From Candidatus Thorarchaeota archaeon (GTDB lineage Archaea > Asgardarchaeota > Thorarchaeia > Thorarchaeales > Thorarchaeaceae): a stretch of DNA of 64,000 nt. Shown here one piece after another: positions 1 through 64,000 of the stretch. Positions within the stretch are counted from its first letter, which is position 1; each line of letters opens with the position of its first letter. The stretch spans positions 32,001 through 96,000 of the forward strand of contig PRDH01000044.1 in assembly GCA_003345545.1 (NCBI GenBank), written 5' to 3'. The notes under the pieces are model-generated. The model saw only the letters and a list, made by a program, of their open reading frames with translations. It did no database searches and was not told the origin of the DNA. The translations under genes and the position numbers were made by a program.

Positions 1-1
1 G

Positions 2-85
2 CTCATTGTGGAGCAAGCCGAGGAAGAGCTAGTCAGACTCATCCAACAGCTTGAGAAGGGAGAACTCCCAATCACCAGGGATTGA
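2..85 (+). CDS. 3' end of a gene running in from the window edge (unknown product)
   Basis: Open frame LIVEQAEEELVRLIQQLEKGELPITRD* ending TGA at 83-85, abutting the stop codon of the convergent GTPase gene. Confidence 0.5.
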   Translation, partial: LIVEQAEEELVRLIQQLEKGELPITRD

Positions 86-1009
86 TTAAATTCCCACTTT
101 GAAGATCAGAGCATCACGCAGGACTCTCTGAAACATTCTGAGTAGATTCTTTCCCTCAGTAGCTATTGTGGCAAATACTGGATATCCTTCTAGATCCAGC
201 ATCTGCACCATGTAATCTACTGGGAGCGCATTCGGGAGATCTCTCTTGTTCAATGACACTATGATAGGCAACATTGCCATTCGGTCAGTCCCGAGAGCAA
301 TCCGTAATTCCTGAATTGACGCAAGATTCTCGTTCATCTGTTCGGGGGTGGAGTCAGCCATGAAAATGAGTCCATCACAATCACGCAATACCTTGATACG
401 ACTGGCAGCATGACGACGTTGACCCGCGACTGTGAAGACGTCAAAAACCATTCTATCGCTCGCAGACACAGGAATAAAGTCAAAGAATGTCGTTCTACCT
501 AGCTCATCAGAAATCTCAACAATCTTCCCCTTTGCAAGAGACCGTACATTTGCAAAAAGCCATCTAAGTGCTGTGGTCTTGCCAGAGAGAGAGGGGCCAT
601 AAAACACAATCTTGATATGAACACGACCTTCCTCGTCGCGTTTCAAGACCTTTCCGGGTACAATCTCGGCAGCTGTCTGAGGGTGAATTCGAGCCCTCTT
701 TGCATAATCTACTGTCTTCTCTGCATCAACTGCTATTTCCTCTGATGATGCGATGAGTCTACCCATAGATACTCCCGCAGGAACTCGTTCTTCAAAAACC
801 TTGGTGCGAGGAACTGCCATCGTCTTCGGTTTCTTAGGAGGGCTCCCGGTGATGCCTTCAACTGGAGCTGCCGAGCCTAGTTCAGCCTTAGAGGGTGTGT
901 CTTCTTCCTTCGGCGCCTTAGAACGCCTTCCAAACCTCCTGAATATCGGCAATCTGCTCTCCGAGATTTGACAGTGCGATGGTAGTCTTAAACCTTCGGG
1001 GAACTTCAT
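86..1009 (-). CDS. MglA-like small GTPase with N-terminal low-complexity extension
   Basis: KIVFYGPSLSGKTT (G1), GRTTFFDF (MglA switch I, Arg finger+Thr), FTVAGQ (MglA-type G3), NKRDL (G4), TIATEG (G5); start uncertain (TTG at 952 possible). Confidence 0.85.
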   Translation of the reverse strand: MKFPEGLRLPSHCQISESRLPIFRRFGRRSKAPKEEDTPSKAELGSAAPVEGITGSPPKKPKTMAVPRTKVFEERVPAGVSMGRLIASSEEIAVDAEKTVDYAKRARIHPQTAAEIVPGKVLKRDEEGRVHIKIVFYGPSLSGKTTALRWLFANVRSLAKGKIVEISDELGRTTFFDFIPVSASDRMVFDVFTVAGQRRHAASRIKVLRDCDGLIFMADSTPEQMNENLASIQELRIALGTDRMAMLPIIVSLNKRDLPNALPVDYMVQMLDLEGYPVFATIATEGKNLLRMFQRVLRDALIFKVGI

Positions 1010-1031
1010 CCGCAGTGAGCTTTATCAAGAA

Positions 1032-2177
1032 ATGGCATCCCTGATGCAGTTCATGACGGACACCATCGACCGCAAGTTCATTTCAGAAACGTGGCCCACC
1101 CTCGAACATCTGACCTATCTCAATAATGCATCCACTGGCATCCCGCCCGTGGCGACTATCAATTCAATGAAGGAGTATCTGGACAATAGCGTAGAAGCAA
1201 TTGGCGACTTTGAGGATACGCTGAATCTCTTCAAATCAATAAGGATTGACCTTGCCAAGCTACTTGGCGGAGACTACTGCCAATATGGCTTTGTACCGAG
1301 TACCAGTTCAGGCGTCAACTCGTTCGGACATAGCATACAGTATCCAGCCGATTCAAACATTGTTCTGTGCGATCTGGAGTTTCCTGCTAACTATATTCCT
1401 TGGCAGAATATTAGCAAGCTCTACGGTCCAGAACTCAGAGTGGTGAAGTCCACGGATGGAGCGGCATCAGTAGATGATTTCGCTAGTGCAATCGATGAGA
1501 ACACGCGCGTCGTCGCCGTCAGTCAAATACAGTTCGGGAGTGGATTTCGAACCGACCTACGAGCGCTATCAAAGGTCACCCATGCCAACTGTGCACTTTT
1601 GTCGGTGGATGTCATCCAAGCAGCAGGATGTATTGAAACAGATCTGTCGAAACTGCATATTGATTTTGCGACAGCGCAAGCAGCAAAATGGCTTCTAGGA
1701 CCTGTGGGGGCGGGGTTTGTCTATGTGGCTTATTCAATCATTGAGGAAGTCCAACCGAGGTTTCTAGGTTGGTGGGGGGTTGAACAACTCAATGAATACA
1801 GTTACTTTGATAGGAAACCGTTGAGTGACGCGCAGAAATTCCAAGTCGGTTCGCCGGCTATGATTGCGTATGTGGGCTTCTCGGAGTCACTCAAGATACT
1901 TCTGCAGATATCAAACCAGAAACGAGAGAAGGCAGCCCTAGCGGTCGCGGACTATTTGCGGAAACGTCTGTCAGAACTTGATATCCCCCATTACGATTTT
2001 GGAGAAAAGAACAATTCGGCGATTGTATCATGCAAGCCACCAGATGTTGAGAAACTAAACGAGAAACTCATCAAAGAGAAGATCTACTGCTCTGTACGCA
2101 GCGGTCGACTACGAGTGTCACCACACTTCTACAACACGAATGAAGAGGTTGACAGATTAGTGGAGCATCTCAGGTGA
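1032..2177 (+). CDS. PLP-dependent aminotransferase class V family protein
   Basis: YLNNASTG, DVIQAAG, AKWLLGP (PLP Lys), RVSPHFYN; no obvious catalytic-Cys loop of true cysteine desulfurases. Confidence 0.85.
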   Translation: MASLMQFMTDTIDRKFISETWPTLEHLTYLNNASTGIPPVATINSMKEYLDNSVEAIGDFEDTLNLFKSIRIDLAKLLGGDYCQYGFVPSTSSGVNSFGHSIQYPADSNIVLCDLEFPANYIPWQNISKLYGPELRVVKSTDGAASVDDFASAIDENTRVVAVSQIQFGSGFRTDLRALSKVTHANCALLSVDVIQAAGCIETDLSKLHIDFATAQAAKWLLGPVGAGFVYVAYSIIEEVQPRFLGWWGVEQLNEYSYFDRKPLSDAQKFQVGSPAMIAYVGFSESLKILLQISNQKREKAALAVADYLRKRLSELDIPHYDFGEKNNSAIVSCKPPDVEKLNEKLIKEKIYCSVRSGRLRVSPHFYNTNEEVDRLVEHLR

Positions 2178-2863
2178 TTGACGTGTTTGATCAGATCAGA
2201 GAGTCTGTGTACTTCTTGGTGAGCCGTTCCTTCGATTCGAATATCACCTTCATAAAATCGAATGATCATCACATTCTGGTTGACACTGGTACTGGCCTCT
2301 ACGCGGAATCACTTGAGAATGAGCTTCACAGTCTAGGATCCTCCCTCTCTTCGATCACTGACATCATACTCACACACGCCCACATCGACCATATTGGGGG
2401 TGTGGTGCCTATTTTGGAGGTTGGCTCGCCCAAAATATACCTGCACAAAGCAGAGGCAGAGCACATCAATAGGGGAGACATGAGCTCGACCTTGAGCGAT
2501 ACCTTCGGGGCAGAATTGCCCCCACTGAGAGTGGAAGGCATACTTGAGGAGGGCTCGTCACTTGACTTTGGAAACGTGAAGATGAGGGTTTACCATACCC
2601 CGGGGCACTCAGAGGGTAGTATCACGATTGAACTCGAGGACACAGGAATCCTACTAACTGGGGACACTCTGTTTTCGGGAGGCAGTTTCGGAAGAGTAGA
2701 TTTCCCCACGGGCAGCCCAAAGAAGCTTGTAGAGTCCCTGAAACGAATCTCAGAAATGAAGTTTGACATCGGTCTTCCTGGACACATGAATGCAATGAAG
2801 TACAATGCAAAGAAGTCTGCACTGACATCTTATCAAATGGCAAAATCGATGTTCAGGATGTAA
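2174..2863 (+). CDS. MBL-fold metallo-hydrolase (glyoxalase II-like)
   Basis: THAHIDHIGG, HTPGHS, TGDTLF, PGH; 4-nt overlap with the upstream gene. Confidence 0.88.
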   Translation: MIDVFDQIRESVYFLVSRSFDSNITFIKSNDHHILVDTGTGLYAESLENELHSLGSSLSSITDIILTHAHIDHIGGVVPILEVGSPKIYLHKAEAEHINRGDMSSTLSDTFGAELPPLRVEGILEEGSSLDFGNVKMRVYHTPGHSEGSITIELEDTGILLTGDTLFSGGSFGRVDFPTGSPKKLVESLKRISEMKFDIGLPGHMNAMKYNAKKSALTSYQMAKSMFRM

Positions 2864-3842
2864 TCAGAGTATCAACCAATTCGTCCACAGCAAGATGCTT
2901 GATGGCAGTAGACCTCGTGGGGTCCTTCAGATACTCAGTTTCAATCGCCTTGATTAGGGCATACACAGTTTCGTTTGAAGGCGTGTCAATGCCAAGCTCC
3001 TTTCCAAGTCTTATGATCTCTCCTGTGATTGCATCAATCTCGGTTCGCTTCCGCGCCAGTATGTCCTGAAGCATGGAATTGATGTTATTCCCAGTGGCCT
3101 TAGCAGTTCCGAGCGCATAGCGTACAGGGTCCTTAGTCGTGAGTTCGATGCCAAGTGCATTCACGACCTCCATGGCCTCTTCGATGAGTCTGACTACAAG
3201 TACTCTCAGCTGGTGATTCTTGTAGACCTCTCCATTAGTGAGGCCTGTCAATGCTCCCACGGGGTTTATACCACAGTTCACAAGTGTCTTAGTCCAGACC
3301 ACACCTTCGATGTTTGGACTTGATTGGACATCAAAACCACAGTCCTTGAGCATTGCAGTGATCATTTCGACGAACCCATAGTTCTCAGGAAAACGCGAAC
3401 CGAGCTCTGTGAGGCCACAACCTGTCGCCGTGACGACACCAGGTGCTGTTCGGACTGCGCCCATACATGTTGTTGCTCTTAGGACTCGTGTTGTGCGGAG
3501 TGTGTCAGCCACAAGTTGCTCTGTTCCAATGCCATTCTGGATTATGAGGATGAATGCGCCCGCGTCAACGAGATGTTTGGCAGCGCTGATAGCTGAAGCT
3601 GTATCATAGGTCTTTGTGGTAAGAAGAATCAGGTCTGCCTCGGTGACCTCAGACACATCGTCAACCGCATCGAGATGAAAGAGATGCTCTCCCATGACGC
3701 CTCGGATGGTGAGACCTTTTGAACGAATCGCGGCTATGTGAGGATTCCTGCCAACAAGAATCACTTTGTTATTCTCTATAGTGCTAAGAAAAGCACCATA
3801 CAAGCTTCCAATGGCTCCGGACCCCAAAACAACAATCTTCAT
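2853..3842 (-). CDS. panE: 2-dehydropantoate 2-reductase (ketopantoate reductase)
   Basis: GSGAIG Rossmann, QNGIG, WTKTLVNCGIN, SMLQD, TEIDAITG; in operon with pok/pps. Confidence 0.92.
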   Translation of the reverse strand: MKIVVLGSGAIGSLYGAFLSTIENNKVILVGRNPHIAAIRSKGLTIRGVMGEHLFHLDAVDDVSEVTEADLILLTTKTYDTASAISAAKHLVDAGAFILIIQNGIGTEQLVADTLRTTRVLRATTCMGAVRTAPGVVTATGCGLTELGSRFPENYGFVEMITAMLKDCGFDVQSSPNIEGVVWTKTLVNCGINPVGALTGLTNGEVYKNHQLRVLVVRLIEEAMEVVNALGIELTTKDPVRYALGTAKATGNNINSMLQDILARKRTEIDAITGEIIRLGKELGIDTPSNETVYALIKAIETEYLKDPTRSTAIKHLAVDELVDTLITS

Positions 3843-4654
3843 GATTCTCTCACTCCAGCTGGTTTCTTCTGACGGAGGACACTAATATCTCGTGATAGTT
3901 CCTCAAGTCTTGATGTAATGAAACGAATTGATTGACCAAGGTTCTGATCGTTGTTGAAACTCCGAACAATCTCTTGCAACTCACGCTTCGGCTTCTTTTT
4001 CAATTTCAAGGCATACTTGACCATCAGAGGCAGTGCACGAACAACATTATCCACGATGGTGATATCAGCATAGATGGCAGTTCTGCTCATGGGATTCAGG
4101 TCTATCGCAACCACGAATTTCCCTTCGGACTTCAATGCCTCTGTTCTGTCTCCATCTTCTAGAGGGACAACCACAACATCTGCAGCCCAAATTCCCTCCG
4201 AATCGACTTTCCGGCGATTGCTGCTGAGTTCGGGGATTGTAGCGGATGGTCGGTCCCGGGTGCCTAGTACTGCTTTCGCACCAGCTGTTCTTAGCACACG
4301 AATGATGGCATCCTCTCGGTCTTCTCGATAGTAGAACAAGTTGATCTCCAGAGGAGCACGAGTGATCTCGGAGAGTGCAACCAAGTCATTAGGAACGAGT
4401 GAGCATGTATTTCCATTGACGCTTATCACCGGATGCCTGGCAAGCAATAATGATGCAACTGCGGCTTTGATGGCTTTTTCAGCCAGCTGTGTTGTCTGTT
4501 CTCCGATGAGATAGTCAAAAGCCTCACCCCGACCATGTGCAAGTAGCCCAGCAGTGGCAACGACATGGTCTGTGTGACCTGCAATAATCGTATCGCGAAT
4601 AAGTAGAGACACCTTTCGCGGGTGATCAGCAGGGATTTCTGTTTCCACCGTCAT
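3839..4654 (-). CDS. pps: archaeal 4-phosphopantoate--beta-alanine ligase (phosphopantothenate synthetase)
   Basis: HPR, AHGRGEAFDYLIGE, ISVNGN, VPLEDGDR, IDLNPMSRT, DNVVRA motifs. Confidence 0.93.
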   Translation of the reverse strand: MTVETEIPADHPRKVSLLIRDTIIAGHTDHVVATAGLLAHGRGEAFDYLIGEQTTQLAEKAIKAAVASLLLARHPVISVNGNTCSLVPNDLVALSEITRAPLEINLFYYREDREDAIIRVLRTAGAKAVLGTRDRPSATIPELSSNRRKVDSEGIWAADVVVVPLEDGDRTEALKSEGKFVVAIDLNPMSRTAIYADITIVDNVVRALPLMVKYALKLKKKPKRELQEIVRSFNNDQNLGQSIRFITSRLEELSRDISVLRQKKPAGVRES

Positions 4655-5577
4655 ACCAACCTCCCGCCAATGTGTGAAACTGAAGTCGCACTCACTTGAG
4701 ACCTGTCCCAGTATCTATCCAGGATATCAATCACGTTGCTGAACTCGCTATCATCGCAGAAGCAAAACACTGAATCACCTAACATGACCATGCTAGATTG
4801 CGAGAATCCAGCAACATCCAAGTCGTGAAGTGCATCGATGACCCTCTTTGTTGCAAGTCCGATGGAATTCGTGAAGTTCCTTGAACAAGAGATGAATGTT
4901 TTGAGGTCACGTCTTTTCATCATTCTATGAACAAGACGGTCGCCGGCCTTGTTGATTCTAGTACGGCTCTCTGGATTTGTTAGAACATCTCGGGTGTAGA
5001 TCCCTGGAGCTCCTGCAAGGACTACAGATGCGGGAGCGCTGCTTTCCATTCTCACTACTTCGCCAATGCCAGGACCGCCAGGATGAACACGAATCTCCAG
5101 ACCGCCTTTGGTCTGTGCAATGACATCACCGAGCCCTGTGTGATTTACTACCTCAGCCTCGTGCGCATAGCATGCAGCAGCATCGTAGCTCATCGCCGGG
5201 TCCAGAAGATGGCCGAGAGCAAGTGCTGTACCAAGGGCACCAGCCCCAGATGAACCAAAACCAGCACCGGAAGCGAGAGAGGACTTGTGCATAACATTCA
5301 CCTTGAGCTGCCTCTCATATTTCTGGACCATTCTTTGTACCACCGTGTGTGTTACTCGAGCATCAATTACCTCGCCATTGAAGATTGTAGTTATCTCTGG
5401 TCTGTCATTCTCAATTATGCTGACGGTTGTGTGTGTGCCAATCTCAACAGAGAAGCCTGCACCAGTAGATCCGCGCAAGAGGGGATCCTCAGCATCATCA
5501 TGGATTCTGAAGAATCCAGTTATGTGACCTGGAACGAAGGCCTGCGCAACCTTTGGCACGGTTTTTCTCTTGCTCAA
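4651..5577 (-). CDS. pok: archaeal pantoate kinase (GHMP family)
   Basis: FVPGHITGFF, GSTGAG, GAGFGSSGA, AHEAEV..TGLGDV..Q..GG, MLGDSVF. Confidence 0.92.
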   Translation of the reverse strand: MSKRKTVPKVAQAFVPGHITGFFRIHDDAEDPLLRGSTGAGFSVEIGTHTTVSIIENDRPEITTIFNGEVIDARVTHTVVQRMVQKYERQLKVNVMHKSSLASGAGFGSSGAGALGTALALGHLLDPAMSYDAAACYAHEAEVVNHTGLGDVIAQTKGGLEIRVHPGGPGIGEVVRMESSAPASVVLAGAPGIYTRDVLTNPESRTRINKAGDRLVHRMMKRRDLKTFISCSRNFTNSIGLATKRVIDALHDLDVAGFSQSSMVMLGDSVFCFCDDSEFSNVIDILDRYWDRSQVSATSVSHIGGRLV

Positions 5578-5692
5578 GGTGTGAGCTAAGGGACTCTCAA
5601 ATGAGTTGTTATTAAATATTCTTTACATAAAACAGGGTGCGTATATATATGTATATACATAACGGTTGAAGAGAGAGAATCGGGATCTGAAC

Positions 5693-6538
5693 CTACTTCA
5701 TGGGCACTAGACTTGTGTATTGTTTCACCCGTGGGTCTGCCGTTGGTGGTGCAGGATATGCCCATCGAGCATCGATATCGCGCCCGCTCAAATCAAAGAC
5801 ATTGAAGCTGCCCGAGGACCATGTCAGGGGACTGAAACCAAGGAGGAGGGTCTGTGTACGCCAGCTTGTTACCACGAGATGTCTGTTCATGCCTGCCGTA
5901 GGAACCACGAGGAAGACGTTGGAGAGTTCCATTAGTAGTGACGTACTGATTCGGTAGAAGAAGGTGTATGTCTTTCTATGCTCCTCTGTCCCTTGCTCAC
6001 GAAGGTCGTTGAGGTATCGTACGATGGTTTCGTCATGAACCGATGGATCCATAACATCCGAGAGCTCCTGAACGTCGACTACAACGGCGGTTTCGAAGTA
6101 GTAGGCAAGTGGGAACTCTGTGATGTGAAAAACGATGAACTTGTCTTTGCTAATGGCCTGGTAGAGATGCTGAAAGATGGCCTGTTTTGAATAGAGTGAG
6201 TTGGGATCAAGCGATGCCGGTGTGAAATTGTCAGATTCATCAGAAACAACTAGTCTGAACATGTCATCAAGCATATCGCCATCGTAGCCTATTCGCACCA
6301 TGTGATAGGGCAGATCTGTAGAACCCTCTTCCATTCTTCCTGTCGACACAAGAAACTCGTTGAAGTCTCGCTGAAATGTATCGACCTCATTGTCATTATC
6401 GGTCACAAAGAGCGATTGGGTAGGAGTGCCAAGAGAAGAAACAACCTTCTCATAGGACTGGAACCTTGTCTTCTTCTCGGTCTGAAATCCCTTCATGAGT
6501 TCATCCATGTTGCGAGAAGAGTCTGCCAAGTGTTCCAC
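5693..6538 (-). CDS. hypothetical protein
   Basis: 281-aa ORF filling the gap between pok and coaBC, GTG start after GGTAGGT; no family recognised. Confidence 0.7.
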   Translation of the reverse strand: MEHLADSSRNMDELMKGFQTEKKTRFQSYEKVVSSLGTPTQSLFVTDNDNEVDTFQRDFNEFLVSTGRMEEGSTDLPYHMVRIGYDGDMLDDMFRLVVSDESDNFTPASLDPNSLYSKQAIFQHLYQAISKDKFIVFHITEFPLAYYFETAVVVDVQELSDVMDPSVHDETIVRYLNDLREQGTEEHRKTYTFFYRISTSLLMELSNVFLVVPTAGMNRHLVVTSWRTQTLLLGFSPLTWSSGSFNVFDLSGRDIDARWAYPAPPTADPRVKQYTSLVPMK

Positions 6539-6743
6539 ACCTACCGAAGGTTACGTCATATGGACATTCATTGATGGCAAATCCACTGAAACAGCCGCCA
6601 CCGTTACTCCCGCTCATCCTATTTGCCTCATATATTCTTTGCCCACCTGTGTATACCTGCACAATATTAGGGTAATACAGGCGATTCCAGTGTCAGCAAA
6701 ACGTCACCCACAAGTCTTATCCGACCCCTTATCCTCATAAAGG

Positions 6744-8015
6744 ATGTCTGAAGACTATCAAGTGGTGCCTTGTCCAATGGAACATACATCCAAACTGATC
6801 AAAGGAACTCTGAGTCGAGCACTTGAAGGGAAGAGCATTGCACTCTGTGTGACGGGAAGCGTGGCTGCCGTTGAGTCTGTGGCTCTTGCAAGAAGGCTCA
6901 TGCGCCACGGTGCAGAAGTCTATCCGATTATGAGTGCAATGGCTCAGAAGATCATCCATCCCTACCTGCTGGAGTGGGCGACTGGTAATCCCGTTGTCGT
7001 CGAGCTGACAGGCCAGATTGAGCACATCACTCTAGCTGGAAAGCATAAAGGCCATGTCGACTTGGTCCTAGTCGCGCCTGCAACTGCAAATACCATAGGC
7101 AAGGTCGCAACAGGAATTGATGATACACCTGTGACTACCACAGCATCATCAGCAATCGGCGCACACATTCCGGTCATAGTAGTCCCAGCCATGCATGAGT
7201 CAATGTACGAGCACCCAGCAGTCATTGAGAACATCGAGAAGCTCAAGTCAATGGGAGTTGGAGTGGTGCCCCCGCGGCTCGAGGAGGATAAGGCGAAGAT
7301 TCCCGACACAGACGTGATAGTCGATTATGTAATAGCGAAACTGGGACCTAGGGACCTTGAAGGGAAGCACTTTGTCTTAACTGCTGGTCCGACCAGAGGA
7401 TGGATTGACAGGGTGCGATTCATCACGAATCCTTCAACAGGCAAAATGGGAATTGCAGTCGCGCAGGAACTGATTTCTCGAGGAGCATCAGTGACCCTTG
7501 TGCTCGGTCCGACCGCCCAGAAGCCCCCAGCACTTGCCGAGGTTGTGAGTGTCAATACCGCCGAGGAGATGCTGGATGCAGTGATGAAAGCTCTCTCTTC
7601 TCAGAAGACAGACTGCTTTGTTTCGGCTGCAGCTGTTTCAGACTATGTCCCAGCCAAGAAAGAAGACACGAAAATCGCATCAGGAAAGACCGACTTCGTT
7701 GTGGAACTCGTGCCTACAAAGAAGATCATCGAGGCGGCGAGAAACAAGTACAAGAGTCTCTTTATCGTGGGATTCAAGGTCGAATCAGGAGTCAGTGACA
7801 AGGAGCTGGAGAGGCGAGCGAGAGCCAAAGTAGATACAGGAATCTGCAATCTAGTCGTCGCTAATGACGAACAGAAGAAGGGAGTCGCCTTTGAAGTGGA
7901 CACAAACGAAGTACTCATCGTAGGACCGAAGGACTTCAGGGTCGAGATTCCCCTAGCCTCAAAAAGGGAAGTTGCACGGCAAATTGTAGACGTCCTAGTC
8001 AAGAGAATGAGATGA
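6744..8015 (+). CDS. coaBC: bifunctional phosphopantothenoylcysteine decarboxylase/synthetase
   Basis: TGSVAA, APATANTIGK, PAMHESM, TAGPT..IDRVRFITNPSTGKMG, AAAVSDY, GFK.E, VVAND. Confidence 0.95.
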   Translation: MSEDYQVVPCPMEHTSKLIKGTLSRALEGKSIALCVTGSVAAVESVALARRLMRHGAEVYPIMSAMAQKIIHPYLLEWATGNPVVVELTGQIEHITLAGKHKGHVDLVLVAPATANTIGKVATGIDDTPVTTTASSAIGAHIPVIVVPAMHESMYEHPAVIENIEKLKSMGVGVVPPRLEEDKAKIPDTDVIVDYVIAKLGPRDLEGKHFVLTAGPTRGWIDRVRFITNPSTGKMGIAVAQELISRGASVTLVLGPTAQKPPALAEVVSVNTAEEMLDAVMKALSSQKTDCFVSAAAVSDYVPAKKEDTKIASGKTDFVVELVPTKKIIEAARNKYKSLFIVGFKVESGVSDKELERRARAKVDTGICNLVVANDEQKKGVAFEVDTNEVLIVGPKDFRVEIPLASKREVARQIVDVLVKRMR

Positions 8016-8027
8016 TACAGCATCTAA

Positions 8028-8390
8028 TCAAAGGATCTCAAGCAAGGCTTCAGCCATCCGTTTCATATCCATGAATATGAGCCCGAGCTGAGCATCAACC
8101 TTTGCCAGGACAAGGAACACTGCGCGGTCGCCCACAGACGTTATGAGCGTGTATCCCTTGGAACCTTTTACATAGATTTCCATGAGACTTCCACGATCCA
8201 GCTCCACAGTGGCCTTCTCTCCAAGAGATGTAATCGCTGCGCTTATTGCAGCAACATTCTCCTGTTCGCTTTCGGGCAAGGCAGATGCAATCATGAGCCC
8301 GTCTGGAGACACAAGTGCAGCGCCTTCTACGCCGGGGACTGTTTCAAAATCACGGATGATTTTATTGATACTGTCGACGCGAGTGGACAT
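8028..8390 (-). CDS. roadblock/LC7 domain protein (MglB-like)
   Basis: GVEGAALVSPDGLMIASAL, AAISAA..SLG, V.GSKGY, LGLIF; ATG 8390 preferred over the 8417 ORF start. Confidence 0.92.
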   Translation of the reverse strand: MSTRVDSINKIIRDFETVPGVEGAALVSPDGLMIASALPESEQENVAAISAAITSLGEKATVELDRGSLMEIYVKGSKGYTLITSVGDRAVFLVLAKVDAQLGLIFMDMKRMAEALLEIL

Positions 8391-8490
8391 GCTAGAACCC
8401 TCTGCCAATCCGAACAAAGGCTAGTCCGTGCAGTATATATAAAACCTTATTGCAGGCACGGCAAATGCGCATTTTGATTGAAAGCACGAA

Positions 8491-11400
8491 TCAGACGCCA
8501 AAGAACTCTTTTGCATCGAATTTGCCATCCTCTTCCTTCCGCTTCTTTTCCTCTTCTTTCTCTTGCTTTTTCGACCTAGAGTCTCTACTGTCATCCTTTT
8601 GATATGAGAATGAGTCGCCTCGTTTGTGCTTGAGATAGACCCAGCCTCCCACGACCGCAGCAACGCCGCCACCGAGAATGCCTATCACAATCCATGGAAA
8701 TGGACGTACAAGTAAATACCTCTCGTAAGTCAAGGAGAGAGTGTCATGACCACTCTTACTCACGTAGAGTACTATATCAAACAGACCTACATTGTTAGCT
8801 GTCCATGTTTCGTTCACTGTCACGCTGTAGAAGCCATTCTCATCCTCAATGACACTCAATTCTGTTTCATTCAGCCATAACCGCAAATTGGCAGACTCGA
8901 TAGGATTGCCCTCCAAGTCGGATAGCCGAATAGTAACAACAACACGATCTCCGGCCCAGATAATATACTGGCTTAGTGAGATTGTTCTGAGTCGTACTGA
9001 AGGCGCTGAACCCCAATTGACAACATTTTCAACAAAGTCATCTCTGGCCGTGCCATTCGGGCTCGTGGTCGTCAACACGACCTTTCCAGACCCGTAGGTT
9101 CCTGCTACAATGACAGGGCTAGACCCAGCCACCGCAAGGACCGTGAAATTGCTCCAGACTGAGTCAAAACAACCGTAGTAATCGCTCGTTGTGTTTACGA
9201 GATTGGGGATAGTAAGCAGAGGGTGGGATTCTTCAGTATAGGATATCGGTTCAATATCTGTCGTATTGCCGAATGTGATTGGCCATGGGGCCCAACCAAG
9301 AGGACCGGCTATCCCAAGTATGGCTAAAACACCCCCTTCATGGATGTAGGAAATGATCTCAGATGAGTGCGATGCGAAGTCCTCTTCAAAGAAGAGAGAG
9401 AGAGTTTCTGGCTCTACTATGACAGTGTATCGAAGAGGGAGAAGGGATATAAAATCAGTGAAATTCGAGGATTCGTAGTAATCAAAATCAACTGTCAAAG
9501 GAGCGAGCGCGTCTGGCAGATATGAGGAAGCGCCAAGGGCTGCAATAGATGATACACCACGACCCGGCACGTGATTGCCAAAGACCTCAGACGATGGATC
9601 CAGAGCCTGAACATGCAATGAGGTGCTTGGTTCGTAGAGACGAATGGATGGGTCTCCAAACAGAATCTGCTGGTTGGCATAGTCACGAGGATCTCTTCCG
9701 ACCAGAGGATACGCATAGTCGGATGAGGTGAGCGAAAGACCAGCGGAGAGGGCGTCTCCTATTGTGTTACCCTCACAGAGAGATTGAGTGACAAGTACTG
9801 CTAGCATCCCGGCAGGCTGGAAATAGACGGTTCTTGGAGATGCAGTGACTGCGACTGCTCCATGCTGCATGAGTACAAGAGGCATGTCAGTACCGCCAAG
9901 AAGACATGCTGTCAGAATGACAATTGGCGAACCAATATTACCAATGGAGGCATCAAGCTCATCTGTGGACCGTAGGATGTGATTCGAGGATTCCGCAGAG
10001 AAGGAAACCGGATTGACTAATTTGTCTGAATCCGCTGGACTCTCTCGAACAACCAGACTCTCTTCAAAACCGTATGGACTGTCTGTCGATCTCATTGAGA
10101 TGTAGCCTTGGCCGTACGGTCGGTCGGGGGGATCTCTGGGTAGAACTGTTAGTGTCCCGTGTGTGCTCAGGGACCAGAATGCTACCTGAGAGTTCAGTCC
10201 ATTGAAGGTCTCAGTCGCGCCAACATGACTCTCGATCTCGAAGCCAACCGATTCGAGGGCGTCCGTACTGTTTTCTATTTGATATAGCACGGAGTAGTGT
10301 AGGCTATTGTCAACGAATTGTGCTCCGTCTGTATACGCATACATGCTTGTGAGAGCAGTACCCGCAGAGTCTGCTATGAGGAAGAGGTACCTGTGCAGTA
10401 GACCTCGGCTGATGAGAATCGATGCAGTTGAGGGGTCCTCAGCTGGGATCCTCCCTGGATTGAAGGCTGATTGAAGCGAACGATCGAAACTCGAGGGTAG
10501 AAGGGACATTGGTGCTACGATGACACACGGTTGAGCCACTGTCGTGTTGTATGCTCCTCGGGAGGCAAGAAAGTTCTCAAAGTCATTCACAGATTTCATC
10601 ATTGAGTATTTGTTTGGAATTCGCTCGTCATACCATCCGTTCTCAGCACGGTTCTCATACTTGTTTATGACATAGATATTGTTGATTTCAGGACCAATAA
10701 GATAGGGTGCCCAAGTTTCCTGTGCACGAGTAGTCATCTGGTTGTCATCGCCGCACAGGGAGAGTATTGGTGATCCATGGGCCGCTGCGGAATATGCTGC
10801 CGGCCCAAAGAACTCGTTGTTGTCCCCAGTAGGCACAGTGACCACGACATCAGGACTTCCGGATAGCGCAGTGATATTCCCGGTTATTGCGCCATAGCTA
10901 TTAAGATTCTTGAGAGTGTACAGGCCAGTCAGGTCAGTGACAAGTCCGGTCTGTTGCAGGTCACCACTGTCCACAAGCCAGATATCGGTTGCTCCAAGTC
11001 GGTCGAGCGCCCATTGTGTGACTTCAGGTATCTGATTCAGTTCCACATAGAGAAGAGGTACGTTAAGCAGTGATGCAAGGACTGCAGCGTTTGAGGCCGA
11101 TTCCAGGTAGTGATCGATATTTGTCGGAAGTTGAGATATCCTCCATGAGATCCCGATGTTGTTCTGCTCGTTTGTAGCATCCATCCATGAGGCTATGATG
11201 ACCCAGTCACCCTCCATTGGGTATGGAAGCTGGATGGATTCCCTGCCAGGATTGGCCAGAATGCTGCCTGCAGGAGCCCACATTACCAGACGACCATTCG
11301 GGTCAATCAGCGCAAGATTGAGGTCGGTGGCGACATTATCCCAGTTCAATGACACGTTCAACCATTTGGAGTTCGCGGGGACAGGAACCGTTTCGGTGAA

Positions 11401-12318
11401 TCCCGGATGATAGAAAACACTGCAGCTCATAGTCGTGGAACCTGGAGTATCTCTCGTGAGATTCATAGTCCACGTACCGTCAGTGGTCTTCGGAAGCCAA
11501 AAATGCAGCGGTACTGCGTTCTCTACATAGGCAGGATGTCTCGAGAAATAGACTTGGGTGTATACAGAGTAGTCGACAATCTCACCAGCTGGGTCCACGA
11601 GCTCATGGGTGATGATTTCATTGCCAGTCCAGTTGAAGCTGCCCTCAAGCCAGCCGGCCGATGTGGGCGGATCGAATGATATGCTAGTAGGCACGGTCAC
11701 ACCCGTGACAGTCCCTCCAAAAGTGTCTGTTTCTGTCGCATCATTCAGAAAAGTATGACTGCTATTTCCAGAGATAATGGCACCTGCCTGAAAGCTATCT
11801 CTCGCAGGAGAGAGCACGACAGCCCCAGAAGTACGCCATTCTGAAACTGCAATTCTCGCCGCAATCTCTGCGGAACTTATCCCGGTGATTCGAGGATAGA
11901 TCTTCGCGCCAATATCGTACTGTAGCTCCGTAAGATATGATTCTGAGAAATCCCCAATGGCTGTAGCCTGAACAAGTCCACCATCTACACTGAGGTAGTC
12001 TATCCAATCTTCTAGAAACCATTCTTCACTCTCTGAGCCGGATGAATAGATGAGGGGTGAGATGTACTGAGTGCCATTGTCATAGAACACAGACATTGGA
12101 ATAGATGAGAAGTAAGCGAACTCGTCAATGTAGGAGGATGCGTTTGGAGCAACAAGAGCGATTCTTCTTAGAGGAACCTGACTTCCGTTTGCACTAGTCG
12201 AGAAAAGGTTGAAACTTGAATGAGTCCCCATAGAACTTGGAATAACTGTGGTGGCAATGGACCAGAGTAGCAGAGCCAATATGATGGAAGTCAGTATCTT
12301 CATGCGCCAGTGTGTCAA
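8491..12318 (-). CDS. large membrane-anchored surface protein with cell-wall-binding-2-like repeats, PPC-like domains and a putative C25 (gingipain-like) peptidase domain
   Basis: Signal peptide; RITGISSAEIAARIA and AAVLASLLNVPLLYV (CWB2-like); LNWDNVATDLNLALIDPNG (PPC-like); STHG..ILTACLLG..LFGDPS (C25-like His/Cys dyad); C-terminal TM + Lys/Glu tail. Confidence 0.72.
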   Translation of the reverse strand: MTHWRMKILTSIILALLLWSIATTVIPSSMGTHSSFNLFSTSANGSQVPLRRIALVAPNASSYIDEFAYFSSIPMSVFYDNGTQYISPLIYSSGSESEEWFLEDWIDYLSVDGGLVQATAIGDFSESYLTELQYDIGAKIYPRITGISSAEIAARIAVSEWRTSGAVVLSPARDSFQAGAIISGNSSHTFLNDATETDTFGGTVTGVTVPTSISFDPPTSAGWLEGSFNWTGNEIITHELVDPAGEIVDYSVYTQVYFSRHPAYVENAVPLHFWLPKTTDGTWTMNLTRDTPGSTTMSCSVFYHPGFTETVPVPANSKWLNVSLNWDNVATDLNLALIDPNGRLVMWAPAGSILANPGRESIQLPYPMEGDWVIIASWMDATNEQNNIGISWRISQLPTNIDHYLESASNAAVLASLLNVPLLYVELNQIPEVTQWALDRLGATDIWLVDSGDLQQTGLVTDLTGLYTLKNLNSYGAITGNITALSGSPDVVVTVPTGDNNEFFGPAAYSAAAHGSPILSLCGDDNQMTTRAQETWAPYLIGPEINNIYVINKYENRAENGWYDERIPNKYSMMKSVNDFENFLASRGAYNTTVAQPCVIVAPMSLLPSSFDRSLQSAFNPGRIPAEDPSTASILISRGLLHRYLFLIADSAGTALTSMYAYTDGAQFVDNSLHYSVLYQIENSTDALESVGFEIESHVGATETFNGLNSQVAFWSLSTHGTLTVLPRDPPDRPYGQGYISMRSTDSPYGFEESLVVRESPADSDKLVNPVSFSAESSNHILRSTDELDASIGNIGSPIVILTACLLGGTDMPLVLMQHGAVAVTASPRTVYFQPAGMLAVLVTQSLCEGNTIGDALSAGLSLTSSDYAYPLVGRDPRDYANQQILFGDPSIRLYEPSTSLHVQALDPSSEVFGNHVPGRGVSSIAALGASSYLPDALAPLTVDFDYYESSNFTDFISLLPLRYTVIVEPETLSLFFEEDFASHSSEIISYIHEGGVLAILGIAGPLGWAPWPITFGNTTDIEPISYTEESHPLLTIPNLVNTTSDYYGCFDSVWSNFTVLAVAGSSPVIVAGTYGSGKVVLTTTSPNGTARDDFVENVVNWGSAPSVRLRTISLSQYIIWAGDRVVVTIRLSDLEGNPIESANLRLWLNETELSVIEDENGFYSVTVNETWTANNVGLFDIVLYVSKSGHDTLSLTYERYLLVRPFPWIVIGILGGGVAAVVGGWVYLKHKRGDSFSYQKDDSRDSRSKKQEKEEEKKRKEEDGKFDAKEFFGV

Positions 12319-12422
12319 TGAGGTCTACTCCATAGGAAGATACTCGAATGACAGAACCTATGCAAATAGAGTTTTCCCGTTGAGAAGGAAACTAATCCGG
12401 GGCGTATTGCCCTAGGCAGTCA

Positions 12423-13310
12423 CTAATCATCCTCAATGCCGAGCAGGTCTGGATCGAAGTCCTCATCTCCTTCATCATCATCCGGAATCTCCTCTTCCTC
12501 AGGCAAGGCATCTCGCAAATCGTCAATCATGCGTCTAAGTCTTCGACGAGTCGCCTTTGGGATATCCCACATCTTCTGTTCAGCTCTATCAAGTACCTCT
12601 CTAGCAATACCAAGAATCTCTGCTTCAGAGTAGTTCTTTGCAGCATCGACAAAAAGCTCAGCAGCTCTCTTCTCATCGCCACTCGTTTCGGAGATGTCAC
12701 CAAGGAATGAGAGTGCATCTGCAATGCCTTCCTTGTCGCCCATATCTTCATAGAGTTTCAGAGCCTTCTTGATTGTAGCCTGAGCGTTCGTCCAGTCCTC
12801 TTTGTCAGCGTATGCAGCTCCCATGTCCATGACAACACTTGCCATTCCTTGGTCATTCTCAAGGGCCTTGTAGGCCTTCTGTGCCTTCTTGAAGTACTCC
12901 ATTGCTTCATCGAAGTTGCCATGCCCAAGATTTGCCAGGCCAAGACCATAAATTGCATCTGCAACGCCATTCTTGTTAGAAGCCTTCTCAAAGAGTTTCA
13001 TGGCGGTTTCCAACGACAAGAGTGCTTCATCCCAACGCTCCAGATTGATACTTGCGACGCCGAGGTTGTAGATAGTATCACAGCTACCGTTTTCATCCTT
13101 CAATTCCTTGTAGATACGCTGGGATTCCTCAAAACACTTGTGGGCCTCCTCGAACTCCTCAACAGACATGTAGATATTGCCTGCTGCATTGAACATCTTA
13201 GCTGCCTCATCCTTCTGTCCGGATGCGAGGGCGGCTGCTGCCTGCTCCAAGAGCTCAGCAGGATTCATGTCTTCCAAAGCAACGTCGGGGTCTTCTGTCA
13301 TAAGGCGCAC
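12423..13310 (-). CDS. tetratricopeptide repeat protein with acidic C-terminal tail
   Basis: ~40-aa TPR repeats (TIYNLGV..WDEAL; AIYGLGL..FDEAMEYFKKA; DMGAAY; ADALSFLG). Confidence 0.85.
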   Translation of the reverse strand: MRLMTEDPDVALEDMNPAELLEQAAAALASGQKDEAAKMFNAAGNIYMSVEEFEEAHKCFEESQRIYKELKDENGSCDTIYNLGVASINLERWDEALLSLETAMKLFEKASNKNGVADAIYGLGLANLGHGNFDEAMEYFKKAQKAYKALENDQGMASVVMDMGAAYADKEDWTNAQATIKKALKLYEDMGDKEGIADALSFLGDISETSGDEKRAAELFVDAAKNYSEAEILGIAREVLDRAEQKMWDIPKATRRRLRRMIDDLRDALPEEEEIPDDDEGDEDFDPDLLGIEDD

Positions 13311-13429
13311 CTAGTGAGTATGAGTGGTTGCGGTCTATATTGCTTTTGATTCTTTCTAATGAAACATCTGCCCTATATCTCAATTGATGGCCGACGGAGA
13401 GGCGATATTTTCCATAACGGACGGCGCCT

Positions 13430-14131
13430 TTATCGCTGCATGATGCTGACAGGTTTCTCCAAGAGGTGGCGTACAGCATCCTTGACCTTGAATTGTTCAT
13501 CACCCACTTGTACCTCAAGGAGTTTTCTCAGCTCAAAACGTCTGAGATAGCCAACGGCCTGGTCGCGTTCGAGATTGAGGTCCTTCATCAATTTCTTGAG
13601 GCCATCTTTTGCCCCGCTGTACTTGGCGAATTTCCCGAAGACAGTGCTCCATTGCATCATGACAAGATAGAGTAAGGTTCGAAGCATGCTATCCACATTC
13701 TCCCCAGTCTTTGCAGACACCGGAAAAACAGGAAGACCAGCCAAGAAGCGCAAGTTCATTCTGAGCGAGTCGATTGGTCGAGCTCCCTGCAAGTCCTGCT
13801 TGTTTGCAGCTACAACACAGGGCACTCCAGGAAGGAAGAATGCTATCTCTCGAAAGAAGAGCTTTGCTCTGGCATCAGAGTCCGGATCTACTGAATCAAC
13901 GACAAAAATGATGCCGTCTGCTCCCGAACTCAGTATCTTTCGCATAGTTCGAAATCGTAGAAGGCCCGGTGTTCCGAACATGAAGACACTCATGCCATCC
14001 ACATTGGCTAGACCATGATCCATCGCAATAGTTGTACCTCTGCGTTCGATATTGATGCATTGTCCATTGGTAATGTGGTAAATCATTTGGCTTTTGCCGG
14101 CTTCATATGGCCCAGTCACGACAATCTTCAT
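13430..14131 (-). CDS. small ATP/GTP-binding protein (CvnD/MglA-related) with C-terminal helical/wHTH extension
   Basis: VVTGPYEAGKS, TTIAMDHG, FGTPG..RF, FVVDS, ANKQDL, VSAKTG. Confidence 0.87.
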   Translation of the reverse strand: MKIVVTGPYEAGKSQMIYHITNGQCINIERRGTTIAMDHGLANVDGMSVFMFGTPGLLRFRTMRKILSSGADGIIFVVDSVDPDSDARAKLFFREIAFFLPGVPCVVAANKQDLQGARPIDSLRMNLRFLAGLPVFPVSAKTGENVDSMLRTLLYLVMMQWSTVFGKFAKYSGAKDGLKKLMKDLNLERDQAVGYLRRFELRKLLEVQVGDEQFKVKDAVRHLLEKPVSIMQR

Positions 14132-14318
14132 TCCTCAACACCCACATCATATTTCTGAATGGCTGTGCTCCCAGTAATCTCATGGTCGTTAAATGGTTTG
14201 CCGTTATTAAGCACGAATTGCAAAGCTCCAGAAACAAGATGGTCAGTCCGCGACCCAAGAATATATATCGACAAAACACGAAGTATTTGGTAGAATAATA
14301 ATAGAAGTGAACTCAATC

Positions 14319-14483
14319 ATGGCAGAATCAAAGACCAACGTAAGCGAAGAGTTCTGGCTCTTTCATGATTTGGAAAAGGATGAGAAGATCGAGCTTCGCA
14401 AGTTCATTGACCCAGAGCTTGATTTGGATTCCATTAAGGGCATAGACAAGCTCTTTGATAAACTGAATCACCTGCTTGATTAG
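14319..14483 (+). CDS. small acidic protein (54 aa), absent from the ORF track
   Basis: MAESKTNVSEEFWLFHDLEKDEKIELRKFIDPELDLDSIKGIDKLFDKLNHLLD*; GAAGTGA upstream, TATA-like AATATATAT at ~14260, hairpin after the stop. Confidence 0.6.
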   Translation: MAESKTNVSEEFWLFHDLEKDEKIELRKFIDPELDLDSIKGIDKLFDKLNHLLD

Positions 14484-14496
14484 ATGTAGGAGAGAG

Positions 14497-14514
14497 GCTG
14501 CTGCCTGCAGCAGC
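14497..14514 (+). terminator. short inverted repeat downstream of the 54-aa ORF
   Basis: GCTGCTG-cctg-CAGCAGC. Confidence 0.3.
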
Positions 14515-14552
14515 AATTCTCAAGCGCCAAAGCCAGGTTCTAGCGAAATTCA

Positions 14553-14792
14553 TCACAACGGGCCGCAGGTTGCTGTGGTAGCAAATCTCTGCCATCCTAT
14601 TGAATACACGTAATCGTCCGAATTGCAGGCGACAATTTTTCTCTGAACTGAGCCTTCACATACCGATGTGAAGACATCAACATTCAACGATTTCAGTCCG
14701 TCATTGACAGAATGAGCCGCAACATCATCCCCAATCTCACCCGTACATGTGTTTGCATGTGAGAGCATTGCAGCAGCCTGAAGCAGCCCCAT
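14553..14792 (-). CDS. possible small hypothetical protein or gene remnant
   Basis: 79-aa ORF with AAGGAGG a few nt upstream of ATG; no family recognised. Confidence 0.25.
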   Translation of the reverse strand: MGLLQAAAMLSHANTCTGEIGDDVAAHSVNDGLKSLNVDVFTSVCEGSVQRKIVACNSDDYVYSIGWQRFATTATCGPL

Positions 14793-14942
14793 GAGAACAT
14801 CCTCCTTACGTTCGCCTGTAACTGCGGAGACACAAATACTACTGTCTCCTTGCGCATCCCAGGCCCCAAGGTTAGCTCACTTCACAACGCTTATAGCGAG
14901 TCTAACGAGGAAGTTGGCAATCAGACATTGAGAGTGGATTAG

Positions 14943-16388
14943 ATGGACATCAAGAAGGTTTCCGAGAATGTATTCGAAATCCAGAAAGGTACTCAACCAT
15001 GCATGAGAGTTCCTGTCAGGATTTATGCGTCAGATGATCTGGTCAAAAAGATGAAACAAGATGCTACATTCAAACAGGCGACCAATGCAGCATGTATCCC
15101 AGGTATCTACACCTATAGCATAGTTCTTCCTGATGGCCACCAAGGGTATGGATTTCCCATTGGCGGCGTGGCAGCCACTGACTATGAGAGCGGCGTCATA
15201 TCTCCAGGTGGAGTGGGATACGATATCAACTGCGGTGTCAGAGTGCTTAGGACCAATCTTGACGAGAAGGATGTCAGGCCTAAGATTAGACAGTTAATTG
15301 ACCAGCTATTTGCCGATGTGCCAACCGGTGTTGGGAAGCAGGGCAAAATCAATCTACAATCGCACAAGGGCGTTGATGAGGTTCTTGAGGGTGGCTCAAT
15401 GTGGGCAGTCGAGGAAGGATATGGCTGGGAAGATGATCTTGAGAATCAGGAGGCCAATGGCAGGCTGGACATCGCAAATCCCGCAGATGTGCCAGGATCT
15501 GCCAAGGACAGAGGGCTCAAGCAGAGTGGAACATTAGGATCCGGAAATCACTTCCTCGAGATTCAACTCGTTGATGACATATATGATGAGCGGGCTGCTA
15601 AGATGATGGGAATCACGAGAAAGGGACAGGTGATGATCATGATTCACAGTGGCTCTCGTGGACTCGGACACCAAGTCTGTTCAGAGTTCATCCGGACAAT
15701 GACTCAGGCTATGCGAAAGTACAAGATTGAAGTACCTGACAGAGAACTATGTTGTGCTCCAACGACGTCGCCAGAGGGTCAAGCATACCTGGGAGCGATG
15801 AGTGCTGCAGCCAACTATGCTTTTGCCAATAGACAAGCCATGATGCACTGGACACGAGAGGCATTCTCAAAGGTCATGGGTCAATCCCCTGAGGACATGG
15901 ACATGAAACTGATCTATGATGTCGCGCACAATATGGGCAAGGTTGAGGAACATGATATTGAAGGAAAGAGGACCAAGGTCGTTGTCCATAGAAAGGGCGC
16001 CACGAGGGCGTTCCCACCAGGACACCCGGATGTGCCTTCAAAATACCGCAGCATTGGGCAGCCTGTAATCATTCCCGGAACCATGGGGACTGCATCGTAC
16101 ATTCTGATAGGAAATGAACGCAGTATGAAACTGTCATTCGGTTCCACAGCACATGGAGCAGGACGTTTTCTCAGTCGTACACAGGCGAAGAGCAGATATC
16201 AGGGAAGAGAGATACAAGAGCAACTTGCTGGGGAGGGCATCATTGTCAAAGCCACTCAGGGTGTGGTAATAGCCGAAGAAGCTCCTGGAGCATACAAGGA
16301 TGTTGATGAGGTCGTCAGAGTTTCTGATTCAATCGGAATCGCAACCAAGGCAGTCAGATTGCGACCTATCGGTGTCATCAAGGGATAG
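14943..16388 (+). CDS. rtcB: RNA-splicing ligase RtcB (no intein)
   Basis: PDGHQGYGFPIGGV, GYDINCGVR, GSGNHFLE, HSGSRG, HRKGAT, STAHGAGR, EEAPGAYKD. Confidence 0.97.
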   Translation: MDIKKVSENVFEIQKGTQPCMRVPVRIYASDDLVKKMKQDATFKQATNAACIPGIYTYSIVLPDGHQGYGFPIGGVAATDYESGVISPGGVGYDINCGVRVLRTNLDEKDVRPKIRQLIDQLFADVPTGVGKQGKINLQSHKGVDEVLEGGSMWAVEEGYGWEDDLENQEANGRLDIANPADVPGSAKDRGLKQSGTLGSGNHFLEIQLVDDIYDERAAKMMGITRKGQVMIMIHSGSRGLGHQVCSEFIRTMTQAMRKYKIEVPDRELCCAPTTSPEGQAYLGAMSAAANYAFANRQAMMHWTREAFSKVMGQSPEDMDMKLIYDVAHNMGKVEEHDIEGKRTKVVVHRKGATRAFPPGHPDVPSKYRSIGQPVIIPGTMGTASYILIGNERSMKLSFGSTAHGAGRFLSRTQAKSRYQGREIQEQLAGEGIIVKATQGVVIAEEAPGAYKDVDEVVRVSDSIGIATKAVRLRPIGVIKG

Positions 16389-17306
16389 GCTCTGAGAGCG
16401 ATCACTAGATGCAACGTCAGTGAGCACAGCGGCAACTCCCAACAGAATGATGGTGAAGCCGATGAGTACTGCAGGCGAGGGAATACGATTGAGAAAAACC
16501 ATAGCCAAGATGGTAGCTCCTACTGGCTCACCAAGAACAGCAGATGATACCACGTATGCAGGTACTTTTGTGAGTAGGTAGTTGTTGACTGAGTGTCCGA
16601 GCACGGTTGGGAAAACAGCCAGTGCTATGAATATCAGGACCTCAGATGGCTCGAAAACTAATACGTTGTATCCACTTAGAATGCACAGGCCCAGAGTCGT
16701 GATTGCCGCAGCAAGATAGACAATGGAAGTGTAGACGGTAATTGGCACTCCTCGGGCGTATCTTCTTCCGCCTATGAAGTAGATTGCAAGGAATACGGCA
16801 CCAGCAAGTGCCAGAAGGTCGCCGGTCAATGCGCCCAAATCTAGACCATCATAGTCGACCCATGCCAAGAAGATGGCTCCAGTAACGGCTACTAGAATGC
16901 CAATCCATGAACGTCTCCGCAGAGATTCACCTAGGAAGAGCGTAGAGAGAATGGCAACGAAGATTGGAGATGAATCCACAAGAACTACACTTGCAGAAAT
17001 AGATGTCATCTCGAGCGATTGAAACCAAGTCGAGAAATGTAGGGAGAGAATGACACCGATTCCAACAAGCCACGGCCAAGTTCCACGTATTTGTGGTCCT
17101 TTCAGCGCAGCGAGGTCGCCTCTGACAACTCCGATAGCAGCCATAAAGAGAGATCCATATAGTGTTCTCCAAAACACCTTCACAAGGGAAGGAGATGTGC
17201 TCACCGTAATCAAGATACTGGCGCTCGATACCATCGAAACGGAGAGTATCAACAGTAGCACCACTCTGGCTCCACTTATCGATTCATCGATGTTCGATGT
17301 TGGCAT
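16329..17306 (-). CDS. DMT/EamA family transporter
   Basis: ~10 hydrophobic segments, LHF..WF.SL, P.FVA..S..FLGE, GD.LAL, EPVGA; ATG 17306 preferred; 60-nt convergent overlap with rtcB. Confidence 0.88.
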   Translation of the reverse strand: MPTSNIDESISGARVVLLLILSVSMVSSASILITVSTSPSLVKVFWRTLYGSLFMAAIGVVRGDLAALKGPQIRGTWPWLVGIGVILSLHFSTWFQSLEMTSISASVVLVDSSPIFVAILSTLFLGESLRRRSWIGILVAVTGAIFLAWVDYDGLDLGALTGDLLALAGAVFLAIYFIGGRRYARGVPITVYTSIVYLAAAITTLGLCILSGYNVLVFEPSEVLIFIALAVFPTVLGHSVNNYLLTKVPAYVVSSAVLGEPVGATILAMVFLNRIPSPAVLIGFTIILLGVAAVLTDVASSDRSQSLSLDDTDRSQSDCLGCDSD

Positions 17307-17310
17307 TGTG

Positions 17311-17811
17311 CTACACCACAGGATTACGGCCCGTATGGCCACATGCAATGCAACGAGTCTTATCCTCTAGGACTTCTGCCACTTGGCTGTCACAGGCCGT
17401 ACACTTTTGGACTATCAAGTTCTCAGCATCAAAGGAGCGAAGAACCTGATCTACCTCTTTCAAAGACTCATATCTGAAAAGCACTTTTCCCTCAGCCCCT
17501 AGCACCATCTTGGACACTCGTTCAGAATTGGATTGGAGAAACATTAGCACAGGTTTCATCAGTCCGATGGCCAGCATAATCTCCATCCCAACTCCAAGCG
17601 ATGGACTTGAAACCTCAGCGATAAGCAAATCACACATCCTGACATGCTCAACATCGCGTCTGTAGATAAGATTAGGTTCACGTGCTGCCAAGAGTTGCGG
17701 TGCGAAGACTGTAACACCATTGTCCTCCATTGCTCCTATCACAGTGGAACAGAAATCATCCTTGCGCAGAGTGTCATGAATGATAGGTGCGGAGAGATAT
17801 ACCAAAACCAT
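17311..17811 (-). CDS. nucleoside 2-deoxyribosyltransferase / DNPH1(RCL)-like N-glycosidase with C-terminal Zn ribbon
   Basis: VYLSAP, RRD...CD..IAEVSSPSLGVGMEI; CTAC...CIAC. Confidence 0.8.
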   Translation of the reverse strand: MVLVYLSAPIIHDTLRKDDFCSTVIGAMEDNGVTVFAPQLLAAREPNLIYRRDVEHVRMCDLLIAEVSSPSLGVGMEIMLAIGLMKPVLMFLQSNSERVSKMVLGAEGKVLFRYESLKEVDQVLRSFDAENLIVQKCTACDSQVAEVLEDKTRCIACGHTGRNPVV

Positions 17812-17843
17812 ACCAGCACGGCTCCGTGGATTCCTGTTATGCT

Positions 17844-18203
17844 CTACTCTTCCGATATGGTAGACTCCTTTGAAGCACCCAACTCAGTGATAGATGGAAC
17901 TGAGCCATCATCTTCGAGCAGTTCGTACTTTCCTGAGCGACCCAATGAGAGCTGTACTTTTCCCTGCCACTCCTTTGCCCAACCGTCTTCGATCTTTATC
18001 ACCATTCCTGCAGACAGGTCATTGCCTTCATTGAAGCCCCAGAGAGAGAGGATTGCAGAACCAGAATCATCAGCCACAAGTACTTCCTTTAGCATCGTCT
18101 TGCGTCCTGCCCGTGTCTGAATCATTCTGGCCGGCGCCACAGATATCACTCTGACGATTAGATTTGAGATGTTCTTTCCTGGCTCAACTTCCACTAACTT
18201 CAC
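17844..18203 (-). CDS. ssb: single-OB-fold ssDNA-binding protein (crenarchaeal SSB-like)
   Basis: VRVISV, VADDSGSAILSLWG, GWAKEWQGKVQLSLG; short acidic tail. Confidence 0.82.
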   Translation of the reverse strand: MKLVEVEPGKNISNLIVRVISVAPARMIQTRAGRKTMLKEVLVADDSGSAILSLWGFNEGNDLSAGMVIKIEDGWAKEWQGKVQLSLGRSGKYELLEDDGSVPSITELGASKESTISEE

Positions 18204-18268
18204 GAGAACTCACACTATTGGCTTACTCAAACCTCTAAATCAGTCTATCGCCAAGACAATAGCTGTGG

Positions 18269-20167
18269 CTATCTCTTGTCTTCGCCGGAGTCAACAGAAT
18301 CTAACAGACGATCTAGCTCGTCGAGCGTCTCATCATCGATAGGCAGGTCTTTTTTCTTTTCGTTGTCATCCTTGGACCCTTCAGACTTGGCTCCGCCCGC
18401 AGTGAGATCCAAAGGACCTAGAATCGATTCAAGCTCCTTGAGAGACTCTTCATCAATCTCGAAGCGAGTTTCCGACTCGCCTCGAGTGGAAACGGCTTCA
18501 TCGCTCTTGAATGCCTCAAGAGCCTTATCGATCTCAGTATGCGGAACAAGATCAATCTCTGCAGAGATGAAATCATCGGCCTGGAGTGCCTCGAAGATAA
18601 TATCCTTAGCCAATTTGACATCTCCATTGTCCTCTTCGATGACGGGCTCAATAGTAGGCACATCCTCTGCTGGCTCTGTTTCCTTGGGAGTATCAATTGT
18701 TGGTGAAGGTGCCACTTCCTCGATTTCAGAGGAGATTTCAGAGCGTTCCATGGAGAGCTCCAATTCCTCGAGGAGCATGGGTTTGGGCACTCTCTCTTCG
18801 GTCGGTTCAGATTCATTCTGAGCAACTGCATCCTCAAGAGCCTCAATGGACTCTGTTGTGTCACGCAATGCTCGGTCTTCTATGAGTTCAGACTCACGAT
18901 GTATCAATTGCTCATCCGAGAATTCAACATCAAGAGCTTGTGATTCCATTGCTTCTCCGGGTTCTGAGATAGGGATGTCTGCTTCCTCTTCTTTTGGCTC
19001 TGCAGTCAAAGCCACATCTGACTGCTCTGATGTTGCGGTTTCTTCCTCTTCTGCTTCATCAATGGATCCTTCGTCAACCTCTTCGATGACTTCCTCTACG
19101 ACCTCATAGTCGTCGGGATTCTCGACAACATGACCACTCTCATCAACTAAGACCTCCTCAACGACCTCAATGGCTTCATACTCACCCTCTTCGCCGGCTT
19201 CTTTGAGTTCTGCGGCCTCGCGCCTCTGAGCCATTGCATCGGTTTCTGCGATTGCCTCTTCAGTCGCTGTAGCCGTAAACTTCAGCAGCTCTGATGCAGG
19301 AAGGTCTGGCAGTGCCACTCCAACATATTGAGCCGCAGCAGTCATTAGTATCCCGAGCATCTCGTCGCGTCTTGCTTTGTCGATTGCTACCATTGGATAG
19401 GTAGGAATTCCAAGAATCTTCTGCACGACTTCGGGCCTCATGGCGTTTGGCTTGTCCTGTTTGTTGGCCAGAGCAAAGACAGGGACCTTGGGAGCATCTC
19501 GTTTGATGAGCTTGAGAATGTCCTTACTGATTATGACGTTACGAAGGGCAGAGTCACAGACTAGGAATATCACATCCGCTCCATGGAAATAGAACCGCCA
19601 CAGCATTCGAAAACGTTCCTGTCCCGCAAAATCCCAGAGGACAAGGCTATAGTTCCCGAATCTGATGTTCTCAACTGTTTCGAGATTGAGTGCAATGGTT
19701 GGCACGTACTGCAGTGGGGGTGTGTCACCAAGCAGAAGATGGAGTGTCGTGGTCTTTCCTACACCACCTTCGCCCACAAGAGCAATTTTGAGTCGAGTAG
19801 TCACTGATGGTTCGATAATCTTCGCATACCTTTCGCGGATTGATTCGAAGCCAAACTTTGCGAGGTCCTTCCTCAACGTCTTTGAAGCAGCCGCGACCTT
19901 GTCAAATATGGCACTTTCACTCTCGCCCTTGTCTGTAACAAATAGAAGGAGTATGTCTGAGACTGGTTCTGCTCCATGGAACTTGTGTTCACCAATAACG
20001 AGTGCCAGATTGTTGAGATCAGTTTCGTCGCTCCCTTCGGAGAGCAGTTCCTCCCTAGTCTTGACATACTCTTCAAGAGTCTCTTGCGACACCTCCACGG
20101 GCCAATACCTGGTTGATGCAAGCACTCTTCTTGTCGAGAGTCGTATAAGGAAGGTGTTGTGAATCAA
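18269..20167 (-). CDS. Arf-like small GTPase with N-terminal longin-like domain and long acidic disordered tail
   Basis: KIALVGEGGVGKTT, YVPTI, LWDFAGQERFRMLWRFYF.GAD, ANKQD; N-terminus MIHNTFLIRLSTRRVLASTRY; >300 Glu/Asp-rich C-terminal residues. Confidence 0.88.
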   Translation of the reverse strand: MIHNTFLIRLSTRRVLASTRYWPVEVSQETLEEYVKTREELLSEGSDETDLNNLALVIGEHKFHGAEPVSDILLLFVTDKGESESAIFDKVAAASKTLRKDLAKFGFESIRERYAKIIEPSVTTRLKIALVGEGGVGKTTTLHLLLGDTPPLQYVPTIALNLETVENIRFGNYSLVLWDFAGQERFRMLWRFYFHGADVIFLVCDSALRNVIISKDILKLIKRDAPKVPVFALANKQDKPNAMRPEVVQKILGIPTYPMVAIDKARRDEMLGILMTAAAQYVGVALPDLPASELLKFTATATEEAIAETDAMAQRREAAELKEAGEEGEYEAIEVVEEVLVDESGHVVENPDDYEVVEEVIEEVDEGSIDEAEEEETATSEQSDVALTAEPKEEEADIPISEPGEAMESQALDVEFSDEQLIHRESELIEDRALRDTTESIEALEDAVAQNESEPTEERVPKPMLLEELELSMERSEISSEIEEVAPSPTIDTPKETEPAEDVPTIEPVIEEDNGDVKLAKDIIFEALQADDFISAEIDLVPHTEIDKALEAFKSDEAVSTRGESETRFEIDEESLKELESILGPLDLTAGGAKSEGSKDDNEKKKDLPIDDETLDELDRLLDSVDSGEDKR

Positions 20168-20300
20168 GGCTACCTCACCAGTGTACGTAGTGGTTTGTGT
20201 GGTATGCTAGGGAAGCTCACGCAACATGAAGTAAGGTAGTATTGTCTTGATTAACTTGTTTTGTGTGTGTACAACTACAATATGCAGCATGACAAGGTTA

Positions 20301-20470
20301 GATGTTGGGGTTCAAAGAACCCCGAACATCCGTTGGAGCGTGTTCTTCGACCGGGGGCGGTAAAATTCGTTTATGCGCAAGAACAGTGCAGTAATCACTG
20401 CAATTAGGGACTAGAACTCGTGGGACCGTGTATTGCGAGTTCCTGACGGGGGAAGACCGCCACCCGTTTG
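20301..20470 (+). ncRNA. candidate structured non-coding RNA (unassigned family)
   Basis: Five consecutive stems in an ORF-free spacer plus loop-loop complementarity GGCGGT/ACCGCC; G-U extensions favour the + strand; boundaries approximate. Confidence 0.45.
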
Positions 20471-20568
20471 AAGTTCACACTACAGCAGACCTCGAATCGC
20501 CATAAGAAGCTTTCTGGTTCACCAAAAAAGGATAGTTATTTTCATTTTGTTGAATCGAGGTGTGATAG

Positions 20569-20604
20569 GTCTTTTTTCTTGTAATATTCATAAGAAAAAA
20601 AGAC
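20569..20604. terminator. AT-rich inverted repeat giving T-tracts on both strands (possible bidirectional terminator)
   Basis: GTCTTTTTTCTT-gtaatattcat-AAGAAAAAAAGAC, 35 nt past the stop of the 20639 gene. Confidence 0.5.
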
Positions 20605-20638
20605 ACAATTGTATGATACGGAACATGATGATTGTCAA

Positions 20639-21778
20639 TCAGCGGGGGAAGTTGTCTCGCAGAAGACGAAGGTGTTGATGGACCATCTCCATTGCCTTTG
20701 GATCATCAGGAGTCTTTTCGAGATCCGTCACCAGCGTCTGCAAGAAATACTCGGGGAAGAATAGTCTTACACGAATGTCATTAAGCAGGAATAGCCACTT
20801 GTCATATTCGCCTGAGGCACCCTTTCTGCGTTTTTCTGCGACTACCCTGAACTTCTTGAGGGTTTGGATTGCCTCCTTAAGCTCCTTCGGAGGAATGCCC
20901 AGCGTGGCCTCCAGTTCAGAGATATTTGCCGGGCGTCTTCTGAGTTCGCTGAGTGTATCATAACAGTCAGGATCTGCCAGGACTTGAGCGACTGATACAG
21001 TGTCTTCAGGGGTCTTTTGCCACTCCGTCAGGAATTCCAATACTTCTGACTTATACTCCGCCGCAAGCTCAGGATCCAAAACTCCACTAGCGGACTCCAT
21101 CGCCACGAGGGGCGGGGCTCTGAAGATTTCAAGGTCCTTTATCATGAAGACACACGTTCGACCAATCTCATCGACCCATTCCGTCTTTACTAGACCAAGT
21201 TCCTCAAAGGGGGCGATGATGGAGTCAATACTAACACTCGGAAGACCTGTGACCATCTTCAACCATTCTTCAAGTTCTTCTTTTGAGATACCACCTTTCC
21301 AGAGCTTGGGAAATACAGCCCGAGAAACCTCATCAGAGAACAATCGTGCCAGACGAGACTCATCAGTCATCCCAGCAAGTCTGATGATACGTCGGTATGT
21401 GTTGTCTAGCTCATCCTGAAGCTCTGCATCAGTCAATGCAACGACAGCATTTGTCAGAGGAGTCACAATCGACGTGATAGCAGCCTCATACATCTTCGGG
21501 TCTTCCGAAGGCGTCAGCAAAAGGGATACACAGTATTGCTCTTCCTCTCTCACTATTCCAGTATAATACGAAGCAACACCATATTCCTCACCGCCAATTC
21601 GGATACTGAGTGATGAAAATCCGGCTGTGGCATCACCCATGGCGTGAGACGTGAAGATACGCATTATCTCTGTATTAAGATCTTCACGGTAGTAGTCAGC
21701 AAAATCTGCAGGTACCTTCGCCTTCAGAACTGCTCCTATCTTTGAGTCCCAATCTATAAGCAGCATCGCTACGGGCAT
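20639..21778 (-). CDS. longin/uDENN-like domain protein with C-terminal winged-helix domains
   Basis: N-terminal LLIDWDSKIGAVLKAKVP (W/F-D-x3-G-x6-P start typical of uDENN/longin folds), YGVASYY..YCVSLLL strands; ISELEATLGIPPKELKEAIQTLKKFRVV wHTH; ATG 21778 preferred. Confidence 0.65.
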   Translation of the reverse strand: MPVAMLLIDWDSKIGAVLKAKVPADFADYYREDLNTEIMRIFTSHAMGDATAGFSSLSIRIGGEEYGVASYYTGIVREEEQYCVSLLLTPSEDPKMYEAAITSIVTPLTNAVVALTDAELQDELDNTYRRIIRLAGMTDESRLARLFSDEVSRAVFPKLWKGGISKEELEEWLKMVTGLPSVSIDSIIAPFEELGLVKTEWVDEIGRTCVFMIKDLEIFRAPPLVAMESASGVLDPELAAEYKSEVLEFLTEWQKTPEDTVSVAQVLADPDCYDTLSELRRRPANISELEATLGIPPKELKEAIQTLKKFRVVAEKRRKGASGEYDKWLFLLNDIRVRLFFPEYFLQTLVTDLEKTPDDPKAMEMVHQHLRLLRDNFPR

Positions 21779-21923
21779 TTCGCTTGTCTCCCAGTCCCTG
21801 GGGTTTGTTCCGCATAGAGCCAGAGCATGTACGGTTCCGGTAGTCACATATTAAAACCTTGTCACTAGTCGATTCGCAACCGTAATATCCTGGTATATAC
21901 AGCGCCTTAGGGGCTTAGGTATA

Positions 21924-22610
21924 TCATTCTTGTGATTGATTCTCCCTGCATTTGACTGTCTGTATTATCTCGCTGTGTATCTCAGCTACAACTGCATCGA
22001 GTGAATTCCCAGCATTAACGATTCTGAAGTTCCCACTGTCATGCTTCGCGATTTCAAGATACGCTTGGCGTACCTTCACAAGCCTGTCCAGCCGTTCGAA
22101 TTGTAGGTTTGCCCTATTCTCGCGCTTCGTTGCTCGAGCAAGTCCGACCTCGGCATCAACATCCAAGATGAAAACCACATCAGGTTCAGGAGCATGTATA
22201 TCCTCGCGATTCCTTCGCAGTATCTCCTGCCAAGGAACTCCAGTCGCTCCCGATTGATATGCACCAGTTGCAAAGAAATAGCGATCCATCAATACAAGTC
22301 TGCCAGAATCGAGGGCGGGAATTATGCGATTTTGAACATTCCATTCACGGTCTCTGATGAAAAGCTCAAGCTCTTCAGAAGGCGACAGTTCTCCTCGAGG
22401 AGACCTTGCTCTGATCTCCTTCCCCCACTGACTCTCGTTTGTAGGCTCTCTGAGCTGCAACACGTCGTAGCCTTCTTTTGTAAGACGTCTCTTGAGCCGA
22501 GAACATGCACAAGACTTGCCAGAGCCATCTATTCCCTCAAGAACGAAGAGAAATCCTCGAGGATCTCGACCAATTCTGCCTATCAAGCAATGAGTTCTCC
22601 TAGACGTCAT
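21924..22610 (-). CDS. tmk: thymidylate kinase
   Basis: LEGIDGSGKS, REP, MDRY....AYQ, PD..F.LDV, FE. Confidence 0.93.
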   Translation of the reverse strand: MTSRRTHCLIGRIGRDPRGFLFVLEGIDGSGKSCACSRLKRRLTKEGYDVLQLREPTNESQWGKEIRARSPRGELSPSEELELFIRDREWNVQNRIIPALDSGRLVLMDRYFFATGAYQSGATGVPWQEILRRNREDIHAPEPDVVFILDVDAEVGLARATKRENRANLQFERLDRLVKVRQAYLEIAKHDSGNFRIVNAGNSLDAVVAEIHSEIIQTVKCRENQSQE

Positions 22611-22737
22611 CTGGAATCCATCGAAATCTGCGCTGTTTTAGATTCTTCGGTCATGAATCACATGCTCAGATTCTATGAGAGCAATTCTTAAATTCGACAT
22701 GTTGTAGGATATGTTATCCTATCCAGTGTGATATAAA

Positions 22738-23250
22738 ATGACTGAGAAACCCGGACGAGCAATTGTACTTGTCATGGCAATCATTCTAGCCGCACTTCCA
22801 TTAGCTCCTGCGCTGCAGACGAAACTTCCAGCATCGTTGCCAGCTTCAGACATCACGCTCAGGATCGACTTTGGCAATGGAACGACTGTGACATTCAATG
22901 GACTAAATGGAACGACGGTTCTAAATGTGACCGATTCGGTAGTTGATGTAGAAACAAACTGGGCAGGGAACCTTGCCTATGTTGTTTCGATTGATGGCGT
23001 CAGTCAAGATCAGAATCATTGGTGGCAGTATTGGGTGAATGGGAACTATGCCTCTGTTGCAGCAAATTGGTATAGTCTCCAAGATGGTGACTCCGTTCTA
23101 TGGAATCGCACGGCATTCGGTTCTCAGAGCACAACATCAACAGATGTAGATAGTACCCTCATAATAGGTGGCATCCTTCTCGGAGCCGGAGGTTTGGGAT
23201 TCATGCTACTCCTCTACGTGAGGATGTCAAGGAGAGGAACAACAAGATGA
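22738..23250 (+). CDS. DUF4430 (transcobalamin C-terminal-like) membrane-anchored protein
   Basis: Signal peptide; YVVSIDGV, WWQYWVNG.YASVAA..Y.LQDGD.V.W; C-terminal TM. Confidence 0.8.
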   Translation: MTEKPGRAIVLVMAIILAALPLAPALQTKLPASLPASDITLRIDFGNGTTVTFNGLNGTTVLNVTDSVVDVETNWAGNLAYVVSIDGVSQDQNHWWQYWVNGNYASVAANWYSLQDGDSVLWNRTAFGSQSTTSTDVDSTLIIGGILLGAGGLGFMLLLYVRMSRRGTTR

Positions 23251-24014
23251 AGAAACAGGTAATCTTTGCTACTGCAATCTTAGGGTTGATTCTAACGATG
23301 AACATCGGAGGGGAGGCCGCAACTTCTGCGGTTGAAATCTCTCCGGCGATTCAAAGCTCAACGACTGTCAACTGGAGAATAGTACGGGCGCCTCAATATG
23401 CCACCAATGCAGTTTTTTCAAATGGAGGATACTGGCAAGCTGAGGAAGATGGGGTCATGAGCTTTGCAGTGACCGATATGCAGGAAGACATCGCAGGGGA
23501 GCTTAGACTTGGAAATATGACAGTCACTACGAATGATACGATGACTGCCAAAGACCTAACACTTGGAGTCTGGGGAATCGTTGAGTTTTGGCCAGGACTC
23601 TTTATCAAGATAGGTCGTAACGAAGTACAGGAGCTCAATGATACGGCCTATGCCTCGGCCGAGCATGTCGCAGGGAACTATCTCAATGGGACCATGCTCT
23701 CATATTACGACAATCTGACTCTTGATGATATCGAACACGAGTGCATTGTATTCGAGTATCAGCAGGACCCAACAGCCGCAGGTACGCCACAGCACACAAC
23801 ATTGGTCTACAACATATCAACAGGAGTTCTTGTATATGCAAATACAAGCTACTACTTGGGGGAGTCATTCAAACCTTATGTGTTCGAGATAGAATTCCTG
23901 AGCATTGATTACACTGGCACCATGCCGGGCCTATTGATCGGTCTGACGATAGTCATGTTAGTTTCCGTAGCCGCAGTAGCACTCGTCATGATGGAGAAAA
24001 GAAAGATGTTCTAG
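23247..24014 (+). CDS. secreted, C-terminally anchored hypothetical protein
   Basis: Signal peptide, beta-rich body (YNISTGVLV), many N-x-S/T sequons, C-terminal TM; ATGA overlap with the upstream gene. Confidence 0.75.
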   Translation: MKKQVIFATAILGLILTMNIGGEAATSAVEISPAIQSSTTVNWRIVRAPQYATNAVFSNGGYWQAEEDGVMSFAVTDMQEDIAGELRLGNMTVTTNDTMTAKDLTLGVWGIVEFWPGLFIKIGRNEVQELNDTAYASAEHVAGNYLNGTMLSYYDNLTLDDIEHECIVFEYQQDPTAAGTPQHTTLVYNISTGVLVYANTSYYLGESFKPYVFEIEFLSIDYTGTMPGLLIGLTIVMLVSVAAVALVMMEKRKMF

Positions 24015-24025
24015 AGGATAAGTAG

Positions 24026-24607
24026 ATGGACAATCACACACAACATCATCATCTGAGTCGAAGTCGTTGGGTGGCAGTGACTGCAATAATGGCAGCTCTC
24101 GCCTTGGTAGGTAACTATGCTCTAGTTATGGTGCCGAATGTCGAGCTTGGTTCGACGGTCCTCTTTGTCACGGCATATCTCTTTGGATTGCAGATGGCGG
24201 TATGGTGTGTGTTTCTGGTATCAATCATATTTGCATTCTTCAACCCTTGGGGCCCATTCATTCCTGCAATATGGCTCGCGCAAGTCATAGGGTGGCTCTT
24301 CATGGTGACTGCTGGATGGATGATGGGAAGAACAAGAGAAGGGCAGTGGACTCGTGCGGGAATCTTGGAACTGTCATTTGTGGGAGCTATCGCTACGCTA
24401 TTCTTCGACCTTGTCACTACAATGGGGTACTCATGGTCCTTCTCTGTACCATTTGCCGTAGCACTCATCAGCCTGCTACCATTCACACTGATTCATGTCT
24501 TCTCTAACGCCATTGTATTCCCCTTAGTCGTTCCGAAACTCGATCTGGCACTGAAAAGACCGATTAGCCATATGTTAGGTCCTGAGAGCAATCGGAGCAT
24601 AGAGTAA
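24026..24607 (+). CDS. ECF transporter S component (CbrT/cobalamin-like)
   Basis: ~6 TMs, AIMAAL (AxxxA), VPNVE, FDLVT, PFTLIHVFSN. Confidence 0.72.
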   Translation: MDNHTQHHHLSRSRWVAVTAIMAALALVGNYALVMVPNVELGSTVLFVTAYLFGLQMAVWCVFLVSIIFAFFNPWGPFIPAIWLAQVIGWLFMVTAGWMMGRTREGQWTRAGILELSFVGAIATLFFDLVTTMGYSWSFSVPFAVALISLLPFTLIHVFSNAIVFPLVVPKLDLALKRPISHMLGPESNRSIE

Positions 24608-24647
24608 AAAGAGATGTCTTCAAAGACAGGATGGAGAGTCGGATAAT

Positions 24648-25277
24648 TTGTCATGGAAGGATGAGTTCATCCGGTTGTCGCAACCGGCAGACGGTAGAGT
24701 TGCACCAGCTTTCAAGCCGTATCACGCCGCTGTGGCGCTCGTTTTGATAGGTAGGGAACAACCCCTCGGTAGATATGAGCTATGCGATAAGATGTCAATT
24801 GGCGAGGGAAGTGCAAGGACACTATTGAAGCGACTCTCAGAGGCCGGCTTGATAGAAGCTGATGGAAAACAGGGTCAGACACTCACTTCCACAGGGAAGT
24901 CACTCTTCAATCAGGTGACAAAGGATGTTCCTATTGGTAGAGTACTGGACATTCGAAGACTCGTAATGTATGAGCATGCCTATGCCAATCTTGTGAAGGC
25001 TCGTGCCCACGTGGTCACGGACGGAATCAGGCAGAGGGATGAGGCAATAATACAGGGAGGGTATGGAAAAGCCGGAGCGACAACATTCATCCAAAAGAGA
25101 GGAGACCTAGTCATGCCTCCGGATGACTATCATGTCCTTCTCGAGTACGAACAGGAAGCACTCTTGCTTATTGAGAGCCTGCGTCCTGAGGATGGGGATG
25201 CGATAGTGGTCGGTTCTGCGGGAGAACCCAATCTTGCGCGCGAGGTATCCATGGCTGCAGTGATGACTCTATTCTGA
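24648..25277 (+). CDS. winged-helix protein, DUF4443-like
   Basis: GRYEL...IGEGSARTLLKRL...GLI wHTH; GIRQRDEAI...G..GATT. Confidence 0.75.
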   Translation: MSWKDEFIRLSQPADGRVAPAFKPYHAAVALVLIGREQPLGRYELCDKMSIGEGSARTLLKRLSEAGLIEADGKQGQTLTSTGKSLFNQVTKDVPIGRVLDIRRLVMYEHAYANLVKARAHVVTDGIRQRDEAIIQGGYGKAGATTFIQKRGDLVMPPDDYHVLLEYEQEALLLIESLRPEDGDAIVVGSAGEPNLAREVSMAAVMTLF

Positions 25278-25284
25278 GGGTTCA

Positions 25285-26151
25285 ATGATGCAAACAGATC
25301 TCTTTGGAAATGTTCCTGAAATCGTGATTGATATTCATGAAACTGGGGGAAAATCCATCAATTCTGTGAAGCATCTCATGACTATGATGGATAAGGAAGG
25401 AATTAGATACACTATTGAAAAAATACCAATTGGGGACATTCTTGGTGCTGATGGCATTGCGATTGAACGGAAGACGGTAAGCGATCTGGTGAATACGTTG
25501 AAGGGGAGCGCTGCGGGCGTACCACGATTCACAAGACAAATGGATGCATTGTTGGAATATGAGAGACCCTACATACTGATTGAGAATATTCTCGCTATCA
25601 GGAGAGATCCGGTAAAGGGATGCGTGTACATACCATTCAGCACGAAACAGACAAAGGGAAAGCCCTTCTTTGTGACAATGGAGAGAGCTGCCTTCATCCA
25701 TCCGCATTCCCTTGATGCATTGATTCAAGGCGTAAGAGAACGGGGCATTCAGGTCCTTGAGGGATACAGCGCCCTTCATTCAGCAGGGCTTCTCTATGGA
25801 GTGCTATTTGGTGATAATGAGCGCAGAGAGCAGAAGGGGCAGCGGTTGCCTATTGTACGCACTCACAAAGGGCTTGATTCCATAAACGATGAGCAAGAGT
25901 TCTTCATCGCTGGTTTTCCTGGGGTCAACGTCATTCGAGCAAGAGACCTCCTGAAACGTTTTGAAACCCCCTTCGAGGTCATCAATAGCACAGACGAATG
26001 GGGTGAGATTGCAGGAATTGGACCAAAGACGATTGCAGCAGCAAAGAAACTGCTCCACACCAATTATGACTCCAAGATCCCTTCAGAGGATGAAGACACA
26101 TCAAAAGATAGTGTTCAGGAGGAGCACGGCCCCGACAAAAAGGTTAAATGA
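25285..26151 (+). CDS. xpf: stand-alone XPF/ERCC4 structure-specific nuclease with (HhH)2
   Basis: IDIHE, GDI, IERKTVSDL (ERKxxxD), FPGV..RA..LL..F, IAGIGPKT. Confidence 0.85.
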   Translation: MMQTDLFGNVPEIVIDIHETGGKSINSVKHLMTMMDKEGIRYTIEKIPIGDILGADGIAIERKTVSDLVNTLKGSAAGVPRFTRQMDALLEYERPYILIENILAIRRDPVKGCVYIPFSTKQTKGKPFFVTMERAAFIHPHSLDALIQGVRERGIQVLEGYSALHSAGLLYGVLFGDNERREQKGQRLPIVRTHKGLDSINDEQEFFIAGFPGVNVIRARDLLKRFETPFEVINSTDEWGEIAGIGPKTIAAAKKLLHTNYDSKIPSEDEDTSKDSVQEEHGPDKKVK

Positions 26152-26213
26152 CAAGACTATTCTATGACAAAAGAATTCTACGGCAATAGAATACTCAGCT
26201 AAGGTGATGTGTA

Positions 26214-27302
26214 ATGGGAAACATTCGTGTAGCAATCGCGGGACTTGGCAACTGTGCATCGGCACTTATCCAAGGAACACACTACTACCGCAACTCAAAA
26301 GCGGAAGACGAGGTGCCGGGGTTGATGCATGTTGATTTCGGTGGTTACTTCCCGAGGGACTTCAAGTATGTTGCAGCCTTTGAAGTCAATAGAAAGAAAA
26401 TCGGTCTAGACATTGCCGATGCTATGTGGGCAGAACCAAATTGCTGCGTGATTTACGCCCGTGATGTACCAAAGACAGGTGTCAAGGTTCTTCCGGGTCC
26501 TATCTCCGATGGCGTCGCTCCGCATATGAAGGAGTCCTTCTTCACATACGATGAAAAAGAGATAGAACCAGTTGACGTGGTTGAGGAACTTAAGAAGTCT
26601 AAAGCAGATGTGCTCATCACGTACCTGCCAGTGGGTAGTGCCAAGAGCACGAGGATCTATGCTCGTGCTGCGCTGGAAGCTGGAATAGGCTATGTCAATG
26701 CAATACCCGAGTTCGTTGTTTCAGATCCCAAATCGCCAATCGCGCAGGCATTCGAGAAGAAGGGATTACCATGCGCAGGCGACGACGTCAAGAGCCAGCT
26801 GGGAGCCACAATCCTCCATAGAGTACTTGCACAACTGTTCGACCAGAGAGGGCTCATTATTGAGAACACCTATCAACTGAACATAGGAGGTAATACCGAC
26901 TTTGAGAACATGCAGGTCGAAAACAGGCTGAGCTCAAAGAGAATAAGCAAGACGGAAGCCGTGACCAGCTGCGTAGACTATGAACTGCCAACCAAGATTG
27001 GGCCGAGCGACTATGTGCCTTTCTTAGGAGACAATAAGATCTGCTATATCAGCATGAGATCAAGGTCATTTGGAAACCAACCGATTGACCTCGACCTAAA
27101 GCTCTCAGTAGAGGACTCACCAAACAGCGCTGGCGTGATCATCGATGTTGTCAGAGCCGTCAAGATAGCAATGGACCGCGGAATCGGCGGAGAGCTATCA
27201 AGCATTTCCTCGTACAGCTTCAAGCACCCAAGATATCAGATTGATGATTTTGAGGGCAGAAAGAGAGTCGATGAGTTCATCGAGGGAAAGAGAGAACGCT
27301 GA
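26214..27302 (+). CDS. ino1: myo-inositol-1-phosphate synthase
   Basis: AGLGNCAS, YLPVGS, GDDVKSQLGAT, YQLNIGGNTDF, SKRISKT, DSPNSAG. Confidence 0.95.
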   Translation: MGNIRVAIAGLGNCASALIQGTHYYRNSKAEDEVPGLMHVDFGGYFPRDFKYVAAFEVNRKKIGLDIADAMWAEPNCCVIYARDVPKTGVKVLPGPISDGVAPHMKESFFTYDEKEIEPVDVVEELKKSKADVLITYLPVGSAKSTRIYARAALEAGIGYVNAIPEFVVSDPKSPIAQAFEKKGLPCAGDDVKSQLGATILHRVLAQLFDQRGLIIENTYQLNIGGNTDFENMQVENRLSSKRISKTEAVTSCVDYELPTKIGPSDYVPFLGDNKICYISMRSRSFGNQPIDLDLKLSVEDSPNSAGVIIDVVRAVKIAMDRGIGGELSSISSYSFKHPRYQIDDFEGRKRVDEFIEGKRER

Positions 27303-27319
27303 TTTTCGATGAATAGAGA

Positions 27320-27357
27320 TGTGAGCCAGCCCAGAGTGAATCTGGGCTGATCTCACA
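27320..27357. terminator. hairpin between convergent ino1 and M42 genes
   Basis: TGTGAG-c-CAGCCCAGA-gtgaa-TCTGGGCTG-at-CTCACA. Confidence 0.55.
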
Positions 27358-27361
27358 GAGT

Positions 27362-28510
27362 TCAGATTGCTGTGAAACTCTGTACTGCTTCTTCATCAAG
27401 CTTCTGGAGGACTTCAATGAGAAGTCTGACTGCATTCTCCACATCGTCGAAATCCAGAATCCCGTGATGAGAGTGAATATACCTCGTTGGAATCCCAAGG
27501 AACAGAGATGGTGCGCCCATTCCTGCGAGATGAATAATGCCTGCATCAGTACCCCCAACTTTCAGGAAAGCAGGTTGATGCTTGATCTCTTTCTCTTCTG
27601 CGATATCTAGCACGAATTTGCGGAGTCGAGGATTGGGAACCATCGACCCGTCTCCGGCCGATATTGAAACGCCTTTTCCCATTTTCTGCACAAGGCCTTC
27701 AACGCCGGGCGAGTCACCCGAGATGTCGACGTCCAGAGCGAATCCGACTTGGGGCTTGAGCATCTGTGATGCAGTTCGTGCGCCTCGAAGACCCACTTCC
27801 TCTTGGGTTGTGGATACGAAGTAGACTTCATTGGGGAGAGCTATCTTGTTCTCTGAGATGCGCTTGAGAGCCTCAAGAACTATGAACACTCCGATTCGAT
27901 CATCAAAAGCCTTAGCCACGCCAAGTGTCACGTCGCGGGTCTCTTCTTTGGCATCCTTATCATCTTCTTTCTTTTCTTTTCGAGTTCGCTTCATCAATCG
28001 GAAGGTCGCATGAGGTACCGCGGGGTCACCAACCTCGATACCGAGTTGCTTCACTTCTTCCGCAGAGGAACAACCAATGTCAATGAACATCTTCTCCTTT
28101 GTGACGACCTTCGCTCGGTCTTCTGGAGACAAGATGTGAGGTGGTGTGGCACCAATGACACCTATCACCTTCGCGCCACCCTTGGTGGGATTGATGACTA
28201 CCTCCTGTGACAGCAATGTCTGGTCGAACCAGCCCCCAAGCTGATAAAAGGAAAGGTATCCGTCTTTCTTGATTTCGGTAATGACAAAGCCAATCTCGTC
28301 AACGTGTCCTGCAAGCATGATTTTGGGGCCGCCCTTCCCCTTTCGGAAGATGACCGATCCCAGACCATCATGAAGAACTTCGTCAGCGTACTTCTTGCCG
28401 TAATCTTGAACAATCTTCTGAGCCTCGTGTTCGTAACCACTGGGTCCAAACGAATTACAGAGGGTCTCGAGGAATTTTAAGTCAAGTTTCAAGTCAGTCA
28501 TAGAACTCAT
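27362..28510 (-). CDS. M42 family (TET) aminopeptidase
   Basis: GPSGYE, AGHVDEIG, KAFDDRIG, QEEVGLRGA, GGTDAG, RYIHS; ATG 28510 (or 28501) rather than 28666. Confidence 0.93.
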   Translation of the reverse strand: MSSMTDLKLDLKFLETLCNSFGPSGYEHEAQKIVQDYGKKYADEVLHDGLGSVIFRKGKGGPKIMLAGHVDEIGFVITEIKKDGYLSFYQLGGWFDQTLLSQEVVINPTKGGAKVIGVIGATPPHILSPEDRAKVVTKEKMFIDIGCSSAEEVKQLGIEVGDPAVPHATFRLMKRTRKEKKEDDKDAKEETRDVTLGVAKAFDDRIGVFIVLEALKRISENKIALPNEVYFVSTTQEEVGLRGARTASQMLKPQVGFALDVDISGDSPGVEGLVQKMGKGVSISAGDGSMVPNPRLRKFVLDIAEEKEIKHQPAFLKVGGTDAGIIHLAGMGAPSLFLGIPTRYIHSHHGILDFDDVENAVRLLIEVLQKLDEEAVQSFTAI

Positions 28511-28601
28511 CTCAAACGGTGTAATCAGTACCCAGAAACAACACGTGTCCCTTTTTGTCATTTTTGTATCAGCATGGATGTCAGGGAGCGCACAGCAAGA
28601 T

Positions 28602-29141
28602 TCACTGGAGGGTGTATTTGGCAAGCAAATAGAAGGCCTGCTCCACGTTCTGTCCAGATAGAGCACTTGTCTCTAGGTATCCTGACAGATTGTTCTCCTT
28701 CACGAAGTCAAGCGCCATCTCAGTGGTGATGATCCGATTCTCGACAAGATCCACCTTGTTTGCCAGTAGAATTATGGGAATCCTCTCACCGAGAGAGGTT
28801 TCAGTTTCCTGAATCCACTTGGGCAGCTCAATCCATGTACTCTTTCTTGTACAGTCGAACAATAGAAGAGCACCCTTGCTTCCTCGATAATAACTTCCGC
28901 GGATGAAATCGAACCTCTGTTGACCAGCCAGGTCCCAAACGAGCAGTTTTACGACGACATTGCGGCCATTCGCGGTTTCAACCTCGACAGTCTTCACAGC
29001 GAATTGCGAGCCAATAGTCACGATATACTCCTCAGAAAACTTGTGGGTGAGGAATCGGTTGACAAGTGCGGTCTTTCCACTGCCACCTGCTCCGATCATT
29101 ACGACCTTCCGCATGTAGTCAAAACCGCCGCTACTACTCAA
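28602..29141 (-). CDS. Rab-like small GTPase
   Basis: KVVMIGAGGSGKT, YIVTIGSQF, WDLAGQQRF, SYYRGSKGALLLFD, NKVDL, ETSA; no C-terminal Cys prenylation motif; GGTGAGGTG RBS. Confidence 0.92.
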   Translation of the reverse strand: MSSSGGFDYMRKVVMIGAGGSGKTALVNRFLTHKFSEEYIVTIGSQFAVKTVEVETANGRNVVVKLLVWDLAGQQRFDFIRGSYYRGSKGALLLFDCTRKSTWIELPKWIQETETSLGERIPIILLANKVDLVENRIITTEMALDFVKENNLSGYLETSALSGQNVEQAFYLLAKYTLQ

Positions 29142-29400
29142 GTGTTCACCTCACCCGTTAAGGGGGTCGCATCTGCTCTGGACCATATTCGGACAGGTCA
29201 GAGTGTACACTACCTTGTTCCACCCTTCAGTGTCCTTATTCAAACTTGGATTGTCGGTATTTAGCCATTTCTGGGTTTAATGCCCTGTAGTAACTCATGT
29301 TCTAGAATCAAATGGGAGGAAGTTGGCGCGTTAGTCAACTCGGGCCGAATCAGTTTATATCGTGTCGTACGGGCTCAGCACGTGCAGTGAGGTACAGAAG

Positions 29401-29586
29401 ATGCAACTAGTGACAGTCAAGATGAGCGAGATCTATGTAAGCGGGCTCGACAAGCTCGTTGAGATTGGCATGTACCCATCAAGAAGCGAAGCAATCAGAG
29501 TAGCAATCAGAGACCTCTTGCGACGTGAACTCTGGCCAGAAAACGGTAGCCCACTTACCGAGGAGAACAAGTCAGAGGAGCAATAA
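29401..29586 (+). CDS. ribbon-helix-helix regulator, CdrS/aCcr1-like
   Basis: MQLVTVKM..LDKLVEIGMYPSRSEAIRVAIRDLL; GAGGT RBS before ATG 29401. Confidence 0.85.
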   Translation: MQLVTVKMSEIYVSGLDKLVEIGMYPSRSEAIRVAIRDLLRRELWPENGSPLTEENKSEEQ

Positions 29587-29648
29587 TAGGGGTCCCATGC
29601 CCACAATACACATTAGGAAACATATTAAGTCAAAGTCACAGTCACCAT

Positions 29649-30191
29649 ATGACAAGGAGGATTAGAGGTTTGAACTTCAGAGTCTTCTTCAAGAGCGTCA
29701 AATTCGCTTTCCGCGCCAAGAAACGAGTGATTCCATTCATGATTGTGTATGCCATACTGTTCATTGTTGTCTCAGATGGACTGCTATCGTCAGACTATCT
29801 GTGGTATCTTCTGATGGCATTCATAGTATCCACTTTCTATGCGATTCTTATCTCTCAATTCAGACGGCGAGATATGTCTGTCTTCAAATGCATAGGATGG
29901 GGCAACAATGATGTCATGCTTCTAGTGATAGGAGAAGTACTACTTGTTACGATAGCATCGTTTTTGGCCATGCTTCAAATCAGCTTTGAAATCATGGGAA
30001 TAATCGCATACTTCAGCATTGACCTGGGTTCTGGAACACTCTTCCAAGCAGTATACTATTTCGTGGTCATCGACGCGGTGCCACTATTCACAACTTTCTT
30101 TGTGATTCTGGGACTTCAGATACCAGGCCTATTCATAGCTCAGCGCAGGGCTGTTTCAGTTCCGCCAATGAAGGCATTGAGGGAGGAATAA
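29649..30191 (+). CDS. short FtsX-like ABC permease (no extracytoplasmic domain)
   Basis: RRRDMSVFKCIGW..V..L..GE; C-terminal RA..V.PMKALREE; 4-5 TMs. Confidence 0.75.
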   Translation: MTRRIRGLNFRVFFKSVKFAFRAKKRVIPFMIVYAILFIVVSDGLLSSDYLWYLLMAFIVSTFYAILISQFRRRDMSVFKCIGWGNNDVMLLVIGEVLLVTIASFLAMLQISFEIMGIIAYFSIDLGSGTLFQAVYYFVVIDAVPLFTTFFVILGLQIPGLFIAQRRAVSVPPMKALREE

Positions 30192-30193
30192 AA

Positions 30194-30871
30194 ATGGTAC
30201 AACCAATCATACAGGTTCAGGGAGCTAACAAGGAATTCGGTAAAGGAAAGAACACTGTTGCAGCTCTGAAAGACGTGAACCTCGAGATCCAGAGAGGCGA
30301 ATTCGTGGCCGTTGTCGGTCCGAGTGGATGCGGCAAATCAACCCTGCTTCATGTCATGGCCGGTCTTGAGCAACCGACATCGGGTCGAATACTGGTCGAC
30401 GGAGTCGATGTCACACTCATTAGCGAGAGGGATCTCCCCAAGGTCCGTATGCAGAAGATAGGTTTCGTGTTCCAAGCGTTCCTGCTCATTGAGGACTTGA
30501 CAGCCTATGAGAATGTAGAGGCAGTCCTCTGGCCCAGTGTAGACTATACAAAGGAGAAGCAGGAAGCCAGGACATTGGAAGTCCTGAGAGAAGTCGACAT
30601 GCTAGAGCGTCGCGACCATTTCCCACGACAGATGAGTGGTGGAGAGCAACAACGCATAGCAATAGCAAGAGCATTAGTTAATGGTCCTCCGATTCTGTTC
30701 TGCGATGAGCCTACAGGCAATCTCGACTCAAAGACCGGCGAGAACATTCTGAAAATCATTGCCCAGCTCAACAAGGAGAAGAACATGACAGTCGTTCTTG
30801 TCACCCATAATGAGGAACTCGTGAAGTTTGCCAAGAAGATTCTCCATATGAAAGATGGCGTGGTTAGATAG
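30194..30871 (+). CDS. ABC transporter ATP-binding protein (LolD/MacB/FtsE-like)
   Basis: [35 protein letters not shown]. Confidence 0.95.
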
Positions 30872-30905
30872 GCAGAAGATCATTGCTTCTGGAGGCAGGA
30901 AACAG

Positions 30906-31739
30906 ATGCAGCCGGCAGATTGCCAGAAGCAAGAGGACCTTGCGGAGAAGCTGGCGACCAGCGGTAGTAATGCTGATGCTATGGCGCAATTCATCAAGGC
31001 AGCCAACTGCTGGAAGGGATGGGAGGTGTTCTCGAAGGCCGCGAATGCCTACGAGAGAGCATACGAACATGGCATGCTATCTCAAAACTACGCAGCGGCG
31101 GCAGCAATAATGATTGAAGCAGGTTCATCTTGGATGAAACAAGGTGAACACGACAAATTCGAGATTGACTGCCAAATCGCCGCGGAGGCATATGTTTCTG
31201 CTGCGGAAGAAGAGAAGGATTTGATCTACTTAGTTGATGGCGCATTCTGCGCAATCACTGGAGGAAATCTGGAGTTCGCTCGTGATTTGATCAAGACCGT
31301 GAGAGAGAGTGCGAAGGGGACCTTGGATGAGATCCTATTCGTAGCCTTGATGCTCAGTGAATATCGATTCGATGACGCGGATCGTGCTATCGAGTCCAAG
31401 CTAGTCAAGACTGTTGATGTAAGTAGGCTCGCAAAGATCAGGAGGACATTCTCGCATGTCTTGGCAGGTTTTGTGCGCTCATCCCTCGAAGCAGAGGCAG
31501 CAGTAACGATTGCGGGTCTGGAACAAAGTACGGGTCTTGAGCGAAAGAAGCTCAGGATGCTGATACAAAAAGGCATACAGGAGGGCCTGATTCCAGCGTA
31601 CTTGGACGAGGAGTCTGACGAACTTGTGGTAGACACAGATCGCTATGACGTTTCAAGCCTTGAAACACGAAAGGGGCCCATAATGAGCCGTGACCTTGAA
31701 GATCCTGGCGCGTGGGACTTGGATCTCGATGAGGACTGA
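30906..31739 (+). CDS. alpha-SNAP-like helical repeat protein with C-terminal PCI-like winged helix
   Basis: [24 protein letters not shown]; [38 protein letters not shown]; ATG 30906 after GGAGG preferred. Confidence 0.65.
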
Positions 31740-31849
31740 ACTCTAGAGCCCATGCCTGTACGTACAAGCAATGTGACTCCCCTAGAAAACGTTTTTAATC
31801 CCGTTGCTGACTCTCACACTGCCCGCCCATGTCACGGCAGGTGGTTCTA

Positions 31850-32065
31850 ATGGCTGAAGGGCTAAAATGGTTCCAGTGTCCGGTCTGCAAAGAGTCGATA
31901 CACTGGGAAGTACCAACAGATGAGCTCAAGGAAGTGAAACGATTTCCAGCCCCTATTGTGATCAAACACAAGAACCACTATCTCATCTGCTATTTGGATA
32001 GCCATCGCCAACTTGCAGATACTGAGGTTGCTATTGCTTTTATCAAAGGTGAATCCAAAGAGTAG
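31850..32065 (+). CDS. small Zn-finger-like protein
   Basis: FQCPVC...IKHKNH..ICYLD; ATG 31850 after AGGTGG. Confidence 0.7.
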   Translation: MAEGLKWFQCPVCKESIHWEVPTDELKEVKRFPAPIVIKHKNHYLICYLDSHRQLADTEVAIAFIKGESKE

Positions 32066-32075
32066 CACAGTCTAC

Positions 32076-32612
32076 CTAGTCGATGCCGTTATCCATTGCC
32101 CATTCCAGCACTCGCGATGCCTGAGCACTCGCCATTCCCCAGGATTTCAGATTCAGAACAAGATTTCGAATTCCCGTGATCCAATCATCCAGCAATTCCT
32201 TGATTCGGAGATGTATTCCAGAGTCTTCAGTCTCATTATAGATTGGCAGTATCTTGTCGACCAGACTCTGAGAGAGAACTAAGATTGTTTCCAAGCGAGC
32301 TATCCATTCTTCTCTTGGTAGACCTGTGAGAGTCTGCGCTACCGCAAGATGATAGTCATACTGAGCTGTATAGTATCGTAGACGCCACGAGAGAAACTCA
32401 ACAAACACGGTCTTGTGAGCAGTAGTCGGTGCTGTCTTCATCAGGAGGGTAAGAAAACGCTGTGTCATCTCATCAGCGGACTGGCTGGCATCGAAGTATA
32501 GCGCCATTGCTTGTTGATATTGTTCCTCAGTCAGGCATTCATCAGCTCGGCCGACTGCATTCTTGAAGCGTTCAAGAAGCGCCCGTGTCTTGTTGCCTTC
32601 GATATCCTGCAA
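32076..32612 (-). CDS. hypothetical all-helical protein
   Basis: 178-aa ORF, GGAGGTG RBS before TTG. Confidence 0.72.
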   Translation of the reverse strand: MQDIEGNKTRALLERFKNAVGRADECLTEEQYQQAMALYFDASQSADEMTQRFLTLLMKTAPTTAHKTVFVEFLSWRLRYYTAQYDYHLAVAQTLTGLPREEWIARLETILVLSQSLVDKILPIYNETEDSGIHLRIKELLDDWITGIRNLVLNLKSWGMASAQASRVLEWAMDNGID

Positions 32613-32792
32613 GACCTGCTTTCACCTCCATTACACCGCTTTGAAATGCCGAAGAAACATATTGGGGACCTATGTGTCTGGTGCTATCCATTGGCACGTA
32701 GACATGTCAGTCTAGACTACTTCGACTCAACTGTGTAAGTTCATGTTTCTCATTCTAATAAGATGTTATGTAGTTCCTATTAGAACGCCTTT

Positions 32793-33767
32793 TCAGAGCG
32801 GGGGCATGTTCCGTACCTTATGTTCCTCACTAGCTCGGGACCAAGTGAGAAACTCCTCACCTGGCGGTTTGTTTCTGTATAACTCTGACCGTTCAGCTTC
32901 GAAGCACCTATTCGCTTGACCCGCGAGAGCTGCCATTGTCATTGTCCTATTTCCGGATTCTTCAGCCACATTTAGCACCGGACGTATCCAATCATTCCAA
33001 GTAGAGTCACGCATATTGTGATGATCCACAACCAGAGTGGGTACTACAGACGCAAGGTTTGACAGTGAGTAGAGGGCAGATTGAGTTTCATCCTTGCTGA
33101 GTCTGCTCAGGTAAGTAGGCGGGCCGCCAACAATCGCCAAATTGGGTTCTTGAGACAAAAAGTAGGATAGGGTGTCACGGTCAATCGGCCCTTGAACATC
33201 AGGAGCAAAGAGAAACCGAGTTCTATTGTATTCAATTGTTGTAGTAAGCACGTACCCAAGAGCACTATCGACCGACCCATGTGGCAATGGCTGTGAGTAT
33301 GTAATCGTCGTATCGCCAAATGTGAACTGTCTTCCATCCGCCCACTGGAGATCTTTGACGACAGACTTGATGTCTTTTTGAAAGAAGAAGCCCCGTCGCC
33401 TCTGAGACGGGTTGATGTTCTCGCGATAATCCTTCGCATAGACAACCTTGCCCATCAGGGTCTCCTTTCTTTCATCCTGGGTACTGAAATTATAGAGGTA
33501 ATTAGTAAATCCTGGACGCACATGGTCATAGTGATAGTGTGAGATGGAGACAATGTCGACCTCTTCCGTGGCAGCTCTTATTCGTTCAAGAGAGTCTTGC
33601 AGCGCCAAGTATTCCATTGGATGTGGTTCAAGACCATACCGTCTGGCAAGGGCTGCAGAGGGGTCAAAGAGGACACTCACGTCGGGTGTTCTTACCAGTG
33701 TACATAGCGACCGAATACCTAGACTCTCGGCAGCTAAAGGGGATACTTCAATCTCATCGATGTTCAT
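32793..33767 (-). CDS. UPF0282-type MBL-fold metallo-hydrolase
   Basis: AAESLGIRS, ISHYHYDH, INPSQRRR, PHG, DVQGP, GGPPTY, DHH.MRD. Confidence 0.85.
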   Translation of the reverse strand: MNIDEIEVSPLAAESLGIRSLCTLVRTPDVSVLFDPSAALARRYGLEPHPMEYLALQDSLERIRAATEEVDIVSISHYHYDHVRPGFTNYLYNFSTQDERKETLMGKVVYAKDYRENINPSQRRRGFFFQKDIKSVVKDLQWADGRQFTFGDTTITYSQPLPHGSVDSALGYVLTTTIEYNRTRFLFAPDVQGPIDRDTLSYFLSQEPNLAIVGGPPTYLSRLSKDETQSALYSLSNLASVVPTLVVDHHNMRDSTWNDWIRPVLNVAEESGNRTMTMAALAGQANRCFEAERSELYRNKPPGEEFLTWSRASEEHKVRNMPPL

Positions 33768-34266
33768 TGGTAGACGCCCTGTAGTATACTAAATGATACC
33801 CTTTATCATCATGCAGAAGTTCTGCTTCATGCATTTGAGGTCCTCTACTCCTCTGCAGAAATCGTTTGAACATCTCAAGATCCGATGGCAAGAATTGCGC
33901 ACATGCAGCCTCAATCTCCTCCTTCTTGAACAGTGAGAGGCTTCCCTCTCTATGGTCTGTCTTGAAATCATCAATGATAGCCAGTCCGACGAAGATTAGA
34001 AAATGCGCAGAGAGGTTTCCGCGACTATCAACGAGGCGTTCCGACACCATTCCACGATACTCATAGTCACGGACGTGTTTTGCCCCCGTTTCTTCCTTGA
34101 CCTCTCTTATCCCTGCGGCTTGTATATGTTCACCGAGTGCAACCTTTCCCCCGACAAGACTCCAAAGACCCTCGTAAGGAGGACTTCGACGCTTCAAGAA
34201 TAGGTAGCTGTCCTTGTAGGGGAGAATAGTGATTGCTATTGGCACCAACTTCGTCTGTCCATCCAC
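33754..34266 (-). CDS. NUDIX hydrolase
   Basis: GGKVALGEHIQAAGIREVKEETG Nudix box. Confidence 0.9.
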   Translation of the reverse strand: MDGQTKLVPIAITILPYKDSYLFLKRRSPPYEGLWSLVGGKVALGEHIQAAGIREVKEETGAKHVRDYEYRGMVSERLVDSRGNLSAHFLIFVGLAIIDDFKTDHREGSLSLFKKEEIEAACAQFLPSDLEMFKRFLQRSRGPQMHEAELLHDDKGYHLVYYRASTNEHR

Positions 34267-34376
34267 CTCTGTTCACTCACGAGTGCCTTAGAGGTCTGTA
34301 ACTGGCTTTAAACATGCGGGACTTACAACGAGGCTAACATTCTTAGGATGCTCCGAGGACGTGATAATGGGTATAC

Positions 34377-35852
34377 ATGTTGTCCGACCTGTTGCCAGAC
34401 TCGGTCAGAGAGCGAGTTCTTGAGCAAATCACGCCAACCAAGGAAGAGGTACAGAACCAGAAGAGAGTGATAAAACGGCTGACCTCAGTCCTCGCCAAAC
34501 AGGCAGAGTCATGCGAATACCCATACTCCTTCATCGACGCACAGGGATCAACAGGGAGAAAACAGACTCAGCTCAGAGGTGCATCAGATATCGATCTCTT
34601 CGTTGGTCTTAGACCAGAGGACTATCCAGATGTTCTTGACCAACCACAGCAAGACAGACATCAGGCCGTTGATTCACTCATGAACAACTTAGTGGACGAG
34701 TGGTTCGCGCCAGCTATCGCCCATCTCGATGTTGAGAAGGTGCAGAGAGCGTTCTCGCAGCATCCCTTTCTCAGTCTCAGAACGCAGGGGCTAGACGTAG
34801 ACATTCTGGGCTGCTTTGATATTGACGCCGACACGCTTGCCAGTCAGGGGCCTATCACCGCTGTCGACAGGACCGTTCATCATTCACGGTACGTGTCAGA
34901 ACACTTGACCAGAAAGAAGCGAGAAGATGCACGTATTCTCAAGTCATTCGTCAGAGCAGGTCATGCCTACGGGGATACATGCGCAGTCGGAAGAATGGGA
35001 TTGACAGGCGTTTCACTCGAACTCATGGTTGTGGACGCACCGAATCTTGATAGTGCCTTTTACAAACTTCAACATCTTGATACAGAACCTCTCGACCCAC
35101 TGAAGCGGACGCTCAGCGACCTGAGAAAGGTACCAGCTTTTCGTGAGGATTATGTCTTTGTAATCGACCCGACAGACGTGAGCAGAAACGTCGCATCTAG
35201 CTTCAGTCCCAGGTCATATCGATGGATACAGCATAGGACAGCCAGATTTCGGGACTTCCTGGCTTCGAGTGATCAAGAGGCAATTGTCAACGAACTAATC
35301 GAAGCACCAATTCCAGACGAGGATTTGCCCAAATGGCTCAGGCCCCATAGCTTCGCGTGCGAATTCGTATCAGATGGAACAACTCATTATACCATTCTTC
35401 GAGACAAGATGCATCGTATGGCCAAGAAACTGCAGACTGAAATGACAAATGAACGAACGGGGGAACCAAGATTTGGCGAAGTTCTCACCGAGGTCTATTT
35501 CAGAGACGATCTCTACGCCCTTGGACTACTCATCGAACACCCCATAATAACACCAACGTACTTTCGTAGGGGGCCTCCTGTTCATCTGGAAACTGCAGCA
35601 GCAGAATTCACATCAGCGCATCCTGAAGCCATGATGGTAGATGGATATCTCTGCTCGGAGGAGAGGAGAGAGTGGACGCGTGCGAATGACATGATTGAAG
35701 ACTTTCTTGGCAAGAATCCCATAGAAGGACTCTCACAAGTGGCGAAACAGAGTGTTCTTACAAAACAGGTTCTCAATGTCCTCTACAGGTATGTACTTCC
35801 TATAGAACCACAGTTTCATGAGAGAATGACAAGAGTTAAGCCTAGACAATAG
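34377..35852 (+). CDS. cca: archaeal (class I) CCA-adding tRNA nucleotidyltransferase
   Basis: GS....T.L.G.SDIDLF, QHPF, VDI, TAVDRT..H, RILKSF....AYG, IDPTD..RNVAS, GPP. Confidence 0.88.
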   Translation: MLSDLLPDSVRERVLEQITPTKEEVQNQKRVIKRLTSVLAKQAESCEYPYSFIDAQGSTGRKQTQLRGASDIDLFVGLRPEDYPDVLDQPQQDRHQAVDSLMNNLVDEWFAPAIAHLDVEKVQRAFSQHPFLSLRTQGLDVDILGCFDIDADTLASQGPITAVDRTVHHSRYVSEHLTRKKREDARILKSFVRAGHAYGDTCAVGRMGLTGVSLELMVVDAPNLDSAFYKLQHLDTEPLDPLKRTLSDLRKVPAFREDYVFVIDPTDVSRNVASSFSPRSYRWIQHRTARFRDFLASSDQEAIVNELIEAPIPDEDLPKWLRPHSFACEFVSDGTTHYTILRDKMHRMAKKLQTEMTNERTGEPRFGEVLTEVYFRDDLYALGLLIEHPIITPTYFRRGPPVHLETAAAEFTSAHPEAMMVDGYLCSEERREWTRANDMIEDFLGKNPIEGLSQVAKQSVLTKQVLNVLYRYVLPIEPQFHERMTRVKPRQ

Positions 35853-35863
35853 AGTGTCTTCGT

Positions 35864-36964
35864 GTGATTGATGTGCCCGAGAATAAGATTGCATTCATCT
35901 CCCACCCCAAAGCGAGTATGCATCAGATGCCATTCCCAAAGCCGCACCTTGAGTCTTTCGAGAATCCATTACGGTACCAGATGGCCGAGAGGTATTTGGA
36001 AAAGAAAGGAATACTCAACCAAACAGTGAGGCTCAGAGCACCTCGTGCAAACACGAAAGATATCTTACTTGTACACTCACCATACCTTGTCGACAGCGTT
36101 GAAATTCTCTCCAACATTGGAACAGGTCAACTCGGAGAGTCGGCCTACGCCAGTCCGGGTCTTTTTCAAACAGCACTTCTTGCAGTGGGAGGAGCAATGA
36201 AGGGAACTGATGTTGTACTTTCAGGAAACGTCAAGCACGCCTTTGTGTTCATGAGACCTCCTGGTCACCATGCAACAACCTCAGATCCGGCGGGGCTATG
36301 CTACTTCAATAATGTCGCTATCGCGACGAAACATGTGATGCAGAATGAACGAGTTCACCGCGTTTCAATTGTCGATTTTGATGATCATCATGGCAATGGT
36401 ACATCCGAGATTTTCTACACGAATCCGAATGTCCAATATATCTCATTTCACGAGTATGACTATGAAAACTTCGGATTAGGCCACTATACAGAGGTAGGGT
36501 ATGGTGAGGGGAAAGGGACTAACATCAATATTCCTCTTGTTGAAACATCCCCTGACACTTCGTACAAAACAGCAATCAAACGTGTACTGGAACCTGCACT
36601 CAACGCGTTCAAACCCCAACTTATCATGGTTTCAGCTGGATACGACGCACATTATGCTGACCCTGTGGGCAACATGGATGTTGATTCAAGAACCTACTGG
36701 GAATTTGGTGACTCGATTCGCAGGATGGTCCAATCACTGAACGCATTGGGCTCCGTATGGGTCCTAGAGGGTGGCTACAATCCATTCGCCCTCGGTCCGT
36801 CAATCGAGGCAAGTCTGGATGGACTGGCTGGCAGGCAAAGGCCGGCACTTGAAGACCAAGTAGAACGAGAGAGCAACCCACTTATTCTGGAATCAAACGA
36901 CGAGATAATCGATAAGGTACTTGAAACCGTCACACCCTACTGGGCAAAGAAGAAGACTAGCTAG
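35864..36964 (+). CDS. Zn-dependent histone deacetylase family protein
   Basis: ENPLR, RPPGHHA, GLCYFNN, DFDDHHGNGT, SAGYDAH, LEGGY. Confidence 0.93.
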   Translation: MIDVPENKIAFISHPKASMHQMPFPKPHLESFENPLRYQMAERYLEKKGILNQTVRLRAPRANTKDILLVHSPYLVDSVEILSNIGTGQLGESAYASPGLFQTALLAVGGAMKGTDVVLSGNVKHAFVFMRPPGHHATTSDPAGLCYFNNVAIATKHVMQNERVHRVSIVDFDDHHGNGTSEIFYTNPNVQYISFHEYDYENFGLGHYTEVGYGEGKGTNINIPLVETSPDTSYKTAIKRVLEPALNAFKPQLIMVSAGYDAHYADPVGNMDVDSRTYWEFGDSIRRMVQSLNALGSVWVLEGGYNPFALGPSIEASLDGLAGRQRPALEDQVERESNPLILESNDEIIDKVLETVTPYWAKKKTS

Positions 36965-36976
36965 CAGGTTTGCCGT

Positions 36977-37576
36977 ATGCAACTCGATTCAGGACGCACT
37001 GTGCTGAGATTCATTCAGCTTCTGCCAGCAGTTTCTGCTTCAGGCGATTTTCCTCTTAGAGACCTACCAGGAATAGGCAAGCGTGTTGATGTATTATGTC
37101 GTGACTTGGCAGCATGCTTTGACTGGGGTCCTTCTGATTGGCCTCTCAGCCAACTTGAGTTGAGTGCCCTATTCAGTGACCAAGTCCTTCTGACCTTCCA
37201 GACACCGAATGAGAGAATGCCAATAGGCGAACGAGGATGGGCAATGGTTGTCAAGAATGCATTGCAGGGAAACCCACCCGACTATGTCAGGGTCACACAG
37301 GACAATCTTGAGTCTATGATCAGAAACGTCAATCAGCCATCAAGATCGCAGCTGTGGGTACTTCATGAAGAGGGAAAACACTTTAGGGACTGCAAGATAC
37401 AGGTTTCTGGAACGAAGAACAGTTTTATGCTCGGAGACTATAGAGGCTTTGATTCCCGTGCAGAGGAGCTCGTATCGAAGTATGGCCTGCCGAGAATATC
37501 ACTGGGAGGAACAAGCTATCTCAGCAGCCACTGCGTCGCTTCAGTTATCTCAAAATTTGAAAGGATGGTCAAATGA
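36977..37576 (+). CDS. trmY: TrmY-like SPOUT tRNA (pseudouridine54-N1) methyltransferase
   Basis: F.L.DLPG..KRVDVLCR, ER, LHEEG, FMLGDYRGF, ISLG..SY.SSHC; divergent. Confidence 0.7.
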   Translation: MQLDSGRTVLRFIQLLPAVSASGDFPLRDLPGIGKRVDVLCRDLAACFDWGPSDWPLSQLELSALFSDQVLLTFQTPNERMPIGERGWAMVVKNALQGNPPDYVRVTQDNLESMIRNVNQPSRSQLWVLHEEGKHFRDCKIQVSGTKNSFMLGDYRGFDSRAEELVSKYGLPRISLGGTSYLSSHCVASVISKFERMVK

Positions 37577-37938
37577 TGTCTGAGGGTAAACAATCAGGTG
37601 AAGAAAACGAGCCAAAGGCAAAGGCCATCCACAGACTTGTGAGCAAGCTTACCAAGGAGATGCTGTGGATGTACATTTTGCGGCTTCTTCAAGAGAAACC
37701 TCACTACGGATACGAGATCAAGCGGCTTATTCGTGAGAGATTCGGTTTCTCACCCGCCACAGTTAGTGGCTACGCCATCATCTATCGTCTGATCAATGAT
37801 GGACTCATCGAAGAACAACAGCCTGACGACTCTCCACGGAAGTACTATGCCATAACAGAAAAAGGCAGTGCTGCAATGGTTGATGCGAAGGCTTTCCTTC
37901 TCAGGACCCTCTCTTTGGTCTTCGACAAGACGGACTAG
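37573..37938 (+). CDS. PadR family transcriptional regulator
   Basis: IL.LL.EKPHYGYEI, Y..IYRL...GLI, RKYYAITEKG. Confidence 0.92.
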   Translation: MMSEGKQSGEENEPKAKAIHRLVSKLTKEMLWMYILRLLQEKPHYGYEIKRLIRERFGFSPATVSGYAIIYRLINDGLIEEQQPDDSPRKYYAITEKGSAAMVDAKAFLLRTLSLVFDKTD

Positions 37939-37946
37939 AGGGGTAT

Positions 37947-38861
37947 CTATCTCGTTGATATATTATCAGCAATCTGAACCGCTCTCTTTTCGACTTTAGA
38001 ACGAATCAGACTGAAGTCCAGGCCTGATTTCTCAATTCTATGACTTGCCACTGCCGCCCCCAGAGCACCACAATCTGCAAGACTCCGCCCCTCCAAGAGG
38101 CCGGATGCGAATCCCCCAAGGTACGTCGCGCCTGCTTCAAGAGTGTCTTTGGGCTGAGTTGGATATATAGGGACAATCATGAACTTGCTACCGTCATAGA
38201 TGAGACTTCCATTCTTGCCCAGTGTTATGATACAGCAGTCTGCCAAGGACTCTACAAGCATCTCGGCAGCAAGGTACATGTCGGTTTCACCGGTGATGAG
38301 TGACGCCTCATGCTCATTTGGTTTGATGAAGTCCAAGAAAGAACGCGTTTTTTCAATCACATGCAGCTCAGATATGACTTTGAGTTTCATATCGACTCCA
38401 GCATCGAATAGCTGAGGGTCAAGCAGAATCGTGGCATCAGATGAGTTGCATATCCATTCAATCAGCTCTGCACCAATTTCCTGCAGAATTGGGGTCAGAA
38501 GAATAATGCGCGCTGACAGGAACTCATCAGGAATGTCCCGTATTCCAATTGGCTTGGGCACTCCGAGCACAGAAACGACGGAAGCATCAGGACCGCCATC
38601 ATATTCTATCTCGAAGCCACCGGTTTCAGGCGAATCAATTGGATAATATTCAGGAATCTGTAGCTCATCAAGTTGGGCCGCAAATTGCTCGCGGTACTGT
38701 GCACTGAGAGACCCGACAATTACCATGTTTTGAATACCTAGCTGAACTGCGCTTCTCGCGCTATATGCAGCAGGACCAGATAGAGAACGCCCATTGCCTG
38801 CCACAGACCTCCTCACAAATCGGTCAAAGGATGGACTACCAATCACAACAATATCATACAT
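37947..38861 (-). CDS. PfkB/ribokinase family protein with degenerate catalytic motif
   Basis: N-terminal VIG...D, KPNEHEA, ITLGKNGS, DTLEAGATY in place of DTxGAGD. Confidence 0.8.
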   Translation of the reverse strand: MYDIVVIGSPSFDRFVRRSVAGNGRSLSGPAAYSARSAVQLGIQNMVIVGSLSAQYREQFAAQLDELQIPEYYPIDSPETGGFEIEYDGGPDASVVSVLGVPKPIGIRDIPDEFLSARIILLTPILQEIGAELIEWICNSSDATILLDPQLFDAGVDMKLKVISELHVIEKTRSFLDFIKPNEHEASLITGETDMYLAAEMLVESLADCCIITLGKNGSLIYDGSKFMIVPIYPTQPKDTLEAGATYLGGFASGLLEGRSLADCGALGAAVASHRIEKSGLDFSLIRSKVEKRAVQIADNISTR

Positions 38862-39570
38862 CTAGTTTGTCACCCGATTCCGATGCAAGAATCACTTTGC
38901 GGGCATAGAGAAGCCTCTGTACCACCGTAATATGAGATAGAATCCCGACAATCACAATGCAGAGAGTCAGAATATTGGTGATGTCCAGAGCCACAAAGAA
39001 TTCAAGGAGTGTAGGCACCTGTGTCAGCAGGTCAATCCAGATATTAGTTGAGGGAAATGCAAGCAGAAGAATACCTGCGATTTGCAGTAGCAGCTTCTCT
39101 TGGCGCTCTGCGATTCCCACCGTACAGCTCTTCATGCCGCCCACGGATTCAGCTTTTGCCCGAGTGAAACTTGCCATTATCATGCCAAACAATGTGAAAA
39201 AGCCCCAGAACCATGGTATGAAACTGCCCCCAAGGGGATATGGCCATATAACTGCGACCGGACCCATCATGAGCCCAAGCATGAAGAGATACTCTGCATA
39301 GCGATCAAGAACGTGGTCAAAGGTCGCTCCGAATTTTGATGAGAGACCTGCAGCTCGGGCCACCGCTCCATCAAACATGTCCAAAACGACTGTCAGTATT
39401 AGGAACACTAGACCAAGGAGAAGGTATCCTTGATAGAATATCCATGCGGTAATCAGGGCAATGATTAGCGTGAAACCAGTGATCATGTTGGGTGTGATGC
39501 CTGTCTTGGCAATGACTCGACCGACTGGCATCATCGCACGCTGGTATCGTTCTCTGAGGCTTCCAAGCAT
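38854..39570 (-). CDS. CDP-alcohol phosphatidyltransferase (archaetidylinositol-phosphate synthase-like)
   Basis: ITPNMIT, LDMFDGAVARA...SKFGATFDHVLDRYAE, SF.RAKAES, ER.E; start 39570 or 39579. Confidence 0.88.
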   Translation of the reverse strand: MLGSLRERYQRAMMPVGRVIAKTGITPNMITGFTLIIALITAWIFYQGYLLLGLVFLILTVVLDMFDGAVARAAGLSSKFGATFDHVLDRYAEYLFMLGLMMGPVAVIWPYPLGGSFIPWFWGFFTLFGMIMASFTRAKAESVGGMKSCTVGIAERQEKLLLQIAGILLLAFPSTNIWIDLLTQVPTLLEFFVALDITNILTLCIVIVGILSHITVVQRLLYARKVILASESGDKLDV

Positions 39571-39659
39571 GGTTCTCATTTCCAAAATTCTGGTCAGAGC
39601 CCGCTGCAATTTGTTGTGCTAATAAACGTGTTGTGAAATGATCCTCAGAATGCGTCCCA

Positions 39660-41333
39660 TCAGAGAACGCTTCGAATCCGTTCTGCTACCCAATCATACC
39701 CAAGAAGGTTTAGAAATGAGCCTAATCGTGGACCGTATTTCCGTGAAGTGAGAACTCTGTACATCACTGCAAATGCACGTTTCTCCTTAAGACCAGCTTT
39801 TCTAGCCTGTTCAAAGACTTGACTCTGCAAGGTCTCATCATCGAGCTCATCACCTTCGAGAACAGACAGCATCGCAGACAGGAATCTCCTATCGTCTGCT
39901 GTCAGGCTTTCGATGACCTCTTTGGGAACTCTATCGGTGATCTCTATTCGGTCACTCTCAGAACCAAACTCTAAAGCCCAATTCCTAGCCATGTTCAGAC
40001 GGGCTTGAATTAACGCTTTTGCCTCTGGCGGAACCACCTCAAGTCCGTATTGCTTCTTCAAGACATGTTCACACCTACTCACGACTGCGGGCATACCCAG
40101 CAAGTCAACCGTTTGGGAGGTCATCACCGCGAATCTGAACGACAGCTTCGGAATGTACTCCTTGCGCAAAGGTCCAGTGACACAGAGAGGATAGAGGAGT
40201 CTAGCCAGCTCCCTCTTGTCATCAGTAGCATCTTCAATACCATAGTACACCCTCTCAAACCGTTCGTACTCGTCAATAAGCTCAGGAATTCTGTCGGGTT
40301 GGATGTTTATGGCACGAGAGAGATCTGTCTTCAGCATTAGATACCGGTATAGTTCAGGTGGAGCGATTTCCATCCAAGAACGCGGCGTGAAGACAATCCC
40401 TTCAGAGGTGCTCATGTCCCTCCCCCCAATACGAACCCACTCATAGGCAACCTTCACAGGACCCGGCCATTTGAAGACACGTCGAGAAACCTCAAGTCCA
40501 GTATCGTATGAACCACCCTTCACTGCATGATCTTTGCCTGCAGGTTCGCAGGTCACTCCTAAAACGTACCACTTTGCCGGCCAGTCAACCCGCCAGACAA
40601 GTTTGACGCGAACTTCAGTCAGTGGAAACTCTCCTGAAGTACCACAGGCTTTGCATTCAAAGGTCACTATATCTGTCTTCGGATTGTAACCAGTGATACG
40701 GTTTGGCGAGATTTGACCCTTTACGCCCGACTGCAATCTTCCACATTCTGGGCATACAACTGATGCAGGATACCAATCTTTCATTGATGTTGTGTACTCC
40801 TCTGATTGTTCTTCCTCAAAGTCGCCTGCGACAAATTCGACCATTATCTTACGTATTGTTTTGGTCTCTCGAAGGCAGGTTCTTACAACATCAATCATCT
40901 CAGGAGTTTCGTACAACTTGTGAGCCCATACGATATCGGGATCAACTCCGAAAGCAGGAAATGTCTCGATGAGCTCGTTTGCCCAATGATCTCCAAAGCT
41001 GTCGCAGCATCCAAACTCATCCGGGATGTCAGAGTATGGAACGCCAATCCAAGTTTCAAGAGGAAGACTGGTAGAGGGAGGCAAAGAGCGTAAGGGGTCA
41101 AAGTCATCGACGACAAAGACAGTTCTGGCTTTCTTGCCCATTCGTTTCAATTCGCGTTTAATGACGTCACATATTATCAATTCACGGACAATACCAATAT
41201 GGATGCTGCCACTTGGGCTCTTGCCAGACGAGATGATGTAAGTGTCAACATCACGTTCCAAGACTCTATTCACTACATCTCGTATCCAGTGTATCGAGAA
41301 TTCCTCTTCTTGTGGTTCTTCTGATGACATCAA
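39660..41333 (-). CDS. lysS: class I lysyl-tRNA synthetase
   Basis: HW, SPSGSIHIG, KLVWRVDWPAKW, EPAGKDH, MSTSEG (KMSKS-like), GPRLG. Confidence 0.95.
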   Translation of the reverse strand: MMSSEEPQEEEFSIHWIRDVVNRVLERDVDTYIISSGKSPSGSIHIGIVRELIICDVIKRELKRMGKKARTVFVVDDFDPLRSLPPSTSLPLETWIGVPYSDIPDEFGCCDSFGDHWANELIETFPAFGVDPDIVWAHKLYETPEMIDVVRTCLRETKTIRKIMVEFVAGDFEEEQSEEYTTSMKDWYPASVVCPECGRLQSGVKGQISPNRITGYNPKTDIVTFECKACGTSGEFPLTEVRVKLVWRVDWPAKWYVLGVTCEPAGKDHAVKGGSYDTGLEVSRRVFKWPGPVKVAYEWVRIGGRDMSTSEGIVFTPRSWMEIAPPELYRYLMLKTDLSRAINIQPDRIPELIDEYERFERVYYGIEDATDDKRELARLLYPLCVTGPLRKEYIPKLSFRFAVMTSQTVDLLGMPAVVSRCEHVLKKQYGLEVVPPEAKALIQARLNMARNWALEFGSESDRIEITDRVPKEVIESLTADDRRFLSAMLSVLEGDELDDETLQSQVFEQARKAGLKEKRAFAVMYRVLTSRKYGPRLGSFLNLLGYDWVAERIRSVL

Positions 41334-41378
41334 TGAGTCCTCGAATGTTCCCCCAAGCTAATGTCTAAAGAATCTTAC

Positions 41379-43232
41379 TCAAGATGAGAATTCTGACACC
41401 GTGACGTTATTTCTGGTCATAAAGAAGATGTATACAGGAATGGAGGATAGAAGAATGACAGCTATGATTGCAGCGAATAGCGCCAACATCGAGAGTGGGA
41501 GGTATGACAGAGTTGGCACCGCTGCTTCGGGGATGAGTGCGTAAACACTTAGTAAGGTCCCGACAATCAGTGCTGGAATGCCCGCACGCACTCCTACATC
41601 CAAACCCTCGGCTATCATTATTTTCGCGATGAAAGAGGGCTTTGCACCGATAGATTGCATGATAATGTAGTCTCTCAATCGACCAAATATCGAAACAAGC
41701 ATGTAGTTCATGAGAGCAAGGAACGCGCTCACCAGAGCCATGAGAGCAAGAGGATTCAGGAGAATCCATACTGCGTGTATAGCCTGTAGGTTCTCTTCAA
41801 GCACAGCCTGTTGAGTATAGATGCCTAGCCCATAGTTTTGAGCAAGGTCTTCGATTCGATTGAGTACTGTGTCATCATACGAATCGACCTGCACAAGGAG
41901 AAGATTGCAGCCTGTCACGCTGTAAAACTCCTGAAGCTTCGTCAGGCTTAAGATTGCCGTCATTCCTCCATTGAGTGTGTCAAAGGCTTGAGCACGGACC
42001 TCGAGGGGCTTGCCGGTAATAAGCAGTGACTGGACAAAAGGATCATCGAATAGCGTATTTGCTAGAGCCCCTCCAAGCCACACTTGCTGTGAGCTATTGA
42101 CTCTGAAGCCTTCGTAGTACCAGTCTGAGAGAGTTGATGTCCAATCAATGCCAACAAGTAGCGCCGAACCTTGTCGCTCTTGGCCGATTCTCTCATACTG
42201 CTGTAGCTCCTCATTCCATACTGTCCCCGGATGTTCCTGTACGTCGTCAAAGATAATGAGCCGCTGTTCCAATGCAGTGACTGCCAGATCGCCTTGAAGC
42301 TCAGTCACAAGCGAGTCATTAATCATATCAGTCGGAGCAAGGAAGTTGAACGAGCTGTTGAGGGCTGAACCATCGAATGAATATGCATCATAGTACTGGT
42401 TCAGCATGTCAGGATTGCCTACTGCTATGATATTAGTTCCCATAGAGCGCATCATGTATGATTGAGATGTGGTTTCAACAACGCCGCCTCCAATCCACAG
42501 AAGGGACGCAATTGTAAAACTGAGAAATAGGGAGAGAATGGTCCGCCTTGTTCCCTTGATGCGACGACCTATACCTTTTGACGCAATTCGGAAGCTAAGA
42601 CCTAATCCATCTAGGAATCCGGTTCTTCTGACGCGCGATCCCACGTCAGGATTGAGCGCGACTGAAGGTGATTCCTGAACAGTGTCGTAAATCGGTTTCT
42701 GAGAGGAAAAGTAACCTGCAAGGACATAGAAGGCAGCAAGAAACGCAAGCTGAAGCCAGGGAAACTCTAGGGTGAATTGTAGCCCAGGCATGACACCTGC
42801 AATCCAAATCATGCCTGCCAGATATAGGAGGGTGCCAAAAGCTAGGCCGAAAACGACACTCGCAAGAAGCACTATTACTGATTGGGCCATGAAGAAATCA
42901 AAGATTGAATCTATGAGTGTCCCCATTGCTTTCATGAGGCCAATATCACGACGGCGGGTGACCATTTCAAGAGATACAGTCGTCGAAACAACGACGGCAC
43001 CCAAAACAAAGACAAGCAGAAGAATCGACCAGATGAATGTGGAGAAGAGCATCCCCATTGATGACGAAAGGGCTCTAGCTAATGCAAAGGAATTCACATC
43101 GAGAAGGATATTGCCAAAGAGGAAGATGAATGTCGTAGACATCACAACACTGGTGAGGGATATCATAACAAGCACACTTCGGAATGGACGGCGTTTGAGA
43201 TCCTTTGATGCAAATCCTTGAAACTCAGACAT
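41379..43232 (-). CDS. FtsX/MacB-like ABC permease (two FtsX domains)
   Basis: RRRDIGLMKAMG and RLRDYIIMQSIGA motifs, large extracytoplasmic loop; ATG 43232 overlaps the ATPase stop. Confidence 0.85.
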   Translation of the reverse strand: MSEFQGFASKDLKRRPFRSVLVMISLTSVVMSTTFIFLFGNILLDVNSFALARALSSSMGMLFSTFIWSILLLVFVLGAVVVSTTVSLEMVTRRRDIGLMKAMGTLIDSIFDFFMAQSVIVLLASVVFGLAFGTLLYLAGMIWIAGVMPGLQFTLEFPWLQLAFLAAFYVLAGYFSSQKPIYDTVQESPSVALNPDVGSRVRRTGFLDGLGLSFRIASKGIGRRIKGTRRTILSLFLSFTIASLLWIGGGVVETTSQSYMMRSMGTNIIAVGNPDMLNQYYDAYSFDGSALNSSFNFLAPTDMINDSLVTELQGDLAVTALEQRLIIFDDVQEHPGTVWNEELQQYERIGQERQGSALLVGIDWTSTLSDWYYEGFRVNSSQQVWLGGALANTLFDDPFVQSLLITGKPLEVRAQAFDTLNGGMTAILSLTKLQEFYSVTGCNLLLVQVDSYDDTVLNRIEDLAQNYGLGIYTQQAVLEENLQAIHAVWILLNPLALMALVSAFLALMNYMLVSIFGRLRDYIIMQSIGAKPSFIAKIMIAEGLDVGVRAGIPALIVGTLLSVYALIPEAAVPTLSYLPLSMLALFAAIIAVILLSSIPVYIFFMTRNNVTVSEFSS

Positions 43233-43983
43233 TGTCGTGCAACTCTCCGGATTCCATCCTGAATCGACGAGCACCAGATTGATCTATGATTCGCTCGTCA
43301 TGTGTCATGATGATGACCGCTTTGCCTTCTTTGTTCAATTCCAGAAGAAGGTCCCTTACCATCTGACCACTCTCTCCATCCAAATTCGCAGTCGGTTCAT
43401 CAGCGAGAATTATGGGAGGGTCATTTGCCATTGCACGAGCAATTGCCACTCGCTGTTGTTCACCTGAACTCAGTTGCCACGGAAGATGATCCGCTCGATC
43501 GCTCATCTCAACGCGTTCCAGAAGGGCCATTGCCTCCGTTTCCAGCTCGTCCGAGCTCTTTGCTGAGAGCTGCATTGGAAACAGCACGTTCTCGATTGCA
43601 GTCAATGTCGATACTAGGTTATAGCTCTGAAAGATGAATCCAGTATTGCCCAATCTGAAAGATGACCTGAATGTCTCATCATAGTCATTGATTGGTACAT
43701 CCATTACGAACAACCGACCAGATGTGACTAAATCAATGGCTCCGATTATGTTCAATAGCGTTGTCTTACCTGATCCAGATCGCCCTGAGATTACCACAAG
43801 GTCCCCCAGCGCCACCTCCAGATTCACTCTCTTCAGGGCTTCGATCTCCTTTTTTCCGAGCCTGTAAGTTCGCGTGACATCGACAAGTTTCACAGCATGT
43901 TTGACTTTTGGAAAGTCGTCCTCGCTCAGGTCATCCTTTGCATAGTCGACAGCATCTTGGTGATCATCATCAACCATTGGCAA
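43225..43983 (-). CDS. ABC transporter ATP-binding protein (LolD-like)
   Basis: [35 protein letters not shown]. Confidence 0.95.
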
Positions 43984-44073
43984 TTCACCCGGTCATCCGG
44001 CTTCCAGTATCTCTGCTCTGGAAAGCACGTCTGGTCAGCATCTAGTTCCAAGATAAGCATAGAGTTCGGGCAG

Positions 44074-44877
44074 TTATTGTACTAGAATACCCATGCTGAC
44101 AAGAGTGGAGCGTGCCCAATCTGTGAGAATCACTGGCTTTTCACGACCAAAGACCTTGACTGATCTAAGGATGTCAGCTCTCAGGAGGCCGCTCGTGTAG
44201 TACGAAATCAAGCTCTTATCGACATCAAGAACCTTGCTGATCTCTGCCTGTGTTGTCTGCCCGTTCTTCATGCACTCAAAGAGAATCGATCCCACTGTAG
44301 GATTTCGTGAGAGTGCAGCTAGGAGAAGGACTCTATCCTCGGCTGAGAAGTCAGGGGGGAAGATATGACGGACATTGCCATACCTTATTGATACTACCTC
44401 ACGTGCGTCTTCCAAGCTCTTCAGATGATATTGGAGAGCACCCATTGCACATCCCAGGCTCCTGTGAAGCTGACGCAGATGTACACCCGGGTCAGCAGTG
44501 ACTTCCTCCACAATTCTATCTCGGAGTCTTAGAGCTCGACGATCTCTGGTACGCTCGAGCGATATTGTCCCAATAATCAATGCCCACAGCCCTACGTCAG
44601 CGGATGGAGGAGTCCATTGAGTCCAGAAGTCAAGCGTGCCTATGCCAGCCACCAGAAATGAATCAAGAGAGAAATTCATAGTGCCGCTACTGACTATGCT
44701 CAGGGCAAATCCAAGGTCTAAGACAGCCTGATTATTGTTCAATGTTGCGGGTAGAAAAGGAGCAACCGAGTCCGCATCGCCATAACTTGATTCTGACAGA
44801 GCAAACCCAACTACACTCCACGTGATAAGGAGAAAAGAGAGTCCAATGAGGAGTTTTCTAGCGACTTGGCTGCTCAT
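44074..44877 (-). CDS. membrane-anchored double winged-helix transcriptional regulator
   Basis: N-terminal hydrophobic segments; R..I...V...PG.HLRQL.R.LG...GALQYHL..LE; second HTH TQAEISKVL...KSLISYY. Confidence 0.8.
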   Translation of the reverse strand: MSSQVARKLLIGLSFLLITWSVVGFALSESSYGDADSVAPFLPATLNNNQAVLDLGFALSIVSSGTMNFSLDSFLVAGIGTLDFWTQWTPPSADVGLWALIIGTISLERTRDRRALRLRDRIVEEVTADPGVHLRQLHRSLGCAMGALQYHLKSLEDAREVVSIRYGNVRHIFPPDFSAEDRVLLLAALSRNPTVGSILFECMKNGQTTQAEISKVLDVDKSLISYYTSGLLRADILRSVKVFGREKPVILTDWARSTLVSMGILVQ

Positions 44878-44945
44878 GAGTCTTCTACCGCGAGATTGCT
44901 TATGATGATTTCGCAGTTAAAGAGTACGTTTGTTGAAAGGATGCA

Positions 44946-45503
44946 CTACGGAGTGACGCCTCGCGCTGGATATGTCAGTGTGATCTTGAAGGTGCATGTA
45001 TCGGCACCGGCAGACATGCAAGTATCCTCACTGACAATCAATTTCTCGTACTCAATTCTATTGAAGTCGGTAAGATACTCCAAGACTGCCTCTATGAAGC
45101 CTTTCAGAAAATAACAGGATGGCTCTTCGCTCTCATAACCGGAGGCATAGGGATTATCGCCAACTTCGATAATTGCTTCCTCGTCAAGCCACAACTTGTA
45201 CAACTTGGCTATTCTGATATCGCCAAAGGGAACGATGAGTGTTTCCAAAGCCATCTTGATGAACTCAACTATTCCTTTGAAATCACCAGGGGGCTTTTGC
45301 TTGCCTACCTTGAAGTACTCTCGTTGGGCCTCAAGACCTGCAAGTCGACCAGCTGAATAGTACAGGTCACGTACACGATCTGGGAACATGACTGCAATAC
45401 GACTGCCAATCTTGTTCCAAGTCTTGGCGAAAAACGCAGACATCAGATCACGATCTTTCAGCCGACCCTGCCACCAAGGAATCACTCTTTCCTCTTTTGA
45501 CAT
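44946..45503 (-). CDS. V4R domain protein
   Basis: LYYSAGRLAG helix; NPYA..PSCYFLKGFIE..EDTCMSAGADTCTF. Confidence 0.85.
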   Translation of the reverse strand: MSKEERVIPWWQGRLKDRDLMSAFFAKTWNKIGSRIAVMFPDRVRDLYYSAGRLAGLEAQREYFKVGKQKPPGDFKGIVEFIKMALETLIVPFGDIRIAKLYKLWLDEEAIIEVGDNPYASGYESEEPSCYFLKGFIEAVLEYLTDFNRIEYEKLIVSEDTCMSAGADTCTFKITLTYPARGVTP

Positions 45504-45564
45504 GTGAGAGTCCTCTAATGAACGATTCAGTATGAAACCGCGTTAAGTGCTTTGTTATAATCAG

Positions 45565-46038
45565 CTATGTGAGACGCACATTCCAGACACACATATTTGC
45601 ACCTGTTGCACGCGATTGCTCTTGGAAGACTTTGGCATCCACACCCTTGAACTGGAGTATGGACTCAAGTATACCACTGAAGACTTCGCAGTATCCAAAG
45701 CCACGCATACCCTCTAAATTGACGTCTTGACACCAAACACAGCTTTCGTCAGTGATGCGAACAGACCCACGTGCACTCTTCATATCCACATCATTCGGAC
45801 GTTTGTCGTACAGTGCCTTGTAGACTATCTCGATTAGCTTGGCAACATCCTCGCGCGTCGTGACACTGTCTTTAGTCTTTTCTACGATTTCAGTGTTGAG
45901 ATATATCTGTTGACCAATCTCATGACCCAAGTCACGGAGTTTCTGATTTGCTTCATCGATGTTGGATGTTTCAGAGAGCACACGATCTACGTAGTGCGCA
46001 TAGAGGCTGAGTAAAAGGGGGTTTTCTGTCTTTGGCAT
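45565..46038 (-). CDS. V4R/Bet3(TRAPPC3)-like protein
   Basis: ANQKLRDLGHEIGQQI; CVWC, YCEVFSGILE, GANMC; ATG 46038 after AGGTG. Confidence 0.75.
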   Translation of the reverse strand: MPKTENPLLLSLYAHYVDRVLSETSNIDEANQKLRDLGHEIGQQIYLNTEIVEKTKDSVTTREDVAKLIEIVYKALYDKRPNDVDMKSARGSVRITDESCVWCQDVNLEGMRGFGYCEVFSGILESILQFKGVDAKVFQEQSRATGANMCVWNVRLT

Positions 46039-46062
46039 CAGATTCGCACCTATCAATTACTA

Positions 46063-47049
46063 TTAGACAGTCTTGCCAATCATCTTCAGTCCAGCTTTTC
46101 TATACTTGGCAAGGATCTGAACAATCTTCGGGAAGGGAAGGTTCGCTTTCTCAGCTATTTGCTCGGGAGTCAGTCTTCCATCACACATTCTGATGATCTG
46201 GACGTCCTCGCCAGCAACTTTCGAGAGGTCACCCTCAAACCTGGGACACTTCACATACCTTCCTAGTTGAGGACCTGCGCTTGCCACTGAAGGGGCTTGT
46301 GGAACCTCATCCACTCGTGGTACGACGATTATGCCTCTTGTGGCGCTCCACTTAAGAAGATCAATTATCCTATCTGTCGGTTGAAACATCGAATCTGCAA
46401 TGGTGTTCACAGAGTTCCCTCCATCGACCAACATAAGCACGTCAAAGCCAAAATTGCGATAGAGACCCTTCATCTCCTTGTACAATGCAGAATCAAGTGA
46501 CAAAGAATTGCCGTACTCAGGACCTCTTCCGGGGACCGTCGTGGTGGTCACATTGAAGTCATTGACACTCAGTTGCTCTGGCACTTTGATGGGCACAACA
46601 GGAGCAGAACCCTCAGGGGAAGGAGCAGGTAGCGTAGTTGCCTCAACGGAAGCAGCCTTGACAGCAATGCTCTCAAGGACTTGAATATTCAACTCGGAGG
46701 ATTCCTCAAAGTCCTCGGGGGGCGGCGGCAGTTCAATACCTTCAAGAAGACGCAGGACATTCTTGGTCTTGGCAATAGCTAGTCCAAGCTGAAGTTCAGG
46801 AACGTATAGTACTGTCAATATCCAGTTTTCGTCAACAGGGGACAGGACAACGAGGCCTTTTTCGGTATCGATTGTCATTAGGCGAAGGTCCGCCTTGTAT
46901 AGCTTGATGCTGTCTTTCACTCGCGGGAACAGCTCGTCAGGAAATGCAAAACTTACAAATGGCCTGCCAATTTTCGTCATCAGGGAATATCCAAGAACCT
47001 GATCGTCGAATCTCAGTTTGGATAGGGCTTGCTCGAGATTTTTGGACAT
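46063..47049 (-). CDS. roadblock-like domain + Pro-rich linker + two winged-helix repeats (copy A)
   Basis: VLGYSLMTKIGRPFVS..GLVVLSPV..WILTVLY..LGLA; LVDGGNSVNTIAD and MCDGRLTPEQIAE; ATG 47049 after GAGGTG. Confidence 0.7.
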   Translation of the reverse strand: MSKNLEQALSKLRFDDQVLGYSLMTKIGRPFVSFAFPDELFPRVKDSIKLYKADLRLMTIDTEKGLVVLSPVDENWILTVLYVPELQLGLAIAKTKNVLRLLEGIELPPPPEDFEESSELNIQVLESIAVKAASVEATTLPAPSPEGSAPVVPIKVPEQLSVNDFNVTTTTVPGRGPEYGNSLSLDSALYKEMKGLYRNFGFDVLMLVDGGNSVNTIADSMFQPTDRIIDLLKWSATRGIIVVPRVDEVPQAPSVASAGPQLGRYVKCPRFEGDLSKVAGEDVQIIRMCDGRLTPEQIAEKANLPFPKIVQILAKYRKAGLKMIGKTV

Positions 47050-47225
47050 AGCACTACACCTCACGGACACTAGCCTGACCGAGAACTGCCCGTACAACCT
47101 CTACTCTCCAAAAGTTTTCTGAAAAGGATTGCGGTTGTGTTGTGGCTTTTCATAGTAAGAATCAATCAAAAACTGTTAAGAGGGGACCACCCACACGCAT
47201 GAAGACACTGTCAAGAGGAGATTCG

Positions 47226-47807
47226 ATGAGAAACCTAGTGGGCGGACTCTTAGGAATAGTCGTGGGTTCATGCGCATTTGTTGGTGTGACTGGACTTCTA
47301 CCGCCACAGCCAGCATACCCAGAACCATTCAATACGATATGGTTCATTCTAGATGGAAGTTGGTCACTTCAGTCCACCATCCAAGGGCTCTTCAATTACC
47401 CAACAGCAGCTGCATATCTGATATCATGGATCATAATCGGAATGATAATCGCACCTTTCTCACGGAAAGGATGGAATACTCTCCGATCGGCTTTATGGGT
47501 CGGAGTCTTTCTTGCCATCTTTGCTTTGATATCCCTGCTTTTGAAGAATCCGTCATTCTGGGATGTTGCCCTGAATCCGATGAGGAACTACGCTCTAGTA
47601 ATCCAGTTTGCCATGTCTATGGTTGCATCTCTCTTTGTCATGATAAGTGCTCTTCCAATTACCGCGGCTGTCGAGATGGTGCGGCGGACCGCAGAGCCAC
47701 CTATTCCAGGAAAGATCGAAACTGTATGCCAATGTGGCGCTGTCTTCAAATCAAATCCACTGATCTGTTCTGAGTGTGGTGCAATTCTCAGGAATTCAGA
47801 CGATTAG
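47226..47807 (+). CDS. membrane protein with C-terminal Zn ribbon
   Basis: ~4 TMs; CQCG..F.SNP.ICSECG; GAGGAG RBS. Confidence 0.78.
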   Translation: MRNLVGGLLGIVVGSCAFVGVTGLLPPQPAYPEPFNTIWFILDGSWSLQSTIQGLFNYPTAAAYLISWIIIGMIIAPFSRKGWNTLRSALWVGVFLAIFALISLLLKNPSFWDVALNPMRNYALVIQFAMSMVASLFVMISALPITAAVEMVRRTAEPPIPGKIETVCQCGAVFKSNPLICSECGAILRNSDD

Positions 47808-48322
47808 CGATCCCTAGTAATCCCACCACCAAGAATGGCACCGATGATGCACGCGATGCATGGATAGATAGCTCCCTCTAGAGCAACTTCCATCAAGAGC
47901 AGTGACCCGGGTGCAAAAATGGCTGCGATGTCAAAATCTGGAGAAATCACGAATATGAGGAGCCATGTCAAAAGAGCACCTATGATAGCTGCAAACACAG
48001 CAGCCAAAATAGCAGGCAGGAAGTCCTTTGACATAAGACCAGCAATCAGACCAGCTGCTCCCCATGCGAGAAACATTAGGACCGAGGCACCAGTAGCACC
48101 ATAGCCGACTACGCTTCCAAGACTGGATCCTCCCAAGGCTGATGGATAGAGAATCGTGCCAACAACAGCTATTCTGATTTCGAGGTCACTATTGCTGAGG
48201 AAATCCTGTACGACTGTGGGGGATATTAGATCAGCAGGCATGTAGGTTCCGAATGTCATAACGACGAATGTGATGGCGAATGCAGTTATGAGTCCGAATA
48301 TCGTGCCTAGACCTTGACCCAA
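47804..48322 (-). CDS. small Gly/Ala-rich integral membrane protein
   Basis: 4-5 hydrophobic segments with GxxxG-like motifs; GGAGG RBS; 4-nt convergent overlap. Confidence 0.75.
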   Translation of the reverse strand: MGQGLGTIFGLITAFAITFVVMTFGTYMPADLISPTVVQDFLSNSDLEIRIAVVGTILYPSALGGSSLGSVVGYGATGASVLMFLAWGAAGLIAGLMSKDFLPAILAAVFAAIIGALLTWLLIFVISPDFDIAAIFAPGSLLLMEVALEGAIYPCIACIIGAILGGGITRDR

Positions 48323-48402
48323 TCATTAGCCTCCATAAATGGTACTTACACGATAGTTTCGCGCTAAGTGTTTTATACCTATTCCGGATGGCCAGTCACA
48401 CA

Positions 48403-48909
48403 CTAATCTCGGAGAACAAGCGTCCAAGTACAGGTTTCATCGCCAACTGCCTTGCAGGACTCCTGATAGCTCTCAGCTGAGAACCCTCGCAGTTTCATGA
48501 CCGCATCGAACACTCCGCTCACAAGCACGCAGTACTGAAGGCCGGGCATGTCTGAAATAGACACACCTTCACAAATAGGACAGATGTCGTCAGTGAATTT
48601 GATTGTTCTCTTATCCTTACTGACTTCAATTCTGGTGAAGAATTGTCCTGAGTTCACCTTATACGCAAGCTGCAATGTTTTTGAGAACGTTGGAAAGTCA
48701 ACTGCATGTTGTCGGATTCTATCGGCATAGTCCATTAGAAGTGTTTCACCAACTCGAAAACCAATGTCCTTCATTTTTCGATTGATCTCTTCAACATTAT
48801 TACTTGTACTCATGACTAGGTTCACAAGCTCTCTATAATTAGCTTGGAAAAGAACCTTCGACACTTTGGTCGTCATGAATCTCCACGCGATTTTCCCTTT
48901 AATACTCAT
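48403..48909 (-). CDS. Bet3(TRAPPC3)/V4R-like protein
   Basis: KVSKVLF...YRELV, EINRKMKDIGFRVGETLLMDY (Bet3-like), CPIC, LQYCVLVSGVF, ESCKAVGDETC; start 48909 rather than 49119. Confidence 0.78.
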   Translation of the reverse strand: MSIKGKIAWRFMTTKVSKVLFQANYRELVNLVMSTSNNVEEINRKMKDIGFRVGETLLMDYADRIRQHAVDFPTFSKTLQLAYKVNSGQFFTRIEVSKDKRTIKFTDDICPICEGVSISDMPGLQYCVLVSGVFDAVMKLRGFSAESYQESCKAVGDETCTWTLVLRD

Positions 48910-48916
48910 TTTTTTT

Positions 48917-49864
48917 TCAAACTCCTGATTTCTTGTCTGTAAGTACCATTTTAAGAGTCTTCCCACGGTAGGGAAGAATGCTCTGTAAGACTTGGAAGTA
49001 TTGCATACCAAGCTGTGTGGCAATTTCCTGAAGGCTTCGTGTTCCGTCGCAGAGCGCGAGGACGGAGCGATGCTCCTTCTTTGCTTTCTCAATGTTGCCT
49101 TCAAAGAGAGGTATCCCAATTATCTCTTTTTGTCTAGTTTCCTCTGGTTCTGGGCACTGCACATCAACAACCTTCTCTGCCAGACACCATTTAACGATCT
49201 CTTGTACTCGTTCTACCGGTTTTGTTAAAGCTCCAGCTATCGTATAGATCGTCATCTTCTGATCGATAGTGAGAAGAATATCGATAGCAAGGTTGGAGTA
49301 GGCTTTCTTCAACGTGGCATTGAGAGCTGAGTCAAGAGTCATAGCATCTCGATACCTCTCCCCCCGAAGGACAACGCATCCGTGATGCAGCTCTATAGCT
49401 TCTGGGCGGGTCGACGTTTCCTCGACAACAGAGGGTATGGCTTCTACCACAGGAGCCGATGCTGACTCCATGGAAGCCTCAGGCCCGGTTGGCTCAGAAA
49501 CGAGAACCTCATCTGCTTCAACAGGAACCGGAGGCGGTGGAAGTACTACTTGTTCCAAGAGCTCGACAACTGATTTCGCTCTGGAGAGTGCAGTACCAAG
49601 CGTAAGCTCTGGTGTGAAGAGAACAGCAAGAACCCACTGAGGATCCACTCGTGACAAGATGACGCTTCCGTGGCTGGTCATGATATTGACGAGTTTCAGA
49701 CCACCCGCGTGAATCTTGAGCGTGCCCTTGATTTGAGGCACAACCTCGTCTGGAAGTGAGAAGGAAAGGAAAGGCTGGCCATCGTTTGTAATCAACGCAT
49801 AGCCTGTCACGGACTCATCGAATTTTAGCTTCGTGAGTACGCGTTCTAGTTCCAACTGGTTCAC
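48917..49864 (-). CDS. roadblock-like domain + Pro-rich linker + two winged-helix repeats (copy B)
   Basis: Clear paralog of 46063-47049: KLKFDESVTGYALITNDGQPFLSFSLPDE, LPPPP, LDSAL, DILLTID, LFEG, LCDGTRSLQEIA. Confidence 0.72.
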   Translation of the reverse strand: MNQLELERVLTKLKFDESVTGYALITNDGQPFLSFSLPDEVVPQIKGTLKIHAGGLKLVNIMTSHGSVILSRVDPQWVLAVLFTPELTLGTALSRAKSVVELLEQVVLPPPPVPVEADEVLVSEPTGPEASMESASAPVVEAIPSVVEETSTRPEAIELHHGCVVLRGERYRDAMTLDSALNATLKKAYSNLAIDILLTIDQKMTIYTIAGALTKPVERVQEIVKWCLAEKVVDVQCPEPEETRQKEIIGIPLFEGNIEKAKKEHRSVLALCDGTRSLQEIATQLGMQYFQVLQSILPYRGKTLKMVLTDKKSGV

Positions 49865-49899
49865 CTAACCTCGCTCAGGCAGCACAGGTAATCCATTTG

Positions 49900-51009
49900 T
49901 CAACAGTGCATAAGTAGCTTGTTGCCATCTCTGGAAACGGTGGGTTTTTCATTGAGAAATGTGATAAGTTCCTGCCGAGATGGATGTGATGCCGTCGGTG
50001 ACGAAACATAGAGGGCGGCTATCGCACTCGCAAGAACAATCCGATCGGAGGATGAAAGTGCTAGGAGGAGCCCGTAGATGTCCCCGGCATTCCATGCATC
50101 ACCAGCTCCGCAAACAACTTTGCTCTCAACTTGGAATGAAGGGACTGCATTGACTTCGTCACTATTGACTGCTGCTGAGAAGAGTGGTGTATGCAGATCA
50201 ATCTTGACTCCAGTTTCCTGTGAGACCTTCTTGGCTGCTGCAATCCATTTTTTGGGATGAGATACGATTGCCCGCCAACGATCATCCTTCCCTGTAAGGG
50301 CCCATGCGAGCCAACCTACTTCATTCTCATTGGCACCTAAAACGTCGACTAGACCTTCAGCTATGACATCCTTTACCAGTGGAATCACCAGCTCAGGATT
50401 ACTTGAGGGGTCACCCATATCCATGAAGGTGATTGATGACGAGGTCTTTTTCACCTGCTCAAAGAGACCACGCGCGAGATCTGGACCTTTGTGATTATGG
50501 TTCAGATTCACTAAGGCAACAAGGCCACAACTACGAATGAGTTCAAAATCTGAGTCTGTAAGACTATCAAATCCAAAGGATGATGCAGATCCGCTATCAC
50601 TAATCATCAGATTGATTCTACGTCCCTGAAATTCGGCTTCAAGCGAAACCGTGGACGATAGACGACCATCCCTGTGAACATGACTCTTGTCTAAGCCTGG
50701 TAATGTTAGGGCATCAAGGAGAGAAGCGCCGTATTCATCTGTGGTGACTATCATCTTTGCTTCCAGGCCTAGGGCAAGCAACGCAGAGGCAGTATTCACG
50801 CAATTGCCGCCCCTGCGGATGAATTGCTCACTGCCCATTAGATTGCCGCCCCCTTGTTTGGCAAGGTCATCAAGAGATTTCAGGAAGTCCTCGTACTTGG
50901 AGAGAGTTACAAAATGATCGACGAAGAAATCAGGAAGAATGACAGGGTAGCGTACAGCAGGAGGGTTCTCAAGTATTGAGATGAGATGAGCATAATCCAT
51001 CTCGATCAC
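49900..51009 (-). CDS. PfkB family carbohydrate kinase
   Basis: GGNCVNTA, DMGDP, ANENE, CGAGDAWNAG. Confidence 0.88.
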   Translation of the reverse strand: MIEMDYAHLISILENPPAVRYPVILPDFFVDHFVTLSKYEDFLKSLDDLAKQGGGNLMGSEQFIRRGGNCVNTASALLALGLEAKMIVTTDEYGASLLDALTLPGLDKSHVHRDGRLSSTVSLEAEFQGRRINLMISDSGSASSFGFDSLTDSDFELIRSCGLVALVNLNHNHKGPDLARGLFEQVKKTSSSITFMDMGDPSSNPELVIPLVKDVIAEGLVDVLGANENEVGWLAWALTGKDDRWRAIVSHPKKWIAAAKKVSQETGVKIDLHTPLFSAAVNSDEVNAVPSFQVESKVVCGAGDAWNAGDIYGLLLALSSSDRIVLASAIAALYVSSPTASHPSRQELITFLNEKPTVSRDGNKLLMHC

Positions 51010-51028
51010 CAGACACTGTCACTATAGG

Positions 51029-51478
51029 CTACACTTTCTTGAGTGCGGCTTTGACCATCTGTGTGATGCGATCTTCTGTGATGCCTGTCTTCTCGGCCAC
51101 CTTAGCGATGTCGCAGTATGCAAGGTCAGATATCGTTTCGACTCCAGCAGATGTTAGAAGTTTTGCCTCTTCAGCAGTCACTGACTTGAGCATAGAGAGC
51201 CCATCGACAGATTTCTTTGCACTTGCAGCAGCAGCGCTCTCCTCCTCCGCTAGAGCCTTGATGAATTCTTCAAGGTCCTTCTGATACTGCTTCAATGCTT
51301 CGATATTTTCAGGATATGCAGTCCTTCGTCTCATATCAACAAGGAGACCCATCTTGCGAGCATCGTCCACAGTGAGTCCTGATTGTACAGTTTCTTCAAT
51401 ACTGAATCCGCGGCCACGTCTGAATCGAGCATCAGCTGGTGACTTCACAGCCGGCTCAGCGATAATATCAAAGCTCAT
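51029..51478 (-). CDS. rpl13e: 50S ribosomal protein eL13 fused to a C-terminal helix-hairpin-helix domain
   Basis: RRGRGFSIEE...GL....ARKMGLLVDMRRRT..ENIEALK; C-terminal L..V....A..L..AGV.TISDLA......A..TGI. Confidence 0.85.
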   Translation of the reverse strand: MSFDIIAEPAVKSPADARFRRGRGFSIEETVQSGLTVDDARKMGLLVDMRRRTAYPENIEALKQYQKDLEEFIKALAEEESAAAASAKKSVDGLSMLKSVTAEEAKLLTSAGVETISDLAYCDIAKVAEKTGITEDRITQMVKAALKKV

Positions 51479-51556
51479 CGATTCTTCCACCTGACTCGGG
51501 CCTCGAGCCTTTGGTCTACTTATCAAGCTTTCGAGATGGACAAAGAAGAGACAAGC

Positions 51557-52381
51557 TTATGCAAAATCATCCAGAGATAGTTGGCGGACTTCACCATGCT
51601 CAAGCATACTAAGTAGTTTTCGTTCCTGTCCAGGACTCATAGTTCCCAGGAGAGAGAGCATCTGAAGAGCATTTAGGGGAGCATTTCCTGCAAAGTGGTT
51701 ATTGAAATATCCGAATGCACAATCTACTGTGCCCATCAGCTGACGCAAGCGTGGTATCCAAGCTTCAAGCTCTGCAAGGGAGTATCTGTAGTTATACCAT
51801 AGGCCTTCATTCTGTCCATGCCAGCGAACGTATGAAAAATCGGTAGTGACCCTGAGATTGATTGGCAGTTTCGGTTCGTCAACGACAACACTGGCAATAT
51901 TATACTGCTCCAGAAGGCGCCACACAGGCTCAGCTAACCAGCTATCATGCCTGAACTCGATTGCATACCTGTAAGGAGACCTTAACTCGGAAAAGAATGC
52001 TTCAAGATTCGCCATCGTCGAAATTTCCCAAGGAGGGAGCTGGATGAGTAGGACGTCGACTCGAGTTTCAATTGGGTGCAGAAGTTCGAAGAACTCGTCA
52101 AGAACTTGCCGAACCTCCCCGGTAACATCTAGACGAAAGTCGTGCGTGACTTTCTTCGGCAGCTTTGCAGTAAAGAACTTGCTTCGTTGAGTGGTACTAA
52201 GGTGTCTGATGAAGTCAGGTTTGGGGAGCGCATAGAAGGTGGAGTTGATCTCCGCAGTATCAAAATATTGCAGATACTGCTGCAGCATTGAGCCTCCAGA
52301 TGTGTAGAACACATCCTTCCAGTCTTTTGCATAGGACCATCCACTTGTGCCAAGATGAAGTCCCTTTCTCATATTGCTCAT
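51557..52381 (-). CDS. DUF72 (YecE-like) protein with C-terminal PIP-box-like motif
   Basis: GTSGWSY, EINSTFY, LIQLPP, IEFRH.SW, YVRWHG, Y.YS..EL..W, YFNNH, A..NA; ends QLSLDDFA. Confidence 0.9.
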   Translation of the reverse strand: MSNMRKGLHLGTSGWSYAKDWKDVFYTSGGSMLQQYLQYFDTAEINSTFYALPKPDFIRHLSTTQRSKFFTAKLPKKVTHDFRLDVTGEVRQVLDEFFELLHPIETRVDVLLIQLPPWEISTMANLEAFFSELRSPYRYAIEFRHDSWLAEPVWRLLEQYNIASVVVDEPKLPINLRVTTDFSYVRWHGQNEGLWYNYRYSLAELEAWIPRLRQLMGTVDCAFGYFNNHFAGNAPLNALQMLSLLGTMSPGQERKLLSMLEHGEVRQLSLDDFA

Positions 52382-52482
52382 GCCATATACTGTTGCATTT
52401 GTGTTTCTCTTTTGCGGAACGTGGTTTGACATAAGGATGATGTTCATAAGAGCGCAAGGTGTTGAAGGAAATTGTGAATGTT

Positions 52483-52794
52483 ATGTTTGCCAGTAATGTG
52501 AAAGCGGAGTTCGATAACCTAGAAGTGCACCTAGGGCCCCTCAGGGACAGTAAGTTCAAGGCAACATGCTCTGTTTCGTACGAGGAACAGATGCTGATAA
52601 TGGATGGAGGCAAGAGAGTGGCACGGATGCATGCTCGGAATATAGGAAATGTACATCTGGAGAAGAAGGCGATCAGAATTGCAGGATTGAACTTCGAGGT
52701 CAAGGAGGGCGATGATGTAAGCGTGGTGAGTGGGTCTATTCGACTTGAGCTAGGCGACGCTGCAAAAGAATGGTACCGAGAGCTGTGGGGCTGA
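52483..52794 (+). CDS. small hypothetical protein (possible PH-like fold)
   Basis: Beta-rich with terminal helix AAKEWYREL; start 52459 or 52483. Confidence 0.65.
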   Translation: MFASNVKAEFDNLEVHLGPLRDSKFKATCSVSYEEQMLIMDGGKRVARMHARNIGNVHLEKKAIRIAGLNFEVKEGDDVSVVSGSIRLELGDAAKEWYRELWG

Positions 52795-52844
52795 GACAAG
52801 ACCTTTTAACGATATGAAGTCAGCACGGAATACATCTACTTGGA

Positions 52845-54161
52845 GTGAGTATGATGTCCCAGAAGATTGAGTATATCGAACTGAGATTCACAGATTTGTT
52901 GGGGAGGATGAAGGCTATGGTTGTTCCCTGCATGCCAGCGGACAACTTGGAAATGCTCTCTTCGGACCCCGCATTAAAGAAGGGAACGAGTTGCGACGGC
53001 AGTTCAGTCACTGGATTGGCCTCAGTCGAATCATCCGACCTCCAGCTTGATCCGGACGCTTCAACACTCATCGAGATTCCATCGGCACCTCGGCGAACAG
53101 CTGCAGCGATGTGTTTTGTGAGAGAGAAGGAAGCTATGGGAAAGGGCATGGACTACTATCCACTTGATAGCCGGGGTCAGTTGCACAGACTGTGTCACGA
53201 GGCTCTACCAGGGAATCTTCAACTGAGAATCAAGGTTGAACCAGAGTTCTATATCATCACTCCAGAGGGAGACTATTTTGACGAGGCGGGATATGCTGAT
53301 ACGCATCCACTGAATCCAGCGATGGATATGCTCCTGGAGCTCGCATCAGCCATCAGAGAGGTAGGTATGCGGCCTCGGGTCATTCACCATGAACACGGCA
53401 GATCCCAGCAAGAAATAGAGATAGACTATGACGATGCAAGAAAGATGGCAGACAACATTCTCATCTTCAAGAATCTAGCAAGAGCGATAGCCCAGAGTCA
53501 AGGCGTCGATGTTACATTCATGCCAAAACCATTTGCAGGTGAAGCAGGAAATGGACTTCACTGTCATCTTCAGCTATGGGACGGAAAGAAGAACCTCTTT
53601 GGCGATGAAAAGAACAATGGACTATCAGAAACGGCCAAGATGTTCATCGCAGGCCTGATGGAACATGCGCCTGCGATAACCGCTATTGCGAATCCAACTG
53701 TCAATTCCTACAAGAGGCTAGTGCCGCACCACGAGGCACCTGTCTATGTCACATGGGGCGAGAAGAACAGGACTGTCCTCGTAAGAATCCCCACATTTGG
53801 CACAAGTGAGAAGGCTGCGGTTGAGCTAAGGTCAGGGGACTCCATGGCGAATCCATATCTTCTGTTCTCCGCGATTATTGCGGCAGGCATGGATGGCATC
53901 AATAGGAAACTAATGCCTCCTGAACCCTGCACTGAAGACATCTTCATGATGACAGATAGGGATCGAGCAAAACGAAAAATCAAGACGCTGCCGACCACAC
54001 TTGAAGAAGCCCTCGATTGTCTGGAGGCAGACTCTGTAATAGTGGATGCCCTGGGAAGTAAGATTGCCAAGGCCCATATCGGACTCAAGCGCGAAGAATG
54101 GCGGGAGTATGTGAGTGAACAAGTATCAGACTGGGAATGGGAGAAGTACCAAGATCTCTAG
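52845..54161 (+). CDS. glnA: type I glutamine synthetase
   Basis: FTDLLG, DGSS, EPEF, HHE..QQE, TFMPKP..GNGLH.H, NSYKRLVP.HEAP, NR...RIP, ELR..D..ANPYL. Confidence 0.9.
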   Translation: MSMMSQKIEYIELRFTDLLGRMKAMVVPCMPADNLEMLSSDPALKKGTSCDGSSVTGLASVESSDLQLDPDASTLIEIPSAPRRTAAAMCFVREKEAMGKGMDYYPLDSRGQLHRLCHEALPGNLQLRIKVEPEFYIITPEGDYFDEAGYADTHPLNPAMDMLLELASAIREVGMRPRVIHHEHGRSQQEIEIDYDDARKMADNILIFKNLARAIAQSQGVDVTFMPKPFAGEAGNGLHCHLQLWDGKKNLFGDEKNNGLSETAKMFIAGLMEHAPAITAIANPTVNSYKRLVPHHEAPVYVTWGEKNRTVLVRIPTFGTSEKAAVELRSGDSMANPYLLFSAIIAAGMDGINRKLMPPEPCTEDIFMMTDRDRAKRKIKTLPTTLEEALDCLEADSVIVDALGSKIAKAHIGLKREEWREYVSEQVSDWEWEKYQDL

Positions 54162-54339
54162 GTTTGCAAACGACGAATTAGACAGTGGGCACATCTCTCA
54201 GAAGAGCCTTGATGCTAAACCGATTCTCATCAGTCCCGTTATGCAAATGCCATTCAACCCTAACCAATTCATTAGGCAATGCTCGAATACAAGTAACAAC
54301 TGTTATATCGGGCTATAAAAGACCGCGGTCAGACGAATT

Positions 54340-55734
54340 ATGGGAAATGATAAACGAGGCAGAAAGAGTGTCCAGAGAGCCGCGGCTCTTTCTGTCATTG
54401 CTGCTCTTGTGCTTACATTGATGAAATTAGTGGTTGGATTACTTACTAATTCAATCGGCGTAATCTCGGAGGCACTTCACAGTGGTCTGGATCTAATGGC
54501 AGCAGGAATTACTTTTGTAGCGGTGAGATCAGCGTCAAAGGAACCAGACGGGGAGCACCAATATGGACATGGCAAGATTGAGAATTTCTCAGCACTCATT
54601 GAAACGGTTCTTCTTTGGATAACATCTTTTTGGATCATAAGCGAAGCAATACGAAGGATTGTGAGAGAGGAGTTCATAGAGCCATCGTTGTGGGGAATAG
54701 CTGTCATGCTCACGAGCATCTTTGTAGATTATGAGAGAAGTAGGATGCTCTATCGAACTGCACGAAAGTACAATAGTCAAGCACTCGAAGCTGACGCGCT
54801 TCATTTCAGCACGGACATGCTGAGTTCAACAGTCGTTCTCCTAGGTCTGGTCGTCGTATCACTCGGTTTCCCCATAGGAGACCCTCTCGGTGCCCTTGGA
54901 GTGTCAATTGTGATCATCTATGTTTCATACAATCTCGCGAAAAGATCTTTCAACTTCTTGGTAGATCGTGCTCCAGAAGGAGTCAAAGAAGCTGTAATCC
55001 AGGCCTGCTCTCAAACTCCAGGTGTGTTAGGTTGTTCGAGGGTGCGTGCACGAACATCAGGACCAGATCTGTTTGTGGATGTTGTGGTAACGGTGGATGA
55101 AACTGTGACCACAAGCGCAGCACATCGCATCACTGAGTCCATAGAGTCGTGTCTGACAGGTCTTGCGCCGAGAGTGGATGTTGTTGTGCATGTCGAGCCA
55201 GCAGAGATAGCCCCTGACGATTACATCAAATTGAGTCTGTACCAGAAGCTGCAAGTCCTAGCCAGAAGAGAGCCCAGGATTCTAAGTGTCCACAATATCC
55301 GGATCTTCACTTTTAAGGACCAGTTCGAAATCGTTGCGGATGTTGAGATGTCATTGGATTTGACCCTAGAAGAGGCTCATAGAATATCCGACGAGCTCGA
55401 GGCAGAAATCAAGAAGACTGACCCAAGAGTCAAAACGGTTCTATTACATCTTGAAACGTACTCTGAGGAAAGCGAAGGAGTAGATATAACAGCTACATCA
55501 GAGGACATTGTGAATCAGACCCGAACGATTATCGAGAAATTAGCCTTGAGGATCAAGTGTCCCAAGGTAATCGTGACGAAAGAAAAGGCAGGCATTTCAC
55601 TCCTGATTCAATGCAGCACTGATGGAACAATAAGCCTTAACGAGAGCCACGAGATTTCTGATGCAATTGAGAAGAACATTATGGAGTCAGTCTCTGATGT
55701 CAACCACGTCTTTGTCCACATTGAACCGCTATGA
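54340..55734 (+). CDS. cation diffusion facilitator with three tandem C-terminal ZT-dimer domains
   Basis: EALHS..D, HQYGHGKIE, ADALH..TD; three AH/SH..I..E...V.H.E(P) repeats. Confidence 0.92.
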   Translation: MGNDKRGRKSVQRAAALSVIAALVLTLMKLVVGLLTNSIGVISEALHSGLDLMAAGITFVAVRSASKEPDGEHQYGHGKIENFSALIETVLLWITSFWIISEAIRRIVREEFIEPSLWGIAVMLTSIFVDYERSRMLYRTARKYNSQALEADALHFSTDMLSSTVVLLGLVVVSLGFPIGDPLGALGVSIVIIYVSYNLAKRSFNFLVDRAPEGVKEAVIQACSQTPGVLGCSRVRARTSGPDLFVDVVVTVDETVTTSAAHRITESIESCLTGLAPRVDVVVHVEPAEIAPDDYIKLSLYQKLQVLARREPRILSVHNIRIFTFKDQFEIVADVEMSLDLTLEEAHRISDELEAEIKKTDPRVKTVLLHLETYSEESEGVDITATSEDIVNQTRTIIEKLALRIKCPKVIVTKEKAGISLLIQCSTDGTISLNESHEISDAIEKNIMESVSDVNHVFVHIEPL

Positions 55735-55770
55735 CCCAAGCTTAATATCGCTGTTTCGATAACCATTGTC

Positions 55771-56568
55771 GTGGGGTACTTGATATTGGAAAAAGGCTGT
55801 GATGCAAAAGTATTGGGGTCGCCTGATGCTCATGTTGTTCAGACGAAGGAAATGAAACTCAAGGCGCCGCTCATGGTATGTTGCTTTCCATCTGCTGGAG
55901 TTGTTGGTCCAATCGTTGCTCATGAAATCATCGAGCAACTCAAGATGGAGGAGATTGCCCATCTGAGGTCAAGGTACATGCCTTCAGCAGCAGTGTTTCT
56001 GGAGGGACGGCTTCGGCATCCGTTCAGAATCTATGGAAACAAGAAACTCGATCTGATTGTTGTTACCGCTGAGCTTCCAGTATCAGAAGATGGGTTGTAT
56101 GTTGTCAGTTCTGCATTACTTGATTGGGCAGCAGGGATGGGTGCAAAAGAGATAGTAATTCTTGATGGGATACCAGTAGAGGGACTGCCATCTGAACGCA
56201 AAGTGCTGTTTGCAGCAGAAGAGGAGAAGATAGCAGAGCTGGCAAAGGACAAGGACATGGAGATCTTGGACAGGGGCATCATCACGGGTATTGCTGGTTC
56301 GATTCTCTCCGAGACGCTATGCAGATCGATGGTCGGTTTTGCACTATTGACGCCAGCAATCTCTGTCATACCAGACCCCGGAGGAGCTCTACAACTACTT
56401 GAGGCGCTCAACAGGCTCTACGATTTGAAGATAGACCTCACTAACCTCAAGGAAGGCAGCGAAATAATACGCCGCAAGATGGAAGAGATGGCTCAACAGG
56501 TTGATGGGATGCAGCAGCAGCAACAGCAGAGTGCTGGGCGTCGTGGGTATGAGCGTATGTATGCCTAG
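55771..56568 (+). CDS. proteasome assembly chaperone (PAC2) family protein
   Basis: FPSAGVVG.I, HPFRIY, LDG, GIITGIAG, PDP..A, C-terminal MYA (HbYX-like); exact start uncertain. Confidence 0.88.
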   Translation: MGYLILEKGCDAKVLGSPDAHVVQTKEMKLKAPLMVCCFPSAGVVGPIVAHEIIEQLKMEEIAHLRSRYMPSAAVFLEGRLRHPFRIYGNKKLDLIVVTAELPVSEDGLYVVSSALLDWAAGMGAKEIVILDGIPVEGLPSERKVLFAAEEEKIAELAKDKDMEILDRGIITGIAGSILSETLCRSMVGFALLTPAISVIPDPGGALQLLEALNRLYDLKIDLTNLKEGSEIIRRKMEEMAQQVDGMQQQQQQSAGRRGYERMYA

Positions 56569-56617
56569 TCGTAAGGGGCTGATATCATTGTGCTTCTAGG
56601 CAGCTGCACACGCGTTA

Positions 56618-57175
56618 TCAGTCTGCACAGGTGTCATACGCTTCCTTAGCACCCTCAGCATTGCTCTCGCCGGCTTTTCCTTTCCACTTTTCACGTATGA
56701 CCTTCTGAATTGTATCAAGCTTGACGAGTCCAGTGGCCTTGGCAAATGCCCCTAGCATGGTCGTATTGATAACAGGCAACCCTCCGACCAGGAGTCCATT
56801 CTTTAATGCGATACCGGTCCCATCATATGTGTAGACATGACCTTTGCGAACTTGTATCTCAGCAGCATGTTTTGGAGTGTTGATGATTACCTTTCCCTCT
56901 TCCTTCAGACCCTCAGTGACATCAGTCAAATCGAGAAGCGTAGAGTCAAGGACTGCTACCACATCAGGGGTGTAGATCTGGCTTCGTACATTGATCTCCT
57001 CATCAGCTATCCGTGTGAACGCCTTCACGGGGGCTCCACGGCGCTCAGCTCCGAAATAGGGGAAAGCTTGCACGCCCTTGTATCCATCAATGTAGGCAGC
57101 CTTTGCCAGCAGTTCAGCGGAGGTGACACCACCTTGTCCACCTCTGCCGTGCCAACGCACTTCAATCATCTTCAT
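56618..57175 (-). CDS. porG: 2-oxoacid:ferredoxin oxidoreductase gamma subunit
   Basis: EVRWHGRGGQGGVT, QAFPYFGAERRGAPV, INT.MLGA. Confidence 0.92.
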   Translation of the reverse strand: MKMIEVRWHGRGGQGGVTSAELLAKAAYIDGYKGVQAFPYFGAERRGAPVKAFTRIADEEINVRSQIYTPDVVAVLDSTLLDLTDVTEGLKEEGKVIINTPKHAAEIQVRKGHVYTYDGTGIALKNGLLVGGLPVINTTMLGAFAKATGLVKLDTIQKVIREKWKGKAGESNAEGAKEAYDTCAD

Positions 57176-57356
57176 TCGAAATGACGCCTCAACTGACCTG
57201 TTGGTCAAGCCCTGCGCGACATAAGCCAGACATAACCTTTACGTTTGCACTGTGTCTCAGTGGGGAGTCCTAATAGAGAATCACAATCGGTAGCCTACAT
57301 CACGGGCACCCGTCAATGTCTCTCTGGATAACAGCAAAGTAGCTGCAGGGCGCTCA

Positions 57357-58742
57357 TCAAAGATATGAATCCTCTTGAAGAGCATGAATGACTCCATCTG
57401 CTGATTGAGCAGCTTGTTGCAGACCTACACCAGACCCAGCAGTATCGGTACCGACAATATAGAGTCCATCTATAGGAGTTCTGGGGCCAGGTCTATCAAG
57501 GTCTGTTTGCCCAGGAATTAGTTTCGCACGAGTGGCATATGACATCTGAGCATGTTCCATCTCGACATGATCAAGGATGCCGGGGTAATATTTCTCGAAA
57601 CCATTGCCCTTCATCATTGCTACATGTTCATCAAGAGATTTACCCGGCTCAGCCATCATAGCAATGGCCACCAACTCTCTTCCATCAGGAGCACAGGTCC
57701 GGTCAAAACTTGAAACGGATACAATCCAGCGGTTTGGATTTGGATGGACGAGTACCCTATTCTTGCGGTCTCCGATGACAACTTTCTTCAGACCCAGCCA
57801 GAGAGTGATGCCTTTAGTCGGTTCCATCTTGCTCCATCTGCTGAAGAATGCGCGACTCTCTGCCATATCAGATTCGACAATCTTGTCCATGGACCAAAGA
57901 GGAATATCGCTCACAATTCGAGAATGCTGGATGTTTCTGCCCCCGACGGTCAGACCGGTCACATGTGCATCACTCTCAAGAATCCTCTCAACTGGAGCAT
58001 CAAGAACGTAGTCCCCGTTTATCGTCTCAATCACTCTCTTGACGAGACCCTCCATCCCTCCGATGACATAGCCTTCATCATACTCGCTTGATCCGAAAAG
58101 CAGTTTCTTTGCTGATGCAAACTTCGATGGTTCCCTATCTGTGTCCTTGAGCGTGCGTAGAGCCTCGTATGCAGAGGCCTCGGAAATGGGGACTCCCGCA
58201 GCCATGTAGATGGCACTCTGCATCACATCAAGCATGACTTTGTTCGTCGCGCCTCTAGCTTGCATGAATTCGAGGAATGAGATGTCCTTGTACTTTCGCA
58301 TCTCATCAAGTTTCATCGTCTTTATCTTTGCACCAATCCTGACAAGTCCCAGACGACCTCTCCAGCCTGTGAGGGGCCACCTCAGGGTTTCTCCGATGCT
58401 CGAAGGAATTGGCCCGGTCTTATCACACACGCGGAACTCCCAGCCGTCATGGAGAACAAACTCTGGAGGCGGAGAGAGATAGCTCTTCAGAAATCTGACG
58501 AAAGCGCCACGTGTCACACGCGTTATGACATGCAAGCCCTGATCGACACGATATCCATCGACCCAATACCCATGCCACACACCACCAAGACGACTCTCCT
58601 TCTCAACCACCAAGACCTTTCTCCCTCTTGCCGACAGGGCAAGCGCAGTAAGGAGGCCGCCTGCTCCGCTACCAGCAATGATGACATCATACTGATTTGG
58701 ATCAACTAGGTCAAGGGAGATCTGTTTCATCGAATGGCTCAC
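57357..58742 (-). CDS. FAD-dependent oxidoreductase (phytoene desaturase-like family)
   Basis: DVIIAGSGAGGL..A..L...G..VLVVEK...GG, DQGLH, GGM, TPIDGLYIVG. Confidence 0.85.
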   Translation of the reverse strand: MSHSMKQISLDLVDPNQYDVIIAGSGAGGLLTALALSARGRKVLVVEKESRLGGVWHGYWVDGYRVDQGLHVITRVTRGAFVRFLKSYLSPPPEFVLHDGWEFRVCDKTGPIPSSIGETLRWPLTGWRGRLGLVRIGAKIKTMKLDEMRKYKDISFLEFMQARGATNKVMLDVMQSAIYMAAGVPISEASAYEALRTLKDTDREPSKFASAKKLLFGSSEYDEGYVIGGMEGLVKRVIETINGDYVLDAPVERILESDAHVTGLTVGGRNIQHSRIVSDIPLWSMDKIVESDMAESRAFFSRWSKMEPTKGITLWLGLKKVVIGDRKNRVLVHPNPNRWIVSVSSFDRTCAPDGRELVAIAMMAEPGKSLDEHVAMMKGNGFEKYYPGILDHVEMEHAQMSYATRAKLIPGQTDLDRPGPRTPIDGLYIVGTDTAGSGVGLQQAAQSADGVIHALQEDSYL

Positions 58743-58929
58743 ACAAAGTGGGTTTCATCGTCTACTTAAGCGTGTCCACACACTCGTGAAATTGCAGTCG
58801 AATCTTGATGCGTCTGCGAGGTAGATAGCATCAAAAAAAAGACAGATATCAGGGCAACTGTTATGAGGAAACAGAAATGCAAAAGACACAACAAACTGAC
58901 TGAAACAAAGTGAAGGAGAACAAATAGCC

Positions 58930-60735
58930 TTGACCCCTAGCGATGACCTCCTTAAAGAAGCCAAACAGGTACTTGCAAATGGAAATATGGAGGAGGGCGT
59001 GAAGAAGCTCGTAAAAGCAGCAGAGAACTTGGAAACGAAGAACGAATACGAAATGGCTGCAAAGACCTACGAAGAAGCAGCGCTCGTCTATCGAGATCTA
59101 CATCATGCAGATGAGAGCTTCAAGCTGTTTGATAGGGCAACCTTGATGATGGTCAGAATGCCTCAGGGCCCGGGAGTCTACAGAGAGATAGTCCGACTCA
59201 ACATAAGAGCCGGAGAAATCGCAGATGCAGCAAATGAACACAAGAGAGCTGCTGATTTCTATTTCAGAGCCAAGGACTTTGCAATGACAGATGAAGAGAA
59301 GAAGACCACCAACATTCGAGCAGCCGATGCCTTGGAGAATATCGCAGATGGCACAGAGGAACAGGGGGACTTCTCTGAAACAATAAGCCTCCTTCGAAAG
59401 GTCAGCAGGCTCTACTACACTGCCGGTGATGAGGAGCTCGGAGAGAGAATCAATGACAGGGCAGTCAGGGTAGCTCTGCATTGGGCAAGAACTTCAAAAA
59501 TCAAGGGCGACTTCCTCTCTGCAGGAAATGCCCTAGCAGAAGCGGCTCAGATCATGCAGACAATAGGGGAGTCTCCCGAAGCAACGCGTATTATGATGGA
59601 GGCTGGAGAGCTATACGAGGCTGCACAACTCTATGAAAAGGCAGGAAACATCTATGATGCTGCTCAAGAAGCCTATAAACTTCAACGGCTGACATCGGCC
59701 AGAAATCAGGCACTCGCTAACGCTGCAGAGGCATATCTGAAGATGGAGGGCACACCCGAGGCTGTGGCTCCTCTCCTAGTGAAGGGAGGCAATATGTTCA
59801 GCGAGCTAGGCAGAGGTATGAGGGCAAAGTGGGCATTCAAGCGGGGGAGTGAGATGTTTGAAGAACTGGCTAAGAGAGCGGCATCAGACAGAGAAGTCGA
59901 CTCGGAGAAGAAATACCTTCGATATCAAGCCATGTGCTTGAAGAACGCAGGATATGAAGACCGAGCCGAGGAGATCTACTCGCAGGTAACAAAGTACTAC
60001 CTTGGACAGGCTCAGAATCGGAGCAAGGCAGGTGACAAGGAACGACAAGCTATCGCGCTGGAGGAAGCAGCAGAAGTCTTCCTTGAATCAGGTCAGAAAG
60101 AAGAGAGCAAGAAGCTCGTTGAACAAGCAATCACTCTGTACGTTGAACTAGCTGAGGAAAAATCCACCGCAGAAGACTCAGAAACAGCATCAAAGCTCTA
60201 CGGCCGAGCCGCAGATTGTGCTGCGCGACTAGGTGATACAGAGAGAGACCAATCATTCCACTGCATGGCGAGTGAAAAAGCAGAGCAGGCGGCGGAGTAC
60301 TATAGACAACTTGGAGTCCCTGAATTGGCGACAATCTGGATTAGGACTGCTGGAACAGAGGCACTACAGACAGGTTCGGACAAGATGATAGAGAAAGCCA
60401 TCCAACTGCTTACGAAGTCTGCGGAGGGATTTAAGGCCGCTAACGAACTCAAGGAAGCATTCGAGGATCTGTTCGGAGTGTTTGAGGCGCACTTCATGCA
60501 TTACCCCGACAGACGAAAGCAAATCAAGACGACGATTTCATCCATGGAGGAAATAGCAAAGACTATGCAGGATGACATAATCAATGCACTCACATCCTTG
60601 ATTATTGCATTGAACGAGGGCAATCACATTGGCGCTCTTCTCATCCTTCAGGAAAACGAAGAAGGCCTCCTGACCAAAGAAGACCGAATCCGTAGCCTAA
60701 TTGCTCAGTCCAAGATTGTGAGGGCTACAAGATAG
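58930..60735 (+). CDS. alpha-SNAP-like/TPR helical repeat protein
   Basis: Repeated A..Y..AA units: YEMAAKTYEEAA, FLSAGNALAEAAQ, YEKAGNIYDAA, ASKLYGRAADC. Confidence 0.78.
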   Translation: MTPSDDLLKEAKQVLANGNMEEGVKKLVKAAENLETKNEYEMAAKTYEEAALVYRDLHHADESFKLFDRATLMMVRMPQGPGVYREIVRLNIRAGEIADAANEHKRAADFYFRAKDFAMTDEEKKTTNIRAADALENIADGTEEQGDFSETISLLRKVSRLYYTAGDEELGERINDRAVRVALHWARTSKIKGDFLSAGNALAEAAQIMQTIGESPEATRIMMEAGELYEAAQLYEKAGNIYDAAQEAYKLQRLTSARNQALANAAEAYLKMEGTPEAVAPLLVKGGNMFSELGRGMRAKWAFKRGSEMFEELAKRAASDREVDSEKKYLRYQAMCLKNAGYEDRAEEIYSQVTKYYLGQAQNRSKAGDKERQAIALEEAAEVFLESGQKEESKKLVEQAITLYVELAEEKSTAEDSETASKLYGRAADCAARLGDTERDQSFHCMASEKAEQAAEYYRQLGVPELATIWIRTAGTEALQTGSDKMIEKAIQLLTKSAEGFKAANELKEAFEDLFGVFEAHFMHYPDRRKQIKTTISSMEEIAKTMQDDIINALTSLIIALNEGNHIGALLILQENEEGLLTKEDRIRSLIAQSKIVRATR

Positions 60736-60792
60736 ACTGTTCATGTCTTTCGGAAGATAGAAGAGAGTCAGATACTCTCTCCCTGAAATCAG

Positions 60793-61221
60793 GTGGATCA
60801 TTTGAGTTTCTATCACGAGATTCTGGAGTTCCATACTCAGGGTGACTGTGACATGATAGACATCACTAAGGGAGTAGAGGATGTTGTCAAGAGAAGTGGA
60901 ATGACTTCAGGGATCTGCACTGTCTTCTGTGCAGGATCAACTGGTTCAATCACCACGATAGAATACGAGAGTGGCCTTCTTTCAGATTTTCCTGAAGCTA
61001 TGGAGAGAATTGCTCCAAGCAACGCTGAATACAAGCATGATCTCAGATGGAGAGATGGCAATGGCTATTCCCATGTGAGAGCATCAATTGTAGGACCTAG
61101 TCTCACGGTTCCATTTGTGAATAGACAACTGACGCTAGGAACTTGGCAGCAAGTAGTCTTTGTAGACTATGATAATCGACCACGGAATAGAACCGTTGAG
61201 GTGGTGATTATCGGAGGGTGA
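60793..61221 (+). CDS. YjbQ/UPF0047 family protein
   Basis: DIT, GST..IT..E.E, Y.H....GNG.SHVRA, L.LGTWQ. Confidence 0.92.
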   Translation: MDHLSFYHEILEFHTQGDCDMIDITKGVEDVVKRSGMTSGICTVFCAGSTGSITTIEYESGLLSDFPEAMERIAPSNAEYKHDLRWRDGNGYSHVRASIVGPSLTVPFVNRQLTLGTWQQVVFVDYDNRPRNRTVEVVIIGG

Positions 61222-61524
61222 CTAGGGAATCTCAAGATCAGATTTCAGGTCCCAGGACAGCTCGCGTAGGCTATGATTGACTGGTTCAGAGTCACGTATC
61301 TTGAGCGCCAAGTAGTGTATCCTCATAGCTCTTCGGAGGCGATGTATCTGAAATGGAGCATTCCAGGTTGCAGAGGGATTCCTGTACCCGTGCGTATCCA
61401 TCAGGTCTCGAATTGTTTCTAATTCCTTTTTGACCTGGAGCTTGATGTCATCAAGGTCCCGCTGAATTGTTAGTGCAGGTCTTTCTGTCATTATGGACAT
61501 CTCTACATCCTTTTCAGAAAGCAA
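61222..61524 (-). CDS. hypothetical protein
   Basis: 100-aa helical ORF filling the gap downstream of nob1. Confidence 0.55.
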   Translation of the reverse strand: MLSEKDVEMSIMTERPALTIQRDLDDIKLQVKKELETIRDLMDTHGYRNPSATWNAPFQIHRLRRAMRIHYLALKIRDSEPVNHSLRELSWDLKSDLEIP

Positions 61525-61569
61525 GTACCAATTTCATATCATGTAAGACTTGGGTATTACCCACATTTC

Positions 61570-62091
61570 CTACTTTCTGCCCTTCTTGAACACTCTTCGG
61601 CGCATCGGAGTACCGCAGACAGGGCATTCAAGGCCAGCCTTAGACGCTACTGACCTGTGGCCACAGGCCGGGCAGATTGAAACCCATTTAATGTCATCCT
61701 TGAACTTCCCGCTGGGATCCACAGTCTCAATACCCATATGGCGAGCTGTGTTCAAAACTGCGAGATCTGTAGATACAAGCACAATACTGCTTCCATCTTG
61801 CCTCTTTGAATGTGCCAACGCAATCAATTCAATGTCGGTTTCCGAGAGAATAGAATCATCGCCAGTTTCAGTCGCCGCTCTTCTTGCAGCATTGATTGAA
61901 TCAGTCGGGGGCGCTTCTTCCCTAAGTCTATCGAGAACCTCCAGGAGGTCTGCTCGGAATTTGCTTGGTCGATTGCGAATCTCATCCACCACGTCGGTCG
62001 TCGTGGAAAACACACCCTCACCCACCCTTTTTGTCCAAGTGGAGAACAGCGCGCCTGCATCAACAACATAGGTACGTGGCATTCGGTTCAC
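61570..62091 (-). CDS. nob1: Nob1-like PIN endonuclease with Zn ribbon
   Basis: VVDAGA, V.DEI, TGD...LSETD..LIALA, STD.AV.N.A...G, CPAC...CPVCG. Confidence 0.88.
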   Translation of the reverse strand: MNRMPRTYVVDAGALFSTWTKRVGEGVFSTTTDVVDEIRNRPSKFRADLLEVLDRLREEAPPTDSINAARRAATETGDDSILSETDIELIALAHSKRQDGSSIVLVSTDLAVLNTARHMGIETVDPSGKFKDDIKWVSICPACGHRSVASKAGLECPVCGTPMRRRVFKKGRK

Positions 62092-62973
62092 CTAGAGAGT
62101 CCTTGGAACAAGCCGTGTGTTCAGACGGTCGTAGTAGTTGTTATAGAGCCGGATGAAGCGTGTCACTTTCTCAGACTTCTTCAACCATACTCTCTCATTG
62201 GGTTCGATGTCCCATCGTGTCTGACCATCAATGACTGCAAGACCCGGAGCGCCGGGCTTCACTAATTCGAACTCCAATTTGGCGTAGTCAGGAATCACCA
62301 TGGATTTCAGTTCAAACCTCGGAGGACACACTGGAACGAAGACAAAGCCGTTCACGTCAGGTGTCAATATGGAACCTCCGGCTGCAAGTGCATAGGCGGT
62401 GGACCCACAGGGTGTCGCGAGCATCGCACCATCTGCCCTTCCATAGTCAACTTGCACGCCATCCAGAAGGATCTGTAGTGTCAGAAGTCTTCCAGGTAAT
62501 TTTGATACCACGTAGACCTCATTGAGAGCACTGGGAAAGACCCTCTCGCCAACGCCTGAACTTATGTTGAGGTTGGTTTCAATGATACAGTCGTTGGCAA
62601 GCACTCGCCCAAGAGAAGCCAATGCTGTGCTTGTTCCAATCTCTGTGAGAAATCCAACGGTCCCACGGTTGATACAAAAGAGTGGGGTTTCGCGATCCTT
62701 CAATTGAGACAATGTATAGAGAATCGTACCGTCTCCACCGATAGTGATGACAAAATCCGCATCTATCTCCTCTATGGGGGTTGGCTTCACTGTCATATCA
62801 GGAAGACTGAGAGATCCCGGGTCCACCTGAATCTCAATACCCTTGGAAAGAAGAAACTCAACTATGCGTTGCGCCAGAGGGGTTACCTCGGTGCGACCGG
62901 GCTTGCACACAAGTCCCACGGCTCGCTTCTCACTGAGTATCTGAGGGTTCTGTACGATCACTGATAGGCACAT
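62092..62973 (-). CDS. nadK: NAD kinase
   Basis: IGGDGT.L, G.VGFL, ALNEV, ADG...ATP.GSTAYALAAGG, IDGQ. Confidence 0.95.
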   Translation of the reverse strand: MCLSVIVQNPQILSEKRAVGLVCKPGRTEVTPLAQRIVEFLLSKGIEIQVDPGSLSLPDMTVKPTPIEEIDADFVITIGGDGTILYTLSQLKDRETPLFCINRGTVGFLTEIGTSTALASLGRVLANDCIIETNLNISSGVGERVFPSALNEVYVVSKLPGRLLTLQILLDGVQVDYGRADGAMLATPCGSTAYALAAGGSILTPDVNGFVFVPVCPPRFELKSMVIPDYAKLEFELVKPGAPGLAVIDGQTRWDIEPNERVWLKKSEKVTRFIRLYNNYYDRLNTRLVPRTL

Positions 62974-63108
62974 CCAAGATTGGCTCTAGCGATAACCATT
63001 TTACTCTTACTACTGCTGATTCGTTGCACGGGAACACGCCCCCAAATATATATAGACGAATCGAAAGGTGTGTATCAGTGGTCTGCACGACACAGTTGGT
63101 GAATAAAG

Positions 63109-63510
63109 GTGGATATTAGAAAAGCTGAAGCAAAGAGCTTGAAGCCCGGAGCGTATATGGTAATTGATGACGAACCATGTAGAGTTGTGTCTATGGATAA
63201 GTCCAAGCCTGGGAAACATGGTGCCGCAAAGGCAAATATCATTGCAGTTGGTTTCTTTGATAACAGGAAACGCAATGTCATCATGCCTGCAGACCGTATG
63301 GTAGATGTTCCAGTCATAAACAAGAGAGTTGCCACGGTGATTGCTGATACAGGAGAGAACTATAGCCTGATGGATACTGAGTCCTTCGAGACCTATGACC
63401 TCCCCAAACCAACAGATCAGGATCTTCTCTCGCAGATAAGCCTCAATAGTGAAGTAGAAGTCTGGGAATTAATGAATCGACGTGTTATTACCAGAGTCAA
63501 GACAGCATAG
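63109..63510 (+). CDS. eif5a: translation factor aIF-5A
   Basis: KSKPGKHGAAKA hypusine loop, VP.I.K, LMD.E.FET. Confidence 0.96.
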   Translation: MDIRKAEAKSLKPGAYMVIDDEPCRVVSMDKSKPGKHGAAKANIIAVGFFDNRKRNVIMPADRMVDVPVINKRVATVIADTGENYSLMDTESFETYDLPKPTDQDLLSQISLNSEVEVWELMNRRVITRVKTA

Positions 63511-63530
63511 TCCAGAAACGACACATTGGG

Positions 63531-63983
63531 ATGGTCGATATGGATTCAATGGATAGAGTTGATGACAAAGACCTGCAGATTATTGAGATTCTATCCAGCA
63601 ATGCAAGGATTTCACTGAGGGACATCAAGAAGAAGGTGAACCTGAGTCCAAGCTCGATTCGAAACAGGATGGAGCACCTTGTTGAGATTGGCATAATCAG
63701 GCGGTACACCGTGGATATTGACTACAGAAAGATGGGATTCGATATTCAGGTTCTTGTCCAGATAACAGCCAGACCAGGAACGTCAAGAGACCTCTACGCC
63801 CAATTGTCAAAGTACAAGCAGGTATCAGAAGTACTGAGGACCGCTGGTCCCGCGAACTTCATACTCAGAGTGCGTGTCAAGGACATAGCTGAACTTACCC
63901 GTTTCATTACTGGGGAGCTCGAGAGGCTTGAAGGTGTGCAACGCATAGAAACCATGTTCATCCTTCCCGATGACGAAGAATGA
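63531..63983 (+). CDS. Lrp/AsnC family transcriptional regulator
   Basis: DDKDLQII..L..NAR.S..DI....LS.S....R...L...GII..Y..ID..K.G; C-terminal RAM domain. Confidence 0.93.
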   Translation: MVDMDSMDRVDDKDLQIIEILSSNARISLRDIKKKVNLSPSSIRNRMEHLVEIGIIRRYTVDIDYRKMGFDIQVLVQITARPGTSRDLYAQLSKYKQVSEVLRTAGPANFILRVRVKDIAELTRFITGELERLEGVQRIETMFILPDDEE

Positions 63984-64000
63984 TGCAAGACTCCCTATTA

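What the first reader, a model, noticed from the sequence alone, without database searches (positions are those of the whole stretch)
20290..20520. Candidate novel structured ncRNA or cis-regulatory RNA with a loop-loop pseudoknot between two longin-domain genes
Seen: the ~470-nt spacer 20168-20638 has no credible ORF but holds back-to-back stems: H1 GATGTT-GGGGTTC/GAACCCC-g-AACATC (20301-20330), H2 TGTTCTT/AAGAACA (20341-20385), H3 TGCAGT/ACTGCA (20387-20402), H4 GAACTCG/CGAGTTC plus three G-U pairs (20414-20442), H5 ACGGG/CCCGT (20446-20467). The H2 loop CGGGGGCGGT (20352-20361) is complementary to ACCGCC-a-CCCG (20456-20466), giving either a 6-bp kissing interaction or a 10-bp alternative helix exclusive with H5 (switch-like). 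A two-sided T-tract hairpin follows at 20569-20604. It lacks clear SRP, RNase P or tRNA signatures. Inference: a stand-alone + strand RNA, or a long structured leader of the Arf-like GTPase mRNA on the - strand.
Basis: partly seen in the sequence, partly recalled or inferred. Interest (0 to 1): 0.72.

Follow-up and report, generated by a model that had tools for sequence, protein, structure and literature searches.

The report
New folded RNA gene in Thorarchaeota
The spacer holds a real, uncatalogued gene for a roughly 187-base folded RNA, read from the minus strand and kept in one family of Asgard (Thor) archaea. Its repeated GGUCCC loops exactly complement the ribosome-binding region of the neighbouring NPRL2-like gene, which suggests a testable job.

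Summary
Comparative data change the reading.

- **What it is:** a stand-alone RNA gene on the MINUS strand, about window 20481 to 20295 (187 nt). A conserved BRE/TATA-like box (AGAAAGCTTCTTATG, 20501-20515) sits upstream.
- **Architecture:** five helices, named P1, P2, P3, P4 and H1.
- P1 and P2 are two stacked closing helices.
  - They enclose hairpins P3 and P4.
  - H1 is a 3' terminal hairpin.
- **Support:** covariation is strong across at least 9 genera.
- **What it is not:** it matches no Rfam family. It is not SRP RNA, RNase P RNA or a tRNA, and it is not a leader of the GTPase mRNA.
- **Distribution:** single copy, found only in one Thorarchaeota family. It always lies 100-270 nt downstream of a very conserved longin + winged-helix (NPRL2-like) gene.
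- **New lead:** that gene's 5'UTR carries GGGAC(C/U) fused to its Shine-Dalgarno sequence. This is the exact complement of the RNA's invariant GGUCCC loop motif. The sister-family ortholog lacks both the RNA and the box. I infer antisense control of the neighbour's translation, at moderate confidence.

The scan found this RNA family twice before on other genomes (e1-5383278, e1-5554933). My results were obtained independently and agree with both.

The parts
20295..20481 (-). The RNA gene itself, about 187 nt. The 5' end is inferred from the TATA distance. The 3' end is placed just after hairpin H1.
   Evidence: CM R1 hit at G000:C44:52284-52485 on the - strand. Fold z -4.03 with MFE equal to the comparative model. 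Orthologs found in 26/28 genus genomes.
20501..20517 (-). Promoter-like box CCAGAAAGCTTCTTATG (BRE-like AGAAAG plus TATA-like CTTCTTATG). It ends about 20-23 nt before helix P1.
   Evidence: The box CYAGRAAGNTTCWTATG is conserved upstream of the RNA in nearly all genera. The exact pattern is unique in the genome. The RNase P RNA gene of the same genome has TTTTTATG 29 nt before the CM match start.
20470..20479 (-). P1 5' strand: UGUG-AA-CUUC.
   Evidence: Pairs with 20339-20348.
20339..20348 (-). P1 3' strand: GAAG-AA-CACG.
   Evidence: All 5 modelled P1 pairs show changes on both sides across genera.
20456..20466 (-). P2 5' strand: CGGG-U-GGCGGU.
Evidence: Its sequence differs completely between clades but stays complementary to its partner.
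20352..20361 (-). P2 3' strand: ACCGCCCCCG.
   Evidence: Alignment-free test: own-partner duplex averages -21.4 kcal/mol against -11.5 for cross-genome partners, and the own partner ranks best in 16/19.
20444..20455 (-). Junction CUUCCCCCGUCA. The core CCCCGUC is nearly invariant across the family.
20414..20443 (-). Hairpin P3 (GGAACUCG/CGAGUUC), with loop 20421-20435 carrying the invariant ACGGUCCCA.
   Evidence: In a MAFFT-only alignment P3 shows G-C, A-U and G.U exchanges and no A.C. The stem is replaced wholesale in distant genera: CAGAGGCUU/AAGCCUCUG and AGAAACCUGU/ACAGGUUUUCU.
20403..20413 (-). Junction UAGUCCCUAAU, holding the second copy of the (G)GUCCC motif.
20387..20402 (-). Hairpin P4 (UGCAGU/ACUGCA). 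It is variable, and short or absent in some genera.
   Evidence: Covaries with UGCCC/GGGCA and others. All 5 modelled pairs change on both sides.
20362..20386 (-). Junction with the conserved UCUUGCGCAU, followed by a U-rich tract (AAUUUU) just before the P2 3' strand.
   Evidence: the segment lists show the U-rich tract in almost every genus.
20301..20338 (-). Linker GCUCCAACG (20331-20338) plus the 3' terminal hairpin H1 (20301-20330).
   Evidence: H1 helices are 97% paired with 8 pairs changed on both sides. A neutral count in H1 gives 15 G.U against 2 A.C.
20639..21778 (-). Upstream neighbour 'p402'. The real product is 379 aa starting MPVAM. It has a longin-like domain plus two winged helices.
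   Evidence: 82-99% identical in 76/76 genomes of the family. Orthologs are 379 aa. AlphaFold2 pLDDT 82, with GATOR1 and SEA complex (SEAC, the yeast counterpart) chains of about 400 residues and ArsR/SmtB proteins as the top folds. The RNA always lies 100-270 nt downstream of it.
21788..21799 (-). AGGGACUGGGAG in the 5'UTR of p402. The complement of the RNA's GUCCC motif is fused to the Shine-Dalgarno sequence, 10-22 nt before the AUG.
   Evidence: It is the only such box at a real ribosome-binding site in the genome.
20524..20604 (-). T-tract hairpin (20569-20604, T7) and a T6 run (20524-20529) between the p402 stop codon and the RNA promoter. This is the likely p402 terminator in this genome.
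   Evidence: Such T runs are not present in all genera.
18269..20167 (-). Downstream Arf/Roc-like GTPase gene. It is not consistently linked to the RNA.
   Evidence: Pfam Arf hit at 6e-21. Distance and presence vary between genera.

Best explanation
**Shown:** the spacer encodes a stand-alone structured RNA of about 187 nt on the minus strand. It is preceded by a BRE/TATA-like box that I read as its own promoter; transcription itself was not observed. P1 and P2 close a multi-helix core that holds hairpins P3 and P4 and long, nearly invariant single-stranded segments. A 3' terminal hairpin H1 follows. It is a single-copy gene found only in one family of Thorarchaeota. It always lies just downstream of, and co-oriented with, a highly conserved NPRL2-like longin/winged-helix gene ('p402').

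**Inferred:** the RNA works by base pairing. Its 2-4 exposed GGUCCC motifs (the P3 loop, the P3/P4 junction, and extra loops in some genera) pair with the conserved GGGAC(C/U)-GGAG box that overlaps the Shine-Dalgarno sequence of the p402 mRNA. This would occlude the ribosome-binding site and so tune how much of this putative GTPase regulator is made.

I put the gene and strand assignment at about 0.9 and the pairing mechanism at about 0.35-0.4.
For: **Gene and structure**
- Fold z -4.03, with MFE equal to the comparative model.
- R1-fitted alignment of 19 sequences from 9 genera: 96% of cells paired, 32/42 pairs changed on both sides, 0/500 shuffles reach this, slid controls 30-53% paired.
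- Alignment-free own-versus-cross partner test: -21.4 against -11.5 kcal/mol, own partner best in 16/19.

**Strand**
- G.U 51 against A.C 4 in the fitted alignment.
- 10 G.U and 0 A.C in P3 of a MAFFT-only alignment.
- H1 15:2 and P2 10:5 in strand-neutral counts.
- The closing duplex is more stable on the - strand in 31/38.
- The promoter box is conserved on the - strand side only. It resembles the RNase P RNA promoter of the same genome.

**Not a leader**
- A convergent GNAT gene abuts the RNA's 3' end in G103, G083 and G139 (ORF and Pfam). G153 shows a convergent ORF there, not checked by Pfam.
- The GTPase gene is missing downstream in G012 and G150.

**Distribution**
- 26/28 genus genomes.
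- 11/18 genomes from other genera of the family, and 0/124 genomes outside the family.
- Weaker copies at the syntenic site in 5 more genomes.
- The core pattern is found in 52/85 family genomes against 8/314 chance-like hits outside.

**Mechanism**
- GGGAC(C/U)..GGAG lies 20-23 nt before the p402 AUG in about 37/42 distinct loci from about 10 genera.
- It is the exact complement of the invariant RNA motif.
- In G000, 11 consecutive pairs are possible (mRNA AGGGACUGGGA with RNA UUCUAGUCCCU), covering the SD.
- The flanking position follows C:G (other genera), U:G (clade 2) and U:A (clade 1).
- The box is the only one at a real RBS in the genome.
- The sister-family ortholog (G025) has neither the RNA nor the box.
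Against: - Expression, ends and strand therefore rest on sequence evidence alone.
- Pairing energy against shuffled UTRs is only modestly better: mean z -1.4, with 7/18 at p<=0.05.
- The covariation between mRNA box and RNA motif amounts to one evolutionary path, with three A:G exceptions.
- Genus g19 has a shifted, imperfect box, UGGAGACC.
- A complex five-helix fold with about 60 invariant unpaired nucleotides is more than a simple antisense RNA needs.
- Oligo-T terminators after H1, and between p402 and the RNA, are not consistent between genera.
- The whole-molecule MFE is slightly lower on the G-rich + strand in 25/38 orthologs.
Confidence: 0.45

Rival explanations
1. Protein-binding scaffold or sponge RNA. 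The 2-4 GGUCCC motifs displayed in loops, the invariant CCCCGUC and UUGCGCAU junctions and the U-rich (Sm-site-like) tract are binding sites for one or more proteins, for example SmAP or the neighbouring winged-helix protein. The RNA would act as part of an RNP rather than by base pairing.
For: - The motif copy number varies from 2 to 4 between genera, and the motif always sits in loops.
- A U-rich single-stranded tract lies before the P2 3' strand in nearly every genus (segment list).
- The invariant junctions are far longer than an antisense seed needs.
- Synteny with a protein carrying two winged helices is strict.
Against: - No protein partner is identified.
- p402's fold resembles NPRL2-type GTPase regulators and ArsR DNA binders, not known RNA binders.
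- This reading does not explain why the exact complement of the motif sits at the p402 RBS.
Confidence: 0.25
2. A cis-acting 3'UTR element of the p402 mRNA. The structure is transcribed as the tail of the p402 message, and its GGUCCC loops fold back onto the SD region of the same mRNA. This would be a 5'UTR-3'UTR interaction like icaR in Staphylococcus aureus (own knowledge). A processed or internally promoted sRNA form could exist as well.
For: - The RNA is always co-oriented with p402 and 100-270 nt downstream of it, in all loci where the p402 stop codon lay within the fetched locus.
- T-run terminators between p402 and the RNA are absent in many genera.
- The complementarity to p402's own RBS is the same evidence as for the best explanation.
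Against: - A strongly conserved BRE/TATA-like box sits at promoter distance in front of the RNA in nearly all genera.
- In G000, T7 and T6 runs separate the two genes.
Confidence: 0.15
3. A catalytic or ligand-binding RNA (an orphan ribozyme or a trans-acting aptamer) whose conserved junction nucleotides form a tertiary core.
For: - Multi-helix junction with many invariant unpaired nucleotides.
- Variable peripheral hairpins are inserted at fixed sites, for example a 17-nt hairpin after CCCCGUCA and an optional P4.
Against: - No match to any ribozyme or riboswitch family in Rfam, even at E up to 10.
- No covariation-supported pseudoknot was found. The candidate CCGU/ACGG pairing fails when the loop changes to UUGG.
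- There is no conserved downstream gene to regulate.
Confidence: 0.08
4. One reading: a plus-strand stand-alone RNA, or a riboswitch-like leader of the GTPase mRNA with an H5 versus long-range-helix switch.
For: - The plus-strand fold has z -4.26.
- The whole-molecule MFE is slightly lower on the plus strand in 25/38 orthologs.
- In the window's own genus the GTPase gene follows within about 130 nt.
Against: - G.U greatly outnumbers A.C on the minus strand.
- No conserved plus-strand promoter exists. In several genera a convergent GNAT ORF would have to contain it.
- The GTPase gene is absent or 1.1 kb away behind an opposite-strand gene in six genomes.
- H5 and H2 are not conserved across genera.
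Confidence: 0.05

Closest known systems
C-rich-motif antisense regulators of Staphylococcus/Bacillus: RsaE/RoxS, RNAIII, and the icaR 3'UTR UCCCCUG anti-SD element (own knowledge, not tested here)
   Same: Several unpaired C-rich motifs are displayed in loops or junctions. They are complementary to a G-rich sequence at or next to a Shine-Dalgarno site. In the icaR case the element lies directly downstream of the gene it targets.
   Different: - Archaeal rather than bacterial, with no sequence homology.
- The motif is GGUCCC, not UCCC.
- Much more elaborate fold: five helices, a closed multi-helix core and long invariant junctions.
- Only one candidate target is known so far, and pairing is unproven.
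CsrB/RsmZ-type protein-sequestering sRNAs (own knowledge)
   Same: A short motif is repeated in hairpin loops, with a variable copy number between lineages.
   Different: No CsrA-like partner is known in these archaea. The motif is different. This RNA has a fixed core architecture rather than a string of similar hairpins.
Archaeal SRP RNA (Rfam RF01857) and RNase P RNA (RF00373)
   Same: Stand-alone, single-copy, structured RNAs of 200-300 nt with strong archaeal promoters.
   Different: Neither model hits the window. Both RNAs are encoded elsewhere: RNase P RNA at G000 C12:49445-49784 and SRP RNA in 26/27 other genomes of the genus. The helix layout is also different.
Orphan structured RNAs found by comparative genomics (for example the motifs of Weinberg et al. 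2010, PMC2864571)
   Same: Recognised only through conservation and covariation, lineage-restricted, and of unknown function.
   Different: None of the families catalogued in Rfam 15 matches. This one is restricted to a single Asgard family and has a specific neighbour gene.

Membership tests
Archaeal SRP RNA (RF01857) | Match to the covariance model (helices 2-6 and 8, conserved helix 8 motifs). | tested here: not met
   No hit in the window at gathering score or at E<=10, and none in G000. A bona fide SRP RNA lies at other loci in 26/27 other genomes of the genus, for example G001 C3:175418 while this RNA is at G001 C1:148128.
Archaeal RNase P RNA (RF00373) | Match to the covariance model (the conserved-region motifs CR-I to CR-V, P4 pseudoknot). 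| tested here: not met
   The genome's RNase P RNA is at C12:49445-49784 (151.9 bits). Nothing matches in the window.
tRNA, including intron-bearing forms | Cloverleaf with an acceptor stem formed by the two ends, and a T-loop. | tested here: not met
   ARAGORN finds none in the window. The two ends do not pair, because H1 lies outside the P1/P2 closure. GGUUCG in H1 is a stem strand, not a T-loop. Multi-intron tRNAs were not searched with a dedicated tool.
Riboswitch or cis-regulatory 5' leader | Lies in the 5'UTR of a co-oriented gene and keeps that association across species. | tested here: not met
   The downstream gene is convergent (GNAT) in G103, G083 and G139 (ORF and Pfam). G153 shows a convergent ORF, not Pfam-checked. 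The GTPase gene is absent in G012 and G150.
Riboswitch or cis-regulatory 5' leader | Match to a known aptamer class. | tested here: not met
   No Rfam riboswitch hit at E<=10 on either strand.
C/D box or H/ACA guide sRNA | C (RUGAUGA) and D (CUGA) boxes with a K-turn, or a hairpin-pocket-ACA layout. | tested here: not met
   No conserved C box. CUGA occurs only on the plus strand. An ACA after H1 is present only in part of the genus. No Rfam snoRNA hit reaches threshold.
Trans-acting base-pairing sRNA with C-rich seed motifs (functional class, not a homology family) | Own transcription unit. | tested here: inconclusive
   A conserved BRE/TATA-like box lies at promoter distance.
Trans-acting base-pairing sRNA with C-rich seed motifs (functional class, not a homology family) | Conserved unpaired motif complementary to a conserved site at a target RBS. 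| tested here: met
   GGUCCC in the loops against GGGAC(C/U)-GGAG at -23 to -10 of p402, in about 37/42 loci. The box is unique at an RBS in G000.
Trans-acting base-pairing sRNA with C-rich seed motifs (functional class, not a homology family) | Demonstrated RNA-RNA pairing and a regulatory effect. | not testable with these tools
   This needs gel shift, toeprint or reporter experiments.

The most novel reading that the evidence does not exclude
The RNA is an integral partner of an archaeal NPRL2-like/small-GTPase module. It would either dedicate post-transcriptional control to the longin-winged-helix regulator, or sit as an RNA subunit bound by that regulator. That would make it an RNA layer in an Asgard forerunner of eukaryotic GATOR/Rag-type GTPase control, with a fold unlike any described RNA family.
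Probability: 0.15. Interest if true: 0.85.

Novelty: new variant of a known kind. Interest (0 to 1): 0.62.

Why it matters
- Few structured non-coding RNAs are known from Asgard archaea beyond the universal ones, and none of these organisms' regulatory RNAs has a proposed target.
- This RNA has an unusually complex, well-covarying fold, a clear promoter and a strict gene neighbourhood.
- It now also has a concrete, falsifiable target hypothesis: the ribosome-binding site of a highly conserved NPRL2-like protein that sits beside a small GTPase.
- If confirmed, it would be the first sRNA-target pair in Asgard archaea, to my knowledge. It would also show RNA-level control of a eukaryote-like GTPase-regulatory module.
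- If the pairing idea fails, the RNA remains a good candidate for a new RNP or a functional RNA fold.

Tried and rejected
**Rejected readings**
- SRP RNA. I suspected it because RF01857 is missing from G000. It is rejected because relatives carry a normal SRP RNA elsewhere.
- RNase P RNA and tRNA.
- 5S-rRNA-like word similarities (CCCGU, GAAC, ACGG, GGUCCCA). This was recalled knowledge only, and there is no Rfam support.
- H/ACA and C/D guide RNAs. The boxes are not conserved.
- A pseudoknot between CCGU (junction) and ACGG (P3 loop). The loop changes to UUGG in four genera with no change in the junction.
- Alternative pairing of UUGCGCAU with the AUGCG of H1 as an antiterminator. It is possible in most genera but weak in the window's own clade, and no downstream gene is conserved, so I did not pursue it.
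The rival hairpin is impossible or absent in many genera.

**Analyses that were uninformative or too noisy**
- Whole-molecule MFE as a strand test. The G-rich plus strand folds slightly better in 25/38 orthologs.
- Gapped strand-neutral Smith-Waterman counts.
- duplexfold of the RNA core against the p402 5'UTR compared with shuffles: mean z only -1.4 (one search timed out).

**Steps that could not be run**
I replaced it with a pattern scan of 400 genomes and syntenic inspection.

**Other candidates followed and dropped**
- A second GGGAC-SD box at G000 C47:17950 turned out to lie inside a longer ORF.
- The 22-nt identity to C70 is not found in the closest relative and was not pursued.

Full report
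**1. The observation**

The 471-nt spacer 20168-20638 lies between two minus-strand genes.
- One is a 632-aa Arf/Roc-like GTPase at 18269-20167, whose start codon faces the spacer.
- The other is a 402-aa ORF at 20639-21847, whose stop codon faces the spacer.

The region 20290-20520 folds at -86.4 kcal/mol on the plus strand (z -4.26) and with z -2.76 on the minus strand. Rfam gives nothing at gathering score for the whole window and only chance-level hits at E up to 10. ARAGORN finds no tRNA.

**2. Conservation**

- BLASTN of the spacer hits 18 of 24 genomes of the same genus and none outside it. The best-kept core is at 20400-20455.
- Alignment shows two clades in which the long-range complementarity is replaced wholesale. 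CGGGGGCGGT/ACCGCCACCCG in one clade corresponds to CAGGATGCATGG/CCATGCAAACCCTG in the other.
- I built a covariance model (R1) from the second clade. It finds one copy in 26 of 28 genus genomes.
- R1 also hits 11 of 18 genomes from eight other genera of the same family, and 0 of 124 genomes from other families of the phylum.
- Weaker, clearly homologous copies sit at the syntenic position in five further genomes.
- A motif pattern (CCCCGT...GGTCCC...GTCCC) hits 52 of 85 family genomes. Outside the family it gives 8 of 314 hits, and these look like chance and lack the P3 stem.
- Protein names of neighbouring orthologs identify the lineage as Thorarchaeota.

**3. It is neither SRP RNA nor RNase P RNA**

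RF01857 is missing from this 93%-complete assembly. In 26 of 27 other genomes of the genus, however, a normal SRP RNA lies at a different locus from this RNA. RNase P RNA is on contig 12.

**4. Structure**

On the minus strand the RNA reads, from 5' to 3':
- P1: UGUG-AA-CUUC pairs with GAAG-AA-CACG.
- P2: CGGG-U-GGCGGU pairs with ACCGCC-CCCG.
- The junction CUUCCCCCGUCA.
- Hairpin P3, with the loop ...ACACGGUCCCA.
- The junction UAGUCCCUAAU.
- Hairpin P4.
- The junction ...UCUUGCGCAU...AAUUUU.
- The return strands of P2 and P1.
- The linker GCUCCAACG.
- The terminal hairpin H1.

With these bounds (20295-20481) RNAfold returns exactly this model as both MFE and centroid: -65.9 kcal/mol, z -4.03, 0 of 200 shuffles as good.

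Covariation evidence comes from three sources.
- On an R1-fitted alignment of 19 sequences from nine genera, 96% of cells are standard pairs. 32 of 42 pairs change on both sides, and no shuffle out of 500 reaches any of the five measures. Sliding the partners drops pairing to 30-53%. That alignment leans towards the model, so I added two checks that do not.
- In a plain MAFFT alignment, P3 shows G-C, A-U and G.U exchanges at its first and last pairs. In distant genera the whole stem is replaced by CAGAGGCUU/AAGCCUCUG or AGAAACCUGU/ACAGGUUUUCU.
- An alignment-free test paired each genome's 5' closing segment with every genome's 3' segment. Own partners average -21.4 kcal/mol, cross partners average -11.5, and the own partner ranks best in 16 of 19.

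Peripheral variation occurs at fixed sites.
- A 17-nt hairpin follows CCCCGUCA in some species.
- A 25-nt 5' duplication occurs in two species.
- P4 is optional.
- An extra GGUCCAnnUGACC hairpin sits before H1 in some genera.
- H1 is extended in some genera.

They compete with P1 and P2 respectively.

**5. Strand**

- In the fitted alignment G.U outnumbers A.C by 51 to 4. That gives 95.9% of cells paired on the minus strand against 88.9% if read on the plus strand.
- Strand-neutral counts give 15:2 in H1 and 10:5 in P2.
- The MAFFT-only P3 has 10 G.U and no A.C.
- The closing duplex is more stable on the minus strand in 31 of 38 orthologs.
- Whole-molecule MFE does not discriminate. The G-rich plus strand is slightly lower in 25 of 38.

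A box CYAGRAAGNTTCWTATG is conserved upstream on the minus strand in almost every genus. In this genome it reads AGAAAGCTTCTTATG at 20501-20515. This exact pattern is unique in the genome, and it ends 20-23 nt before P1, which is the spacing expected between an archaeal TATA box and its start site. The RNase P RNA gene of the same genome has TTTTTATG ending 29 nt before the start of the CM match.

**6. Context**

In all loci where the p402 stop codon lay within the fetched locus, the RNA lies 100-270 nt downstream of, and co-oriented with, the '402-aa' gene.
- The real product of that gene is 379 aa, starting MPVAM.
- It is 82-99% identical in 76 of 76 family genomes. The GTPase, by comparison, is 42-76% identical.
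- The AlphaFold2 model (pLDDT 82) shows a longin-like domain plus two winged helices.
- The best Foldseek matches are GATOR1 and SEA complex (SEAC, the yeast counterpart) chains of about 400 residues, which I take to be the NPRL2/Npr2 subunits, and ArsR/SmtB regulators. The scores are weak.

The GTPase gene is a much looser neighbour.
- It follows at about 110-140 nt in the window's genus and at about 250 nt in one other.
- In G103, G083 and G139 it lies about 1.1 kb away, behind a convergent GNAT acetyltransferase gene whose 3' end abuts the RNA. G153 shows the same convergent ORF there, not checked by Pfam.
- It is absent within 1.5 kb in G012 and G150.

So the RNA is not a leader of the GTPase mRNA.

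**7. Functional lead**

The RNA's most conspicuous feature is the motif GGUCCC. It is shown 2-4 times in loops or junctions.

The 5'UTR of p402 carries its exact complement fused to the Shine-Dalgarno sequence. In this genome that is AGGGACUGGGAG at 21799-21788, which is 10-22 nt before the AUG at 21778.
- The box is present in about 37 of 42 distinct loci from about 10 genera.
- In G000, 11 consecutive pairs are possible between mRNA AGGGACUGGGA and RNA UUCUAGUCCCU. They cover the SD.
- The position after GGGAC follows the RNA's junction motif: C:G in other genera, U:G in clade 2 of this genus, and U:A in clade 1. This is one compensatory path, with three A:G exceptions.
- Genome-wide, GGGAC[CT]N0-2GGAG occurs 22 times. 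Only the p402 copy sits at a real start site, because the other candidate lies inside a longer ORF.
- The sister-family ortholog in G025 (65% identity) has neither the RNA downstream nor the box.

Against this, duplex energies versus shuffled UTRs are only modestly better (mean z -1.4), and genus g19 has a shifted, imperfect box.

I therefore propose, as inference, that the RNA pairs with the p402 ribosome-binding site. This could happen in trans from its own promoter. Less likely, it happens in cis as the 3'UTR of the same message, as described for icaR in S. aureus (own knowledge). A protein-binding role for the repeated loops and the U-rich tract remains a serious rival.

**8. Comparison with known RNAs, and novelty**

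No Rfam family matches. Two literature searches found no description of such an RNA in Asgard archaea.

The closest functional analogues are the C-rich-loop antisense RNAs and the anti-SD 3'UTR elements of Firmicutes, and motif-repeat sponge RNAs. None is homologous, and this fold is far more elaborate.

The scan has followed up the same RNA family twice on other genomes (e1-5383278, e1-5554933). Both reached the same verdict on gene, promoter and distribution. The complementarity to the p402 RBS does not appear in the short summaries of those notes that I could see.

**9. Verdict**

This is a real, new, family-restricted structured RNA gene on the minus strand. The function is unproven, but there is now a specific, testable target hypothesis.

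Noticed in passing
window 20453-20474 and G000 C70:35455-35476 (L020): A 22-nt exact identity exists between the RNA's P1/P2 5' strand and a distant contig. The opposite strand there encodes the last codons and stop of a 60-aa ORF with an N-terminal hydrophobic helix, so that mRNA would be perfectly complementary to RNA positions 8-29. It is the only match in the genome better than chance (E 2e-5), and it is not seen in the closest relative.
   Followed up: partly
window 20639-21778 (-): The NPRL2-like longin plus two winged-helix protein is 82-99% identical across all 76 family genomes sampled. That is far more conserved than the adjacent GTPase (42-76%). Outside the family only paralog-level relatives (about 30-37% identity) exist, often in several copies per genome.
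   Followed up: partly
window 20180-20290 (-); genus orthologs: Between the RNA and the GTPase start codon the genus keeps a block ATCAAAATATACACAC...TTAATC. It is probably the GTPase gene's own promoter. GGTGA(GG) acts as the SD 8-10 nt before a TTG/GTG start codon.
   Followed up: no
L057 1705-2685, L066 1806-2759, L058 1732-2676: In three genomes from two other genera of the family, a convergent two-domain GNAT acetyltransferase gene is inserted between the RNA and the GTPase gene. Its stop codon touches the RNA's 3' end.
   Followed up: yes
G000 whole genome: The assembly (93% complete) has no SRP RNA hit, although 26/27 other genomes of the genus do. The gene is probably on an unassembled piece.
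   Followed up: partly
G011 C103:172-384 and C21:38484-38715: One genome of the genus carries two full copies of the RNA together with two copies of the p402 gene, on different contigs. The two RNA copies differ by the 17-nt hairpin insertion. This is most likely two strains binned together (7% contamination).
   Followed up: no
L030/L029 (G009, G022) RNA 5' end: Two species have a roughly 25-nt duplication of the GUGAAUCUUCAUGAA segment at the 5' end. This gives two alternative 5' strands for P1.
   Followed up: no
window 21924-22610 (-), 17844-18203 (-): The flanking genes are ordinary: thymidylate kinase (Pfam 5e-42) and a small OB-fold Ssb/RPA-like protein (below the Pfam threshold).
   Followed up: no

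Follow-up and report, generated by a model that had tools for sequence, protein, structure and literature searches.

A duplicated roadblock-winged-helix and Bet3-like gene pair in Thorarchaeota: a candidate GTPase-regulatory or ligand-sensing module

We analysed a 64,000-nucleotide stretch of a Candidatus Thorarchaeota genome (GCA_003345545.1, PRDH01000044.1:32001-96000; the window), in which a duplicated two-gene cassette flanking two membrane genes had been predicted. All of the predicted ORFs were found at their given coordinates. Here, A denotes the roadblock genes with winged helices (wH1 and wH2), B the Bet3/V4R-like genes, and M the membrane genes.

A1, 48917-49864, minus strand: ORF of 315 aa; roadblock domain (aa 1-105), acidic linker with LPPPP, wH1 (about aa 153-233), wH2 (about aa 250-315)
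B1, 48403-48909, minus strand: TRAPPC3/Bet3-like Zn-Cys protein with an N-terminal extension
M1, 47804-48322, minus strand: Gly-rich membrane protein, about 5 TM segments by hydropathy
M2, 47142-47807, plus strand: membrane protein, 4 TM segments predicted by hydropathy, C-terminal Zn ribbon
A2, 46063-47049, minus strand: 328 aa; roadblock, linker, wH1, wH2
A2 roadblock domain (aa 1-105), 46735-47049, minus strand: structural match to LAMTOR2
A2 wH1 (aa 165-245), 46315-46557, minus strand: NPRL2/NPRL3-type extended winged helix
A2 wH2 (aa 263-328), 46066-46263, minus strand: basic, generic wHTH/RRE-like
B2, 45565-46038, minus strand: orthologue of the crystallised Thor-TRAPPC3
B3, 44946-45503, minus strand: V4R-domain protein
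Membrane-anchored double-wHTH protein (HVO_0163-type), 44074-44877, minus strand: HTH_HVO_0163_N (59.6 bits) and HTH_24 in Pfam

As predicted, each A gene is closely followed by a Bet3-like gene, with gaps of 7 nt (A1 to B1) and 24 nt (A2 to B2); both B products pass the Pfam TRAPP model, and the trailing third gene passes Pfam V4R. The two convergent membrane genes expected between the copies are also present: M1 starts 80 nt downstream of B1 and its 3′ end overlaps that of M2 by 4 nt, while M2, with a CxC..CxxC ribbon at its C-terminus, is divergent from A2. The HVO_0163-type gene keeps its place in 26 Thor loci, and its membership of the module is uncertain.

A1 and A2 align end to end (34% identity, E 1e-61), and both carry the LPPPP, LDSAL and repeat motifs. 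The proposed paralogy thus stands, with the sole nuance that A1 has no 'DG' in its first repeat, which reads TIDQKMT. Orthologues of A1 were present in 82 of the 85 genomes of the family. A2 retains about 70% identity across Thorarchaeota and has just 26 cluster representatives in a set of 1.84 billion proteins.

Inspecting the AF2 model of A2 (pLDDT 86), we find that its N-domain has an alpha-beta-beta-alpha-beta-beta-beta-alpha topology (DSSP: H3-13, E18-25, E30-34, H38-54, E58-61, E66-71, E76-82, H88-102). The domain matched LAMTOR2 (1sko_B) with a Z of 13.2 (rmsd 2.2 Å, 103 aa), an Asgard roadblock with 13.1 and MglB with 12.1. Pfam Robl_LC7 (PF03259) scored 12.6 bits for A2 (E 0.12, under the cut-off of 23) and did not match A1. 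Because of the topology and the Z of 13.2 to LAMTOR2, the roadblock fold that had been proposed for the N-termini is confirmed in the predicted structure of A2, despite the sub-threshold Pfam score.

The predicted structure also bears out the two C-terminal winged helices. NPRL2 (residues 163-236, Z 9.9) and Npr2 (residues 233-306, Z 9.6) were the top matches of A2 wH1 among 48,161 PDB representatives (rmsd about 2.1-2.2 Å, 74 aa), and NPRL2, Npr2 and NPRL3 stayed the best with or without Foldseek pre-selection. Searching with full-length A2, Foldseek returned GATOR1/SEACIT chains as the best matches (9o5a_H, 9o5d_D, 8adl_S and 9h4q_T; E 1.4e-6 to 2.4e-6); the best 13 matches of the C-terminal half alone were all such chains. 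With these hits and the wH1 Z of 9.6-9.9, the overall shape of A resembles NPRL2/NPRL3, in line with the original prediction.

The second winged helix is of another kind. A2 wH2 matched Pfam HTH_47 (27.4 bits) and carries the motif CDGxxT/SxxEIA; A1 gave weak HTH_47 and DUF742 matches. The pI of wH2 is 9.5-9.7 (9.7 in A2), and its fold matched MarR, ArsR, AsnC, NarL and RRE domains with Z 5-6. Such a basic domain, resembling ordinary DNA-binding wHTHs, speaks against a role in GTPase control. It would suit a ligand-responsive transcription switch, in which the Bet3/V4R-fold proteins act as sensors of a small hydrophobic molecule and control DNA binding by wH2, the neighbouring transporter and membrane genes being the targets. 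In bacterial transcription activators of the PoxR/DmpR type, it is the V4R domain that senses the effector (PMC10933270, PMC2253512), and wH2 has weak Pfam matches to HTH_47, TrmB and MarR. Moreover, the cassette is followed in Thor by a TM-wHTH gene and an ABC transporter, and in family f4 the pair has an ABC transporter and a PadR-like gene as neighbours. However, wH1 is far closer to the protein-binding winged helix of NPRL2/3 than to DNA binders (Z at most 6), and the long acidic linker is atypical of such regulators. A switch also gives no obvious role to the roadblock/longin heads, or to the GTPase neighbours seen in other lineages. We therefore consider this explanation rather unlikely.

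B1 and B2 are sister clades (23% identity, E 2e-25) and the only two Pfam TRAPP (PF04051) matches in the genome, scoring 30.8 and 41.2 bits, respectively, against a cut-off of 27. Over its full length, B2 matched the Thor-TRAPPC3 structure 7YH3 with E 2.9e-87; B1 matched it with E 6e-21 and eukaryotic TRAPPC3 with E 3e-5. B2 has cysteines at positions 100, 103, 117 and 150; across 38 sequences, C100, C103 and C150 never vary, and C117 hardly does. Judged by sequence, B2 is predicted to have the Bet3 fold with a Zn(Cys)4 site as in Thor-TRAPPC3. B3 scored 39.5 bits with Pfam V4R (PF02830; cut-off 31) and weakly matches MJ1460. It was found in 78 of the 85 family genomes and in the sister family, is restricted to the Thor order, and always follows B2.

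We also checked the pairing beyond Thorarchaeota. The order [roadblock/longin plus winged helix] then [TRAPPC3-like] occurs in about ten Asgard family-level lineages that differ in their flanking genes; a wH-bearing gene lies directly upstream of the Bet3-like gene, on the same strand, in f1, f2, f4, f6, f14, f16, f26, f27, f30 and f33. The domain adjoining the Bet3-like genes in other lineages is of the wH2 type. Fusions join a longin-like domain to a Bet3 domain in f21 and f31, and an N-domain, a winged helix and a Bet3 domain in f33. The Bet3-like genes of f5, f15 and f17 have no wH neighbour.

The genes might still be adjacent through inherited order alone. The 26 Thor loci share the gene order of a 13-gene neighbourhood, with eL13, PfkB and GlnA among its members, so that, with everything from GlnA to the ABC transporter held in place, synteny within Thorarchaeota proves little by itself; eL13 is near the pair in f14 too. 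In one Thor sub-clade, B1 is decaying: it is a pseudogene or remnant in three related MAGs that retain A1, so A1 is not strictly bound to B1. Adjacency without joint work is nevertheless very improbable, as the pair is kept among differing flanks and its parts are found fused. Furthermore, the 7-24 nt gaps suggest co-transcription of A and B, and one 343-nt metatranscriptome contig spans the A2/B2 junction; contigs from RNA libraries also lie on A2, B3, M1 and the TM-wHTH gene. Given the conservation beyond Thorarchaeota and the fusions, the A-B pair is very probably a functional unit, as originally proposed. We best explain the locus as an older two-gene module of Asgard archaea that was duplicated specifically in Thorarchaeota.

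Family f14 has a split form, in which a roadblock-wH1 gene lies beside homologues of M1 (E 3e-7) and M2 (E 2e-7), and a wH2 protein beside the Bet3-like gene. This arrangement links M1 and M2, as putative partners, to the roadblock-wH1 half. It would also fit a membrane-associated ligand- or peptide-handling complex without a GTPase link. There, Bet3-fold cavities would carry a lipid or hydrophobic ligand, M1/M2 would be the membrane site, and an RRE-like winged helix would grip a peptide such as the MGxKGxxxW tail of B1-type proteins. This N-terminal extension reads MSIKGKIAW in B1, is of the MGxKGxxxW type elsewhere, and is kept on the Bet3-like partners in many lineages. Ligand binding or transport has been proposed for Thor-TRAPPC3 from its cavities (PMC10933270), and the winged helices match PqqD/RRE peptide-binding domains in sequence and fold. 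These matches are weak, however (Z about 5.5, E 0.02-0.05), and nothing points to a specific ligand. B2 has no extension, yet no part of the locus is better conserved than A2-B2. We regard such a complex as distinctly improbable.

Dimers of roadblock or longin domains are established platforms for GTPases, as in MglB, Ragulator, GATOR1 and TRAPP. The module is most likely a GTPase-regulatory or ligand-sensing complex, and we assign a probability of roughly 0.45 to an A-B assembly that serves at the membrane as a platform for controlling a small GTPase, with a ligand as its possible gate. In this GTPase-platform model, the first gene would encode an adaptor whose N-domain, a roadblock here and longin-like elsewhere, is joined by a disordered acidic linker to one or two winged helices; the second would encode a Zn(Cys)-stabilised protein of Bet3/TRAPPC3 fold with ligand cavities. 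The Bet3-fold dimer would be held by the C-terminal winged helix. The roadblock domains would form dimers as well; in this locus A1 would probably pair with A2, much as NPRL2 does with NPRL3 or LAMTOR2 with LAMTOR3. M1/M2, as partners of the roadblock-wH1 half, would place the assembly at the membrane. The platform could then regulate a small GTPase, and a hydrophobic ligand in the Bet3-fold subunits may gate it. We can only speculate that the module has GEF or GAP activity.

In this genome, the surroundings of the cassette out to about 30 kb contain no GTPase gene. In f30, however, the pair comes directly after three tandem Rab-like GTPase genes (genome G308; a partial one in G309), and the f33 fusion has a divergent GTPase gene. 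This genome has other longin-wH genes (contigs C3, C24 and C41), and the adjacent pairs among such genes are consistent with heterodimers. Since the A-B pairing recurs in about ten Asgard families, the idea that it is an archaeal forerunner of GTPase-control complexes in eukaryotes becomes testable.

Comparing the cassette with known systems, we find that the actinobacterial conservon (CvnB roadblock, CvnC DUF742, CvnD GTPase) likewise combines a roadblock with a small wHTH-type domain. The cassette has a Bet3-fold partner instead of a GTPase or sensor-kinase gene. Conservon membership was rejected, as the DUF742 match of A1 is under the cut-off (16.3 bits, E 0.009; cut-off 27) and the cassette neither contains nor adjoins a GTPase gene. 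LAMTOR2/3 (Ragulator) and MglB, dimeric GTPase platforms, are the best structural matches of the A N-domain (Z 12-13) but differ from A in having a single domain, with neither winged helices nor Bet3-fold partners.

GATOR1/SEACIT (NPRL2/NPRL3; yeast Npr2/Npr3) is the GAP for RagA. In NPRL2/NPRL3 as in A, winged helices come after an N-terminal domain of the roadblock/longin superfamily; the A paralogues are encoded together, which recalls the NPRL2/3 heterodimer. In contrast to the longin of NPRL2/NPRL3 (beta-beta-alpha-beta-beta-beta-alpha-alpha), the A N-domain starts with a helix and best matches roadblocks, and wH2 of A is a generic winged helix. A had no Pfam NPR2/NPR3 match at E up to 1, the genome had no PF06218 (NPR2) match, and A1 and A3 profiles found no NPRL chain among PDB sequences. 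With no detectable sequence similarity in these searches, A does not qualify as a member of the NPRL2/NPRL3 sequence family. GATOR1 has a catalytic arginine finger and a GP motif before strand 2 (PMC12290439). As a lead, A offers only a GxP hairpin between beta1 and beta2 (GRPF in A2 orthologues, with an Arg; GQPF in A1), which is missing in f14. NPRL2-like longin proteins are reported from most Thor MAGs by Liu et al. (10.1101/2020.10.19.343400; Nature 2021); their distribution and architecture, as given there, fit A, and the text mentions neither TRAPP nor V4R. The family meant may instead be the other longin-wH genes (C3, C24, C41).

The eukaryotic TRAPP core sets Bet3-family subunits beside longin subunits. 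Its partner is a sybindin-type longin without winged helices, whereas the partner here is a roadblock with winged helices. The architecture had been predicted to be undescribed, and this held in part: a Thor-TRAPPC3 crystal, a longin-TRAPPC3 fusion and NPRL2-like proteins are already published, while the pairing at operon level, the duplication of the pair and its membrane partners seem undescribed, and the literature searched gave no description of the A-B pairing. Thor-TRAPPC3 was crystallised from SMTZ1-45 (7YH3) and AB25 (7YH2) by Tran, Akil, Senju and Robinson (2024, PMC10933270), who treat it alone, as a homodimer, and mention the longin fusion. B2 is its orthologue and B1 its paralogue, with the Zn-site Cys ligands in common; the upstream roadblock-wH gene, the duplication and the membrane genes, absent from that account, are all found here.

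The window belongs to a Thorarchaeota MAG of 2.69 Mb (82 contigs, 93% complete), and near-identical DNA occurs mainly in wetland metagenomes. The original prediction had proposed a duplicated cassette in which paralogous roadblock-double-winged-helix genes (A1, A2) are each followed by a V4R/Bet3-like gene (B1, B2), with a third such gene (B3) trailing and two membrane genes (M1, M2) between the copies. We found all seven ORFs at the coordinates given there.

Features of the cassette and the gene downstream (window coordinates)
48917-49864, minus strand: A1, ORF
48403-48909, minus strand: B1, ORF; Pfam TRAPP
47804-48322, minus strand: M1; about five TM segments by hydropathy
47142-47807, plus strand: M2; four TM segments by hydropathy, then a Zn ribbon
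46063-47049, minus strand: A2, ORF; AlphaFold2 model
45565-46038, minus strand: B2, ORF; Pfam TRAPP; orthologue of 7YH3 (crystallised Thor-TRAPPC3)
44946-45503, minus strand: B3, ORF; Pfam V4R
44074-44877, minus strand: membrane-anchored double-wHTH gene downstream of B3, then an ABC transporter

The full-length alignment of A1 with A2 (34% identity, E 1e-61) bore out their paralogy. The predicted spacing of 7-24 nt also held, with gaps of 7 nt (A1 to B1) and 24 nt (A2 to B2); B3 follows B2 after 61 nt. The two membrane genes are convergent as described, one of them with a Zn ribbon, and they overlap tail-to-tail by 4 nt. A2 and M2 are divergent, about 90-150 nt apart.

Several neighbouring genes were observed as well. 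The product of 44074-44877 carries one N-terminal TM segment and winged helices of the HVO_0163 and MarR/HTH_24 types, and its gene directly precedes a MacB/FtsX-type ABC transporter. The eL13 gene (51029-51526, minus strand) encodes the ribosomal core (Pfam L13e, 42.6 bits) fused to a C-terminal helix-hairpin-helix domain (HHH_5, E 3e-4); its position is kept in Thor loci. About 31-37 kb from the cassette, a canonical Robl_LC7 gene (8028-8417, 71.6 bits), a TPR/SNAP-like gene (12423-13310) and a Ras/Arf-like small GTPase (13430-14131), all on the minus strand, surround a 1275-aa ORF and may form a separate GTPase module.

Pfam gave only weak matches to the A proteins (HTH_47 at the C-terminus; Robl_LC7, E 0.12), and a Protein Atlas look-up returned nothing but 'hypothetical protein' clusters. 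An AlphaFold2 model of A2 was built from a 46-sequence alignment (mean pLDDT 86). Residues 1-105 of this model have roadblock topology and superpose on LAMTOR2 (Z 13.2, 2.2 Å, 103 aa), Asgard roadblocks (Z 13) and MglB (Z 12), which agrees with the roadblock N-terminus originally proposed. An acidic, partly disordered linker (net charge -9) leads to the first winged helix, wH1 (about residues 165-245), and to the second, wH2 (about residues 263-328). The latter is basic (pI 9.7) and matches generic winged helices only (MarR, ArsR, NarL and RRE domains, Z 5-6). This basic, generic character leaves room for a transcription switch with a V4R sensor and a wHTH output, as do the regulators and transporters among the neighbouring genes. 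We consider this main rival rather unlikely.

Both B1 and B2 pass the curated Pfam cut-off for TRAPP (Bet3) and are the only PF04051 matches in this genome; B3 falls in V4R. B1 and B2 share 23% identity (E 2e-25), and the similarity of B3 to B2 is only marginal. The match to 7YH3 (E 2.9e-87) marks B2 as orthologous to the crystallised protein. B1 is a paralogue with a better score against eukaryotic TRAPPC3 (E 3e-5). All 38 family members share three Cys and nearly all share a fourth, a pattern that fits the Zn(Cys)4 site of Tran et al. (PMC10933270).

We found the cassette in 26 species-level loci within Thorarchaeota. The whole stretch from GlnA to the ABC transporter is equally syntenic in these loci, so Thor synteny alone is weak evidence for pairing, and the more distant Asgard lineages are decisive. 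Searching with A, we obtained two copies in 82 of the 85 family genomes and weaker matches in f14, f15, f17 and others (f1-f33 being numbered Asgard family-level lineages). A Bet3-family profile found strong homologues in f1, f2, f4, f14, f15, f16, f30, f31 and f33. Inspecting 35 loci with home-made HMMs, we find that a wH2-type gene directly precedes a Bet3-like gene, both in the same orientation, in ten families (f1, f2, f4, f6, f14, f16, f26, f27, f30 and f33). The pairing of A with B is kept in these relatives while the flanking genes vary. The N-terminus of the upstream protein looks roadblock- or longin-like, judged from its sequence pattern. Moreover, the Bet3 domain is fused to a longin-like domain in f21 and f31, and a single f33 protein combines an N-domain, a winged helix and a Bet3 domain. 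No winged-helix neighbour was found in f5, f15 and f17, where Bet3-like genes stand in tandem, and the locus of P0139, a distant roadblock relative, has PHP and ETF genes around it and no Bet3-like neighbour. The kept gene pair and the fusions argue for a physical A-B complex; that synteny alone links the two, with no joint function, is highly improbable.

In genomes G308 and, partly, G309 (both family f30), the pair directly follows three Rab-like GTPase genes in tandem. The longin head of the f30 partner gave a weak full-length match to Sybindin (TRAPPC1/C4 family, E 0.028), which is a lead only. The G308 array (locus L046, 1244-7029) continues from the GTPases through longin-wH and TRAPPC3-like genes to a 659-aa protein, by sequence appearance a MoxR-type AAA+ ATPase with a vWA domain. 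It is the clearest candidate for an operon pairing a GTPase with the A-B module.

All f14 genomes examined have A divided between two loci. At the first, a gene for a roadblock and wH1 joined by a long Pro/Thr linker precedes homologues of M2 (E 2e-7) and M1 (E 3e-7). The second encodes a different, CxxC-bearing N-domain with wH2, immediately followed by a B1-type gene 42% identical to B1. By genomic association, this split makes the Bet3-fold protein the partner of wH2 and the membrane proteins those of roadblock-wH1. Outside Thor and f14, no M1/M2 homologues were found beside an A-B pair. The f14 wH2 protein (L037 1471-2037 and L038 1465-1947, both minus strand) carries an HGxPxH..YLD motif along with CxxC in its N-domain, which has no Pfam match. 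The f14 roadblock-wH1 gene, too, has an eL13 gene nearby.

In a maximum-likelihood tree of Bet3-like proteins, the B1 clade is sister to a clade that joins B2 with the single copy of the sister family f2 (support 99/94); B2 forms a long branch. B1-type proteins and the non-Thor homologues have in common a MGxKGxxxW-type extension at the N-terminus, which is lost in B2. Together, the tree and the extension pattern indicate that the duplication arose in the Thor order. B3 is confined to this order, always just after B2. B1 has decayed in three related Thorarchaeota MAGs, to a remnant of 22-28 aa in two and by an in-frame stop in the third:

L019, 3131-3214: B1 remnant
L021, 3025-3516: B1 with in-frame stop
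L023, about 5744-5809: B1 remnant

A1 is intact in all three, and M1, M2, A2, B2 and B3 are kept. Thus, the A1-B1 tie can be lost. This genome holds two more adjacent paralogous pairs of longin-like, double-winged-helix genes:

Contig C3 (L082), 823-1917 and 1987-3264, plus strand: gene pair, then a MinD/ParA-like ATPase
Contig C24 (L084), 976-1878 and 1878-2705, plus strand: gene pair

Such adjacent pairs suggest heterodimers as a recurring theme, like NPRL2/3. It is possible that Liu et al. (10.1101/2020.10.19.343400) meant these genes by their 'NPRL2-like' family.

Contigs of three metatranscriptome libraries map to B3, A2, M1 and the TM-wHTH gene, the last with contigs from three studies, and one contig of 343 nt bridges the A2/B2 junction. 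None lies over A1, B1 or M2, which at such low depth is no sign of silence. These are assembled contigs in which DNA carry-over is possible, and they lend weak support to transcription of the locus and co-transcription of A2 and B2. Complex prediction for full-length A2 with B2, a protein that has lost the N-terminal extension kept in B1, gave no support (score 0.03, mark 0.32), a result that weighs neither for nor against binding.

To our knowledge, roadblock and longin dimers are GTPase platforms in all characterised cases. In the TRAPP core, longins are flanked by Bet3-family subunits. Because of these platforms, the TRAPP arrangement and the conserved pair with its fusions, we rank a GTPase-regulating complex first, with a probability of roughly 0.45. 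A and the Bet3-fold product would assemble as an adaptor complex at the membrane and act on a small GTPase as its regulator, with a ligand in the Bet3-fold cavities as a possible gate. Less probable still than the transcription switch is a role in handling ligands or peptides that involves no GTPases.

No description of the A-B pairing came up in full-text searches. The components of the module are partly known: published work covers Thor-TRAPPC3 structures as well as a Heimdall longin-TRAPPC3 fusion (PMC10933270), and NPRL2-like proteins are reported for most Thor MAGs by Liu et al. (10.1101/2020.10.19.343400), whose text mentions neither TRAPP nor V4R. In MK-D1, GTPase, roadblock, longin and TRAPPC3 genes are generally not in shared operons, and genome layout was rarely useful for matching such Asgard proteins (Tran et al., PMC10933270). 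Which roadblock/longin, TRAPP-like and GTPase proteins cooperate in Asgard archaea is a question for eukaryogenesis. The pair, its fusions and the natural split name partners (wH2 with the Bet3-fold protein, roadblock-wH1 with the two membrane proteins), and another family with the pair also supplies candidate client GTPases. One partner has already been expressed and crystallised, which puts co-purification and GEF/GAP assays within reach.

If the complex acts on a GTPase, one archaeal operon would be tied to elements of both TRAPP and GATOR1. It is a doubtful further step that the Asgard pair of roadblock/longin-wH and Bet3-fold proteins is a surviving ancestral membrane-associated GTPase-regulating complex. 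Such a complex would be the source of both the TRAPP core (longin and Bet3-family subunits) and the NPRL2/NPRL3 arm of GATOR1 (longin and winged helices), and would persist in Thorarchaeota as an A1/A2 and B1/B2/B3 hetero-oligomer anchored by M1/M2.

The best Foldseek matches of the full A2 model are GATOR1/SEACIT chains (360-405 residues) in full-length alignments (E 1.4e-6 to 2.4e-6), ranked ahead of plain roadblocks. The C-terminal half folded alone (pLDDT 91) gave such chains as its first 13 matches. By VIA alignment, wH1 of A2 superposes on NPRL2 residues 163-236 (Z 9.9, 2.1 Å, 74 aa; 6ces_N over the same range), yeast Npr2 residues 233-306 (Z 9.6) and NPRL3 residues 247-325 (Z 9.4). Performing a Foldseek-independent comparison of wH1 with 48,161 PDB representatives, we again find NPRL2 and Npr2 at the top, the next match being at Z 7.9. 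No relation to NPRL2/3 was seen at the sequence level (Pfam E up to 1; PF06218 in the genome; profiles against PDB sequences), and family membership is not established. The N-domain of A2 is a roadblock, unlike the longin of NPRL2/3. We conclude that A resembles NPRL2/3 in its working or in its build.
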